A stretch of 63,919 nt of DNA, the filler included, from Globobulimina sp. (taxonomy: Eukaryota): the NCBI GenBank assembly GCA_003354225.1. It is 35 parts of 35 records of this genome, joined end to end, with 100 filler letters (N's around TTAATTAATTAA, not from the genome) between each part and the next. Parts side by side here need not be neighbours in the genome. Positions count along the whole stretch, not along the records: positions 7,322 to 9,051 come from PIVH01012615.1; 34 more parts are not named here. One strand, 5' to 3'. The notes beneath the pieces are model-generated. The model did not search any database, was not told where the DNA came from, and saw nothing but the letters and a program-made list of their open reading frames with translations. Positions 1 through 63,919 of the stretch are shown here, in pieces (within the stretch, counting starts at the first letter, position 1; each line of letters begins with the position of its first letter). Position numbers and translations under genes: made by a program.

Positions 1-4
1 CATA

Positions 5-1731
5 TTGCAAACTGATTGGACGAATTGCTTTGGTGAATTAATACGTAAATATTTATTAAAGCAGATACACGCAGACATACCATCGCAATATCTATTAAAT
101 TACCAGTTATATGGCAGGAACAATAAATTAGTATTACCGAATGGCGACCAATTCGAAGCAGAGGAAGGATTATACCAAGGCCAAGCTGGCAGCAACGGCA
201 ATTGCGGCCTTTCACAGAAACATTTCTTCCGCAAAGTTTACGCCAAAGCGCAACAATTAAAGCCCGATTTTAAGATTAAAGCAAAGGCATCGTTCGTTGA
301 CGATAACTTTTCATTAATGTCTATTCCTGACGCAAATTTATACATTGATATTATCAACGAATTGGGCCCCGATGCAGGTTATTTTTTAAACAATAAAAAA
401 AGTGTCATTACGCTGGGTTGTGCGTGGGAGGATATATCCCATCTCACATCAGATGCATTGGCGCTATTTAAACGGTGCGAAAATGGACAAAGTGAATGCC
501 TAAATATCCCCATTGGCACACAACAACACGTAAATAAATACATGGAGAAGAAATTAGAAGGGATATTAAAATCATTGATTCGCACTAAATCCTTCAACAA
601 CGCCCAATTTGCATTAAATATTTTTAAAAATTATACGAATTTATCTCAGATCGTTTATTGGTTAAGGCGTATATCGCCCAAACAATCCATTTTTATCGCA
701 AGAAAGTTTGATTTGATGCTTCGTGAACAATTTAATGATTTATGTGGTTTCAATTTAAATTATCAACAATGGCTACAGTGCACATTGTCAGTAAATAAAG
801 CTGGATTAGGTATACGTACAGCAACTGACAAAATATATGCAATTTACTTACCTGCCCTCATGGCCGCATTAGAATTAATACCACGTTTAGCGGACGAAGA
901 TGTTATAAAAGGATACGAAAAGGAGGTTGAACTCCGTATTGATCGATGTATAGCTAATTACAATGCGTCTGTTGCAGATCGGCATAAAATCAAGCAATAT
1001 GACAGAGCAATACACACAACAAAGTGGATGACGAAAAACATACAATGCAAGCAATTAAATACTATCATCCATTGCAAGACGGGCAAAAATAAAGCAGCGA
1101 TATTATCAATGATGAATAAAAATGCCGGAGCTTTTCTAAACGTTGCAATGCGAAATGGATATGGACAAATTTACACAAACTCTGAGATACGTATCATTAT
1201 TAAAAAGAGATTAAGAGTCGCAATGATTGCGCCTGATGAACAATGCCTATGTTGTTATTCGATATTAGATCAATATGGCGACCATGCCGCCGTATGTAAG
1301 CACGGCCAAGGTATCATTCTTAGACATGACCTTGTCGTGAAATCTTATTCCACACTGATGACGCAAGCAAAAATTGATCATTCGATTGAATTGAGACATC
1401 TTTTTGACGAGAAACTATTGAAACCGGCCGATATATTTATTAAAAACTGGGGACTCAACGGCGAAGAATATGCATTTGATATCGGTATCACCTCAGCTTG
1501 TTCCGAGAACAATTACTTAGCGGCAGGAAAACATTTATTAACGTCGGCGAACAAGTTTTACAATCATAAAATCAATAAATATAAGAAATATGTTAATGAT
1601 AATAACATAAATACACGACAATTGGTGTATGTCCCCATCATCATTGAAGATTTTGGCGGACATCACAAAGAATCAGTAAAATTAATTAAGCAAATTGCTG
1701 AACGACGAGCTGCGAATATGAACATTGATAT
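5..1731 (+). mobile_element. Non-LTR retrotransposon ORF (CRE/SLACS-like): reverse transcriptase + CCHC zinc knuckle + restriction-like endonuclease; partial at both ends
   Basis: Uninterrupted ORF with RT motifs GLYQGQ and FVDD, LNIPIGT, GLGIR; then C-x-C-C...DH-x3-C knuckle, RHD, KPADIF...AFDIGIT, KINKY and YVPIIIEDFG (RLE pattern). Confidence 0.85.
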
Positions 1732-1831
1732 NNNNNNNNNNNNNNNNNNNNNNNNNNNNNNNNNNNNNNNNNNNNTTAATTAATTAANNNNNNNNNNNNN
1801 NNNNNNNNNNNNNNNNNNNNNNNNNNNNNNN
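1732..1831. other. Artificial contig-joining spacer N44-TTAATTAATTAA-N44 (first of 34, every ~1.83 kb)
   Basis: Identical 100-nt spacer with stops in all frames recurs throughout; flanking contigs are size-sorted 1731 to 1727 bp. Confidence 0.99.
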
Positions 1832-2596
1832 TCCAGCATTCGATGTTGAATAATATGAAATGATGGTCATTTCAGACATGGATAATTTGTCAGTTTTTTG
1901 CCGTTCTGACTGTGTTCCTTCGGTAGAGCCTTTTTCGTCTCTTACAAACAATATTACCCAAACAAATGAGTTTAGTGCAAATAGACCACCAATAAGACAC
2001 GGCAAAAAATATGCGTATTCTTCAAATATCCAAAACTGCCAAACTGAATCAGATGGTCGATGATTACCATTGGAACCATTGGCTTCCTCCAAATCATACG
2101 ATATTACCAATAAACCACCGAGTGATGAGGAAATAATTGACCCCGCACCAAATCCAACCGCAATAATTGAAAATGAAAACCCTCGGTTTTCACGGTCAGA
2201 TATATCCGCAATCCATGCCTTTAACACACCCAAATTACCACTCATTGTACCTGCCACACAGCGAGCAATGAGGGCCATGGCATAAGAAGTGCTCATACCA
2301 AATACAATCAAAGCAGCACTGCTACAAAGTATACCAATCAACAGTGCACTCCTTCGGCCATACACATCACTGTACCAACCCCACAAAACTGAGCTAAAGA
2401 ATTGACAAAACATGAAGCTGGCTGTCAACAAACCAGTATAAAATCCAATATTTTCTTCAGCAATTCCAAAATCCCGTATCATAAACACAACAAATGGCAT
2501 TATCACATGGATTTGATATGATTCGCCGGCTTGGACAAAGAATACTGCCAACAATTTCCAATTCGTCACAGTTGATTGCTTCTTTTGTGGCAGCAT
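1832..2596 (-). CDS. MFS transporter (ZIFL/TetA-like), N-terminal half, 3' truncated
   Basis: Motif A WGWYSDVYGRR, ARCVAG, six TM helices, IADISDRENRG. Confidence 0.88.
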
Positions 2597-2847
2597 CAGT
2601 GCTATGGTAATATTATGGTATGAAAAAAAACACTGTCTCAGTGTCTCTTAGTAGTAACTAGTAACCTTAACGATGAGTTAACAGCAAAAGTAGAAATCCG
2701 ACCAAAAACACAAGTGAATATCATATAATAATTATCACCATTTCCCAACAAAATGTCTAGACTGCATAGGCAAGAGACAATTAAGAGGAAAACAACAATG
2801 TACAGACAAACGCCTTATTTTTTATATTAATACGTATAAGTCTATTA

Positions 2848-3561
2848 TCACACAATATTATTTTCTTCCGCTTCTCTGTCCTCCCATGGAATGGCCATAC
2901 CCTTATCAATAAACATTAATGTTGAAAGTGTTGTGCCCGTACTAAATAACAATAGAAAGATGTATGCCGGAAAAGGACTAAATTTGTTATCCAAAGACAT
3001 CGCCCACGTCCATATTCCACCGCCAATTAAAGGTCCGACACTTCGCATAAGTGAGGCTAATGCCTGTCCAATACCATTGACTCTCCCACAGTGTGATGGC
3101 GGTGTACTGTTATTTAAATAGGTCATCGTTGTCACAAATAATAGCGATGTTGCTACAAATTTAAAACAATGGAAAAAAGTCGATAACGTCATCAATAAAT
3201 AAAAATTATACGGTTCGCTATTTTTGAATAAACTGATTGCTGGCATTCCTAATGTAAGAATTGAACACAAAATTGATGCTGTTAATGTCAATGATTTATA
3301 CGGATAATTGTTTAAAAAATATGGTTGGAGCAAAAATGTAAACAATAATAAGGTCGCACCGCCGAGAGCCATCATAACGCCAATTTCTGTTGTATTGAAT
3401 TCTAAACTCTGTGCTGCATAAATTGGTGCCAATAAATTCCATAACATTGTAAACTGACAATACGCATAAAAAAACATCACAGACTAAATAATAAATAGAT
3501 GTTACACAGTACACATACCATTGAATACGCCATCAAAACAATCAGTGTTCCGACCATTTTT
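2848..3561 (-). CDS. MFS transporter, C-terminal half, 5' truncated; 35-nt intron 3484-3518
   Basis: GRVNGIGQALASLMRSVGPLIGG motif; GTATGT...TTTAG intron restores the frame KMVGTLIVLMAYSM|SVMFF. Confidence 0.82.
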
Positions 3562-4052
3562 NNNNNNNNNNNNNNNNNNNNNNNNNNNNNNNNNNNNNNN
3601 NNNNNTTAATTAATTAANNNNNNNNNNNNNNNNNNNNNNNNNNNNNNNNNNNNNNNNNNNNGGAAATGGATGAATTTGGGCAAGGTTGGAAACGACGATA
3701 ACACCTTCTCGATTTTGCTAAATATGCAAATTAATTCAGACACATATGAGTTCGGATCGGTTTTTAGCGTTTTCATGTTCAAATGAACCAACAAAGTGGG
3801 CACATTCCGATACATATACTTCTTAAATTCAGTGACAACATTTTCAAATCATTGTGCTGTCACCATAATAATATTACTAACTGGATGTGACACAGGATTT
3901 GGCAATTTAACAGCAAAACAGTGAGATAAGTTGGGATGCATTGTATTTCCAACATGTTTAAGCATGGACTGCAGAGAAATTGAATAAAGAAGAAACCTCA
4001 TCACCTATATCGTGTGAAAAACTGTGTTTGCTTCAAAAACTCATTTTTAACC

Positions 4053-5113
4053 ATGCAGACTCCCAGAATCTTGTGTATAAAATCACTCACATCAGAAACA
4101 GCACTACTTCGCATCCAATCATCAACCATAACATCTAGAACCCATGTAAAAGATTACAGTCCTCGGCCATCTCGAGCCTTACCCAAACGGCCATTCATTC
4201 CACCAAGGAAAAAAGACGCATATTTAACACACCCAACGCCTGTCATTGATGCATTTGAAACCTCCTTCCAACCGATAAAAGAATTTGCACCAATCCAAGA
4301 ATTTTATGACAACGCGGAAAACGCGCAAGTTACAGAAACAGCGGAAACCAGCGAAGACAAAACGTTTCGCAATATTTGGCCCTATAAAAAATGGTTATGG
4401 CGTAGCGATAAAAACTTTGAAGGCAAATCGTTTGATCCTAAACAAACTTTGGAGCATTTTATTGACGATGAAGATAATAACGTTGGCAGAGCATGGTATA
4501 TCACTGAATTACGATATAAAGTTAGCTCATTTTTATTGCCATGTTTTTATGGAAATTTCAACCATTCAAAAAACAAAAAATATAAAAACCCACACAGTCA
4601 AATGAAGATTTATGGAGATTGTGGTATGTGTTGCTACGCGAAAAGAATATGCTAAATTCCATGAGATTTGCTTGCCGCGCGGCAAAACGACAAATGCCAA
4701 ATTGGGGCCGTTTGAAGAAAGTCAACAAATCAATGGTACGGCTACAATATGTTTGGACGGAACGCGCAAACTTAAAATTGGCAAATTTGCAGCAAGAACA
4801 AAGTAATAAACAGGAGAAGGCAAGAAATGATGCGATTGAATATAGGCGGACTAAGTTATTGGATCGGAGGGAAAGAATAAAAGCGATATTTTTCCAACAT
4901 GTGGATGAATTAAGTAAAGAAGGCGAAAATGTGGAGCATTTATTTCCGAAAATTAATATGAAACGGAGACGTTTGAGAGGGAAACGACATTATATCGTGG
5001 ATGAATACATGAAGGCCAAACCTGTGTTGACTTCTTCTCAGCCAACTATGATTCCATCTGATTTGCTTCAAATAATACAAGAGGGCATGGCACGAATCAC
5101 TTCAGCCCAATAA
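4053..5113 (+). CDS. MRPL47: Mitochondrial ribosomal protein L47 (uL29m); intron 4521-4597
   Basis: Spliced GRAWYITELRYK|SNEDLWRLWYVLLREKNML is the uL29m signature; basic Ser/Thr/Arg-rich N-terminus resembles a transit peptide. Confidence 0.9.
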
Positions 5114-5491
5114 AAAAAAACTTTGAGTTCGAGGAATTTAAATATTATTTTCTGATGTCTTCAAATGGCTATGTTTTGGTTTTAAAATGTCTGAAAAACT
5201 AAAATATAAAATTATTGAAAAAACAAATATAAATACTACAATACTATAAATCAAACATAATTAGCAGTTAAAAAAAAAAATTAGTATTACGAAAAAAAAA
5301 TATATACTTTCAAATCAAATCAAATCAAATCAAATAATCTTATTCGAATTCCTCTTATTCAACCAACACGACACCAATGCAACTGATACGANNNNNNNNN
5401 NNNNNNNNNNNNNNNNNNNNNNNNNNNNNNNNNNNTTAATTAATTAANNNNNNNNNNNNNNNNNNNNNNNNNNNNNNNNNNNNNNNNNNNN

Positions 5492-6961
5492 GAAAATGGC
5501 GAAAGTATAGAATGGTGGGGGAATGATCTATTTTTTGACAACGGGATTGATATAATGGGAGATCCCAATGCAAAAAAGAGTGTATTTTATAACATTCAAG
5601 ATACAGAATTCGATTATAATTTGACAGTAAATGCACATTTGCGCTCTTGTCAAATGTTCGAATTTGAAGCTTTACATGGTTCGATTGGCTGTTCTTTGTT
5701 GGGTGGTTTTTTACCAATAATACCCGGACAATGTGGATTTTTCCGGGCCAAACATTTGTTGGTGAACGAAGTGCGAGGTTGGTATTTTAAAAAAATAAAG
5801 CAAACGAATGACCCAAATAACATGGATTTGGTGTTGGGGAATATGAAATTAGCTGAATATAGAATGTTGACCACATCTTCCATATTAAACAGCGAGTTGC
5901 CAGTTCGACATTCATTAGTACCGGAATGTATATTTTATTTTGCTCCGCAACCCGATTTAACGCAATTCATGAAACAGAGGAGGCGTTGGTTGAACGGCAG
6001 TATCGCCACAACCATCTTTGTATTGCGCAAGATATCCTTTTCGCGATGGAAAGTGAATATATTCCGACGACATTTTGTTTTATCATTGTGGTATATGCAG
6101 TTTTTTATGTATCTCGTATTGGCGGCATCGCCCGCATTAATTTTCACCATCTCATTTGTATATGGTTTAGTTACAATATTGGATAAGATATTAGTGGATA
6201 ACGGTGATGGTGCAAAAATAAAAAAGATGAACACCGTAACAACTGTATTTATGATGATGTCATGGAGTATGTTTCTGTTATTTGTTTTTTTTGCGCAGAG
6301 AAAGGACAATTTGAGTTATAGGAAACTCAAAATAAATAAACAAACAATCGTACGAGGAACGTTATTGATGTCGTCCGCGTTTGGTATGTTGACCTTGATT
6401 GGTACGCTTATGCCGCTGGCAAACGGCATAAGAGGGCAAGAATCTGGTTATAGGACTTTTCATTTTGCCGTTATTTTGATTCAAGTGCTATTTTTTCTGC
6501 AGTCATTCGTCTTGGCACCGTTAATTAGTCGAGATTTTAAAACATTGACTATTTTATTAAGGACAGGCTTTCAGTATTATTTATATGCTCCGTTTTATTG
6601 TTCATTTGTATTTATCAATGCTTTGGCAAATGTACATGATTTGAGTTGGGGCATTCGATCGCGAGCAGATAATAAAGAGAATAAAGATGAAAATAAAGCA
6701 ATTGTTGAGGATTATTCGAAAATTACTACATTTAAACTATTATTCGTGGTAATTGTTATGAATATCGTGGTTGCGTTTGCTGTGCGGCCATTCACTGAAT
6801 ATCGCTATACGAATATAATGTTCTTTGCAGCATTGGTTACGCCATTGTTATATCAGGTATTTTTTTCATTAATATGGTTAACAAAAACAACATTAGTGTT
6901 GAATTTGTGGAGTTTATGCAAACCAAAAAAAATGAATCAGGAAATTCAATATCTTGGTTAA
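5492..6961 (+). CDS. Chitin synthase-like GT2, C-terminal catalytic + TM region, 5' truncated
   Basis: QMFEF, IIPGQCGFFR, NMKLAEYR, QRRRWLNG, ANVHDLSWG and multiple TM helices; frame open from the contig start. Confidence 0.88.
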   Translation, partial: ENGESIEWWGNDLFFDNGIDIMGDPNAKKSVFYNIQDTEFDYNLTVNAHLRSCQMFEFEALHGSIGCSLLGGFLPIIPGQCGFFRAKHLLVNEVRGWYFKKIKQTNDPNNMDLVLGNMKLAEYRMLTTSSILNSELPVRHSLVPECIFYFAPQPDLTQFMKQRRRWLNGSIATTIFVLRKISFSRWKVNIFRRHFVLSLWYMQFFMYLVLAASPALIFTISFVYGLVTILDKILVDNGDGAKIKKMNTVTTVFMMMSWSMFLLFVFFAQRKDNLSYRKLKINKQTIVRGTLLMSSAFGMLTLIGTLMPLANGIRGQESGYRTFHFAVILIQVLFFLQSFVLAPLISRDFKTLTILLRTGFQYYLYAPFYCSFVFINALANVHDLSWGIRSRADNKENKDENKAIVEDYSKITTFKLLFVVIVMNIVVAFAVRPFTEYRYTNIMFFAALVTPLLYQVFFSLIWLTKTTLVLNLWSLCKPKKMNQEIQYLG

Positions 6962-7402
6962 AATGAGTCCAGGATGTCATTTATAAAAACGTTTCTTTCC
7001 TTATTTTGCTTAATTTATTCTATCGCGTTATAACTTTAATTTTATTGTTTTTATTTTTATTTTGAAAAAAAGACAGTAATAAATGGTTTGTTTGAGTTAA
7101 ATTGCAGTTTTTTTTTATTAACTTTATTTATGTTAGATTTAAATTGTTAGATTTTGTGTGTTTATATATTTATATTTATATTTTTGTTGGGAACGTAAGA
7201 GAAATATTCGGTATACATGGGNNNNNNNNNNNNNNNNNNNNNNNNNNNNNNNNNNNNNNNNNNNNTTAATTAATTAANNNNNNNNNNNNNNNNNNNNNNN
7301 NNNNNNNNNNNNNNNNNNNNNTATATCTAGACATTGTTATTTTTTGATTAGAATTTAAAAAAAAAACTTTTTGTTGATAAATCAGAACTGTTTATCCTAT
7401 TA

Positions 7403-8786
7403 ATGGGTAATGTTAAAAGTCTAAATGAAGATGGTGATAATCAAAAAATAACAATGGAATTAAAAAATGAAGAATTAAAAAAAATGCCTCCACCCTCTGG
7501 AATGACATTTATTAATACCAAAAATGTATCATCAACTCCAAGCACATTAATTATAACTCCAGACAAGCAATTACCACCATATACACCATGGACTGTTAAT
7601 AAAATTACTCAAAGAATAGTATCTGATCGAATTATTGAACTAGCTGCAGATTTCTGGTGCAAAAATATCGATATACTATCAATGAAAGACCGTTTAGTTA
7701 AGTCAACGAATTTTATTTATGATAAATGGTCCCTCCAAGAAGCGTTTGTATATGTTTTCGAGAGGATATTTATGAAACGGAGTGGTTTTAGAGGGACCAT
7801 TTATGAAAAGGGTCCCTATAAAACCAATCTGTTTTCAAATCAAATCACTTATAGTATACACTCTGTAGTCTGTACCTCCAACGAGCTCGAGGGTCGTTTA
7901 TATATAAATCCGTTACGAATCCAATATTTCCTTTTTACAGAACTTAGGATGTTCCATATTTTTCTTAACAAGCGAAGAAACTCAGAAAATATTAACAAAA
8001 AAATGTAAAACATCTGCAAAATTGGAATCTGTAAGTTTAAAATTCCTGGATATGATTGGATACGTTGTACGTTCTGCTACAGTCGGCGAAGGCAATTCGA
8101 ATTTATTGTGGCGATTAGGACAATTGCATGAAGCAATGGGTGTAACCATTGCATGTTATGCTGCAGTGTTAAAACAAATGCATAATGTATTTCAATTTTA
8201 TTTTCCAATGCAATATACCGAAGAAGTAAAATTTGCATTTGATGAAATGTTCACATTTGTTACTATGCAAATGACTGGAAAAGATTTACAAATATTGCAT
8301 CCACCACAAAACGCAATATTTTTACATTCAATCAGAGCGTGCATTAAATCTACTGTAGGCAGACAATATTTATTTCGATATTTCCATCAAACATATTGTG
8401 ATGAAATGGTAATGTTTCTTAAATTGGTAACAATGTTTAAGGCAGAAACAGATGCGAATCGTTTCTTGATTGCTAAAGAGATTCAGAGGATTTGTATTGA
8501 CGCCGAAGGTGTGTTTGCAATAAATATTAGTTATGAATGTAGACAACAGGTATTTTTTGTTGTTGTTTTGTTTTCTGTAATGTCTACAAGTTTGTGTATG
8601 TACATGCAGATCACTCGAAATATTGATAAATATGAAAAAGAATATGTTGATAACTCTCATGCAAATCATAGAATGGAACAGGATTTTTTTATTGATGCAG
8701 AAGATGAAATTTGTAGATTAATCCGACAAAATCATTGGAGAAGATTTAAACAAGTTATCCATGATTTATTTAGCAAAGAATCCTAA
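7403..8786 (+). CDS. Globin-RGS fusion protein (exons 7403-7696, 7941-8549, 8610-8786; 359 aa)
   Basis: GT-AG introns join in frame. Globin: FW(A12)...LGCSIFF...SLKFLDMIGYVV...LGQLHEAMGV (F8 His)...YTEEVKFAF. RGS: GRQYLFRYFHQTYCDEMVMFL, AKEIQRICI, AINISYECR, FFIDAEDEICRLIRQNHWRRFK. Confidence 0.82.
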
Positions 8787-9151
8787 TAAATATTAAACAA
8801 TATATCGCAGTGTCCATTGTTGACACTTTATTTTTATGTCAATTTCATAAATTCAATCGCATTTTCCCTCCCATTCGCAATTTCATACACTCTCCACATC
8901 GCATTTTTTTGTTAGATTTATCGTGTTATAATTTATAAAGTTCCTGTTGTGCCTAATTTCTTTTTTTAATTGTACCGTCACAAAACTCACAAAACTCACT
9001 TTTCTTCCAAAGACCAACTACCTTCGAGTGCCTCATGTCAGACTCAGCTATNNNNNNNNNNNNNNNNNNNNNNNNNNNNNNNNNNNNNNNNNNNNTTAAT
9101 TAATTAANNNNNNNNNNNNNNNNNNNNNNNNNNNNNNNNNNNNNNNNNNNN

Positions 9152-10230
9152 TGTTGTTGATAAATAAGATGTATGCCATTGTCTGTAATTTGAGATTGAA
9201 TTTGGGTCCAATCCAATTGAGGAGTATAGGTCACTGAGTTTACTGTTTTGCCACTTAAACGATAGAAATATAATGATTCTGCGCGTGGGAATTGATTAAT
9301 ATCTGTTGCTTTTCCAATGGTATATATGACAGCATCACCATCCATAATATCATTAAATACCACACCAAACCAATTATTATCATAGGCATTGTATGTAACA
9401 TCGAGTGTGACTATGTTCAATGGACAGTTTATAGTTAAAATAAGGCGTAAATGCGTTGTATTGCTTGTAGATTGAAATACATTGCATTCGACAGTTGGCG
9501 ACATTGTTGGAGTTTGTGTTGGTACCAATTCAAATGTGGCTGTTGCTAAATATTATAATTAGCATAAAATAAAATGATTTAATTACATTTTCCAGTTTGA
9601 AAGTGAAAAAAAAATATGATATTAACTGAAATTTCTATCGTCAGAATTTGATTGATGTCGCAAACTGTTTTTATATGTCGGATTTCTGTTATGTATGGCG
9701 GCCGTAACTATGATTTGATAGTTATTTATGATTTGCGTATTGAGGAAAGTAAATGTTCCATTAATAGGACGCGTGGCAATTACTTCCCTCATATCACCAT
9801 TGGTTACATCTGACAGAATGGTGAGCTCTTTGAATGGATACAAGACCCCTTCGGTTTGGGGTGGATCGAGTGGAGTATTGTCAATATCATCATATCCCAA
9901 CGTGTATTCAGAGACTGATGGTGTATTATCAACATCATAGTCAAGAATAATGGCATATGAATTATTGTGATACGTCGCTCCATGATATGGTAAATAGTCA
10001 AAACCAAAGCCAGTCCATACAAAATTACTTGTTGCTGTCTGTGGGGCGTGGCGAATCATATGCAATTCAACAGAATTAGTTTCATTGTTTATGGTGATGG
10101 TAATGGATGCATTATGTACTTCAGTCCCTGGCGCTGTTATATCTGGATTAATTATATCAACTTTGCCTGTTGAAAATATTGCTGCTTTGGTTAATACGAT
10201 GATGAATGAAATAAGCAACAGAGACGACAT
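9152..10230 (-). CDS. Secreted protein with tandem DOMON-like domains; intron 9546-9626; 3' truncated
   Basis: Signal peptide MSSLLLISFIIVLTKA; WTGFGF and WFGVVF strands, EVIATRPI; PTQTPTMSPT linker; intron restores the frame. Confidence 0.6.
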
Positions 10231-10290
10231 GATTTTGCGACTTAATTGAGAAAACTATAACAAATATTCAAAAACTTGACAGTCAGCACT

Positions 10291-10881
10291 ATGACACTCC
10301 CACTCGCAGCAACACCAGAAACAGAAGCCAGTCATGAAACTTATCGAACAGTGTCAATCATGACATTCAATATCCAAGCATTTGAGAGTACTGATGATAA
10401 AGTCGAACCAATACAGGCATTTATGTTACACGCATATTCGGATATTGTGTTGATTCAAGAAATGGTGACAGATGGTGCAGGCGGACCACAGTTTAAAGAT
10501 TTTCACGTCAAAGGCAAAGGATATAAACATGTCGTCACCTGCCAAGCATCAAAACATCCTAGTTTAGGAAACAGTATTTTTATGTCAGAGGCCTATGCCG
10601 CGAGATTAAAAGCTGATGGTCTCAACGATAAACCTTTATCCTTTAAAGCAATTGATGTCACCGGAGGATGTCCCGTGGTGCGATGTGCAGCTTATGCCGT
10701 GTTTGGCGATGGAATCAGTGTTGTTTCCATACATTTTTGTGGCGGTCGTTTTGATGATAAGAAGTTGTATGAAGCAGCAGGCTGGAGTAAAGAGGCATAC
10801 AGAAAAATTATGTATTCTACAAGAAAAGCACTGGAAATTTTACATGGCAAAGTCAAACCATTTGTAATCGGGGGTGATTTT
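10291..10881 (+). CDS. Endonuclease/exonuclease/phosphatase (EEP) family protein, 3' truncated
   Basis: IMTFNIQ, DIVLIQE, GNSIF, SIHF and VIGGDF motifs. Confidence 0.8.
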
Positions 10882-11078
10882 NNNNNNNNNNNNNNNNNNN
10901 NNNNNNNNNNNNNNNNNNNNNNNNNTTAATTAATTAANNNNNNNNNNNNNNNNNNNNNNNNNNNNNNNNNNNNNNNNNNNNTAAGAATCATGCACCACAA
11001 CGAAATGAATTGAATTGATAACAATCGCAGGAACTGAGTCTGACTGCAATCCAATACTGAATTGGATTTACAGTCAAT

Positions 11079-11393
11079 TTATCCTCATCCACCACCAGTT
11101 CCACCTCGATGTGTTACAGATTTTACGTTTTTGACACTTTTAACATTTCCTAATGGTCGTCCTCTCATTATGTTTTGCTTTCTTTTTTGTTGTTGTTGTT
11201 GCCACGGATTTGGCATACTTCCTGTTTTACGCGTTTGTTCTTCAATGGCTTTCTTTTCCGCTTCTGGATTTATGAGTGTCTTAAAGAATAATGCCACGAC
11301 ATTGATAACTGACCATCCAGTATTTGTAACACGTTGTGGTGCTGATACCGCTGTATCACCATCCACTAATTGGCCATTCACTATTCTTGGCAT
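11079..11393 (-). CDS. SELENOK: Selenoprotein K (SelK/SelG family), Sec at TGA 11085-11087
   Basis: MPRIVNGQLVD N-terminus, WSVINVVALFFKTLI hydrophobic segment, Gly/basic tail ending GGA ACT GGT GGT GGA TGA GGA TAA (GGG-U-G-stop). Confidence 0.88.
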
Positions 11394-11697
11394 GATCGCA
11401 AACCTTAATTCAAAACTGAAAGCAAGATGCAAGGATGGTGTGTTTTTATACTACTAAGAATAGAAACAAAACTTATAATAGTGACGGATGTTATAATTTG
11501 CAGCTGGCGCGATTTTTTTTATAACATTTCTGAGAAAATGACGAATTTAAAGTTGATAAAGAATAGATAAAGGTCGTTATTTTCACTTTAAACTGCTCTA
11601 AAACAAGTGAAATGAATCAATGTTGCTCTTCAAAATGCAGTTTTGGGCGCAGTTTTTACGGCACAGAAAATAAACCACGACACTGAATCCTCTAACC

Positions 11698-12711
11698 ATG
11701 ACAGAACAAAAAGAAAGCTCCCTAATAACAGTGAAAAATGAAGATTCATTCAAAACATCTTATTCAACATCAACATTTTGTGTATTATATTTCTGGGCAG
11801 ATTGGCACAATTCATGCAAACAAATACAATCCGTACTTTCCGAATTATCGTCAGACCACAAAGAATTACAATTTTACTCCATAAATGCCGAAGAATTTGA
11901 GGATTTAACATCTTTTTTCAATGTGGAGTCTGTGCCAACAATTATTTTATGTAAAAAACAAACTGAAACAAAGCGTTTAGAGGGCCAATCCATTCCAAAT
12001 ACTGTAAATACAATAAAACAATTTGCGAATCACTCACAAACGGAATCATCACTAAAAGATTTAAAACCAAATAAAAATAAAAATAAAAACAAAAACCAAG
12101 AAAAAGAAAAAGAATCAACTCAACAATTAAATCAACGCATTGCCAAATTAATTGCGGCCGCTCCGATTATGCTCTTTATGAAAGGTTTGCAATTTGCATG
12201 TCTGAAATTTCTCTTTTTTTCTGATTATAATTATTATACAAAAGGAACACCGCAAGAACCAAAATGTAAATTTAGTAGGGCCACGGTTGAGATATTGGCA
12301 CAGCAAAATGTGACCAAATATGGATATTTTAACATATTGAATGATGAATCTGTTCGCAGCCAAATTAAAATCTATTCCAATTGGAAAACATTTCCGCAGT
12401 TATATATAAATAACAAATTAATTGGTGGTTTAGATGTAATTAAAGAGAAAATTGAAGACAATGAATTTAAAGATTTATTACCGCAAAAAACAAATGACTT
12501 AAATGCAAAATTAGAGAAATTAATAAATAAAGGAAAGATAATGTTATTTATTAAAGGTACGCCATCATCGCCAAAATGTGGTTTTAGTAATCAAATTATA
12601 CAAATATTAAAACAACAAAATGTAAATAATTTTGCTTATTTTAATATTTTGGAAGATATGGAAGTAAGAGAAGGGTTAAAAACATATTCAAATTGGCCAA
12701 CGTATCCTCAG
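11698..12711 (+). CDS. GLRX3: Monothiol glutaredoxin-3 (PICOT): Trx-like + at least 2 Grx domains; in-frame intron 12185-12244; 3' truncated
   Basis: FWADW Trx-like domain; KGTPQEPKCKFS and KGTPSSPKCGFS; YSNWPTYPQ; LIGGLD. Confidence 0.93.
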
Positions 12712-12889
12712 NNNNNNNNNNNNNNNNNNNNNNNNNNNNNNNNNNNNNNNNNNNNTTAATTAATTAANNNNNNNNNNNNNNNNNNNNNNNNNNNNNNNNN
12801 NNNNNNNNNNNCTGATTTTCACATTTGCCAGTCCTACTGGACTAACTTTCAAACAATGTCCATGTGGCTACCTGAGTATTTTTGCCAAC

Positions 12890-13590
12890 TAGCTGGCCAA
12901 AATGAGTCATTTGACCCATTTTTTGTACTCTCTCTGTACTCGACTCGTTTAACGTGAGCTTTTTTTGTTCTCGACTCATCAAAAATGAGTCAAAAATTTG
13001 TTATATTCTGACTCACTAAAATACAAAATATGCTCAGCTTTATGTGAGAGTAAATATGCATGAGTCATCAGCGAGTACATGAGTCAAGAGAAGAGAAAAG
13101 TGTTGGAGAAGTGTTGGTTTTTGACTCATGATATTAAATATGAGTCAAAAAACGAGAGTAAACACTCGCTGGTGACTCATATATACTCAACAATAGACTC
13201 ATCCTACCAACTTTGGCCAACCAAAGAGTCACAAAATATTAAATATGAGTCATACAGTATTAAATATGAGTTAAAATCCAATTGAGGAGTCATATTTTTC
13301 AAGTTTTGAAAAATGTTGGTCTGTTGAGGAGTCATACAATATTAAATATGAGTCAAAAAGAGTATATTGCTTGACTCATTACTCTGAGCAACTTTGAGTT
13401 TCCAAAAAAGATTCATTTATACTCTTTGTGAGTCATTAGGTAGTAAATATGAGTTTAAAAATGAGTAAAATATAGATTCATGTGACTTTACTCATTTTTA
13501 CTCAACATTTTTTTTACTCGTTTTTACTCATTTTTACTCAAACCCCCTAAAAATACTCGTGTACGTACTCAACATTTATGAGTCAAAATA
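12890..13590. repeat. Degenerate array of TGAGTCA/TGACTCA (AAATATGAGTCA-type) motifs
   Basis: About 13 exact TGA[GC]TCA copies plus many TACTCA/GAGTA variants in ~700 bp; duplicated GAGGAGTCATA and ATTAAATATGAGT. Confidence 0.7.
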
Positions 13591-14412
13591 GTGCTCATTG
13601 CTTTGCTTTGATTTGATTTGATTCATTCCATAAATGATTGGCTTATTTTTATTTTTAGAATTGCCATTCAATAATGCATTCCATTCCATTTTGCTTTGTT
13701 CATTCCTGTCATTGCCTCGCAAATAATTAGATTACCTGAAAGAAAAATTGCACAAGAAAACCCAGTCACGCTAGAATTCAGAAACAAAAATTATTTGTAA
13801 GTGTCTTAGAATTTGATGAAAACACCAAAAAACCACACGACAAAGCAATAAAAAAAAGATACATTTCGGCGTTTGGAAAGTACGAACAACAAACGCACAT
13901 TTGCCCCACACACTTCTGTATAATTGGAAACAATTTCGCATTGTTTCTCCTCTTTCAGATACAGATCATATTCTGCATCCTGTTCATTGCGATTATATTT
14001 TATTTCTGTATCGATTGATTGCTCGGTGAAGACTTCACCACAACAAGCGTTGACTGCGGTTCCCATTGTACAAGTTGGTAAAATTCCAGAAATAAACAAA
14101 TAAAATTAGGAAGATGAAGAAAGGTTTAAGTATGCTACAATTTTGCCACTATCTTTAGCAGATTCAATGATCAGTGTATAATCCGCATTTTCATATCTCT
14201 GGCTAGCACCTAATGCTACTTTCCATCCAATTGTCTTCAATCTGGTTGCATATAATCCTCCCATTGTTTTTATAATATTTACACATTCTGATTTACTCGA
14301 ATTGATCGAAAAATCAACAATAACTTGTTTCAAAGCATTTGCATGCACTAAATCAACCAATAACAATTTCCAAAATTCAGTCCATGTGATAGATCGACGA
14401 GGCTGGGCAATC

Positions 14413-14520
14413 TAAATAGTTACTAAAATAGTTTCTAAAATAGTAACTAAATAGTTGCTAAAGCGTTGCTGAATAGGCTAGGTTTCTAAATAGTTACTAA
14501 ATAATTGCTAAATAGTTACG
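14413..14520. repeat. Degenerate AAATAGTTACTA-like tandem repeat
   Basis: Repeated aaatagttacta/aaatagtttcta/aaatagttgcta units. Confidence 0.6.
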
Positions 14521-14906
14521 CATTATCGTTTTTGTTTTGAANNNNNNNNNNNNNNNNNNNNNNNNNNNNNNNNNNNNNNNNNNNNTTAATTAATTAANNN
14601 NNNNNNNNNNNNNNNNNNNNNNNNNNNNNNNNNNNNNNNNNATTCTATTAAAAAAGGCAGTCAGTTACATATCATATTAAAACCTAAAGACACTTGTATT
14701 ATTTTATAATAATTGGGCTCTTCTATTCTCTTTGCGTATTGATGTGAATAATCATATTAACTTTAATCATTTTTTGTTGTGTTCAAGAAGCATGAGATCA
14801 CAATGCTTTTGTTGTCGTTTGTAGAACTGACCATTACGGAGTAGTTTTTATTACGGACTCTTGCTGCTACTACTCATTATTTTATAAACCTCTTTCTCTT
14901 TGCACC

Positions 14907-16221
14907 ATGCAGTTAACTTCTTCGTTGAATAATAATATTAATCACCCAAATGCAAGAAACAATGTCAATAATCCGTTATTTGGTGGTACACTGAATACAA
15001 TGAATGGTGCAGCAAATTCATTTCAGTCAGAACAATTAGTTCGAATGTTGCTCAATGCAAGCAATGCTACCAATATTAGTAATATACCAATCAGCAATCA
15101 ACACATATCCGCATATCCACATATAACAAACATATCAAACGTGTGTCTTCCACCATCAATGACAACACATTTGCAACTGACCAATATGTCGCATATTGGT
15201 AACGGCGGCACCATATTAGTCAATACTAACGCTAATAATTACAATGTCAACAATAGAAACAACATATTAGCCCCATTACCAAATATGAATCTGAATATGA
15301 ATCTGAATATGAATAATATGAATAATATGAATTTGATTCATCCCCAACCACAACCACCACAACAACAACCGGCAAATATTAATGTCAGTAATAATATTAA
15401 CAACACCAATATTAATAATAGGGGTAATATTCATTTTAACTTGTTCGGATTTCCAAATATTCAAAATCTATTTCCAAGTGTTCCCAATATCAAAAATACA
15501 AACGATAACATCATGAAACAAGAAAATGGATTCCATATAAAACAAGATATGGAACATACGAATATTAAAAACATCATTGATGTTAGACCTATTAAACACA
15601 GTTTGGCAGACGATAATAATTCAAGGAATAATGAAGAAACGCAAACGTATATTTGCCCAGTTTGCAAGAAAAAATTTAAACATCGATCCAATCTAAAAAT
15701 ACATTTTGTTGTTCATACGGCTGAGGCTTTGTGCTGCAAGTTTTGTGGTAAAAAATTTGCGAGGAAATCCAATTTAAATCAACATACTCGAATACATACC
15801 GGCGAGAAACCATATAAATGTACTTATTGTTGTAAATCCTTTGCGCAGTCACATAGGTTTGTTAATTAACTGTATATGTACCGGTACCTTATTATATATA
15901 TATGTATATTATATATATATATTAAGTATATTAATGTTTGTATATACCTACTTTGTGAAAAATATATCATTTAATTTGTATATGCATAGTTTGAAAGACC
16001 ATCAGCGAATCCATACTGGTGAGCGGCCGTATAAATGCGAATTTTGTGAGAAGAAATTTAAAGTTAAACATAATATGGTGGCGCATCGCAGATTGCATAC
16101 AGGTGAAAGACCGCATAAATGTCCATTTTGCATAAAATCATTTGCCTCCAAATCATCTCTCAATGGACATCAAAAGAAAAAACATCCAATAAATTTAACA
16201 AATTATAATCCTAAAAAATAA
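14907..16221 (+). CDS. C2H2 zinc-finger transcription factor (5 fingers, Asn-rich N-terminus); intron 15857-15989
   Basis: Five CxxC...HxxxH fingers with TGEKP/TGERP linkers; spliced QSH-S-LKDHQRIH completes finger 3. Confidence 0.92.
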
Positions 16222-16473
16222 ATAAACTTAAAAACAGTTTTAATATGACTATGACTGCATGTTTCAAACACAAGTCTTGTTAAATCATCATGAATAAGAC
16301 TTATGTGTTTTATTTATTATCATTTAACATTTTTTGTTTAATAATTTCTGCTTTGTTTTTTTTTCTTTTTTNNNNNNNNNNNNNNNNNNNNNNNNNNNNN
16401 NNNNNNNNNNNNNNNTTAATTAATTAANNNNNNNNNNNNNNNNNNNNNNNNNNNNNNNNNNNNNNNNNNNNCG

Positions 16474-17529
16474 TTTTGGGGCGTTCAATTTGCATATTTG
16501 ATCTCCAATTTTATTGAGTTTGAAGCGCGCGAATTGCCAAAAGAATTAAATAGAAAATACTGCAGCAAAAACTATCGGAATATCACAAGTGATGATATTC
16601 AAAATGAAGTCTATGGCGTCAAACAGCAAAGAATCCAAAATGTTGTCATCACATTAGATAAAATAAAATATGTTTTACGCAATCAATCCACGCAAAATAA
16701 ACAGAAACAAGCACCAATTCGGAGATTAAGTTCTGTTGAAATATTGAATAAAATATGGAATGACGAAAATTCGCTAATTCATTCGTTGATAAAATGCTTG
16801 AAATTCCACAAAAATTCGGCAAACAATCAAAAAAATAATAAATTGCATATTGAAGAAATTGAAAATTTATATATCTCAAATTTAAATTTAAAAACGGATT
16901 TATCCGATTTGAAAAAGAAACTATTTTTTATTCGCGACAAACTGCGCAAATGTCTGTCGTCAGAAACCTGTTATTTTTCCGCCGCTGCTGATTTATTACA
17001 TTTGTGGGCGAATAGTAAATATTTCTTTGTTCATAACAATTATGACTCCATCAAGTCGTTACCATTTACTTTACGCGAATTGGGCTTCGAAGAGAGTAAG
17101 AAAATAAACATTAATATGTCGTGTCAAAAACCTTACGGTCCGTTATATATTTGGGGACAACTCTCATTTTGGTGGAAGCAAACGGTGGAAAAACCAGACA
17201 CCTCTTTGGCGCATTGTCGCCGCGGTTGCATTTATTTGCCATTTTTGGATTCTTGTTTCAGCAAAAAAATAAATAAAGCCATTATTAAACCGTATGACAA
17301 TCAAACGAGAAATTATTTTATTCAATCTTTAGCTGAAAATTGTCATTCTTCGTGGTCCAATTCACTGCATTTCTCATTTAAATCCATCACACCACAAACT
17401 CAAAAAATTTATGCCTCCCCTTTTTTGGATCATTATCTCGATTATGATCACGACGATGACCACAATAATCAGAACAATGCAAATCAATTAATTCAAATTA
17501 TTAAACAATTAAAAGAATGGCAATATTGA
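16474..17529 (+). CDS. ATXR3/SDG2-like histone methyltransferase, C-terminal region, 5' truncated
   Basis: QRIQNVVITLDKIKY, AAADLLHLWA, GQLSFWWKQT, RGCIYLP and ASPFLD match the conserved ATXR3 C-terminal blocks as recalled. Confidence 0.78.
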   Translation, partial: FWGVQFAYLISNFIEFEARELPKELNRKYCSKNYRNITSDDIQNEVYGVKQQRIQNVVITLDKIKYVLRNQSTQNKQKQAPIRRLSSVEILNKIWNDENSLIHSLIKCLKFHKNSANNQKNNKLHIEEIENLYISNLNLKTDLSDLKKKLFFIRDKLRKCLSSETCYFSAAADLLHLWANSKYFFVHNNYDSIKSLPFTLRELGFEESKKININMSCQKPYGPLYIWGQLSFWWKQTVEKPDTSLAHCRRGCIYLPFLDSCFSKKINKAIIKPYDNQTRNYFIQSLAENCHSSWSNSLHFSFKSITPQTQKIYASPFLDHYLDYDHDDDHNNQNNANQLIQIIKQLKEWQY

Positions 17530-17815
17530 TATTGACAAAATTAAATAAAAACTTGATTTAAATAATAATTATGTTCTTTGTTTGTATACTTGCAAAAACA
17601 AACAATTTTATAAGTCCACATAAATACAAGTCGAAAAAAGTAAATGATGGCTAGATCACTTAAAAACGTTTAGGTCGACCGTTTTTTTTTCGGTCTGAAA
17701 TATGTACAAATGGATATATCCATCCTTAGATCCTTCCTTTTCAGAAACTCCTTTGGATTCCAAAAGTACCCAAAACTTTTTTTGAAGTGATTTAGTCATC
17801 ACTGACTAGCTGAGA

Positions 17816-18201
17816 ATGGTCTCTAAATTGAATTGTTGGTGTCCTTTATTTGTATTTTTTGTATATGGTTTTGTTTTTGTCTGGTTATCGTTGGACAAAT
17901 ACGTAGAATATTGTTTAAAGGCAGAAACATTCAGTCAAGATGAGGCAGACTTATTTTTCACTTCTAATCTACAACAAATTGATTTATCAAAACATGAAAT
18001 AATGGCTATTCCGTTTGATTACAAGAAAGACTATTTATTAAATAAACATTTATTTGAAATCATCGATCATTTTATTGAAAATGGCAATTATTACGGCGAT
18101 GTCACACAGAATAAACAGAGTTTGATTGAAAATAAAACCACAATTTTAATTATGTCGTATGAGAATAATTTATTCGATTTATTAAAACTCATTGAATTTT
18201 A
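17816..18201 (+). CDS. Hypothetical protein, 3' truncated (exon structure uncertain)
   Basis: ORF open to the contig end; no motif recognised. Confidence 0.35.
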
Positions 18202-18301
18202 NNNNNNNNNNNNNNNNNNNNNNNNNNNNNNNNNNNNNNNNNNNNTTAATTAATTAANNNNNNNNNNNNNNNNNNNNNNNNNNNNNNNNNNNNNNNNNNN
18301 N

Positions 18302-18736
18302 TATTGTATACCGAGTCTATTTTGTGAGAAAGAATTTCGTTGCAAAATGTGGCTCTCTATACCTGGGATATGGAACAACCTATTTTGTGTTTTTAACTTA
18401 TTATTTATGATAACAATACAACATTGTGCTTGTATATAAACACTGCTTTTTGCACAATATTTTGTTTATGGGTTCAGTGATTCCCATTTAAAAAAAAATA
18501 ATGTTTTCATTTTACAGTTAATAATTTTCAACGAAGAAGCATTCAACCAAATATATTTGAGTGAACCCATAAACAAAATATTGTGCAAAAAGCAGTGTTT
18601 ATATACAAGCACAATGTTGTATTGTTATCATAAATAATAAGTGAAAAACACACAATAGGTTGTTCCATATACCAGGTATAGAGAGCCACATTTTGCAACG
18701 AAATTCTTTCTCACAAAATAGACTCGGTATACAATA
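18302..18736. mobile_element. Foldback/MITE-like element: 175-bp inverted arms (18302-18476 and 18562-18736) with 85-bp spacer
   Basis: Arms are reverse complements with about 3 mismatches; the left arm starts at the contig edge. Confidence 0.8.
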
Positions 18737-19175
18737 AAAAATCACGATTCATGTACGAGGTTTATGGACGTTGCCATATGATTCGCGAAGTTTTTTGAAT
18801 TCAAACTGTAATTTTAAAAACAATGTGTTTCAAATATGTTATAACTTTGTCTTGGGTTTGCAAATCCAGAACAAAGTCAGAACAAATTTATAATTGAACT
18901 AAATGTATACAAAGGTAGTGGTTATCCAAACAGGAGGGTTATCTTTTGGAATATATCGTTAAGCAGCTGCTACATAAATTCATAATTATAAAAATAGATA
19001 ATTTGCTCATAATTTTCTACCAAAAATTTGCTCATTACACAGTCTGATAATCTACAGTTATGTAAAAAGAATTAAATCATTTTTTTTTTGTCTTTTTCCT
19101 TATCAATAGGGTCTCCGATATCTTGTAAAACACCTTTTTAATTTTTTGCCAAAGGTTGTAAACTCCTTTGTAAGC

Positions 19176-20031
19176 ATGTCCAGAAGAGTAGCAAAAGATC
19201 CGGCCAATGACTGGATCACAATGAGAATGGATGATGAAGGGAATGAGTTCGAGCAAGGTTGCTGTGGGGAAGATCATGATATATTAAATTCAAACTGGCT
19301 TCAATGCACGGAAGGTATTTATATCTATTGCACGGAATGTTGACATGGAAAAAGCTTTGTGGATTTATTTTTTTTGTTCCACACTACTGTTTCACAATTA
19401 AGAAATATCTACAATTCTGTTCCGCAAAAAATGTGCCTGACAAAATCTACAAACGTTTTTATATTGTAAATATTGCTCAGCTGGATGTGACGTATGGTTT
19501 GGCGCACTTTGTGCATCGCATGAGTTAAAATTGAATGATGATGAACTGGCTATTTTAATGTCTACAGAATGTGATATATTTAAATGTTATCGCCATGGAT
19601 GGACAACTATGAATATTGAGGAAATACGTGAGGCAGCAGCGGCTGTACAAGAAGAGAAAGATGTAATATTACAAGGAACTGCATTATATTCGTTTAATAG
19701 TGATGATGAGCAAGAAGAAGAAGAAGAAGAAGATGAAGATGATGACGATTCAGATAATGAAAATAAAAAAGCATCGGCGTCACATACTACGCAACATTTA
19801 GGTGCAACATATTCGCCGACTTATCGATTAACATTAGATTCAACATCGTTTTTATTTGAATTATCAAAATCATCATCAAATATCGATGATTATATTCGTA
19901 GTGAAGTATTGCGGGCATTTTTTGGTGATCAAAGGGTATTAATTCAAATGGCATACAAGAGTTTGGTGAAAAAAGGGTATTCTACGGCAGCAATTGCTCA
20001 AAGAATTTATGGTATTGCAAGGGCATTAAAA
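19176..20031 (+). CDS. PHD-like zinc-finger protein with acidic tract; intron 19315-19480; 3' truncated
   Basis: Spliced CC...WLQCTEAGCDVWFGALC...FKCYRH; poly-E/D region follows. Confidence 0.55.
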
Positions 20032-20204
20032 NNNNNNNNNNNNNNNNNNNNNNNNNNNNNNNNNNNNNNNNNNNNTTAATTAATTAANNNNNNNNNNNNN
20101 NNNNNNNNNNNNNNNNNNNNNNNNNNNNNNNTGAAGACACCATATGCATTGAAAAAGAAAAAGTAAAAAAAAAATTACCATTACCACTAAAATATTATGT
20201 AAAA

Positions 20205-21347
20205 ATGGAGCATTTATTGCAATTTTTATATCCAACACATATACTTTATCCAAACTCAACATTGCGATTATTTTTATTTGCTGAATATGGCCCATTATAT
20301 AATCACCATTCATATCACCAATGTCTATGTTTTGAGTGCAGAGAGAAATGCAAACAAATAAGAAAACAAAATGAAATCGCAAAACAACTGTACTATGGCA
20401 AAATATTAATTGGAACAAACAAATTGAATATCAATGATGAAAAATTAGATTGGATTTGCAATAAATGCAAAACACATTGTTCCACCATTCATCATCTTAA
20501 ATCTGGTACAAAAAATCTGCACATCGTATCTGACTCAGAATTGTCGAAAATGGAGCAAGAGATCAAAAGAGAAGACTTATTGTCATGTTTTGTATCAAAC
20601 AAAGACAAGTTACGTAACCCATTGACAGTCGATGAAGAAAATGAATTGATCCATAGACAGCCATTCAGAGTCAAACATGTTCCACAATTAACAAAACAAA
20701 GAATCGTTGATATATTCAGCAAATTAGCCACCTATAAATTGTATACAAATACTGAAACAGAAACAGATAACAACAAAGTGAACGAACCGGAGCAAACTGA
20801 CAAAATGCCGGAAGAAATACAGTCAGAAAATCCAGAAACGCAACAAATCGAATCAAAAAAACCCAGTGGAATCGAAAACGATGACACAGAAAATGTGGAA
20901 AATAAAGAAACAGAACAAACCGAACAACTAGAAACAACTCAAAACGATGAGATACAAATTGATGAAGAAGGCGAGGATGTAATTTCATTTTATGATATTT
21001 CTGCAGTGGTTAGGAAAGTAAGAGAGCAACGAAAGAAAGACTTATTGCGAAGGAGTGTCACTACGCAAGATCCAGTCAAAAATGGACCGAAAAATAGATC
21101 GAAAGGATTCCAGTCAACCGCATTAAAATATACATCAATGCAGAAAGTGTCCGAATGCGAATTATCAGATGTATTAACCAGTTTGTTGCATGAATATACG
21201 CATCAAATTGCTACGTTGGATATTGGATCACAGAATAATGTCACACAAAATGTTCGATTATTAAGACATTTGCAAAAAGACACTCAAACTAATTGGGATT
21301 CAAATTGTTGCTTAAGAAATAGTAATCGATTAACAAATAACCAATGA
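20205..21347 (+). CDS. Hypothetical protein (Cys pairs, acidic low-complexity middle)
   Basis: 380-aa ORF; start uncertain. Confidence 0.55.
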   Translation: MEHLLQFLYPTHILYPNSTLRLFLFAEYGPLYNHHSYHQCLCFECREKCKQIRKQNEIAKQLYYGKILIGTNKLNINDEKLDWICNKCKTHCSTIHHLKSGTKNLHIVSDSELSKMEQEIKREDLLSCFVSNKDKLRNPLTVDEENELIHRQPFRVKHVPQLTKQRIVDIFSKLATYKLYTNTETETDNNKVNEPEQTDKMPEEIQSENPETQQIESKKPSGIENDDTENVENKETEQTEQLETTQNDEIQIDEEGEDVISFYDISAVVRKVREQRKKDLLRRSVTTQDPVKNGPKNRSKGFQSTALKYTSMQKVSECELSDVLTSLLHEYTHQIATLDIGSQNNVTQNVRLLRHLQKDTQTNWDSNCCLRNSNRLTNNQ

Positions 21348-21415
21348 ATAAATGTCATTTTGTCAACGTTTTGTGTTAATTAATAAAAACGTTTTTTTAA
21401 ATTTAACTCGCCATC

Positions 21416-21861
21416 ATGTCGTCACCTGAACCACAAAATGTGTTACAACAATCTTTGCCATACCTACTTGTATTTATACTGTGCTCATTTATCGTGTCAG
21501 TAACAGAATGTTCTCAAATGGCTTTAAAAAAATTTAAATACCCATTCATTCTTCGTTATATCAACACAATGGAACAAATTCTATTATCTCTAATCATTCC
21601 AATCTGGCGATGGTGCAAACTTTATAATGCAAGGAAGGAAAACTACAGTCATTCTTCAATTAATTCTGCAGAAAATAATGAATCATTAAAAATCATCAAA
21701 GATTATCATTGGTTTCTATTTTACACAGTTTGTGGCTCTTTAAGTACATCGAGTGCTGGAATGATATTAAATGTTGGTCTCAGTGATATAACTGTCCCTA
21801 CTGCCATTTCATTGAGTTCTTTTCGTACTATCTTCACCTTAATATTATCAGTGATATTGCT
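21416..21861 (+). CDS. Drug/metabolite transporter (SLC35F/EamA-like), 3' truncated
   Basis: FKYPFILRYINT and LSDITVPTAISLSSFRTIFTLILS patterns with TM helices. Confidence 0.65.
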
Positions 21862-21986
21862 NNNNNNNNNNNNNNNNNNNNNNNNNNNNNNNNNNNNNNN
21901 NNNNNTTAATTAATTAANNNNNNNNNNNNNNNNNNNNNNNNNNNNNNNNNNNNNNNNNNNNTGGACTTTCGTTTCGTTTCGTTTCA

Positions 21987-22434
21987 ACGATTAGCAAAGT
22001 TTTTGGGTTAGCTAGAGTGGTTTTCAACTTAACGACATATATTCCAAAAGATACCCCCCCTGGTCGATAAGTTGTATACATTTGATTCAATTATCTGAGA
22101 AACGCTTTGCAATCCAGAAATGGTTTTGCATATATACAGTTTGTATTCACTTTGCATAAATATCGACCAGATGGGGGGTTATCTATACTGTTTGAAAAGA
22201 GCATCCGGTTTTCAGCGTCAGATTTTTATTGGTGTAAGGTATAAGCAAACCGTTTCTGGTGACTGCTAAAAAGAAACAATAATAATCTGACGTTGAAAAC
22301 CAGATGCTCTTAACCTCTCTAGAAACAAACACCACAAAATATTATTAAACTCATCGTTTAAGTAATCCTATAGCAATGACCTAGTATTCGAAGTTTAAAA
22401 CCACTCTAGCTAACCCCCAAACCTTGCCAATCGT
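21987..22434. mobile_element. MITE-like element with 44-bp imperfect terminal inverted repeats and two internal hairpins
   Basis: 21987-22030 vs 22391-22434 inverted; internal IRs 22049-22069/22161-22184 and 22197-22230/22278-22311. Confidence 0.7.
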
Positions 22435-22554
22435 CTTCTTTTTCAGACTGCATTGGGTTTACGGACGTTACCAAATCTGACGGTGTGCGTGTTGGGACAA
22501 CTGCGAAACTACTTTGGGACAACGCCTTTATTTACATTTACATTTGGGACAACA

Positions 22555-23691
22555 CTAAGCGTAGATATTACATTCTATGTTATGCCATAAAAATTGCAAT
22601 TGCCACACTCTTTTATCATTACTTCTTCCTTTGCAGTCAACTAATTTAAAATCTCCATTCAAAGTTACAATACGCTCCTCTCTTTCATGGGTTTCCCCCG
22701 CCGATATTGATCTTTCTCCACTTGTACGGAATTCAACATAGTCTGTCTCATAGATGATAATGCAATTAATATATTCATCTGTGTTTAATATTAATTGTGC
22801 AGCTGGCTCTGAGTCTGACTTTTTACCATGTTTTCCCATCCAAACACCATTTACTTCAAACTCAATACCTGTCACATACTCTATATCATCATCATCCGTA
22901 TCACTCCATAACCGAATACCTGTAATTTTCTGCGTTTTATGATCTTTAATCAAATGCTTAAAAGGCTCGCCATCATCATATCCAAATTTATTTCCCCATC
23001 GATTATGATAAATACTTTCTTTTCTTTCATCCAATAATATATTTGCAAAATAAAGCACCAAATACAACATTGCATCAATAATATGAGCTAAAACTCCCAT
23101 TGTCCAATAAATCAAAATCATATCACTATTGCTCTCATTTTTAAATATCATTCGCGTTCCTGAATCATGACAGATACCACAATCAAACTTAATTGTTCCA
23201 AATATTGTAATTAATATCAATCCAATCGTTGTTTCCACCCATTTCAATACAAAAAACATTCGATACTCTTTGTTGATATCCATAATTGCTACGAGATACA
23301 TGATGGCATAGACAGCACCCTCAAGTACTGAGTCTACATTATCATCGAAACAATTCGCCACCCACCAAACTACAAACACTAATCCAGCCCATATTGGTAG
23401 CCACGCCCCTCCCATCACCGTCCAAATGAGAGTAAACACTGCGAACTTTGTCAAAATATGACAAACCCGCCAGGCAATACGCACTAAATACCAATAATTA
23501 ATACAAACTGGACATCTTCCTCTCGCTTTTAATGATTTCGCCCTATCCGCAACGTAATCTTTATCATACCATCCATATTTGCTTGCAATACTAAATAAAC
23601 TCGCCAATACGCTCAATATTATTAAACTGAAATTTGCTCCACTTTCCCTAAGAAGCGGATCATTTTGGGATCTCAACACGAATACGGATTG
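22555..23691 (-). CDS. Multi-pass membrane protein (XK-related-like) with C-terminal jacalin-like lectin domain; 5' truncated
   Basis: TM region with SVLASLFSIASKY and RIAWRVCHILTKF; tail FGYDDGEPF, ITGIRLWSD, VTGIEF, HGKK, DEYI, FRTS, KGRS...QLQFLW fits the jacalin beta-prism pattern. Confidence 0.6.
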   Translation of the reverse strand, partial: QSVFVLRSQNDPLLRESGANFSLIILSVLASLFSIASKYGWYDKDYVADRAKSLKARGRCPVCINYWYLVRIAWRVCHILTKFAVFTLIWTVMGGAWLPIWAGLVFVVWWVANCFDDNVDSVLEGAVYAIMYLVAIMDINKEYRMFFVLKWVETTIGLILITIFGTIKFDCGICHDSGTRMIFKNESNSDMILIYWTMGVLAHIIDAMLYLVLYFANILLDERKESIYHNRWGNKFGYDDGEPFKHLIKDHKTQKITGIRLWSDTDDDDIEYVTGIEFEVNGVWMGKHGKKSDSEPAAQLILNTDEYINCIIIYETDYVEFRTSGERSISAGETHEREERIVTLNGDFKLVDCKGRSNDKRVWQLQFLWHNIECNIYA

Positions 23692-23791
23692 NNNNNNNNN
23701 NNNNNNNNNNNNNNNNNNNNNNNNNNNNNNNNNNNTTAATTAATTAANNNNNNNNNNNNNNNNNNNNNNNNNNNNNNNNNNNNNNNNNNNN

Positions 23792-24047
23792 CACACTTTG
23801 ACATTAAATATTTAAAATTATCTGAAATATTCCATTTTTTAATGGCATCAAAATGCAATGCACCTCCTCGAATCACAACAGGTCGGTAAACAGATTTAAA
23901 GTAATAATTAATATGATTTTCATTTAATGCATCTATTTCCATTTCATCCACTGGGAAAAATGTTAATTTATTCTCTTTGAGACCTGATGCTGACAATTCT
24001 GTTTCAACATCTTCAATCATTGAATCTATCTTCGCGACGGCTGACAT
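23792..24047 (-). CDS. JmjC/cupin-like hydroxylase (JMJD7-like) N-terminus, 3' truncated
   Basis: RPVVIRGGALHFDAIKKW...YL motif. Confidence 0.65.
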
Positions 24048-24111
24048 GATGAATTACGCAAAACTTAGTAAGGAAGAAAAACTGTAGAGTGCAGTTTGAT
24101 GATAACATATC

Positions 24112-25520
24112 ATGTCAGATTCAACAAGAGAAGAAACCGAGATCATTCCAATTGTTGCCAACTTTATAAAAAATGCCATTGGATCACTTAATTTTGATGG
24201 ATTAGATACACGCAATGTATTTGAAAATATTGAATGCAATGATCAAGTCATCAAATTTATTACCTCCTACAATATCAATGTACTAATTATATCATTGTAT
24301 GAATGTAAAAACAAGGCCAAATTAGTTTTATCAACAAACCTATTGCAAGAAATAAATACCAATTCAAGCACTATTTTCTTAATCAAAAATGAATCAGTTA
24401 TCATATCAAAACAAAATATCAACCATATACTCACTCTGATTTCATCCGCGGCCGCTGGATCCACAGCAAATCAATACCACATAGCTAACCTCTTTCAAAC
24501 CTCACTTAAACATTTATATCTTCCATATTTTAATTCAACGCAGGATAACATTGCTAATCCACTCACGAAAATATACAATAATCTCGACTCAATTTTTATT
24601 AATTCCGCACCAGATGCTGCTTTATCTAAAATTACCTCCATTGATCACGAAATCAGGTCTCTTTTTATATGATTATTATTATTTGTTAATGTTCAAAAAT
24701 TGTTTACAAAACGCAGATATTGGAAATCGAATCAACGTTCGATAAAAGACGCGAAATTGTTTTATGAATTGCTAAATCCATTAAAAGGACGGTATAATGA
24801 TCATGATATATTAAGGAAGGATATCAATAATATAAATGCTGAAGCAATGCTAAATAATATGAATGAATTAAATGACATATTTCATTTATTATGGAATGGG
24901 AAATATCCACCTGACCGAATGAGACATTTATTGTATATTATTGACAATTATGTGGCTAAATTCATATCATTATCCCTGATGAAACATATTCCCTTCCCCT
25001 TTAATGTATGTTTTGCAAACTTTCACAGTTTAATACAGAAATTAATGTCAATTTACAATGAATGGCTGCAAATCAGAAACGATGATTTGATTAAATATTT
25101 TAAATTTGATATAAAAAGATGTAAAATAAACTATATATTTGAAAGATTATACAGCCGAATGAGTGAGATTTTAATGATACGAAGTTTATACACTGAGATT
25201 AATAAATTAATATCTCAGAAATGTGACTCGTTTTTCAATTTATTTGAATCCATTGCAGATACAATTTGGTTATGTGACGATAAAAATCAATATTTATTTG
25301 TTCAAACCAAAGAAATATGGTTTAAGAATATGACAAAACCCATCAAAATTAGTGCACACAAATTACTGCAAAGAATTAAACAAATTTCCTCAGAATCTCC
25401 ACAATTAATATTGGCAGAATTTGATAATTTTTCCATTTTATTACAACAAAATATCGTTTCTGCGCAATTTAAAACGCAAAAAATAAAATTATTAAATGAA
25501 ATGAACAAACATTTTGAAAA
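24112..25520 (+). CDS. DYNC2H1: Cytoplasmic dynein-2 (IFT) heavy chain, N-terminal tail; intron 24657-24716; 3' truncated
   Basis: Spliced DHEIRYW; LWNGKYPPDRMRHLLYII, RMSEILMIRSL and SESPQLILAEF resemble the dynein-2 DHC_N1 region. Confidence 0.7.
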
Positions 25521-25620
25521 NNNNNNNNNNNNNNNNNNNNNNNNNNNNNNNNNNNNNNNNNNNNTTAATTAATTAANNNNNNNNNNNNNNNNNNNNNNNN
25601 NNNNNNNNNNNNNNNNNNNN

Positions 25621-26989
25621 CAAACATATTCTTTTCAAATTCACCGATTCTATTTTTAATGTCTTCATTAAACGCTTGATTATCCACAAAATATTGTAAA
25701 TATAACCGATGGAATACTTCGTGTTTCCACCACAATTGTTTTTCAATTGCATTCTGATTATATACCAACATATTTGATGTTGAAATAATATCATTTTTTT
25801 TCTTTAATAAACCATCAAATGTTTGCTTATTATGCATAAAATTCCCGTTACAAAACTTCCTGAACTCTACCCCCAAATCTCTAGGTACTGAACATTGGAC
25901 ATAGATTGGTTTAAATGTCGATATACACGGCGACGAGGTGCCAGTCACAAAGTTTGTGACAGTCCCATCTCTCCGCATAATACATATCAAACTCCCAGTG
26001 GTATTTGAACAGCGCACTGGTCCATAACTCGCATGTGCGCATATATCCATTCCTGACAATCCTGTATTGACATTAGCATTGTTTCTAACTTGATGACTTC
26101 GCAATATCTGCGTGAAATCATTTATATTCAATTTCCTGTCATATGCTATTTGTTGCAAAGTAGTTTGAACATAAGATTGCCGATTATAACTATCAGAAAA
26201 ATATGATCTTTTCCAGTCGCCAAATTGTGTGTAAATATTTAAATGGTCCTTCCAGTCAATGTTATTTTCATCGCAGTAATCTCGCAATGCGGTTGATATC
26301 ATATCAAAGGGTGCAGATAATGTATATCTATTTGATATTGCATGTATTCCATGGATATATTTCTTAGCCACAAGGTACGGATTTATTGTTTCCACAATCC
26401 ATATTTCATTGTAATCTGCGACTAAATACGTTGAGTAATATCGTAAATCAGTCATCCAGGCCATGTTACCATTTTGTTGATACTCTTGCAAATAATGGTC
26501 AATTATTTTAACAGCATCCAATGCAGAATCACCAAACATTAATGCTAAACGTAATAAATCCATACCAGTCAAATATTCATTGCTGGTGTCGCATGGATAG
26601 TTATTATTGTACATGTGAGTTGGTTTAGGTTTTGAATTTGAGAATGCTGCCTCGTTACCGATACAGACGCCTGCTTCGTTGCTGCCCATTTCCGCTCCCC
26701 ACATCCACACTGGTTTACATAATAAACATCTGTATGAGATGATGTGTAACGCATAGACTAGTTTGGCTTTTTGGTGTTTTTAAAATAGTAACCTGTGGGA
26801 ATATGCTTTTGGAGGTGATACTTTTGTGTAGGTACATTCGATTATGGTGGAATCATCTATTTTAATTTCGGGCACGATCACTACTTCATGTGTTTCATTT
26901 GGATGACGGTCACTATTTTTGCAGAGAGCCGTATATCCGCCTTGCGTTTCATCTTTCATACAAACAAAGGTGTCGCAAGAAAAAGACAT
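25621..26989 (-). CDS. Secernin / peptidase C69 family; intron 26730-26792; 3' truncated
   Basis: SCDTFV nucleophile, KNSDR, CKPVWMWGAEMGSNEAGVCIGNE, LTGMDLLRLAL, ICAH, TSSPCISTFKP. Confidence 0.92.
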
Positions 26990-27043
26990 GGTTCAGTAGG
27001 TTAGTAAAAAGTGTTTAAAAATATACATCACATCTTAACAAAC

Positions 27044-27349
27044 ATGGACCAGATAATAAATTTCCGAGCATCCATTGATACATTTACTAAGTATGAGTTT
27101 GAATTGTTTTGTTATAAATTATATAAAGAATATGATAAAAGAGAATTAATAATTAAATCATTATTTCATTTATTTCTTGAAGAATCAAAACAGTATAAAT
27201 ATAAAAATGTAAGTAAAATAAATAAAATTACTAAAACTATCCTTGATTTAAGAAAGAAAACATTATCATCTCAATCATTAAATAATAACAATCCGTCAAA
27301 TGCGAATAATACTAAAACTGCAATCATTGATTTGCCATCACAATTAATT
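27044..27349 (+). CDS. Hypothetical protein (possible F-box start), 3' truncated
   Basis: Open to the contig end, finishing IIDLPSQLI. Confidence 0.45.
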
Positions 27350-27450
27350 NNNNNNNNNNNNNNNNNNNNNNNNNNNNNNNNNNNNNNNNNNNNTTAATTA
27401 ATTAANNNNNNNNNNNNNNNNNNNNNNNNNNNNNNNNNNNNNNNNNNNNC

Positions 27451-28980
27451 AAAAGAGCACTGCATGCAAACAAAAGTCAACTATCCCGTGCGATAACAGA
27501 CTCCAAAGAGAAAAGTGCATGGTATAGAAAGCAATTACAAAATGATGATGACGCAGTGAGTCGCATCAAACCAGTCAACGACTATCAAACAATTCGGAAT
27601 AGATTAAACAGAGCAAAATCACCAAGCGATTATATTGCATACTTGGATAAAAATAAAGAAGTAAAAGTGTTGGATTGTTCTGTTTATGGTAAAGCAATGA
27701 AAATGTGCACAAAACACAGAGATTACAATGGAGTCAAAACAATCATGGACATACTCCTCAGACAAATTACAGAAACACATTCTGTTAAAGTTGAAAACGT
27801 TGACTCTGTGGTATTCTCCATATTTTTCAATGCGATGACAAAGACAGATGAACCATTGCTCATTAACAGATACTTCAAAATCATGACCGATGATTTAAAA
27901 CTTTGTCCAGATATTATTATCTTTTCAATACTAATAAAATCCTGCAGAGCACAGGCAAAGTATCAGCTGGCTGAACAATATTGGAAATTAATGGAAAATA
28001 CTTATAAGCTCAAAGCAAACTATTTTGTTTATAATGAAATGATATCTGTTTATTCCATTTCCCAGCAATACAACAAAGCTATTGATAAATTCAATGAATT
28101 GTTTCGGACTCTTAGTGAGTCGGAAAAGAAACAAGCAGCGTTTTTTAAGATATTTGGAACTTATTTGAACATATTCAGTCGGATTGGAGATGTTAAAGGA
28201 ATGCAGAATGCAATCGAATTAATTCAAATATATGATCATAAATTAGATATTGCGATGTATGGTGATCTGATGAGAGGATGTATTGTCGCAAGAAAACCCA
28301 AAAAGGCAATAAAATATTATAACACATTAAGTAAAGATAAAATAAAAACAGATGCAACAACACAAAGTTTAAAAGGAATTGCATTGGAACAAATCATTAA
28401 AAATGATAAGGAATTAAATTTTGAGCAGAAATTAACAATTTATGATAAACTGATTGGACATAATCAGAATTCCAAGTTGATACCACGTGCAATTGCAGCA
28501 AATACAGAGCTGAGAACATGCATTGTATTATACCATAACTACGAACCTATGAAAATAGTAGAAACGTTTGAGAAATATAAACATTTAATAAATTACAAAA
28601 CCGCTGCAGATACGATTGATTTTCATATCTTTGACCATATTCAAGTACAGTTTTTATTGCGCTATATTTTAGGATTTAAGTTAAATGAATTTAATGTTGA
28701 TATAAACAATGGATTGGTAGTTGTTGTTGGAAGAGGAAAACATAATGTTATGATAGGCAGGAATTGGAAATACAGTCTCAAGCAGTTTGTTGAAGATGAA
28801 TTATTACGCTATGAACCACCAATTAAATGCAAAGTTGATGACTCTAATAGAGGGCGGCTGTTTATTCCAAAAAATGAATTGTTGCCATATTTGACGAATG
28901 AAACAAATTATGCCAAAAATAAGTTAAAATATCCATCGAATGACTGGTATTTAACTGATCAAAGAACTTTTACAGATTAA
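27451..28980 (+). CDS. PPR-Smr protein, 5' truncated
   Basis: 35-aa repeats (PDIIIFSILIKSC, ANYFVYNEMISVY, LDIAMYGDLMRGC); C-terminal Smr IDFH...VVVGRGKH...NRGRL. Confidence 0.85.
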   Translation, partial: KRALHANKSQLSRAITDSKEKSAWYRKQLQNDDDAVSRIKPVNDYQTIRNRLNRAKSPSDYIAYLDKNKEVKVLDCSVYGKAMKMCTKHRDYNGVKTIMDILLRQITETHSVKVENVDSVVFSIFFNAMTKTDEPLLINRYFKIMTDDLKLCPDIIIFSILIKSCRAQAKYQLAEQYWKLMENTYKLKANYFVYNEMISVYSISQQYNKAIDKFNELFRTLSESEKKQAAFFKIFGTYLNIFSRIGDVKGMQNAIELIQIYDHKLDIAMYGDLMRGCIVARKPKKAIKYYNTLSKDKIKTDATTQSLKGIALEQIIKNDKELNFEQKLTIYDKLIGHNQNSKLIPRAIAANTELRTCIVLYHNYEPMKIVETFEKYKHLINYKTAADTIDFHIFDHIQVQFLLRYILGFKLNEFNVDINNGLVVVVGRGKHNVMIGRNWKYSLKQFVEDELLRYEPPIKCKVDDSNRGRLFIPKNELLPYLTNETNYAKNKLKYPSNDWYLTDQRTFTD

Positions 28981-29867
28981 ATGTTGTTATTCATTATTGA
29001 TTATTTGTAAGAATCATTACTTACTTCATCTAATCCTCTCATTATAACTCCCTCTCTCAACTATGTATCTCAAATAAAGGTCCTTGAATTTACTTATTTT
29101 GATTGTTTTAATTCCTGTAATATCCTTTTCAAATCCCTTCTATCGCCGAATTTATCCACTCCAAATTGCCGCAAATCANNNNNNNNNNNNNNNNNNNNNN
29201 NNNNNNNNNNNNNNNNNNNNNNTTAATTAATTAANNNNNNNNNNNNNNNNNNNNNNNNNNNNNNNNNNNNNNNNNNNNTAAACATATCTCCTTTCTAAAA
29301 ATAGTAAAATTGTGAGTATAATCCATGATAATAACTCCCACTACGGTTCAAATATTTTCCAGTTTAATTTGTCCTTTGTCTCCAATTCAGAGACCATTAT
29401 TGTTGCAACCAATGCGTAGGAAATTGATAAAGTGAATATAATGCTTAATATGAAATCCATATTACATATGTCACCGAGTGATTGTGCTTTTTCTGCTTTT
29501 TCAATCATGTGATATGACTGCAAATAAGCATTGTCCATTCTTGATTTCATTCTCAATAACTAGTTTGTGTGTGTATTTGCATGCAATTTATATGTAATAT
29601 ATTAATATATATGATAGGTGTATTTAACTGAAATTATATAATACATGCACAAAGAGATGAATGTAAAATTAATTGGAGCAAATATGAGCCATGATTGAGC
29701 ACATGAAGTTAGATCGTTATTTTGCTCGTTTATTGGACCCCATCCTTGACTGTCATTGCAAAAATCATCTAAAAACATGGTCGATAATAAAATTGAAGGA
29801 TGACGGAAGGATGATGTTGAGTAAGGTAAAAAACACTAGTGATAAAAAAGTATTCCACTTAAGCTTG

Positions 29868-30904
29868 TCAGGACTTATACCAATCTAAAAACAACAATGA
29901 AAAGGCCAGCGTCAAGACAACAGTGATAAAGACAGTCCTTGAATCTTTGCTTCTCTTTTCAGCTTTCTCCAATTCCTTATTACCTAATTCTAAATTGTCT
30001 AAACTGCCAATAATAGCACCTTGAATATTTGTGATGAGACTTTGCTGAGAAATCATTTGTTCTGTAAATAAAGACAACAAATCTACAATCTCTATTGTTT
30101 TATGTTCGGCTGCTATCACTTCGACATGCTCCTCTTCCAATAATTTGAGCATTTCCTTGTTTTCTTGCGCAAATTCCTGTATTTCCAGGTTGGTCATCTC
30201 CATATTTTCAAATATCTCCGCATCCATATTCATATTCGTTTGCATTATGTCATTAACAAAGACATCCAATTCTTTATTGTCCATATTTGCATTTATTCCA
30301 TCCATACAATGTGAAGCATGCAATGTTTTCGATCCTTCTTTAATTAAATCCGATATTTTATTGCTTAATGAAGACACTTCAAATCGTAAACAGTTCAAAA
30401 TATTTTGTTGATGATAAATGTAATCATGTTTTCTCTCCAAATTACAACTATCTATTTTTATCAATTTAATATTAAATGTGCATTTTAATATATATAAATA
30501 TCTGATATATACCCAGTAATTCTGCCAACTTTGTAATTTGTGCTGTTATATCTTTGACAAACACTAATATTTCATTTTCAAACTTAAATCGATCATCTTC
30601 TGTCCATATTTCATTTTCATTCTCTTTTATTGCCTCATCTGACTTCATAAAACGATTTAGATCCAAATAATTCGATTGATTTTCTGATACCATTTTATGC
30701 ATTTGTTTCAAGTTAAATAACTGTTCAAATTGTTATTTTATTTTATTTTATTAGCAATTGTTTATAAAGAAATACCATTTGTTTGCCAGTTGTAATGATG
30801 ACGGAATCTTCCACTGTGTCACGCATTGGTGCTGATTTGAGAGTACCTTTACTTTTGATACGAATGTATTCAAGAAACTCTTCTGTTCGATTTTGGCCAA
30901 CCAT
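29868..30904 (-). CDS. STX18: Syntaxin-18-like Qa-SNARE; introns 30721-30775 and 30452-30512
   Basis: N-peptide NRTEEF, YLD...DRFKFE, FAQEN, SNARE coil with central Gln, C-terminal TM ending LLFLDWY. Confidence 0.8.
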
Positions 30905-31153
30905 GATTATTTTGAAATTCTGACTTAAGTACAAAATACACATTTCATCTTTTCACAAAAACAACTTCCATCTTCCGTTCCAAATTTACAAAAAAATTAT
31001 ACCTGATNNNNNNNNNNNNNNNNNNNNNNNNNNNNNNNNNNNNNNNNNNNNTTAATTAATTAANNNNNNNNNNNNNNNNNNNNNNNNNNNNNNNNNNNNN
31101 NNNNNNNTCATATTATTCATTACAAAATTAATAAAAAGCTATTTGGCTGGATG

Positions 31154-32092
31154 TTAATTAAAGTTAAAGCCAACAAGCTGATTTCTTAAATGAACAAAAT
31201 GAACTCTCGATGCAAATGATTTTGTAATATCAATAATATCATTATCTGCTCGCGAGGCATATGAACCGACACAAAGTGTTAATCCATTGTTTCTTGATTT
31301 AACTGTATCCAATATTTGAGAAACATCTTTTTTTGTAGATACAATACGTGGAACATCCAATATATTTAAGGGTGGGTCATCCGGATGTAATGCTAACCGA
31401 ACATTATATTCTTCACAAACTGGTATTATACGTCGTAAAAAATAATATAAATTTCTCCTCAATTCGTTTGCAGTTAATTTTAAATATAAATTTAATTTTT
31501 TACGAAATGTACGCATGTCATATACTTGATTGACATTGCCAGGCAAACCAGCGATAATTGTATCTCGTAATAAATTCATTTCATTTTTAGACATTTTATT
31601 AAATCTTTTCCTTGCTTCAAACTGTTCATTTTGTGTGTATCGCCATTTTGCAGTTGGATGATCCAATACAAATAATTCAAAAATAGCAAAATTAATATAA
31701 TCAAAGGCCACCGCATATGACCCATCCTCGTATGGATATTTTAAGTCAGTTCTTGTCCAATCTAATAAAGGCATAAAATGATATGCGATTACATTGATAT
31801 TACACTTTGACAAATTTTGTATTGATTCAATATAATTTGCAATATATTTATCGCGGTCTGATAATCCTAATTTTATGGATTCTGAAACTGGGACAGATTC
31901 AACGACCATCCATTCTAAACCAGCTTTTTGAATTAAATTCTTTCTTTCTAAAATATCTTCATATTGCCATACATCACCTACTTTAATCCCATGCAATGCG
32001 GTAACAATTCCTTTTACGCCGGTTTGGCGAATTTCAGCTAATGTGATGGGATCATGCGGGCCAAACCACCTCCAGCTTTCCGTTAGACTCAT
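31154..32092 (-). CDS. uxuA: Mannonate dehydratase (3' end probably continues after an intron or beyond the contig)
   Basis: WRWFGPHDP, VVESVPV, FMPLLDWTRT, IAGLPG, LALHPDDPP, NGLTLCVGS, HFVHLR. Confidence 0.93.
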   Translation of the reverse strand: MSLTESWRWFGPHDPITLAEIRQTGVKGIVTALHGIKVGDVWQYEDILERKNLIQKAGLEWMVVESVPVSESIKLGLSDRDKYIANYIESIQNLSKCNINVIAYHFMPLLDWTRTDLKYPYEDGSYAVAFDYINFAIFELFVLDHPTAKWRYTQNEQFEARKRFNKMSKNEMNLLRDTIIAGLPGNVNQVYDMRTFRKKLNLYLKLTANELRRNLYYFLRRIIPVCEEYNVRLALHPDDPPLNILDVPRIVSTKKDVSQILDTVKSRNNGLTLCVGSYASRADNDIIDITKSFASRVHFVHLRNQLVGFNFN

Positions 32093-32146
32093 GGTTTGAA
32101 TGAATGAAAGTTAAATTGGAAAACTTAGAGTACAGTACTGTTGGTC

Positions 32147-32836
32147 ATGGCGGTTATAGACCTCGTATTGATTAGTTTCACATGTTTAATTTTCGGATTG
32201 TGCAGTTGTATCGGTTATTATCTAATATATACAGGATTGCTACATTTTATTTGGAGGAATAAATTGATCCTTAATGGACGTGATGGAACTGCTAAAGTTT
32301 CAGCTAAAAAAACAAATACTCTCCAATTAGATGGGTCAAATCAAACATTTTATTCATTATCGTATGCATTTTCATATGAAAATAAGCGATATGAGATCCA
32401 GCATAGACTACCAAAAGCACAATATGATAAATTCAAAATTCATGACACTATTTATATCTCCTTTGATCCTCTAAATCCATCCAATAGTTTACCAAAAATG
32501 GCCTTTGCTTATCCAAAAGCAAAAGCTATAAAAAATATAATCTTTGGAATTTTCATTGTCATTTTTAGTGTTTGTGCCTGTCTCGGTATTATTTATTTAT
32601 TTGGCTATCGAGATATTTTTGTATTTATCTTGAATTTATGTATCGTGTTGATTGGATTTCCATTTTTGGCGCTTTTCTGCAGATTGACAGTGTGTAGAAA
32701 CGAATCGGCAAAACAAGAGATGGGACCCGCACCAGAACAAAAATGGACGCAAGATTTTGTTGAGTTGGGAGTCAATACAAATACGGCGTTAACGGAACAG
32801 AAAGACTGCGATTCAGATTCAGATGAAGATGATGTA
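32147..32836 (+). CDS. DUF3592-like membrane protein, 3' truncated
   Basis: TM, then beta domain YSLSYAF...IYISFDPLNP, then two TMs and an acidic tail. Confidence 0.55.
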
Positions 32837-32937
32837 NNNNNNNNNNNNNNNNNNNNNNNNNNNNNNNNNNNNNNNNNNNNTTAATTAATTAANNNNNNNN
32901 NNNNNNNNNNNNNNNNNNNNNNNNNNNNNNNNNNNNT

Positions 32938-34542
32938 CACAAATCGCTAATATTTGACATTAGCAACGCGTTGTACTCATTGAACCACTCATTATCCGGC
33001 AGTCAGAATAGTAAATTGACGCAAATCCAAGAAATCTCGCTATGCGATGTCAAGTGTTTGACGCAGGAATTGTCCACGTTTTTGAACAACAATGCTTCCA
33101 ATTTGAAGTCCATCGATTTGATGTTTACACAAAAATGTCTCTGTCCTCAATATATTGCCAGCAAACAGCATTCAAACAGCATTGGAACCGCACCCAAATC
33201 GCCCTCGCTTGTGATTACACCATCGGGCCATACCAGTTTATCCACGACGTTTTCGAGTATCCCGTCCATGAGGTTACAAAATACGTACTCGCAGCATTCA
33301 GATAGCGACAATTCACTGCAATATCATCGCAAAAAAAATAAAAAAAAAGATCGAAGCAAAAAAACCGTTTCTGAGCTATTTGACGCCATTTTGAAATATC
33401 TGAAAAAGCAAACTGCGATAATCCACGAACATAATCACAAAATTAAGAAGAAATTCAAATTAGCAAAAAAAAAATCGAATCAATCCAGCGGACCAAAACT
33501 AAAAATAACATATGCGAATAAGTTAAAATTCTTATCCTTGGAATCCTTCTCATTTTCGTTTCCCTTCGATATGGATTTATCTATTTTGGATGGCTTTTGT
33601 CAGTTATTTAAGTTTTTTGAGTTGAATGACTGCTTAGAAATATCGCTGAAAAACCTCTATTTGGACGGTGGCTGTTTGACGCCGTTCACGTCGGCCTCGG
33701 CCGCGGCGAACAATAATTCATTGACATGGTCGAATTTGTTATCGTCGCAAACTGGAAACATCGAGATTTTGTGCATGAAGCGGGTCTTATATTCGTCGGC
33801 CATGTTTTTCGAGAATTTTAGTGTTGGTTTCGTCGCTTGTTTGAAAAAAATCGATTTGCAAATTATTTATGGCGATGAATATGACGATCCATATTTGCAT
33901 AGCGAGCAAGGTGACGGTCGCGAGCCCATTGCGGAATTATTGCAGTCTTTGTCGCAATGCCAATGTCTGGAAATCCTGATTTTAGATTTAATCCAACATC
34001 ACGAAAATATCAACGACAGTCATTCTGAGATGATCCCTCAATTAGACATACAAGACATTGATCACTTTATTAAGCACGAAAATATTCAGAAGAATCTGAA
34101 GAAACTGAATCTAACTTTTAATCAATTATCGACGGCCAAATATGAACAAGCGAATGAAGGGCAAATAGCGTCGAAGTTTATTCGTCGAAATCACTTGAAT
34201 TTAGGCAGCATTTTGCGAATTAACAATGAGTTTAAAGATGACATTGAAACGCTTATTATGCAGTGGTTTGGAGAGTGTCTGGAATTAAATAAGATTCGTT
34301 TGATTCGGCATATTGACTTTCAAAATATTGATAATCACTCAAATCGATATAAAATTGATCAGAATATTGATTTTCAGAATAAATTGCCATTTAAGAAGAA
34401 ATCGAAAGTAATTATCGATCAAACAAAACATAATTTGCATTTTTATGGTGTCTCAAAAAAGAAGAAAATTGGCGACTTTTATCGTGGCGAAGTATTTGGC
34501 GAATTGGCGAAAATATTACAGCCACAAAATCCGGTTGAATAA
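32938..34542 (+). CDS. Hypothetical LRR/RNI-like protein, 5' truncated
   Basis: Long ORF with LxxLxL repeats (LKSIDL, LKFLSL, LKKIDL, LEILIL, LKKLNL). Confidence 0.55.
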   Translation, partial: HKSLIFDISNALYSLNHSLSGSQNSKLTQIQEISLCDVKCLTQELSTFLNNNASNLKSIDLMFTQKCLCPQYIASKQHSNSIGTAPKSPSLVITPSGHTSLSTTFSSIPSMRLQNTYSQHSDSDNSLQYHRKKNKKKDRSKKTVSELFDAILKYLKKQTAIIHEHNHKIKKKFKLAKKKSNQSSGPKLKITYANKLKFLSLESFSFSFPFDMDLSILDGFCQLFKFFELNDCLEISLKNLYLDGGCLTPFTSASAAANNNSLTWSNLLSSQTGNIEILCMKRVLYSSAMFFENFSVGFVACLKKIDLQIIYGDEYDDPYLHSEQGDGREPIAELLQSLSQCQCLEILILDLIQHHENINDSHSEMIPQLDIQDIDHFIKHENIQKNLKKLNLTFNQLSTAKYEQANEGQIASKFIRRNHLNLGSILRINNEFKDDIETLIMQWFGECLELNKIRLIRHIDFQNIDNHSNRYKIDQNIDFQNKLPFKKKSKVIIDQTKHNLHFYGVSKKKKIGDFYRGEVFGELAKILQPQNPVE

Positions 34543-34765
34543 TATATATTGTTTTGTGTGTTTCTTTTTGTTGTTGCTTGTATTTATTGTTTCTATGTAT
34601 TTGTTCGATCTTTTTCTTGTATTCGGACAAGTAGCCTTATATCAAATTGTTTTTGTTTTGAAAATNNNNNNNNNNNNNNNNNNNNNNNNNNNNNNNNNNN
34701 NNNNNNNNNTTAATTAATTAANNNNNNNNNNNNNNNNNNNNNNNNNNNNNNNNNNNNNNNNNNNN

Positions 34766-34921
34766 ACTGCGAAGTCGCCAAAGCGCCCAAAAGTGGAGAG
34801 AAAGAATAAAAAAATAAATAAGAAAAACCGAGATCGAGCGCGTTCTGTCGGTGTACATGTGGATGAATATGCTGTTGAATGCGAGCATGGATTTATGTTT
34901 GTTAATACTGACAATGTATAA
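34766..34921 (+). CDS. 3' end of a hypothetical basic protein
   Basis: Open from the contig start: TAKSPKRPK...FVNTDNV-stop, followed by AT-rich UTR-like sequence. Confidence 0.4.
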   Translation, partial: TAKSPKRPKVERKNKKINKKNRDRARSVGVHVDEYAVECEHGFMFVNTDNV

Positions 34922-35530
34922 TTGTCCATGTTTGTATTTAAACACTTAGCATTTTTCTACAAAAGAACACTTTAAATATACTATATTCTATATAATAAGT
35001 ATAAAGAAATTCTATACTTAGCATTTTTTTACTGTTAAATTCTTTTTTTTTATAATTATAAAATATATTTTATATATAAACTGTTATTTTTATTACATTT
35101 TAGTTTTTTTCTCTATATATATATATATATGCCAACTAGTGCACATATTGTGTGATATATTTGATTGTGTGTGTTGCTTATTGGTATTTAAAACATCGCA
35201 TTGTTGCATTTTTTGTTCGGACCAGCATACACATTACCATTGTCAGATTATGTCTTATTGGCATGGCTCTTTTCGTAAAAACGTATGAGCCACATATACA
35301 CTGTTTGTTTACTTTGAGCCACATATACACTGTGAGGTAGGTATGAGCACACTAACTCTTTTTGTTGTGTATGTGTTTCTTTCTAAGGTTTTCACAGAAA
35401 ATAATAATAATATGCTTATAATTGCTCGTTTACCAATCGGTTATAATTACGGAGTTGAACCACAAAAACACATAAAACAATGCTAACTTTCAAACAAGCC
35501 AAAGATAATAATTATTGAGTTGTTTAAGAA

Positions 35531-36040
35531 CTAATAATAAGGCGCACAATTAACACATAAATCATATCCATTTGCATGCCGTTGATTCCTTTCACCGGGA
35601 CAATGATACACAAATTCCTGTGTTGTATTAGTTAAATCTCTAAAACAATGATCACAGCTCACACCAGTTCCATTATAGACACTTTGTATCCATCTCTTCT
35701 GTAAATATCTGCCACAAATACATATTGGCCCTCTATTGTTCCTGATCCTGTTGCTATTATTCCCCTTTTTGTTATTGTCTGTACTCACAGTATTTGTCCC
35801 AATCAATTCAAATTCCTTAAATATTTTATTTGCGCAATCTTTATCAATTTGGAACGAATGCATAATATCTATCACCTCCTCCATCGAATTAAAGTCACGT
35901 CCATTTATGTTGTGTTGTGAGATAATATTAATTATTTTTTTACCATTCTCTGCTTTCAAATGTAAACTATTTATCCATTCTTTTAATTCATTACAAGTCC
36001 ATTCCTCAATATCTTTACTTTTCCAATTTGATGTATTTGC
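35531..36040 (-). CDS. SAM domain + C-terminal Cys/His zinc finger protein, 5' part replaced by foreign DNA
   Basis: IEEWTCNELKEWINSL...HNINGRDF (SAM); CICG...CDHC...YHC...H..GYDLCVNC. Confidence 0.7.
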   Translation of the reverse strand, partial: ANTSNWKSKDIEEWTCNELKEWINSLHLKAENGKKIINIISQHNINGRDFNSMEEVIDIMHSFQIDKDCANKIFKEFELIGTNTVSTDNNKKGNNSNRIRNNRGPICICGRYLQKRWIQSVYNGTGVSCDHCFRDLTNTTQEFVYHCPGERNQRHANGYDLCVNCAPYY

Positions 36041-36155
36041 GCCTTTGGATTGTGTGACAGGCTCTACACCGCGCATGGTACTGGTTCCTGGCTTTTACGA
36101 AAGGAAACTCAGTGAGTTCCTTTTCGATGTTGCACAGGGTACAGACTTTAGTCAT
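36015..36155 (-). CDS. Phage-type CxxC...CxxC zinc-finger ORF (N-terminus of a putative homing endonuclease), truncated at the junction
   Basis: MTKVCTLCNIEKELTEF...RCRAC; start overlaps the upstream stop as ATGA. Confidence 0.55.
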   Translation of the reverse strand: MTKVCTLCNIEKELTEFPFVKARNQYHARCRACHTIQRRKYIKLEK

Positions 36156-36298
36156 TGGTTTGCCGCGTATTCTCTCAACCAATTCGCGACATACGAAGAA
36201 GCCTGTTCCCATGTCTCGCCTGTGTTGGACATCCGTCTTTCAACGGTTTTGTCGAGCATTTGCTTAAACTCGTTTGTGAGCTGAGTGGTTTCAGACAT
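36152..36298 (-). CDS. Small phage-like hypothetical protein (48 aa)
   Basis: MSETTQLTNEFKQMLDK...REYAANQ-stop; translationally coupled to the next ORF; higher GC than flanks. Confidence 0.55.
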   Translation of the reverse strand: MSETTQLTNEFKQMLDKTVERRMSNTGETWEQASSYVANWLREYAANQ

Positions 36299-36338
36299 AA
36301 GAAAAGGGCTTACAGCTTTATTTTAGCTGCAGGCCCTT
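36298..36338 (-). terminator. Rho-independent terminator-like hairpin after psbA
   Basis: AAGGGC-C-TGCAGC...GCTGTA-A-GCCCTT followed by TTCTT, about 20 nt after the psbA stop. Confidence 0.55.
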
Positions 36339-36356
36339 GAAAGTAAACTGGTTGTA

Positions 36357-36494
<138 letters not shown>

Positions 36495-36637
36495 NNNNNN
36501 NNNNNNNNNNNNNNNNNNNNNNNNNNNNNNNNNNNNNNTTAATTAATTAANNNNNNNNNNNNNNNNNNNNNNNNNNNNNNNNNNNNNNNNNNNNTCTGAA
36601 ACATAAAGTTTTTTCAGAATATTTAATTTTATATAGG

Positions 36638-37144
36638 TTGTTTTCATATCTTTTCTATGCATATTATTTGGATTTTTGTGTTAGCAAAAAAGATTGGTTA
36701 CATTTATTATTTGATCATTACATTGATAATTATTTACATGGATTGATTAAAATTCCTGAGGATAATAATAACAATATATTGGATTTAAAATTAGAATTTA
36801 TTAAATTATTCGAGAACGGTGAACCATGCGGCAGTGGCTCAACATTATGGAATGACTTTAAAGTATTCAATGACAAAGAATTGGGCCAATTAAAATTGCA
36901 ATCTCATGGAGGAAATGATAAACATGAATATGTAAAAAAATTAACAACAATGGTTCGGCATATTGGATACTGGTCAAATCACGCCGATCCATTCCGTATT
37001 ATTTTAAAATCCAATATATTTACACGTGGGCAATGGAAAGAGTTGTATCACTCAAAAGATTTTGATGAATTATTTCCAAAATATAAAAGAGCAAAACAAG
37101 CAATGTCTATGTATCTCGATTCAAAAATAATAAATGAAGTTTGA
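36638..37144 (+). CDS. Hypothetical protein 3' exon
   Basis: 168-aa ORF preceded by a TTATATAG acceptor-like site. Confidence 0.45.
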   Translation: MFSYLFYAYYLDFCVSKKDWLHLLFDHYIDNYLHGLIKIPEDNNNNILDLKLEFIKLFENGEPCGSGSTLWNDFKVFNDKELGQLKLQSHGGNDKHEYVKKLTTMVRHIGYWSNHADPFRIILKSNIFTRGQWKELYHSKDFDELFPKYKRAKQAMSMYLDSKIINEV

Positions 37145-37275
37145 TGACATTGCAATGGTTTGATATAAATTTGTGTCATTATTGATTAATTATAAAACGT
37201 GGTTTAATTATCATTCTGAATCAGATGTAGATACTGGACGCTTTCCGTTGTTGTTTCTCAGTCTGCGACTATCTG

Positions 37276-38247
37276 CTAATTAAATGATAACACTCGCTTC
37301 ATATGCGTTGGCCTTGGCACATTATATGCATTGTCATTTAAAGTATTACAAAACTCAAAGACAACATCATAAAATTCTATTTTTGGATGGGTTGCTTCCC
37401 TTTGTTTCATCAACAGCTTGATTCCATCATTTATACTCATTCCACATTTTATTAACCAGCACAATGCAATGGTCGCAGACCGAGATCTACCACCTCTGCA
37501 ATGAATTAATATCCTTTTATTATTCCCCATTTCTTTCTTGTTTATAAACTCCTCAATAAACTGCATAGCGCATAATATGTCTCTTAATTTTGGTGGCAAT
37601 GTGTCGACAGTCTTATAATTTACATATTTAATGCCATATTTCTTATATTGTTGCATTGGGCCTTTACTCTCCAGACACATATTTATGACCGCACCAATAT
37701 TGTATGGTTCATTAATAATAATACCCACATCGTAGTTATTCAATGGTATGCGTCCAACACAAATATCATTGTTAATGATGGATATCAAAGGTGAATGAAT
37801 GCCGTGTTCAATGTATGTGTCAATGGGTACTATTGTTTTATAAATCAAAGCTAACAATTTCATAGAAGATATTATGGGTAAACTCCAAAATAATTGAATA
37901 TAATATTTATAAAATATATCATTATGCGCTGCGAGAGCACTCAAACCAAATGATTGGCGTTCAAATACCAACGGCAGTGGCAAATATATACATAATACAC
38001 CATATTCAAATGGTATCCATTTGAGGAATACCAATGCAACTAAGGAATGATAAAAACAATGCCCAGCAGCAACAAATGATCTATCCACCAAAAAACCAGG
38101 GCGTAATTTGCGCAGTAAAGCTAACCATGCTGGTAACAAAGGGAGTAACTTTAACATGCGATATTTTCGCGCGTGTTTCCATTTATTGATTACATACGAT
38201 AACAAAAATCCAAATATTACATAAACACCGCCTTTCCAAACTGCCAT
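37276..38247 (-). CDS. Dual-specificity phosphatase, PTPMT1-like, with hydrophobic N-terminal extension
   Basis: TVDTLPP acid loop, IHCRGGRSRSAT P-loop, VGRIP and AVINM. Confidence 0.85.
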   Translation of the reverse strand: MAVWKGGVYVIFGFLLSYVINKWKHARKYRMLKLLPLLPAWLALLRKLRPGFLVDRSFVAAGHCFYHSLVALVFLKWIPFEYGVLCIYLPLPLVFERQSFGLSALAAHNDIFYKYYIQLFWSLPIISSMKLLALIYKTIVPIDTYIEHGIHSPLISIINNDICVGRIPLNNYDVGIIINEPYNIGAVINMCLESKGPMQQYKKYGIKYVNYKTVDTLPPKLRDILCAMQFIEEFINKKEMGNNKRILIHCRGGRSRSATIALCWLIKCGMSINDGIKLLMKQREATHPKIEFYDVVFEFCNTLNDNAYNVPRPTHMKRVLSFN

Positions 38248-38423
38248 GATGCTGAAAAAAACTCGAGTGGTGTGATAATGGTTTACAATATAGAATTTTC
38301 GCTTTGATAATTAAAGAAGTGAGNNNNNNNNNNNNNNNNNNNNNNNNNNNNNNNNNNNNNNNNNNNNTTAATTAATTAANNNNNNNNNNNNNNNNNNNNN
38401 NNNNNNNNNNNNNNNNNNNNNNN

Positions 38424-40152
38424 GCATATTTTACATGGAACGATTTATATCACGATTTCTCTTCATTTCATAACGGCACATCCGACACAATGTTATTATT
38501 CCTCCTCAGAGCATTACTTTTGTTCATATTAAGTTGCATTGCCATCACAAAAGGAGTACCACAGGAACTATGGAATGAAAGTGCTCCAAATCTGTGTTGT
38601 TGTTCATTGAGTCGATGTTGTCACAGAAAAAGAGCAGTTTCAACATCAAAAAAAGTGAAAAAAATAGCAAACAATGCAGCAGAGGAAGACGACGAAGAAT
38701 ACATAGAAATCGAAGGCATTGTGGACAAAAGTGCATTGCAGCCAAAATTTGACGATTGCGATGAAGAAGAATCATATTTGAAACGAAAAAAGAAATGTGT
38801 CATATACAAATACGGCACTTTGTTATTTATGTTTATTTTATGCACTTTATTCCAATGCTACATTGGCGTAAAATGCATCAGATTCCATTTTGATGACAAA
38901 ACCGAAATATTGGAAGCAGTGTTTTATGGAATATCGATATTGTGCATAAACATTGAAATATTTTTATTCAAAAAATTCGTAGAATCCGCCACCGATTTGG
39001 GCGACGCCATCATTATAAAGTCCATACACAGAGATCCTTTGCGTTTTATGCGAAAAGGTATGAATGACTGAAATATATTTTTACACTGAAATACTTTTGT
39101 TAATTTTTGTGGATAAGCAGTTAATTTCTGGTGCGATCTTTGTAGAGGGCGCACCAAATACGGTTCTTACCGATGCGATCAATGCAATTTCGATCTTTGC
39201 AGAGTCTGTTTCAAAAAAGAAAAGAAGAAATTATTGCAAAAGCAGCAAAAGAAGCAAGCTCTGCAAAAACAAGCATCAATGCAACATGGCGGGAAGTTGG
39301 CGGACAATATCAATATTAACGCAGCCATACAATCCTATCAATATTCCAATGCTAAATACCAACCGGAAAACGACCCAACATCGCAAATACAAAAAGAAAT
39401 GACAACATCGCAATATATGATAAGGTTTGTTACTGTTACTCATTTACTACACAATTTCGCCAATACAACACACAACAAATTAAACAGAGCATTGAAGCTA
39501 ATGACGCCGCATTGTGCCTTGGTGTCAGTGGCTATGCTGTGCTTAGTCATAACCTGCGGAGCTACCATTTTGTTGCCACGGTCGCAAGGCAGCATATTGG
39601 ATAAAATCAATACCGGCGACAGAGCGGCCTTCATCTACCAAATTAAATATTATCTGATCTTAAGTGTCATCATCGGCCTATTTGGTTCGATTAGAAACCT
39701 CTGTTTTTCCTTCATCAGCAGAAGGTTGACAGTGTCAATTCGCTCCTCCATGTTCCGCAATATTATGATCCAAGATATTGAATTCTTCGATGATATGTCA
39801 ACCGGCGAACTGATCTCGCGAATGACCAACGACGTGAATGGAATGCTGACGCCGTTGCGGGTGATGTTAGCCAGCACTTTGTCGAACGTGTTGTTGTTGT
39901 TTGGCGGCATCATAATGATATTTCTCACTTCGTGGAGGTTATCCATGTTGGCGTTCACTACCATGGCACCTATCGTGTTCCTAATGGGCGAGTATGCGAA
40001 ATGGAGCAAAGGGATCAATATCAGTATATGGGCTGCCTTTGCCTCGTCGACCTCCATTGCACAGCAAGCATTCAGTAATATTCGTACTGTGCGCGCCTTT
40101 GGTTCGGAGAGGAAGGAAACGCGAAATTATGACAATGCGTTGCAGGAGATAT
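38424..40152 (+). CDS. ABCB half-transporter (TAP/ABCB9/10-like) with extra N-terminal TMs and a zinc finger; introns 39058-39120 and 39425-39487; partial at both ends
   Basis: QDIEFFDDMSTGELISRMTND, SWRLSM, FSNIRTVRAFGSE; introns restore a continuous frame. Confidence 0.88.
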
Positions 40153-40252
40153 NNNNNNNNNNNNNNNNNNNNNNNNNNNNNNNNNNNNNNNNNNNNTTAA
40201 TTAATTAANNNNNNNNNNNNNNNNNNNNNNNNNNNNNNNNNNNNNNNNNNNN

Positions 40253-40838
40253 ACGGAAAAAGCCGATAAGAAACGCGATTGATATATTGATGATAGTTTA
40301 TGCCAAAATGCTTTTTTAACATTTTTTCTTCTTTGTCTAGCATTGAAGGTAAAGATATTAATCTCCCCAATCGTAACAATGCAAGAAGATAACTTGGAAT
40401 ATTCGCAATAAACATAGTTGTTCCTATTGCATGAATATAAGATGATGAATACAAAGGATGACGAACAATGGAATAAGGACCATCAACAATCAATTTATGT
40501 TTCGAATCCAACTTTAATTTACTCCGAAAAAAATGTATTTGTCCCTTCATAAATGATTTGGTATATTGTTTCGTCAAAAAACCAAACATTGATACAACAA
40601 ATCCAATAGTTTCAATAACACTCAATACATCTCCTCCATTGTTAATATATTTGTTGTAATTGTCGTTGAAGAACATATAATATGAAGCACTAAATAAAAC
40701 AATTTTGATCATCATCCATGATTTAGGTTTATGAGATTTTGTTTTACCACTCTCTGATAACATGTGATTAGGTATAATGTCAAAAACATTGCAACCGCAC
40801 GATATTAATCCCAATATAAAACGAATAAACGAGAGCAT
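40253..40838 (-). CDS. ICMT/PEMT-family methyltransferase-like protein, 3' truncated
   Basis: HKLIVDGPYSIVRHPLY, EEKMLKKHFG..Y..Y, RLFP. Confidence 0.82.
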
Positions 40839-40885
40839 GCAGTCTAGTCACTGTAGGATGCAAAAAAACGTAGGCAAAAGTATTG

Positions 40886-41980
40886 TTATTCATTGCTATT
40901 ATTATTATATTTTTTATATGCTTTAAATCCAATATATGCAGCAGTACCAAACAAACCAGTTATGCATGTAACGAATGCAATCATTCTTTTCGTAGTGTAG
41001 GGATTCCATGTGGATGGCTCGTTTTTTCTATCATACACACATTTATCTTTTGCAATGGTTCGAGCTACTTCCCAGCCCCAATAACCATTTGCAAATCCAC
41101 TCAAAACAGAATAATCACCGAGTAAACCAACAAAAAATAATGATTTATCAACTGTTGATTGATTATAACCATTTGTTTTTGGTACAATACCCCAATTCTT
41201 ATAAATACTGCTTTGTTCAAACAGCATATCGTACAATTTCTTATTGAATAAACTTTTCAATCCATGTGAATATCCGGTACATAATATAACAGAATCATAT
41301 CCATTTAATATTTTATTATTTCCTATTACAATAAGATTGGGTTCATTAAATCCAACAACTAAATCATAAATGCAACTGATTCTTCCACACATTATCAAAT
41401 CAACACAGCTGTCCTTTCCATCCCAATCCAATACTTGTAAATTGCCACTCACATTGCATTCAAATACCGTCTCTGTAGGTTTAGGAATGCCATATTCACT
41501 CAGATCAATCGATAAATTATCCAATTCTCTCAAACCATAAGCTATTAAATCAAAATATGTGCTCCATTTTGGATGTTTGGGAGTAAATGTAAACACATTG
41601 GACATTATAATGTCGATTATACCCAATTTCTTGGCAAAAGCAAATAGTTTGAAAAGGGTTCTATTCAAATCCGATAAGCGGACAACATGTCTGCCAATGG
41701 GTGATATCAGTGTTACTTTATTAGCTGCGTAGGACACCAAATCCACTGCGATTTCAAAGGCACTGTCACCATTTCCAACTATCAATACATTCTCATTTGC
41801 ATATTGTTCACCATTTTTATATTGTATTGAATGGATTATGCCATTGTTACTGGTGAAATTATGCATTGTTTCTTGTAATGAATGCGGTATATTTGGTTCA
41901 CATAAACTCGATGTAGCAATACATAAATATGTACAATAATAATCTTCTCCATCTTTTGTGTGTATTATCCATTCATTCTT
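40886..41980 (-). CDS. Flavin-containing monooxygenase, 5' truncated
   Basis: IIHSIQYKN FMO motif, VLIVGNGDSAFEIA NADPH motif, ILCTGY, LFFVG. Confidence 0.85.
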   Translation of the reverse strand, partial: KNEWIIHTKDGEDYYCTYLCIATSSLCEPNIPHSLQETMHNFTSNNGIIHSIQYKNGEQYANENVLIVGNGDSAFEIAVDLVSYAANKVTLISPIGRHVVRLSDLNRTLFKLFAFAKKLGIIDIIMSNVFTFTPKHPKWSTYFDLIAYGLRELDNLSIDLSEYGIPKPTETVFECNVSGNLQVLDWDGKDSCVDLIMCGRISCIYDLVVGFNEPNLIVIGNNKILNGYDSVILCTGYSHGLKSLFNKKLYDMLFEQSSIYKNWGIVPKTNGYNQSTVDKSLFFVGLLGDYSVLSGFANGYWGWEVARTIAKDKCVYDRKNEPSTWNPYTTKRMIAFVTCITGLFGTAAYIGFKAYKKYNNNSNE

Positions 41981-42573
41981 CNNNNNNNNNNNNNNNNNNN
42001 NNNNNNNNNNNNNNNNNNNNNNNNNTTAATTAATTAANNNNNNNNNNNNNNNNNNNNNNNNNNNNNNNNNNNNNNNNNNNNCATTTAATGTCGGGCATTT
42101 AATGTTACCATGCAGACAGTTTTGCGGAAAAGTTTTTAGACTGCCGCAAATCTGTTTCACAACTACAAAAGCTCCACACTTATGTTCCGCAAAAAAGGTG
42201 TCAATTTAAATTCTCCGCATTAAATAATGTGTTACCAATAATTCTCCGCATCTAAATAGGAAGGAAAATAGGTTATAAATGTTAAAAGATAACATTTTAT
42301 TAAGAATGTTAAAAAAGTTTTTTTGTTGCATGATGAAATATGAAATGTTAATTATACGATATATTAGTTTATTATGCTTGTAGGCATGTTTTTTTTTTAA
42401 ATCTACACGATTAAATAAAGTTTTCGTTTTTAACATTATATGAAAAACCTTAAAATGTTCATTGCGACTCTTTTAACATTATATTTTTAACCTATTTTCC
42501 TTCCTAAAAGTTTTTTTTCTGTACTTTGGCTAGTTATTATGGATGATGTTTTATTCAAGAAATTCGGACATCT

Positions 42574-42640
42574 CGCGGGGGTTCAGGAGCTGCATAGCTT
42601 CCCTCGATATATATATATATATATATATACTAGTATATAT
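42574..42640 (+). mobile_element. Possible Helitron-like 3' end (GC hairpin, TA run, CTAG)
   Basis: CGCGGGGGTTCAGGAGCTGCATAGCTTCCCTCG then (TA)n and CTAGT at 42630, in an otherwise AT-rich non-coding contig. Confidence 0.35.
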
Positions 42641-44113
42641 ATAACAGACTGCTAATTCTTGAGCTAGGCGACAGTTTTAATGTCAATATCATCCATAAAT
42701 CGTATTTTGATGCGTTGAATCGAAAATTGTGAGTTGCCGTGGTTTCGCCTTTATTGTCCATTGAGTTTCTATATGCCGCTGAAATTTCTATCAATTACAA
42801 ACATTAATGACATCGAATTTGCTTAAAATTAGCAAACAGACTAATATAAATAGCACATCAGTAACAACATATACTAAGAGCGTTCCTGCTCAATCAATAG
42901 TCAATACAAACTGAACAAGGTTTTCAGCTTGGTTACATATTCTTGTTATTTAGTATTCTTGGGTCCTAGGTCCCAATTTATATTAATAGAACCTTTACAT
43001 AAATCCGTCGTTTCGTGGCCTTTTGTGTATACCATAATTTTAAATAACATACAAAATTCCGATGGAAATATCCAAATTGAGGCCATTAAAACAAAAATAA
43101 AAATAAAATAAAAAAAGTATGAATATGCACAGGATAGTTAGATAATAATAGGATAGTATATATAGCAACGTTTTTTTGTTTTTATTTTTTTTTTTTGTTT
43201 TAAGAGCCTCAATTAACTAAGAATTCTGATGATTTTGTGGTGATTATGCGAAACATTCGTCGGGATTTTGCGATTTGGGGCAATGGAAAGTTTAGATACG
43301 CAACTATTATATCCCATAAATTAATCATTGGTATAAGAAAGCACTACTTATATGTTTTTAATTATATGATAACGTCCAAATAATAAGTTAAAAGTACAGG
43401 TCATATTTTGTATGTTTTTGAAGTTATAGTATACACAAAAGGGTTCAATATCAGTCAGAACAACCCCCTTAGTGAGCTAGTCATCAACAGAACAGAACAA
43501 TATAATTATATTATGCATTGGTTTTGGAGTTAATATTCTTGCTGTGTTGCTTTTGGATAGTGGTGATTTTGTATGTTGGTATTATTATTACCTAAATATT
43601 TATATTTTTATTTAGTTAACACGTTGATTATGCATTGATATATTTGCACCTCTCAATGTTTTTGGTTTTGATATCATTAAAATCAATGCACCCAAAGATG
43701 GTGGATATTCTGTTAAAAGATAAAATATTGCTTCCCAGGCCAATGAGGGCGGGAAGTAAAAGGGATACAGCCGAATCGGGGGCAAGGCCAATCCCGCCAA
43801 AGGCAACGATNNNNNNNNNNNNNNNNNNNNNNNNNNNNNNNNNNNNNNNNNNNNTTAATTAATTAANNNNNNNNNNNNNNNNNNNNNNNNNNNNNNNNNN
43901 NNNNNNNNNNAGGACTGCGCACAACCAACGCCTGCCACAGATAGACCACTGTTATTATCCGATGAAAGGTAATTCTGTTTAGAGTTTTTTAACAATCTCG
44001 TAGAATCCAATGGAGCTTGGTTGGATTGCTGTTTTTTAGAAGACATTAATTACGGTGACATGATACAAATTTTTTTTTTATGTTACTAGTATCACATTTT
44101 TAGGAATCAACAT

Positions 44114-45639
44114 ATGTTCTCTCATAAGCGGTCGCGTAAAGTCAATTCTCAAACATATTCGACTGACTACAATAGAAAGAACAAAAACCATTCACGACCT
44201 AAACAAATACAAAGACAATCAAGCAAAATTAATAAAATTATAAAAAGTATATTTGAGAGCTCAGATGAATACAGCAGCGATAATGCACCAATTCGGCCAA
44301 TTACAAGCAGACGCAATAAACCTAAATATCAAAATAAACAAAAATCTCCGTTAAACAGAATACCAAAAAAAACATCCACAAACCATACAAACCGTATGTT
44401 ACCACAAAAACGACGCAATAATCACAATCCATCGTCATCGCAATCCGTACAACCACGAAAGAAACGTAAAATGTTAGGTTTCCTATACAAATTTGTACCG
44501 CACCACTCTTACTATCAAATGTAAACAGAAACCAAAATTACAACGCAAAAGGGACTGATCATTCTCCTTTGAAACGACCTTATCACAATAATAAAACATC
44601 CGGATCCAAAATGCAAAATAAAATTGTCACTGAACCAAAAAACAAAAGCATCAAAAACCGCAGCAAACCTCAACAAAAACTATCAGTTCCAACAACGAAA
44701 ACAATTAAACCAAAAAAGTTACGTTCCCACACTGTTCTGATTCAGTCTGAGCTTCGCCAAAAAAACAACAGTGGAGCACCGCCACCGATCGTTATTGATT
44801 TATTGTCGGATTCCGATGATAATGATGTCCAACCACCGAGTAACTACAATAACAATATGTATAATATACAATGCATATGTTCTGCTCACAAGAAATCTGA
44901 CAACGCTGCCTCAATTGCAATGATCCCACAACATATCGTTGAACATGAATTAGTGGCACACTTTCAACAAAAATATAACATTACAGTTCTCCAATGCGAC
45001 CCGTTCGAAACTGACCGAATTAATGTTCCGTTTAAGAAATGTTCGAGGTTGGAAGTGTTGAGCATGCAAGAAAGAGATTGTGTGCTTCAATCGAGCAAAC
45101 GAAGCGAATTGAACATGGCCATCACGCCGAAAAACACAGAATGGCCTCCAGCGCCGCCAAAAATATGTCCAGTGTATGATGTACATCACAAAAATGCTCA
45201 GAATGAATGTCTGGATATCAATAGGAGTGATGGTGAAATGTCGTTGGAAATGGAACTTTCAGCGATGCGTTGGGTGAATAAGTTTGCTGTGTTCGGCTGT
45301 GATGATGTGATGCCTTTGATTTCTGCGATGGAAATGATTGATGTTAAATGTTTGCAGTTGGATGGAATTCATATTGATACTGAGACAGAGCTGCAGCATA
45401 TTGACGAGTTCGAGGGAAAAGAGGTGAATATTAAGCAAGTGTCACCATTTTCGATGGGCAGTGGGAATAATTTGCAATTTGAGGAATGTTGGAGCTTTTA
45501 TTTGTGTGTTGAAGAAGCTGCGGATACACACTCTGCGAGAACTGGTGATATTGTACCAATGATACAAGTGATTGTGGATAAAACGAGGCTAAAATTGCAT
45601 GAAAAGTGTGATAAAATGATATGGTATCAACGTAAAAAT
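44114..45639 (+). CDS. Hypothetical protein, basic N-terminus with SIM-like VIDLLSDSDD; probable intron 44473-44528; 3' truncated
   Basis: Two ORFs joined in frame by a GTTAGG...AAACAG intron. Confidence 0.55.
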
Positions 45640-45739
45640 NNNNNNNNNNNNNNNNNNNNNNNNNNNNNNNNNNNNNNNNNNNNTTAATTAATTAANNNNN
45701 NNNNNNNNNNNNNNNNNNNNNNNNNNNNNNNNNNNNNNN

Positions 45740-47466
45740 ATTTTTTTTGAATCTTTTGCATGAATTAATTGTGAAAATCTTCTTCTGTCATAATATGATT
45801 CTCGTTTTCTTCTTCGTTTGGGTGCATCAGGCTTTTCTGTGCCTACTTTTATTGGTGATATTGATGGAGAGACAGTTGATTGAAATGATAAATGTGGCGG
45901 TGCTTTGTTACCAACAACAATCTTTTTTTTATCTTTATCTTCTTTTTGCTTTTTTTCACGTTGCTTTTCTCGTTTCTTGTTCTTACGCCGTTGCTTATCT
46001 TTATAATGACGTTGCAGTGAAGCATAATATTGTAATTGCTGTGCATTTGGCTGTGGTACATTTCTTAATGATTTTTTTTGCGATTCGTAATAGGCCCTTA
46101 AATCACCAGAGGTACATTTTGTATCTTCATCTAATTGTTTTTCATCAATAATATTTAACTGTTTTCGAATTGTTGTAATCTCTCGCATTAAATCCAACGC
46201 ATTGCAATACATAGAAGCATCCACAAATGTAATCAAAAACATTCGAAACCAAATCCAAATGTTTGATAATTTGACACCAATCTTAAATTTTAATGCTTCG
46301 AATTTTGAACATTTAGGCAATATAACAACGCAGGCGACTGCATCAGATGGAATATTTGCTTTTGTATCAAAATCACGCGCTGACATTGGCATTTGTAACA
46401 TTATTGCAACTGTCTCTGTATATTGTTTAATATAACGTTTATGCACTTCGTCACCATCGTCATTAAAACCAGTTTCATGTATTTCTTCCTGACGTATTAT
46501 AAACTCCGCAGTAAAGGGCTCATCATCTATATGTTTATATAAATGTCTTAAATGCCGATGCCAGGCTAATTCATTTCCACCATCAAAGAATTCCATTATT
46601 TTACAATGCCTCTCCTTTGGTGATAATGTATTGATTACATAAAAATCTTTATCAATTAGCATACATAAACCTTCTTCATATGGCACAAATAATATTTCCT
46701 CTTTTTCCTCTTCTTCCTCTTCTTCATCTACTTTCACCTCAACTTTCTCCTCAACATCTTGTTCGTGTTTTTGTTCTGGTTGTAAGTGTAACACTGCTTG
46801 TTCTTCGTCAGATGATTCTAAATCAATATCATGTTTATTGTATGAAGCCACCGCATTCAAATTTGGATCTCTTTTACTAAATTGACCAGCAATATTCCTT
46901 TTATATAATTCTTCTTCTTGTTGTGCTTTATTTGCTAACTCACCTTCCAATCTTGGGAAATATGTCAATTCTTCATCACTAAAAGCTAATGATTCATGTA
47001 ATTGTTTATCGGCAAATAATTCTTCCAATTGAATTTGTACGATTTGTTTTTCATTTTGAAAAAAATCAATCTGCGACAAACGTTTAAATTTCATCATTAA
47101 CGAACTATGAAAACATCGATATTTACTGAATAAAATCCATTCTTTATAGGTGGCAATCACACTGTTTTCATATGCTTTACTGATTAATATTTTAATTTGC
47201 AAATCAATAATAATTAATAAGACAATATTATGGATAATGGATGAATTTTCAAATATATTCGTACACGGTTCGTCATAGCAATAATCATCTCCATTGCTAT
47301 AGATTTTATATACGCCCAGCACATTTTGCCAGGGCAGAAATGGTACATCGAGGTTTTCAGCCGGTATTGCTGGTAATTGATACAATGTAAATAATATCAA
47401 TACGCCATAATTATATACTTGTACATAATGCCACCAATATAATAATTGTTGTTTATTTGCCGAGTC
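45740..47466 (-). CDS. Piezo-like mechanosensitive channel fragment (last TM unit plus cytoplasmic region)
   Basis: VYNYGVLIILFTLYQLP...LGVYK...IVLLIIIDLQIKILISKAY resembles the Piezo TM unit preceding the beam; long charged region follows. Confidence 0.5.
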
Positions 47467-47607
47467 ACNNNNNNNNNNNNNNNNNNNNNNNNNNNNNNNN
47501 NNNNNNNNNNNNTTAATTAATTAANNNNNNNNNNNNNNNNNNNNNNNNNNNNNNNNNNNNNNNNNNNNTAAATTTAATATTCATAATTCAGCAAAAACAA
47601 ATATTCA

Positions 47608-49047
47608 TTACATTTCAGTATCTTCTTTATTTTCTTCAATTTGTGTGTTTTGTATATTAAAACCATGATCACCACAATGAAAGTGAGGCGAAAATGATTT
47701 TAATGCAATTAACATTGGAGATTTTGAATAAACATTCCTATTCTTTGTCTTTTCCCAAAATTTGGCTCTTTCTTGACATTTCATGATCGAATTCAACACT
47801 AAATCAGTATCCTTTTGATCGTTTATATTATGAATAACCGGATACCATTTGTTTTGCTGTTCAATCCAATCAATACACAATTCACAAAGTGCTGATTGAA
47901 ACATCGGAGGTGACACATCCAAAATATATGACATTGACTTTGAAGAAATAAATTGATTCCACGATTTCAAAAATATCAATATCTTATTCCATGGGATAAT
48001 ATTTATATTTTTGTTTACAAAAAATTTCAATATAAACGTATTTAGCATATTTTTTATTTTACTGCTTACGAATTGAAATTCTTTCGGATTTGTAATCGAA
48101 TCTTTATTATGTTCTTTGTTAAATATTTCAATAACATTTGAATGTAAGTTCCAAATTTCGAATTGCTCCAAACACGACATCCAAAAATTTATTTGACGAT
48201 CCAACCAATCGTAACCTTTAAGTGGAAGGTACAATTTTATTGACGATAACATTGAATTTAAAATATCTTTTAAAAATGCACAATTTATATCTGCTCGATT
48301 GCGGACACTATTTTCATTAAATTCCTTTTCAGCAATCTTTTTGGCCCAATCTTTATTATATTTTATAGCCATAATTAATATTTCTTTCATTTTACAAATT
48401 GATAATAAATTGCACGTTGGGTCTTTACTGCGACATAAATCCAACAGTTCATAACGATGCAATCTCTCCGCTATTTTGTAGATAATATCTACATTATAAC
48501 TCGTTAACCGTTTGCTCAAATACTTGATACATTTATCAATGCCATAAATATAATTCCACTCACAAAAGATTATCAAAATTTGTAACGTTTCCGAAACGTT
48601 TTCTAAAATATCACCATTGTTATCATCAAAATATAATATTTTTAAGCATTTTTCAACTATTTCCCCGATAAGATTCGTTTTATACGTTATCTTATCCAAT
48701 TTGTCTCCACTCCATCTCACGCTCAATTTGGATCGGAAATATTCACATAAACTCAATGCACTTCGATGTAGATAATATTTTTTAACGCTCACAGTTTGTT
48801 CTTCTTCATTTCCATTAATATTGCTGACAATGTCATGATTTTTTATCGCAAAGTCATCCGATTCAGAATGAATTGCATCATCGGGAATTGCTTTGGCGAT
48901 GTCCATATCAGCGGCGCTGGTACGTTGTAACTTATTTCCAATCATAAGTTGTGAATCCGATTCTTTATATTCATCTTTCTCTTCTTCGAATTGGTGCTCC
49001 TCAGCTTCTGACACAATTTTTCTTGAATGAACTTCTAAAATGATATC
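47608..49047 (-). CDS. BTB/POZ-domain protein (last exon; upstream exon unresolved)
   Basis: DIILEV...YYLHRSALSLCEYFRSKL..RWS, LKILYF, CIKYL; TATAG acceptor immediately upstream. Confidence 0.72.
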   Translation of the reverse strand, partial: DIILEVHSRKIVSEAEEHQFEEEKDEYKESDSQLMIGNKLQRTSAADMDIAKAIPDDAIHSESDDFAIKNHDIVSNINGNEEEQTVSVKKYYLHRSALSLCEYFRSKLSVRWSGDKLDKITYKTNLIGEIVEKCLKILYFDDNNGDILENVSETLQILIIFCEWNYIYGIDKCIKYLSKRLTSYNVDIIYKIAERLHRYELLDLCRSKDPTCNLLSICKMKEILIMAIKYNKDWAKKIAEKEFNENSVRNRADINCAFLKDILNSMLSSIKLYLPLKGYDWLDRQINFWMSCLEQFEIWNLHSNVIEIFNKEHNKDSITNPKEFQFVSSKIKNMLNTFILKFFVNKNINIIPWNKILIFLKSWNQFISSKSMSYILDVSPPMFQSALCELCIDWIEQQNKWYPVIHNINDQKDTDLVLNSIMKCQERAKFWEKTKNRNVYSKSPMLIALKSFSPHFHCGDHGFNIQNTQIEENKEDTEM

Positions 49048-49396
49048 CTATATTGCTTTTTGCAATTTATCTGCGTGAAAAGGATGTATGTGGCTGTTGT
49101 TTTATTCACAATTGTTTTATCTAAGTTATTTAATTAAGTTATGTCAAGATTATTTCCCCCCCTGTCTAAAAAAAAAAATGGTTTCCTATAAAACTGTATA
49201 ATTAAATGGTATTAAAAATTTAAAATATAAGATATACAATTTCTTTTCTTAAATGGTTTCAGCTTCCAAATCTCCGTTTCTTTGAACTTCCTCTAGNNNN
49301 NNNNNNNNNNNNNNNNNNNNNNNNNNNNNNNNNNNNNNNNTTAATTAATTAANNNNNNNNNNNNNNNNNNNNNNNNNNNNNNNNNNNNNNNNNNNN

Positions 49397-51124
49397 GTAT
49401 GGGTGCTGCTGCGGGAGGCGTTGGGCAAATGGGTGCCGGCATGGGTATGCAAGGAGGGGCTGCGGATGCTGCGGTCAGTGGTAAGTGTCCACTGCCACAT
49501 CGACATAGAAAGCCATGGGCATTGATGAGTGACGAGCAAAAGGATATATTTGTCGATGGCTTCCAGCAGGTGAGGAAGAATGGGAAATTGGATATTATTG
49601 CACAGAGCCACGCACAGCACGACATTCAGGATTATGTGCATTACACCTCTTTGTTCACTTTCTTTCATGCGTACTTAGTGTGGGAGCTTGAGACTGCAAT
49701 CCGGGATTTAGGAGGGAAGTTTTCTTGTTTTACCATGCCTTATTATGATTGGTAAGTTTTTGTTGATCTTTGTTACTTTTTTAGTGTTCAAATGTGCTCA
49801 GATTCTGAATATTAAAAATGTGTCGACATTTATAACAGTGCCGTGTAGACACTGTAGACGAATGGTTGTTTGTTTTTGTTTGTGTGTAGGACATTGGATG
49901 CGGGAAAGGAGGACAATCCGCAGATATTGCACAGTGGTTTAGGTGCAGATGGCGACCCTGATAATAATTATTGTGTACAAGATGATGAGACTGGCTTTTC
50001 ATGGAAAACCTGCAAAGATTATACACCATGGCAGACCGTTACAGGTACAAACAGTGACAGCGACGATGCGGCCATGGTCGGGAATGAAGGGAAAAGTATA
50101 TTTAATGACGAACATGGTATAATATACGATGAATATGATGACGATGCTGCGGATAATGATGTATTTAAACCACTATATATTGATTATGGCGGAGCCTACG
50201 AATCATTTGATCCACGAGATGAGGATGCTGATTCTGCATCGATTGCTGACGAATTTGCTGATGATGAGATAGATGGCGATGATGTGTTAGGTGTGTTGCA
50301 TAGAAACAATATCCAATATGTTGTAACATTTTTTTTATAGCACAAGAAGCCGGTTTGGTAGCAGAAGAAGTGGAAGAATCATGCTTTTGGACGCAAGCCA
50401 ATTGTATGCCAGATGAACAACTTCCTTTTTGTTGCTTGAAACGTAAGAAATCGACCACTGTTTTACTACCCACTGCGTCCGAGATTGGTGATGCAATGTA
50501 TCGCAGTAAAAACATCAAAGAATGGCAGGGCTATTTGGGCGAATATTACAACAAAGTACAAGCATTGTTTGGCGCCGATTACTATGCTCATATGTCAAAG
50601 TTAAGCCACACTCTACAAAGCCTGCCATGCCACATGCTTTACAAAAGTTTTTCGCTAAAATCATTTTCCAATGTTGTTACTTTGCCAGTGGCTACGCGAC
50701 CGAAGACCCTATCTTTTGGATGGCCCACTCGTTCATAGTCCATCTCCGTTCGCTATGGCAAGACTGCTGGAATTATAACAACATTCCCAAAGACAAACTG
50801 GATATGCACTATAACTCATATCATCCATACTGCGGCACATTTGACGCGATTCCGGCCACGTGTTCCAATTATAACTTAGCCCTCGATGCGCCAATGAACT
50901 TCTACGAACTGCAAAAGTCGGAATGGAGCCTAGCTTACCACAAAATAATCACAGTGCGCAAGATGTGGACCCCGGAATATTGGAATGTAGTGTACGAATT
51001 GGGTCCATTTTACACCACCAGCGGCGTCAAGAACTGGTGTGATAATACTCGAGATAGCGAATGGTTTTTGGAGACGATGGAGTACGATGTGGATGCTGTC
51101 AATACGCCGATCAATATATTTTCG
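49397..51124 (+). CDS. Tyrosinase-like (type-3 copper) protein; introns 49752-49889, 50291-50340, 50600-50688; partial
   Basis: RKPWALMS, CuA His in QSH/VH/FFH, MPYYDW, CLKR, DPIFWMAH; all three introns restore the frame. Confidence 0.85.
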
Positions 51125-51224
51125 NNNNNNNNNNNNNNNNNNNNNNNNNNNNNNNNNNNNNNNNNNNNTTAATTAATTAANNNNNNNNNNNNNNNNNNNN
51201 NNNNNNNNNNNNNNNNNNNNNNNN

Positions 51225-51572
51225 TTTATTTGCTGCTTCATCAGAAATACAATTATTCAATTCTTTTAACGCTGTGATGTCAATCAAAGAATCAAATATC
51301 CAGAATCTCAGCAGTTTCACCATAATTGGCAAAAAAATGTATGATACCAAAGGCACTGAACAACAAATATTGATGCCAATGAGGATAAAATCCCTCATCA
51401 CTGGATAGTGTGGCATTAATTGATTGATTGTCAAAACTAATTCCAATGGACATGTAATGCAAACACATAATAGAGATGCTACAATCCATAAAGTCCAAAA
51501 TAATGTAATAAACATTTTAAATTCATTAGCAATTACATGATATTCTGTATGTTGCGATAATTCTTTTGTCAT
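51225..51572 (-). CDS. Small two-TM membrane protein, 3' truncated
   Basis: Two hydrophobic helices; open to the contig edge. Confidence 0.45.
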
Positions 51573-51738
51573 TTTGTGTTTCTCGCTAAAACTTAAGTTT
51601 AAATGAGCACGTAAGTCCGTGTCAGTCAGTTATTGCATGCACAGTATGGCAGCTGCAACATAATAAATAATTAAGTTGTGTTAGTTGAAAGTTCTAGTAA
51701 CTAAACAGTTTTTTCCCGTTATTTTTTCATTTATAGCC

Positions 51739-52470
51739 ATGGCGCTGAAAAAGCCACGTACATATTCATTGGTGACTAATTATAGCCCCAGACCAAGAAA
51801 TTCCGACTTGTTTCTAAATGCAAGCCCCTCTGCCCCATCACCATTAGCAACAAAAGATAATTTATTTTCAATGCCATCAAACGTACGCAAAAGCAGGGAC
51901 TGTAAAACTATAAAATTAGTGCATCAAACAGAAGGTCTCCGAACAGTACGATTATATCAAACATTTGAACTTTATTTTATTCCAACCGATATTGCCAAAG
52001 GAAAACAATTTTGTATCAAAGAAATTCGCACGGATAATTTGTATGGAATTGATTTTGGAAAATTAGGCATTGGAAAAGGTTGGATATTGACAAAAATTGG
52101 CCATGATGTTGATGTTAAAAAATTGATGTTTACTGTGACTAGAAATAGATTATTAAGTTTAGCTAAACTCGCAAAGACCGCTGGATATCAACTCACTTTT
52201 GAAGGAAATGAATTGAACACAATTATTGAAGAAAAGCAACAGCATACAAATGATATCGATGAATACGATAAAAAAACAAATGCTCAAATTATTGATGTTC
52301 AACATATAAATCGTGCTTTTATTGATGATACTGATGATTTACCGATAATTCCTCAATATACAAAAAAAGCGAACAATGATAATAAAAATATGAATGCTAT
52401 CAGCAATGACCATGCATTGCCAATATTGCCTGATATTTTGGTCAATGATACACATATTAAAATAAATTGA
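51739..52470 (+). CDS. Hypothetical protein with possible degenerate PDZ-like domain
   Basis: LGIGKGWILTKIG..DV...YQLTF resembles the PDZ C-terminal half; weak. Confidence 0.5.
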   Translation: MALKKPRTYSLVTNYSPRPRNSDLFLNASPSAPSPLATKDNLFSMPSNVRKSRDCKTIKLVHQTEGLRTVRLYQTFELYFIPTDIAKGKQFCIKEIRTDNLYGIDFGKLGIGKGWILTKIGHDVDVKKLMFTVTRNRLLSLAKLAKTAGYQLTFEGNELNTIIEEKQQHTNDIDEYDKKTNAQIIDVQHINRAFIDDTDDLPIIPQYTKKANNDNKNMNAISNDHALPILPDILVNDTHIKIN

Positions 52471-52782
52471 ATGTTAAACTAAGTCTAAAAATCTGGTATA
52501 ATTTAAACGAGTGCGTGCGTTTTGTGTCAATGTACTTGTTGTTACTTTTTGTGTTGTGACTGCGTTTTTTGTTGTGTCGTCTAGTCGAGGATTACTTGAT
52601 TTAAATGTTTTTGTCTAGAAACTGTAAAAACGTGTTTTTTATAATGTAAATTGTTAATTCATACGCATGAGAATGATCAATCTTGATTTAAGTGTACAAA
52701 ACACAATAAATATACAGACAGAATATGCACAAATATTATGGCAAAAAAATTAAATCAAGAGACATATGCATTTTGTTTTTAT

Positions 52783-52950
52783 TTATTGAGCTAATTTATA
52801 AACCAAATTCGAATTTGGATCTCTTTTAAACGAATCATAATTTAATATAATTTCACCATTTTTCCATCCATTAAATGTTTTTAAATCATGTATGATTTTA
52901 TTTGTTCCAAAATATTCATGTTTAATAACATTGCTTTCAGTAAAATTATG
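52783..52950 (-). CDS. Vint (Hint-related) domain C-terminus, 5' truncated
   Basis: Manual translation HNFTESNVIKHEYFGTNKIIHDLKTFNGWKNGEIIL...KRDPNSNLVYKLAQ-stop. Confidence 0.7.
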   Translation of the reverse strand, partial: HNFTESNVIKHEYFGTNKIIHDLKTFNGWKNGEIILNYDSFKRDPNSNLVYKLAQ

Positions 52951-53521
52951 AGNNNNNNNNNNNNNNNNNNNNNNNNNNNNNNNNNNNNNNNNNNNNTTAA
53001 TTAATTAANNNNNNNNNNNNNNNNNNNNNNNNNNNNNNNNNNNNNNNNNNNNCAGTCACATAACTCTTCAATAACATTCTCTGTACAATTTGCAAGGAAA
53101 ATAAATGTAAAAAATGATTGAACATAATTCCTCATATGATGTTCAATGGTATATTACCGAAAGCTACCGATGTTCAAAGAGACTAGTTTGCGATTTCAGA
53201 ATGACATCCACTTTCAAAGAGTGTTGCTGATTTAGCATGCATTAAATCTCCAATTAAATGCATTGAACTTTTCCTATATTTGTTTCGATGATTTGTGGTT
53301 ATACCATATTTTTTTGCAAAAATCAATAGTAAATGTACAGTTTGTATTCACTTTACAAAAAATTATCAACAATGCAATACAAATAATATCAAACAAAATA
53401 ATATAACATCAAAAACAGATAACGTCAAATATATACATTTGGAACACAACAAGTAGCCAATTGCAAATTAAATATGTTTGGGAAAAACAGATGTGTAAAA
53501 CAACAAGTAACTAATTAATAA

Positions 53522-54648
53522 TCACATCCATTGTCCTTTAGTAACAGCTTTTGGTAATGTAGCTTTCCGTGATTCGCCAGTCGTAGGATGTGATGATGTG
53601 GTTGTAGTGGTATACAAATACGATGTATTATCCGTATCAGCCGGCGACACTGAAATTGGTGCTGGCGATGTTGAGATAGATTGATGACTTATTGGATTTG
53701 GATGCAATTTTGCAAATTCTATTACCTTTGGTTCAATTTCATCAATTAAAGCTTTTGACTGTTTTTTATTTTCATGATAATGATTTGAATAAATCGACGA
53801 TTTGCGCTCTGTTGATTGTAGCTCTTTTCTTTTTATATTAATTATATCCATAGAATGTTTTTGGAATAGTTTATCAATGCTTTTATCAATGCTTTGCTTA
53901 CGATGTTTTAATCGAAGATGACAAAATATTCCAATTAAACATATTAAAATGGCGCAACCGCAAAATAACAATATAATGAGAAAGATTCCAACGTATAATA
54001 CTAAGTCATCGATATTGATTACAATTCCGTCGATTGCTGTGTACATATTAGGATCAATTTGCATTTTTGCATAGTAATATATACAATTTAACTTGGTGAA
54101 GATGTTGGTGTCGGAGTGAGGTTGTCGGTGCACATCGTACTGTTATTTGAACATAGATCACCAGCCATATTGATATTGCATTTTCTCTTTGAAGCACAAT
54201 GTAATACACTATTTATTACCATATAAAAATCTATTTCAACTGCATCCATTGATTCGCCATAAATGTGTAAATTGCTGATGGTAGAGCTAGAGTTAAAATA
54301 TGCTGAAATCTGACATTCATATTCGATGTTACCTGTGTTGTGTGGACAATATATTGTCATATCATTACAGTTTTCATTACAACCACGGATTGTCAATGCA
54401 ACCGATTGTGTTGCATTTATAACATTTGTATTACAGTCAATTGGATATGTACAATCTACAATGCATTTTATGTTTGATTGGCAATGATTCAGGTCTGTTG
54501 AAGACTTATTTGATAAACTTTGTGATTGGCTGTTTATTGCTATTTAGTTTATTGTCTGCAATATCTAGTGTGCAACAACACCATCATTGAACAAACCTGT
54601 AATATAACAGCCAATGCATAAAAATACAATTGCAAGTAGTGGCGTCAT
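53522..54648 (-). CDS. Type I membrane protein with Cys-rich ectodomain (3 exons)
   Basis: Signal MTPLLAIVFLCIGCYITA; two GT-AG introns join a Cys-rich domain, TPTPTSSPT stalk, TM VGIFLIILLFCGCAILICLIGIF and Ser/Thr tail. Confidence 0.65.
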
Positions 54649-54881
54649 GTTCCGTTTTCTTAAAGATAACGTATTTGGTTTTCAGCGCAAAAACTCAGTT
54701 AAAATATATATGTAAACATGACAAGATAACTAAAAACATGACGCCGTTCGATGCATTTGTCCTCTTATTCGTTATCAGCANNNNNNNNNNNNNNNNNNNN
54801 NNNNNNNNNNNNNNNNNNNNNNNNTTAATTAATTAANNNNNNNNNNNNNNNNNNNNNNNNNNNNNNNNNNNNNNNNNNNNA

Positions 54882-56333
54882 AGAAAAAGAGATCGAGCCA
54901 ATAAATCGTCAGACACTGATCGTGCGGCAAAACGACAGAAATTAAATACATTATCAAGATGTAAAATATGTAATGCAAATACTACAAACAATGCAGGTTT
55001 ATCCAATCATATTCGGGCAAGGCATAATTTACAAACATTACGGGATTATCACAACTTAACAGACCATAAAATTAAAGAATTCCAAAAACAAAATGAAGCA
55101 ACACACAAATCACGAGATATCAAATACAAATATAAATGTACAGCGTGTGCAGATACTGACAGATCATTCTTTTGTGCGGGACATATTGGACTGACTTCGC
55201 ATTTACGATCGCATGTAAAACGCGGCGATTTGTCCGATAAACAGCGGCGGAAATTGTTGAAGCAAAGTATGCGAAATCCAGTGCCAATAACGGCACAAAC
55301 AAAGAGCAATGATATCGATGCTCTGCAAAGAAAGCGATTTGTTATGCCACCGTTGAAACTATCATATTATTATAAGCATAATGGCGGCATATCGCAGCTT
55401 GGAATGGAGTCGTTGCTCTACGATGAATGGACCAAACAGCAGCAACTTATGGAACGTGTTCGCGCCAAACAAAGTATGCATATTAATGAACAAGAGCTAG
55501 ATACAAATAATAATGAATCAGAGACAGAGACAGAGTCAATCGATGACGATGAAGATATGGATTTAGATGGTAACGATACGAGAGCAACGGATGAAAATCG
55601 CGTTCGGTGTTGCAAAGATGGTCTAATATTTAGTGTGGTTGGTGATGGTGAAACAATTATGGATGAAATAAAAAGAAATATTATAATTAGAGTGAAACAG
55701 ATATTCGGTGATGATATCGATGAGAATGATGTATTAATTTTAGATAATAAGAAAAATCGATGTATTTATATGTACAGAAGCATCAATAAAATGGTAGAAT
55801 TGAGGAATATGAATAAAAATGATATTTTGCTCCATGTTCAAGAAAGAAAAGAAATTTTATGTAAATTGCCAGATTCTACAATTTATAAAGTGGCCGTATT
55901 TGAGGATGATCCATGTTTTGCATTGAAAGTAAAAGCAAGAGAGTTTAATAAAGAATATTCATTTTCGGAGATTGACTTATATTATAAAGGGGTTTTAATT
56001 GAATGTGATTGGTCAGCAGCTGCAAAATGGAGTGATTATAAAGATATATTTAAGGAAAATATGCTGATTGATATTAAATATAATCGTAAACATTGTGGAG
56101 AGGAATTAATGCCAATATTTCTGAAGAATTTAACTGGACAAACATTGCCATTTGTTGTGTCACAGAGTTATTTTATTGAAGATTTAAAATGTTTAATTTT
56201 TGAGTGGAATGGTATCCCCATCGAGCTACAAGTATTGGTTTATGAGGGGAAACCATTAGAAAATGGTAAAACGTTTCATGAATATGGCATTAATAGAGAT
56301 TCTACCATTTATTTAAAGACTCATACAACTTAA
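54882..56333 (+). CDS. C2H2 zinc-finger + ubiquitin-like domain protein, 5' truncated
   Basis: Frame open from the contig start: CKIC...HIRARH, CTAC...HLRSH; C-terminal MPIFLKNLTGQT...GIPIELQVLVYEGKPLENGKT...STIYL. Confidence 0.75.
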   Translation, partial: RKRDRANKSSDTDRAAKRQKLNTLSRCKICNANTTNNAGLSNHIRARHNLQTLRDYHNLTDHKIKEFQKQNEATHKSRDIKYKYKCTACADTDRSFFCAGHIGLTSHLRSHVKRGDLSDKQRRKLLKQSMRNPVPITAQTKSNDIDALQRKRFVMPPLKLSYYYKHNGGISQLGMESLLYDEWTKQQQLMERVRAKQSMHINEQELDTNNNESETETESIDDDEDMDLDGNDTRATDENRVRCCKDGLIFSVVGDGETIMDEIKRNIIIRVKQIFGDDIDENDVLILDNKKNRCIYMYRSINKMVELRNMNKNDILLHVQERKEILCKLPDSTIYKVAVFEDDPCFALKVKAREFNKEYSFSEIDLYYKGVLIECDWSAAAKWSDYKDIFKENMLIDIKYNRKHCGEELMPIFLKNLTGQTLPFVVSQSYFIEDLKCLIFEWNGIPIELQVLVYEGKPLENGKTFHEYGINRDSTIYLKTHTT

Positions 56334-58142
56334 AAAAAAGTGTTTTTGTTTATTATAGTAGTACATACATAATGTTATATAGAATGTTTTTTGAGAGTCA
56401 GTCAGCTTAAATAAATCTTGTTGTTCATCGACAAAATCCGGTCGGTGTTGGAGAGCAGAAATACTGGCAATGTTCTCTAAAAATGTAATAGCGAGGCTAT
56501 CCAGATCCAATTCCAATTCCACCGTTTCTCTCTTTAACGTTAACATTTCTAAATGTCACAACCTTCACATGGAGAAATTCGAATTGTTAAAACAATCAAT
56601 GCAACAATNNNNNNNNNNNNNNNNNNNNNNNNNNNNNNNNNNNNNNNNNNNNTTAATTAATTAANNNNNNNNNNNNNNNNNNNNNNNNNNNNNNNNNNNN
56701 NNNNNNNNTTTGTATGGCAACGTAGATCATTGCCAGGGCACTCATTCCATTGAGTGTGCGATGGTTTGAAGATTGCTAATAAAATTAATATGGCATGTGA
56801 CATGTTAAAAGCTAGGCTTAGATTAAAAACAGCGTAAATAAATCTTTATGTTCAAGACCACTGTCAATATGTAAATTAGGATTAAAAACGCATATACAAA
56901 ATATTATACACAAAAAGTTTTAATAATTATAATTTTTATTTCAACGCTGTGTCATCTATCATCCATTGACATTATTGACAATTGAAATTCGTGAGAGAGC
57001 CACAACTTGTGCTCAAATTGAAAATAAATAAGTGACCCCACTCATAACTAAAAAGGTCAAACATTTTTATAAATAAACAAAAACGTTTCGTTGTATTATT
57101 CAAAAACAAAAAGCAAACCAATAAATAATATAAAAACAAAAATTAGATTGGTTGCTAAAATTAACAAAACAAAACATAATAAATCATCAAAATTAAAAAC
57201 GAAGTTAATATCCGGATAGAATTACTTTAATGTAAAATGATTTTTTAATGTTTTAATAATGTTCTTCTTCATAAAAATTGCAAACTTTGCATAAAAATTA
57301 TTTTTCAAAATCATAATATCCTTTTTTAATCTCTCTAGAAATCGAGGTTGATAAATATCGCAAATACATATATATCCACAGCCCATATTTTTCGAAACAT
57401 TGTTATCTTAAAATTAGATTTATTTAGTAATAATGGAAAGAAAAAAGTTAATATTGTTATAAATCTCCAAAAAAAGTCAATGCTGTAATAGGGAAGTTCC
57501 ATTTCATACCATTTCAGTTTAAAGTGTAATTCATTTGACATCATTGGGCATAAACTAATGTATTTAATTGTGCATAAACACTGAAATATATAATATTGAT
57601 ACTAAATATCTGACGTTATCAATTTCGGAACCACTGTATTGTAATAACTTCGTTTTTTTGCCGAAATAATAATAATATCTTTCTACATTTTAATAATATC
57701 GTCCTTTGGGAATAAATTTATGATACAATTTATCTGGTAAAATAAATACAAAACAACAACATATAATAGATACTGCAGGAACAGAATAACCGATCAAAAA
57801 ACTAATATTTTGACAGATAACCAATCACAGTCACAGCTAATAAATATTATTTGCATCGTCAAGTGTTTGATATGAATGCTGATTATGTTCAGATTGATTT
57901 AGTTGGTGCCTATATTCAAGTTGTTCAACACCAAAAGTTCTGTTGTTTACAGCTGTTGTGCCACACCAAAATAATATCTCTTGGTTATTTGTTACAGTAT
58001 CACTGTATTGTAATGATAATAATATTGATACAATACACACACAATACCAAGCAAGCAAAATGACAGAGTTATTTGCTGAATACACACACAATACACAGAG
58101 TTATTTGCTGAAGTCTACTACCTTAAAAAAAACCATTGCATC

Positions 58143-58436
58143 ATGGCTGCGTCAAAGAGTGATGACTTTACAGCGTTATTACAGGTCAATGGGAAAGGTT
58201 GGGATAAAAAATTATTCATTTCCAAAGTGCCAAATGTTTGTATTTGCCAATCATGCAATAACCCATGCAAAGATGCAGTAGAATTAGGTTGCGATCATGA
58301 AGACAATGATATTGATGCATTTTGTAAGGAATGTTTAGCGGAAGTTATTGCTTCAAATAATAATCAATGTCCAATTGATTCATCACATAAAAAACCGCCC
58401 ATTGTATCAGCGAGAAGTTTAAGAAAACAAATACTA
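58143..58436 (+). CDS. RING-finger (TRAF-type N-terminus) protein, 3' truncated
   Basis: CQSCNNPCKDAVELGCDH...FCKECL...CPI. Confidence 0.75.
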
Positions 58437-58536
58437 NNNNNNNNNNNNNNNNNNNNNNNNNNNNNNNNNNNNNNNNNNNNTTAATTAATTAANNNNNNNN
58501 NNNNNNNNNNNNNNNNNNNNNNNNNNNNNNNNNNNN

Positions 58537-60264
58537 CATCTTCCAACCAGACATTGAACCGCTTTTATCTAACAATAAAACTAAATTTAAATGTTTGCGT
58601 TTAAAATCTTTTGCTTTGATATTCGAGTTTAATCCAATTGACATATAATACTCTCTTTCATCCTTATTATCATCATCGATTACAGCCAATCTCCTTGTTT
58701 TCGCATAACAGTAAGTCGGATAAAATAACATGCAGTCATCCTCCACATCAATCTTCTTCTCTTCCTCAATATGTTTCGTAGCTGAAATATCAAAATAATA
58801 TTCATACAACAATCCATTGTAAGTAATAGAAGTAATTGACGGCATCTTATTTGCTCTGATACACTCTCTAAAATTATTCACATCTTTGGCTCCGCCCAAT
58901 GATAAACCAATTGTATCTGAAGGGGAATAGCAAAATCCTTCAAATCCATCATTTGCTCCAATCGGTGCAGAAACTGTATCAAAACAAACTTCTTTCAAAA
59001 ACGCTGTATCAAAACTAGAACAATCATCATTTCCTTTATTTGCAATTGGTTTATACCGCGGCACAATTTCCATTCTCATCAATTTATCCCACTCCATATC
59101 CTCAAAAAAGCCATGCCGTTGGATTTCCTTTACATCACACTCAGCTGCGCCCAATCGTGTTGTTGCATTTCTATCCAATAACTTCCTCACTAAATCCTTG
59201 CACGCGGCAGATAAATTGGGTGGAAATAATAACGGCGCTTCTTGTATTTTCCTATACATTTCATTCACATTTTGGCTGTAAAATGGTGGAATACCCACAG
59301 TTAACTCATAAAGCATAATACCCAGACACCACCAATCGACAGCTTTGCCGTGTTCCAAATTCATAACAATTTCAGGCGCCATATATTCCGGAGTAAATAA
59401 TGATTGTTCTTCACGAGAGCTCAGAGAGGACCCTAACACACAATGCATCAAACAAATATGTCCCTCATTACTCAACAAAACATTCTCTGGTTTCAACCCC
59501 TTATAAATATATCCCAAACTATGCAAATGCCCCAAAGCCAGAGCCATTTCAGCAATCATAATTTTTGCTTGAGATTCGGAAAACCTTCGTTTCTTTTTTA
59601 AATGGAAAAACAATTCACCACAACGGTACAGTTCAAATACAAAATATAATCTAGCTTCGCTTTGAAATGCCCACTTTAAAGGCATCAGAAATGGATGTTG
59701 ATGGAAAAGGAAAATCTTCCTCTCAGCGCCTGTGTGTTCCACGCAATGTGTTGCTATCAATGTCTTCTTTTTAACTATTTTCATGGCAAATAGTTCGCCA
59801 TTGTCTCTCTTTCGAACTTGAAACAGTTTACCAACGTTTCCGCGGCCAATAACTTTCATAACTTCAAAATCGTTGAGCTGTACAGTTGTTGTTGCAGTGT
59901 TAAGTGGCGATTCTTGTGTTTGTGGTTCGTTGATTTCGTCCGGATACTGGTCTTTGCCAATTAATTCTTGATATCGACGCAATCTTTGCTGTCTTGTTTG
60001 TAACCGGCTTACGTCTCTAGTCACAGTGGCTGTCGTTAAGTTTTTTTCTGAAACAGCATTTATTGACATTTTTTTTGCATCGCTGTTAAGTTGAGACCAT
60101 AGATGCGATAATGTGTCAATTACATGTTTCTTCTCTTTGGTTCTGTATCGATAGTCATATTCCTGCGGAATATGTATTGCGAATTCGTTGCTTGTGTTTG
60201 ATGTGGTGATGGAAGCAATTCTTTTGAGATCAATACGTCTCTGACATTTACGGAGACATTTTCT
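58537..60264 (-). CDS. PH-like + AGC-type (pseudo)kinase fused to a VWA domain; partial at both ends
   Basis: GRGNVG, FAMKIV, LKPEN, TPEYMAPE, DWWCLG, AGC tail with FEGFCY; then GGAKDVNNFRE...LNLVLLLDKSGSM (MIDAS). Confidence 0.85.
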
Positions 60265-60364
60265 NNNNNNNNNNNNNNNNNNNNNNNNNNNNNNNNNNNN
60301 NNNNNNNNTTAATTAATTAANNNNNNNNNNNNNNNNNNNNNNNNNNNNNNNNNNNNNNNNNNNN

Positions 60365-61231
60365 GAATCTGTTTATTCGCGATGGATAAAACATACAAAT
60401 AAAAATGGCGATTATTTTCAATATACACATTATACAGATGATGAGGAAAATAAATGTTGCTGTGCATATCCTGACTTTTCTATATTATCAAATTCAAATC
60501 AATCTAAATTGGAAAGTTTTAGTTTTTGGACAAGAAGGTCAGGAAATTGTAATCAAGATATTATGAATAATATTTGTAATGAAATTAATAAAATTAAAAC
60601 AGTGAATGCAATTACGATTCAATTTAGAGACAGTTTATTTGCACCAGATACAAATATGAAAACAGATGATTTTAAAGCATTAGTTTTAAAATGGAAAAAT
60701 ATATTAGAACAAAATGGGAAAAATAAAAATTCAAAATGTTACGGTAAAATGATAATACATGGTATGCCTTTAAATTGGTTCAATTCAATAGTTAATAATG
60801 AGGAAAATGATTGGTTTTGGAATAAAAATAAAAATGATTTAAATTTGGAATGTTTATACATTGGGCAACCATATTTCAGTATGGATGATGTTCAAATTAT
60901 ATTTGATTTTATGAAATTAAATGAATTTGATTATGTTTCAAAATTATTCTTTAATTTTCTAACAGATTCTGGAACTTTAGATTATAGATATTTTGGTAAA
61001 ATTGCATTAGTTCATGGATTTTATTCAAAATGTGGTGGATCTTATAGTAATGATGTGATACTTACACAAATCACAAACGATAATGTTGAGGATGTACAAG
61101 CAAAAATGTTAAACTACATTGAAAAAATTGATGAAAATGGAAAAAGTAATCTTAGAAACGAAGTACAATTCCCATCCTTTGTTTATAATGAAGACTCTGA
61201 TTATCAGAGAGATAGTGATCTTTATGAGTAA
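60365..61231 (+). CDS. Hypothetical protein, 5' truncated
   Basis: Frame open from the contig start to the stop; no motif recognised. Confidence 0.5.
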   Translation, partial: ESVYSRWIKHTNKNGDYFQYTHYTDDEENKCCCAYPDFSILSNSNQSKLESFSFWTRRSGNCNQDIMNNICNEINKIKTVNAITIQFRDSLFAPDTNMKTDDFKALVLKWKNILEQNGKNKNSKCYGKMIIHGMPLNWFNSIVNNEENDWFWNKNKNDLNLECLYIGQPYFSMDDVQIIFDFMKLNEFDYVSKLFFNFLTDSGTLDYRYFGKIALVHGFYSKCGGSYSNDVILTQITNDNVEDVQAKMLNYIEKIDENGKSNLRNEVQFPSFVYNEDSDYQRDSDLYE

Positions 61232-61420
61232 TAATCATTTATTTTATATTTAAATTGATTTGCTTTTTGCTCTTAAATAAACTAGTTATTAATAATCCGT
61301 GTGGTTTTGTACATATACTGTACAAATCTGAGAGTGTTTTTGAAAAGCTGTGACGAACGAAAAAACTACGGAGTAAGAATATGTGTTTCTCATTTTTAAC
61401 ATCTTGTCAATGATCCGTTA

Positions 61421-62092
61421 ATGGCAGAGCAAATCCAATTGACATGGAAGCCACTCACATACAACAAAAATAGCAAACCATCCAAACGCAATTCTCACAG
61501 TACATGCAGCGATACTAAGAATCACAAGATATATTTATTTGGAGGTCGTAGTAAAGGCGGAGCAAACAATAATTTGTATGTACTATGCAATGACAAATTA
61601 GACAAAGGATGGAAACTAATAAAAGACATAAAAGGAGATATCCCCTCAGCACGCATGGATAGTGCATTAGCAATAATTAATGATAAACTATTCTTATTTG
61701 GTGGCAACAATATGAATAAAATATTAAATGACTTTTATTGTTACAACATTCTAAACAATGAATGGATAAATTTAAGCAACAAAACAAAAGGCAGTGCACC
61801 AACAGTACGCGATAGACATTCATTAACAACCATCCATAACAAATTATATTTATTTGGTGGTTCAGGACAAACAGACAAATATCTGAATGATTTATACGTT
61901 TTTGATCCAAAAACATTAATTTGGACACCGATTTATACCAAAAATACACCAGACCCGCGATATCAACATTGCTCCGCAGCACTTAATAGTTTTTTAATTA
62001 TATCTTGCGGCAAAAACGAGCATGGCGGTTTGTTTGATTTCTGGTTGTTAGACACCTCACAGATTCATATTGCGAACAACACAAACAACACT
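61421..62092 (+). CDS. Kelch-repeat protein, 3' truncated
   Basis: Repeated P..R..H...YLFGG...ND...W units. Confidence 0.9.
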
Positions 62093-62192
62093 NNNNNNNN
62101 NNNNNNNNNNNNNNNNNNNNNNNNNNNNNNNNNNNNTTAATTAATTAANNNNNNNNNNNNNNNNNNNNNNNNNNNNNNNNNNNNNNNNNNNN

Positions 62193-63250
62193 GCTTGATT
62201 AAAATCATCGACAAACCATTGTGAAACTAAAAAATTTATCCCAGGATCAACATCACCATTAAACACCATCGTATATAAATTATCATCCATTTCCCACATT
62301 GACTCATAAAGCCACTTCTCATTATCATATATTACTAAATCATCATATTGTAATGTATCTGAACATATATTCCATTCTACATTATCTAAATCTGATCTTA
62401 TATGTATTGCTGAACGAACATCTCTTCTGTTTAAATAATTATAGGCTCCATTCGAGTTAATACAGATTACATTTACCTGATCATATGCATGATAGCAACA
62501 CATATCATTACCGCATTGTAAACTCGTTCATTATCCTTTGTCACGATTTTGCAATGCAGTAATCCTCATATTGCACAAAAATAGTAAAAGCAAATAATAT
62601 GCTTAGATTTATGTAACATTTTATAGTACCTCCTCATCCACGCCATAAACATCATCCATTGCAGCTTTGAAATATTCATTTTTATTTTTTAAACGATTAT
62701 ACATTATATTCATAGCACGCGAATACTCCCCATCAGCATTCAAAGTCAATGCAGCATCATTATGTCGGTAACAATCAACAATCCAATCATAAACATTAAT
62801 AGATCCATCAAACTGAGTCTGCGTTGCTTGTGCCACCAATCTTGCGCAAAATGTATTTGGTGGATCACCAAAATGGCAGGACTCGCGAGTATATGGTTCA
62901 TCACAGCATTGTTTGAGCATTGTTCTCCATTTCTGCTCAAATATCCATCCGTGGTGATATTGATACCACATATCTGAATTAACAAACTGTTCACTCCCAC
63001 CACAACCCGCTGGGTCACCAACGGCAAACGCTTTTAAATTTATTGTAATGTTTGCTTCTTTGTTTTGGTTCCCAACCATGATTCGTTTGCTTGTCACAGG
63101 AACCTGTGTTTATACATAATATCAGCAGTATTTATGCGAATGAATATATTTTATTCACGACGAGGACTTAACATATACGCCAGCATAACTTTCACCCATT
63201 ATAAAAAACGCGTTGTTGGCATACATTGGGCACGTGTCGATTTGACGGAT
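62193..63250 (-). CDS. Serine carboxypeptidase (S10), multi-exon, partial; exon joins partly unresolved
   Basis: FFIMGESYAGVY|VP across an intron, INLKAFAVGDP, YLNRRDVRSAIH, WNICS, VFNGDVD. Confidence 0.78.
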
Positions 63251-63919
63251 TTTATTCACCTATATATTGACTAAAACATGGAGCTTTCGGTGAATTTGCT
63301 TCAAACTTAGCACACATACTTATTGGAGCTTTATGAAGATCTCACATGAATATTGGAGAAATTCGTGGTCAGGATCCCATGGTAAAGGCACCATGTTTCG
63401 GCAGCTAAATGTGTGGACTTTGAACGAATATTTTTGAAAAAACTTTTGGAAAAAGAGAAAAAATGAAACAACACAAAATAAATTATTGAAATAAATACAA
63501 GACATTAAATAAACATATATATTGTTATTTATTCACTGTGCAAACTTGTGTTTTTTTGAGATCGATACTGGTTTTTTGTTTTGATATTTCTTTTCTTTTC
63601 TTACATTGCCAAAATTCTATAGAAATAATTCCTTAATATGTTGGGCCATTTAATTCCAAATCCCTACTTTAGCCAATTTTTGAACATGAATAAAATGTGT
63701 TTGTCATCATAAAATGTATCCAAATCCTCCACAATATCCGACCCAGTGTCTTTGGGAAATTCTGTGCGGCCTCGCCTTGAAATAATATGCTTTCCATCAC
63801 TCCAAATAAACCTTTTTTTAATACTCAAAATTCTATCAACAAACATGAAACAAAAATAAATTAATTAACTTATTTAGCGGCAAAAATAGTTGTTGTTGCC
63901 GAATATGCCTTCTTTTTTG

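Follow-up and report, generated by a model that had tools for sequence, protein, structure and literature searches.

A foraminiferal gene joining a globin to an RGS domain encodes a candidate membrane-anchored haem sensor for G-protein signalling

RGS proteins set the duration of G-protein signals, and their known inputs are protein partners, lipids and phosphorylation. A locus of Globobulimina sp. raises the question whether a haem globin, fused to an RGS domain within a single polypeptide, might provide a further input. The locus lies in the window, by which we mean the whole stretch of DNA that was analysed (63,919 nucleotides, assembly GCA_003354225.1); the window consists of 35 contigs of about 1.73 kb with N spacers. 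The gene sits alone on the contig at 7322-9051 and its neighbours in the window are thus uninformative about it. In a tblastn search of the window with three family members, no family copy was found besides this gene. The original prediction, made from the DNA sequence alone, described two introns and one protein of 359 residues with a globin-like domain followed by an RGS domain. The coordinates and sequence of the gene are as it described them, and all the motifs that it named are present (MGNV, FW, LGCSIFF, ESVSLKF, LGQLHEAMGV, YCDEMVMFL, AINISYECR and NHWRRF).

We compared the locus with contigs from public sequencing runs labelled X1, X3, X6 and X8, of which X3, X6 and X8 represent three studies. 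The features of the gene are as follows.

7383-7402, plus strand: 5' UTR, minimum extent; intron-less contigs begin at 7383 (X3) and 7390 (X8)
7403-7696, plus strand: exon 1, residues 1-98, with the MGNVKS start, the low-complexity linker and globin helix A (FW at residues 84-85)
7697-7940, plus strand: intron 1, 244 nt, GTTAAG...TTACAG; joint of 7696 to 7941 in X3, X6 and X8
7941-8549, plus strand: exon 2, residues 99-301, covering helices B-H of the globin, then the initial two thirds of the RGS domain
8550-8609, plus strand: intron 2, 60 nt, in frame, GTATTT...ATGCAG; removed in the X3, X6 and X8 contigs
8610-8786, plus strand: exon 3, residues 302-359 and the TAA stop, with the last third of the RGS domain
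7613-8282, plus strand: predicted globin domain, residues ~71-212, split by intron 1; from model and profile matches
8127-8129, plus strand: CAT codon of His161, candidate proximal (F8) haem ligand; aligned to a His of Hell's Gate globin I (HGbI)
8292-8783, plus strand: predicted RGS domain, residues ~216-359, split by intron 2; from Pfam and model matches
8523-8525, plus strand: AAT codon of Asn293 (AINIS motif); counterpart by alignment of the Asn in RGS2 EINID
8787-8972, plus strand: 3' UTR, minimum extent; the main intron-less contigs reach 8912 (X6) and 8952 (X8), and the end at 8972 comes from separate short pieces at 8954-8972

Joining the three exons gives a coding sequence of 1080 nt that translates into 359 amino acids with no internal stop. 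The start codon at 7403 is the first ATG downstream of an in-frame TAG at 7349. One contig each in X3, X6 and X8 joins 7696 to 7941 and so cuts out intron 1 at GT..AG borders, and the same contigs are continuous from 8546 to 8607. Because a shared CAG leaves a 3-nt ambiguity in the position of the cut, the latter step corresponds to removal of 8550-8609. Contigs of X1 run unspliced across all four exon-intron borders, which identifies X1 as genomic DNA. As RNA is recorded for none of these runs (X3 has no entry for its kind, and the label 'RNA' for X6 and X8 is a guess), we infer from the missing introns that the contigs of X3, X6 and X8 are transcripts. Two EukProt proteins match the spliced form: P0006 (Globobulimina turgida, 159 aa) shares 99.4% identity with residues 201-359 and has no counterpart of intron 2, and P0005 (Bolivina argentea, 369 aa) shares 56% identity along its full length and has neither of the intron stretches. 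The originally predicted gene model is borne out by the translation and by the intron-less contigs of three runs, which skip exactly the two introns, with P0005 and P0006 in agreement. The globin-RGS locus is confirmed as a real spliced gene that encodes a single protein of 359 residues.

Two other readings of the locus are ruled out. The domains do not belong to separate genes, since each of the three runs has a contig that carries all three exons, and the alignments of 33 other representatives run unbroken through both domains. Intron 2 is not coding, as it is missing from the intron-less contigs and from the relatives; read through, it makes up the sole low-confidence stretch of the predicted model. 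Intron 1 holds a high-copy palindromic repeat at about 7764-7866 (hairpin z -4.3), and X1 depth rises to 152 within this intron vs about 5 in the exons. Relative to a variant of about 96% identity, 34 coding differences are listed, of which 15 are synonymous (chance expectation 19.6%), a sign of constraint on the protein; 12 further differences exist beyond these.

The gene has many relatives. The family comprises 141 representative clusters, and 33 clusters other than that of the window protein span both domains. All 21 members with a named organism come from five foraminiferal genera. Judged from these sequences, the globin-RGS architecture is that of a large foraminiferal family and no singleton. 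The original prediction had asked how far the architecture extends across Rhizaria and other eukaryotes; the fusion does recur, and its named members are confined to foraminifera. A word-indexed profile search returned five proteins and added little, and a search of the ESM Atlas gave no usable match.

What might such a protein do? We favour a reading, with roughly an even chance of being correct, in which globin-RGS is a membrane-anchored haem sensor that gates the GAP activity of its RGS domain on G-alpha. The protein would consist of four parts, namely a Met-Gly lipid-anchor motif, a disordered linker, a haem globin and an R4-type RGS domain, and would be placed at the inner face of a membrane, next to G-alpha subunits that are themselves lipid-anchored. 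When the haem iron binds O2, NO or CO or changes its redox state, the F, G and H helices would shift, and this shift would be relayed via a short linker to the RGS domain. The GTPase-accelerating activity on G-alpha would then go up or down, and the lifetime of the G-protein signal would track the cell's gas or redox state.

The N-terminus, MGNVKS, provides Gly2 and Ser6 of a myristoylation-type motif. A Met-Gly start is found in 25 of 34 family members, and 14 have Ser or Thr as residue 6. The start on which the original prediction based its Gly2 myristoylation is therefore present and common among the relatives, and from it we infer the modification itself. Globin X is an N-terminally acylated membrane globin with a Met-Gly acylation motif; it resembles the window protein in this motif and differs in having no RGS domain. 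In the P0005 model, pLDDT is low for residues 1-77, and a linker of about 70 residues is predicted to be disordered. The globin precedes the RGS domain, and the linker between them spans about 13 residues. No membrane-spanning segment was detected in the spliced window protein, whose highest 19-residue hydropathy is 1.21. Some relatives combine multi-spanning N-termini with RGS and globin, and the relatives P0067, P0126 and P0038 carry four to six hydrophobic spanning segments. The claim that the sensor would act 'without a GPCR' is unsupported in view of these relatives with multi-spanning membrane N-termini.

The globin domain is recognized by several comparisons. Pfam Globin (PF00042) scores 23.4 bits against a cut-off of 22 when exon 2 is searched alone, without helix A, which is a small margin. 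It is matched by 18 of the 34 family members at E<=0.01 and missed by 16, and P0005 has no match at E<=1. The family profile reaches HGbI (3s1i) with E 2.2e-13 over helices B-H. In the AlphaFold model of P0005, helices A to H occupy 83-220 (helix A, 83-98), and residues 79-222 superimpose on myoglobin (Z 17.4, rmsd 2.1 over 133) and HGbI (Z 17.2). The exon 2 part of the window-protein model (residues 1-113) also matches HGbI (Z 13.8, rmsd 1.6 over 107). According to these models, the domain is a complete 3-on-3 globin fold. His161 in LGQLHEAMGV is aligned with the HGbI His in LGRRHKQYGV, and this proximal His (F8) is shared by 32 of 34 members of a family that is 20-37% identical to P0005. The surrounding motif L-G-x-x-H-x-x-x-G-I/V is also kept across the family, and Gly F5 and Tyr200 are invariant in the 34-member alignment. 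Pfam, family profile, model matches and proximal His all agree with the globin-like domain of the original prediction, and the conservation pattern suggests that the domain most likely binds haem through His161.

Some features of the domain would nevertheless suit a globin fold that holds no haem and acts as a regulatory, dimerising or lipid-binding module of an ordinary RGS protein. Besides the marginal Pfam scores and the failure of P0005 to match, the position aligned to CD1, Phe in HGbI, is occupied by Leu in both P0005 and the window protein, with the loop alignment being less certain. The CD1 Phe, a conserved globin feature, thus appears to be absent from the window protein, and the column holds Phe in 12, Leu in 11, Met in 6, Val in 3 and others in 2 of the 34 members. 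The two exceptions at F8 (P0032 and P0106) have Tyr at the proximal position. Bacteria have non-haem globin-fold sensor domains (RsbR), which set a precedent for such a module. HGbI itself is reported to respond to lipids in the available text of PMC11203436. A haem-free module appears unlikely, as it is hard to explain without a role for a ligand why His F8 and its motif persist in so divergent a family.

The distal side of the pocket is less uniform. HGbI is the closest solved globin in both sequence and fold among the matches listed; it differs in being a bacterial single-domain protein with Tyr at B10 and Gln at E7; the corresponding residues of the window protein are Phe and Val. The Val at E7 is as originally predicted. 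Across the family (n=34), E7 is Leu in 11, Gln in 4, Val in 2 and other residues in the remainder, which would be odd if all family members sense one ligand. Because E7 varies in this way, a 'sensor-type pocket' is unreadable from Val alone, and this part of the prediction is weaker than stated.

Alternatively, the globin might be a catalytic haem protein, such as an NO dioxygenase or nitrite reductase, that the RGS domain and the anchor only localise, with no allostery. Its nearest globins among the matches listed are flavohaemoglobin-lineage single-domain bacterial globins (HGbI), neuroglobin and plant class 1 globins, and many globins of these three groups handle NO. Phe or Tyr occupies B10 in 27 of 34 members, which would fit such a role. 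Furthermore, of the named source organisms the nearest is a foraminifer, and its group is reported to denitrify (PMC12399780, available text). However, no reductase partner or domain is fused, and the tight co-conservation of the domains and the short linker in 33 other clusters fit coupling better than co-localisation. Moreover, neither E7 nor B10 is fixed, unlike the expectation for one catalytic chemistry. We give a tethered enzyme an outside chance and retain the haem sensor that gates its RGS domain as the preferred reading.

This reading requires that the C-terminal domain acts on G-alpha. Pfam RGS (PF00615) matches P0006, which covers the spliced C-terminus, with 32.6 bits vs 23.9 over model positions 6-110 of 117; it is matched by 31 of 34 family members, and exon 2 alone gives a partial RGS match. 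A PDB search with the single sequence of P0006 returned nothing at E<=0.01, and solved RGS and globin structures are reached strongly only by the family profile (E 2.5e-13 against RGS2, with RGS2, RGS18 and RGS1 all at about 1e-13). Residues 118-281 of the window-protein model match RGS1 (Z 16.2), and the model matches RGS4 in its complex with G-alpha-i1 (1agr_E; Z 15.9, rmsd 2.1 over 124). Foldseek gives TMt 0.73-0.84 for the RGS part of P0005. The domain, as modelled, is a complete RGS fold of the R4 type. It shares with the R4 proteins RGS1, RGS2, RGS4, RGS8, RGS16 and RGS18, its best sequence matches, the same helical fold and the switch-contacting Asn, whereas these proteins have a short amphipathic N-terminus and no globin.

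At the putative G-alpha interface, Asn293 (AINIS) is aligned to the EINID Asn of RGS2 and is kept in 27 of 34 members. We take it to be the equivalent of RGS4 Asn128, which contacts the G-alpha switch. The window protein keeps Cys and Asn at the R4 positions that, in what we assume to be the RGS2 numbering, are Cys106 and Asn184. A Cys-x-Glu motif and a C-terminal Asn-His-Trp..Phe motif are kept in most family members. Matches to Pfam, profile and models together with the key Asn substantiate the full RGS domain claimed from the DNA. In contrast to R4 proteins, the Trp of the FW motif is replaced by Leu, and the position of the Asn in FCEENIEFW of RGS2 is Met in the window protein. The RGS2 residue presumably corresponds to RGS4 Asn88, a G-alpha contact, and this column is hydrophobic in most members (Ile 15, Leu 10, Met 4, Val 2, others 3; n=34).

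The hydrophobic contact position and the loss of the key Asn in 7 of 34 relatives could indicate that the RGS domain is a scaffold that binds something other than G-alpha, so that the protein would lie outside heterotrimeric G-protein signalling. RGS-fold scaffolds include axin, GRKs and sorting nexins, and the RGS-homology domains of axin and GRK1 also match the model (Z 13.0-13.7). Not all RGS domains are GAPs, and some are reported to have lost GAP activity (PMC3971589, available text). We regard a non-GAP scaffold as very unlikely, since the R4-type GAPs, several of them solved with G-alpha, match best in sequence and fold and rank above axin and GRK1, and the motifs named above are kept in most members.

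RGS12 and RGS14 pair GAP and GDI functions through an RGS domain plus GoLoco. Similarly, globin-RGS might combine a GAP for G-alpha-GTP with a globin that binds G-alpha-GDP in a redox-dependent manner, but this is quite improbable because the domain, although neuroglobin is among its best structural matches (Z 13.4; Foldseek TMt 0.69), is no more like neuroglobin than like myoglobin or HGbI. The precedent is human neuroglobin, which binds G-alpha-i/o and is reported as their GDI, and which is alike in being a globin that talks to heterotrimeric G proteins depending on redox state (PMC4842972, available text). Neuroglobin acts in trans and without an RGS domain, whereas here the fused GAP-type domain would be the link to G-alpha.

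The gating haem sensor that we favour can be set beside known globin and RGS systems. The globins of bacterial and archaeal globin-coupled sensors form the sensor (S) lineage. The globin of globin-RGS may differ in this respect; its best relatives among the matches listed are myoglobin-like or belong to the flavohaemoglobin lineage. Pfam Protoglobin is matched by 3 of 34 family members vs 18 for Globin, and no HemAT-type globin-coupled sensor is named in the best 60 of 159 PDB profile matches (to E 0.0058). The order of domains is alike, as HemAT, the diguanylate-cyclase and the kinase types likewise place an N-terminal globin before the output domain (PMC7475203, available text). Here, however, the output is a eukaryotic RGS domain, and a lipid-anchor motif is added. 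The Roadblock/LC7 domain is a member of a family regulating small GTPases. In Methylacidiphilum infernorum, HGbRL (3wfw) joins a globin to Roadblock/LC7 and is described as a putative globin-coupled sensor in the available text of PMC4476040; it differs from globin-RGS in being bacterial, and Roadblock/LC7 is unrelated to RGS. Androglobin is similar in that a globin is embedded in a signalling protein (PMC13331133, available text) and differs in that no RGS is joined to it. Finally, the 7TM-RGS proteins of plants and protists exert GAP activity at the membrane and have no globin joined (PMC3971589, available text). Unlike them, the window protein has no multi-spanning domain.

No description of a globin-RGS protein was found in the literature searched, consistent with the original statement that no characterised pairing was known; on chimeric globins and RGS domains, the neuroglobin study (PMC4842972) was the sole paper returned. 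Neither a paper treating foraminifera, globin and RGS together nor a direct statement on foraminiferal G-alpha was found there, and none of the literature searched on Nonionella stella and Bolivina argentea mentions globin. The terms RGS, G protein, foraminifer and Rhizaria are all absent from the available text of the globin-coupled sensor review PMC7475203. Globin is absent from the main text, as available, of the GPCR-system survey PMC3971589, and a supplementary figure on RGS architectures might bear on novelty. As to tractability, the candidate could be handled as a small, soluble protein (about 290 residues), and transcriptomes of Nonionella and Bolivina are already available.

A fused haem domain would give RGS a direct gas or redox input, of which no case was found in the literature searched. 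For globin biology, this would mean a further class of eukaryotic chimeric globins, one with a signalling output, beside androglobin and the bacterial globin-coupled sensors. More broadly, we tentatively suggest, while considering it rather doubtful, that foraminifera possess a large family of haem sensors, specific to their lineage and anchored at the membrane, through which O2 or NO levels act straight on heterotrimeric G-protein signalling by gating RGS; as part of the same suggestion, some versions would sit behind multi-spanning receptors. E7 and B10 vary among the paralogues, so that between them these proteins could serve various ligands and affinities. Foraminifera play a key part in the nitrogen cycle of oxygen-poor sediments, and the family would be a concrete molecular candidate for how they perceive gradients of oxygen or nitrogen oxides. 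If this is true, globin-RGS proteins could form the sensing layer by which, in oxygen-depleted sediment, pseudopodial movement and vertical migration are steered along gradients of O2, nitrate and NO, a eukaryotic counterpart of bacterial HemAT aerotaxis. The foraminiferal globin-RGS family may thus let oxygen or nitric oxide tune cell signalling directly.

The globin-RGS gene opens at the first ATG past an in-frame TAG at 7349 and comprises three exons.

Gene model of the globin-RGS fusion
7403-7696, plus strand: exon 1, from the start ATG at 7403 to ...KDRL, followed by GTTAAG
7697-7940, plus strand: intron 1, starting GTTAAG and ending TTACAG at 7940
7941-8549, plus strand: exon 2, followed by intron 2
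8550-8609, plus strand: intron 2, 60 nt, in frame, GTATTT...ATGCAG
8610 to the stop codon at 8784-8786, plus strand: exon 3

Joined by coordinates, the exons give a coding sequence of 1,080 nt that encodes 359 residues with zero internal stops. For splicing, contigs from four public sequencing runs were aligned to the 1,730-base contig of the gene. Run X1 represents the unspliced form, and its contigs (7422-7744, 7796-8367 and 8341-8858) run across each of the four exon-intron borders. Runs X3, X6 and X8, from three different studies, each provide a single intron-less contig (1,040, 1,202 and 1,295 letters, respectively) that joins 7696 to 7941 with GT..AG ends and jumps from 8546 to 8607. The second jump represents removal of 8550-8609 because CAG is present on both sides. 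These contigs are presumably transcripts. In EukProt, intron 2 is absent from P0006 of Globobulimina turgida (159 aa; 99.4% identity to residues 201-359 of the spliced protein) and both intron stretches are absent from P0005, a relative in Bolivina argentea (369 aa; 56% identity, residues 1-358). The two introns and the single 359-aa frame of the original prediction are borne out by these sequences and, rather than separate genes or other splicing, single contigs carry both predicted joints.

The frame of exon 1 stays open across all of intron 1 (window 7352-8008), and retention of this intron would yield a truncated protein without the RGS domain or most of the globin domain. Intron 1 folds as a hairpin (z -4.3) and contains a short palindromic element (7764-7866), at which the summed contig depth of X1, a genomic run, reaches 152 vs ~5 in exons; partial contigs and loose ends are numerous there. 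The element resembles a MITE-like repeat of high copy number, but the 63,919-base window has no other copy.

The X3 contig has three differences from the window. The X6 and X8 contigs are ~96% identical to it (7450-8952), have 18 extra nt, in frame, inserted in the linker after 7527, and probably represent an allele, strain or sister species. Codon 264 encodes Tyr in these two contigs and in P0006, vs Phe in the window. Among the 34 listed coding differences between the window and X6/X8, beyond which there are 12 further differences, 15 are synonymous (chance expectation 19.6%), and the N-terminal linker accounts for 7 of the 19 replacements. This pattern is a modest sign of constraint.

The window is built of 35 contigs of 1,727-1,731 bases each in descending length order, with 100-base spacers between them (N runs around TTAATTAATTAA), and its overall G+C is 33%. 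Since these are joined contigs and not one chromosome stretch, adjacency says nothing on linkage; the globin-RGS gene is the sole gene on its contig (7322-9051), and neighbouring genes in the window are therefore not linked to it. The other contigs hold ordinary eukaryotic genes, and 5 of the 10 long ORFs scanned on window contigs have no Pfam match at E<=0.001.

Other genes of the window (Pfam)
58537-60264, minus strand: protein kinase gene, Pkinase 176.8 bits
54882-56330, plus strand: gene for a protein with a ubiquitin domain at its end
27451-28977, plus strand: PPR-repeat protein gene
5492-6958, plus strand: family 2 glycosyltransferase, weak match under the cut-off

The architecture predicted for the window gene occurs more widely. 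With P0005 as query, a full search of 1.84 billion representatives yielded 141 proteins at E<=0.001, of which 84 reach E<=1e-10 and 37 reach E<=1e-30, and 33 representatives besides P0005 align over both domains in one stretch (query ~75-360). Sources were checked for 30 clusters, 19 of which contain organism-named proteins, 21 in total: Bolivina argentea 11, Nonionella stella 6, Elphidium margaritaceum 2, Ammonia sp. 1 and Globobulimina turgida 1. None of these 21 has a non-foraminiferal source, and two of the source species were confirmed as Rotaliida, Foraminifera. On sequence evidence, globin-RGS proteins are an expanded family in foraminifera. Four members (P0067, P0126, P0038 and P0026) carry 4-6 N-terminal hydrophobic segments, with an extra RGS domain ahead of the globin in P0067 and P0126. 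P0067 (Nonionella, 908 aa) has six such segments, an RGS domain spanning 314-492 and, at 653-806, a globin stretch; the layout of P0126 is similar, and P0038 (661 aa) has at least four segments followed by globin-RGS. Nonionella and Bolivina may thus possess multi-spanning RGS-globin proteins of a receptor-like kind. P0063 and P0106 are each reported from an ENA contig of 21,870 bases; possibly this is a single genomic contig on which the two paralogues are neighbours.

The window protein consists of a lipid-anchor motif, a flexible linker, a globin predicted to bind haem, a short linker and an RGS domain. Haem-based sensors with an output domain are laid out in this way. In the most likely reading, to which we give an even chance, the haem state (ligand bound vs unbound, or ferric vs ferrous) would set how strongly the RGS domain acts as a GAP on a membrane-located G-alpha subunit. 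Gly2 together with Ser6 is the usual N-myristoylation pattern. The protein starts with MGNVKS and has both residues, in line with the MGNV start read earlier; 25 of 34 relatives start with Met-Gly, 14 of these with Ser/Thr at position 6 and 5 with Cys at positions 3-5. Residues 1-77 of P0005 are predicted to be disordered (AlphaFold model), and the spliced window protein contains no membrane-spanning segment.

A globin-like domain with a proximal His had been proposed, and both scores and models agree with it. Exon 2 alone, without helix A, reaches 23.4 bits for Pfam Globin (curated cut-off 22). Among solved structures, a direct search picks out Hell's Gate globin I (HGbI; 3s1i) at E 0.006, placing the His of LGQLHEAMGV on that of LGRRHKQYGV and Val129 on the distal Gln, which matches the proposed Val at E7. 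A profile from 34 full-length relatives finds HGbI at E 2.2e-13, spanning helices B to H, and also matches HGbRL (a globin + Roadblock/LC7 protein), plant class 1 globins, a nitric oxide synthase globin domain and vertebrate globins. In the AlphaFold model of P0005 (mean pLDDT 80.7; >90 for the bulk of residues 80-369), seven helices follow the globin order (residues 83-220); the model superimposes on myoglobin (Z 17.4, rmsd 2.1 Å over 133 residues) and HGbI (Z 17.2, rmsd 1.6 Å over 128). The model of the window's exon 2-intron 2-exon 3 reading (mean pLDDT 84.3) resembles HGbI (Z 13.8, rmsd 1.6 Å over 107) and neuroglobin (Z 13.4); its only low-confidence part, residues 214-228, lies in and just past the intron 2 read-through (residues 204-223).

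Conservation among 34 aligned full-length family members
Proximal His (F8): His 32/34, Tyr 2/34 (P0032, P0106)
Gly three residues N-terminal to F8: invariant
Tyr200 (P0005 numbering): invariant
B10: Phe 16/34, Tyr 11/34
E11: Phe 15/34, Tyr 7/34
E7: Leu 11/34, Gln 4, Thr 3, Ala 3, Val 2, others
Column aligned to CD1: Phe 12/34, Leu 11, Met 6; Leu in the window protein

The predicted globin fold and proximal ligand position are well supported, and a regulatory globin fold that carries no haem seems improbable. The distal side varies across the 34 relatives; in the window paralogue it is hydrophobic (Phe105, Val129, Phe133), with no obvious hydrogen-bond donor. Speculatively, a pocket without such a donor would disfavour stable O2 binding and would fit NO, CO or redox sensing; that the globin is instead a tethered NO-handling enzyme is unlikely.

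The full RGS domain of the original prediction is likewise recovered. P0006, corresponding to the spliced C-terminus, scores 32.6 bits for Pfam RGS (cut-off 23.9; model positions 6-110 of 117), and 31 of 34 relatives match at E<=0.01. The family profile matches RGS2, RGS18, RGS1, RGS5, RGS8, RGS16 and RGS4 (E 2.5e-13 to 1e-7), and the window's exon 2-intron 2-exon 3 model aligns with RGS1 (Z 16.2) and with RGS4 from its G-alpha-i1 complex (Z 15.9, rmsd 2.1 Å over 124). By score and fold, the window protein is an RGS family member. Its alignment to RGS2 places AINIS on EINID, YCDEM on FCEEN and NHW..F on NSY..F. The Asn of EINID corresponds to RGS4 Asn128, which makes the main contact with the switch regions of G-alpha; Asn293 falls on it, and 27 of 34 relatives keep this Asn. 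RGS2 Cys106 and Asn184 are matched by the Cys and the later Asn. At the position equivalent to RGS4 Asn88, 31 of 34 relatives have a hydrophobic residue. Because Asn293, the Cys and the later Asn are kept and the Asn88 equivalent is hydrophobic, the domain resembles a functional R4-type RGS in which a single contact position is unusual. An RGS domain that acts as a scaffold and not as a GAP has a low probability. P0032 and P0106, with Tyr at the proximal His position, both lack the RGS Asn and may be degenerate or differently ligated paralogues.

Globin-coupled sensors share the working logic proposed here, whereas the window protein may lie outside their lineage: Pfam Protoglobin is found in 3 of 34 relatives vs Globin in 18. 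Among solved globins, those nearest to it are HGbI and HGbRL of Methylacidiphilum, plant class 1 globins, neuroglobin and myoglobin. Two of these offer the nearest functional precedents: neuroglobin, for which GDI action on G-alpha-i/o is reported (PMC4842972), and HGbRL, reported to be a putative globin-coupled sensor with a Roadblock/LC7 domain (PMC4476040). A dual regulator combining GAP with neuroglobin-like GDI action is a further reading of slight probability. Haem control of GAP activity is the reading that we prefer. One survey reports an RGS radiation in rhizarians (PMC3971589), and another paper cites over 30 G-alpha subunits for the rhizarian Bigelowiella natans (PMC5784254).

No description of a globin-RGS protein was found in the literature searched; such a protein may already be catalogued in supplements or domain-architecture databases. 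The globin-RGS fusion first noticed in the sequence is confirmed by gene model, splicing and both folds. The proposed link between gas and G-protein signalling is supported to the limit of sequence, fold and conservation, with a putative biochemical role, and the window protein is a predicted haem-based sensor with a new, eukaryotic output, the RGS domain.
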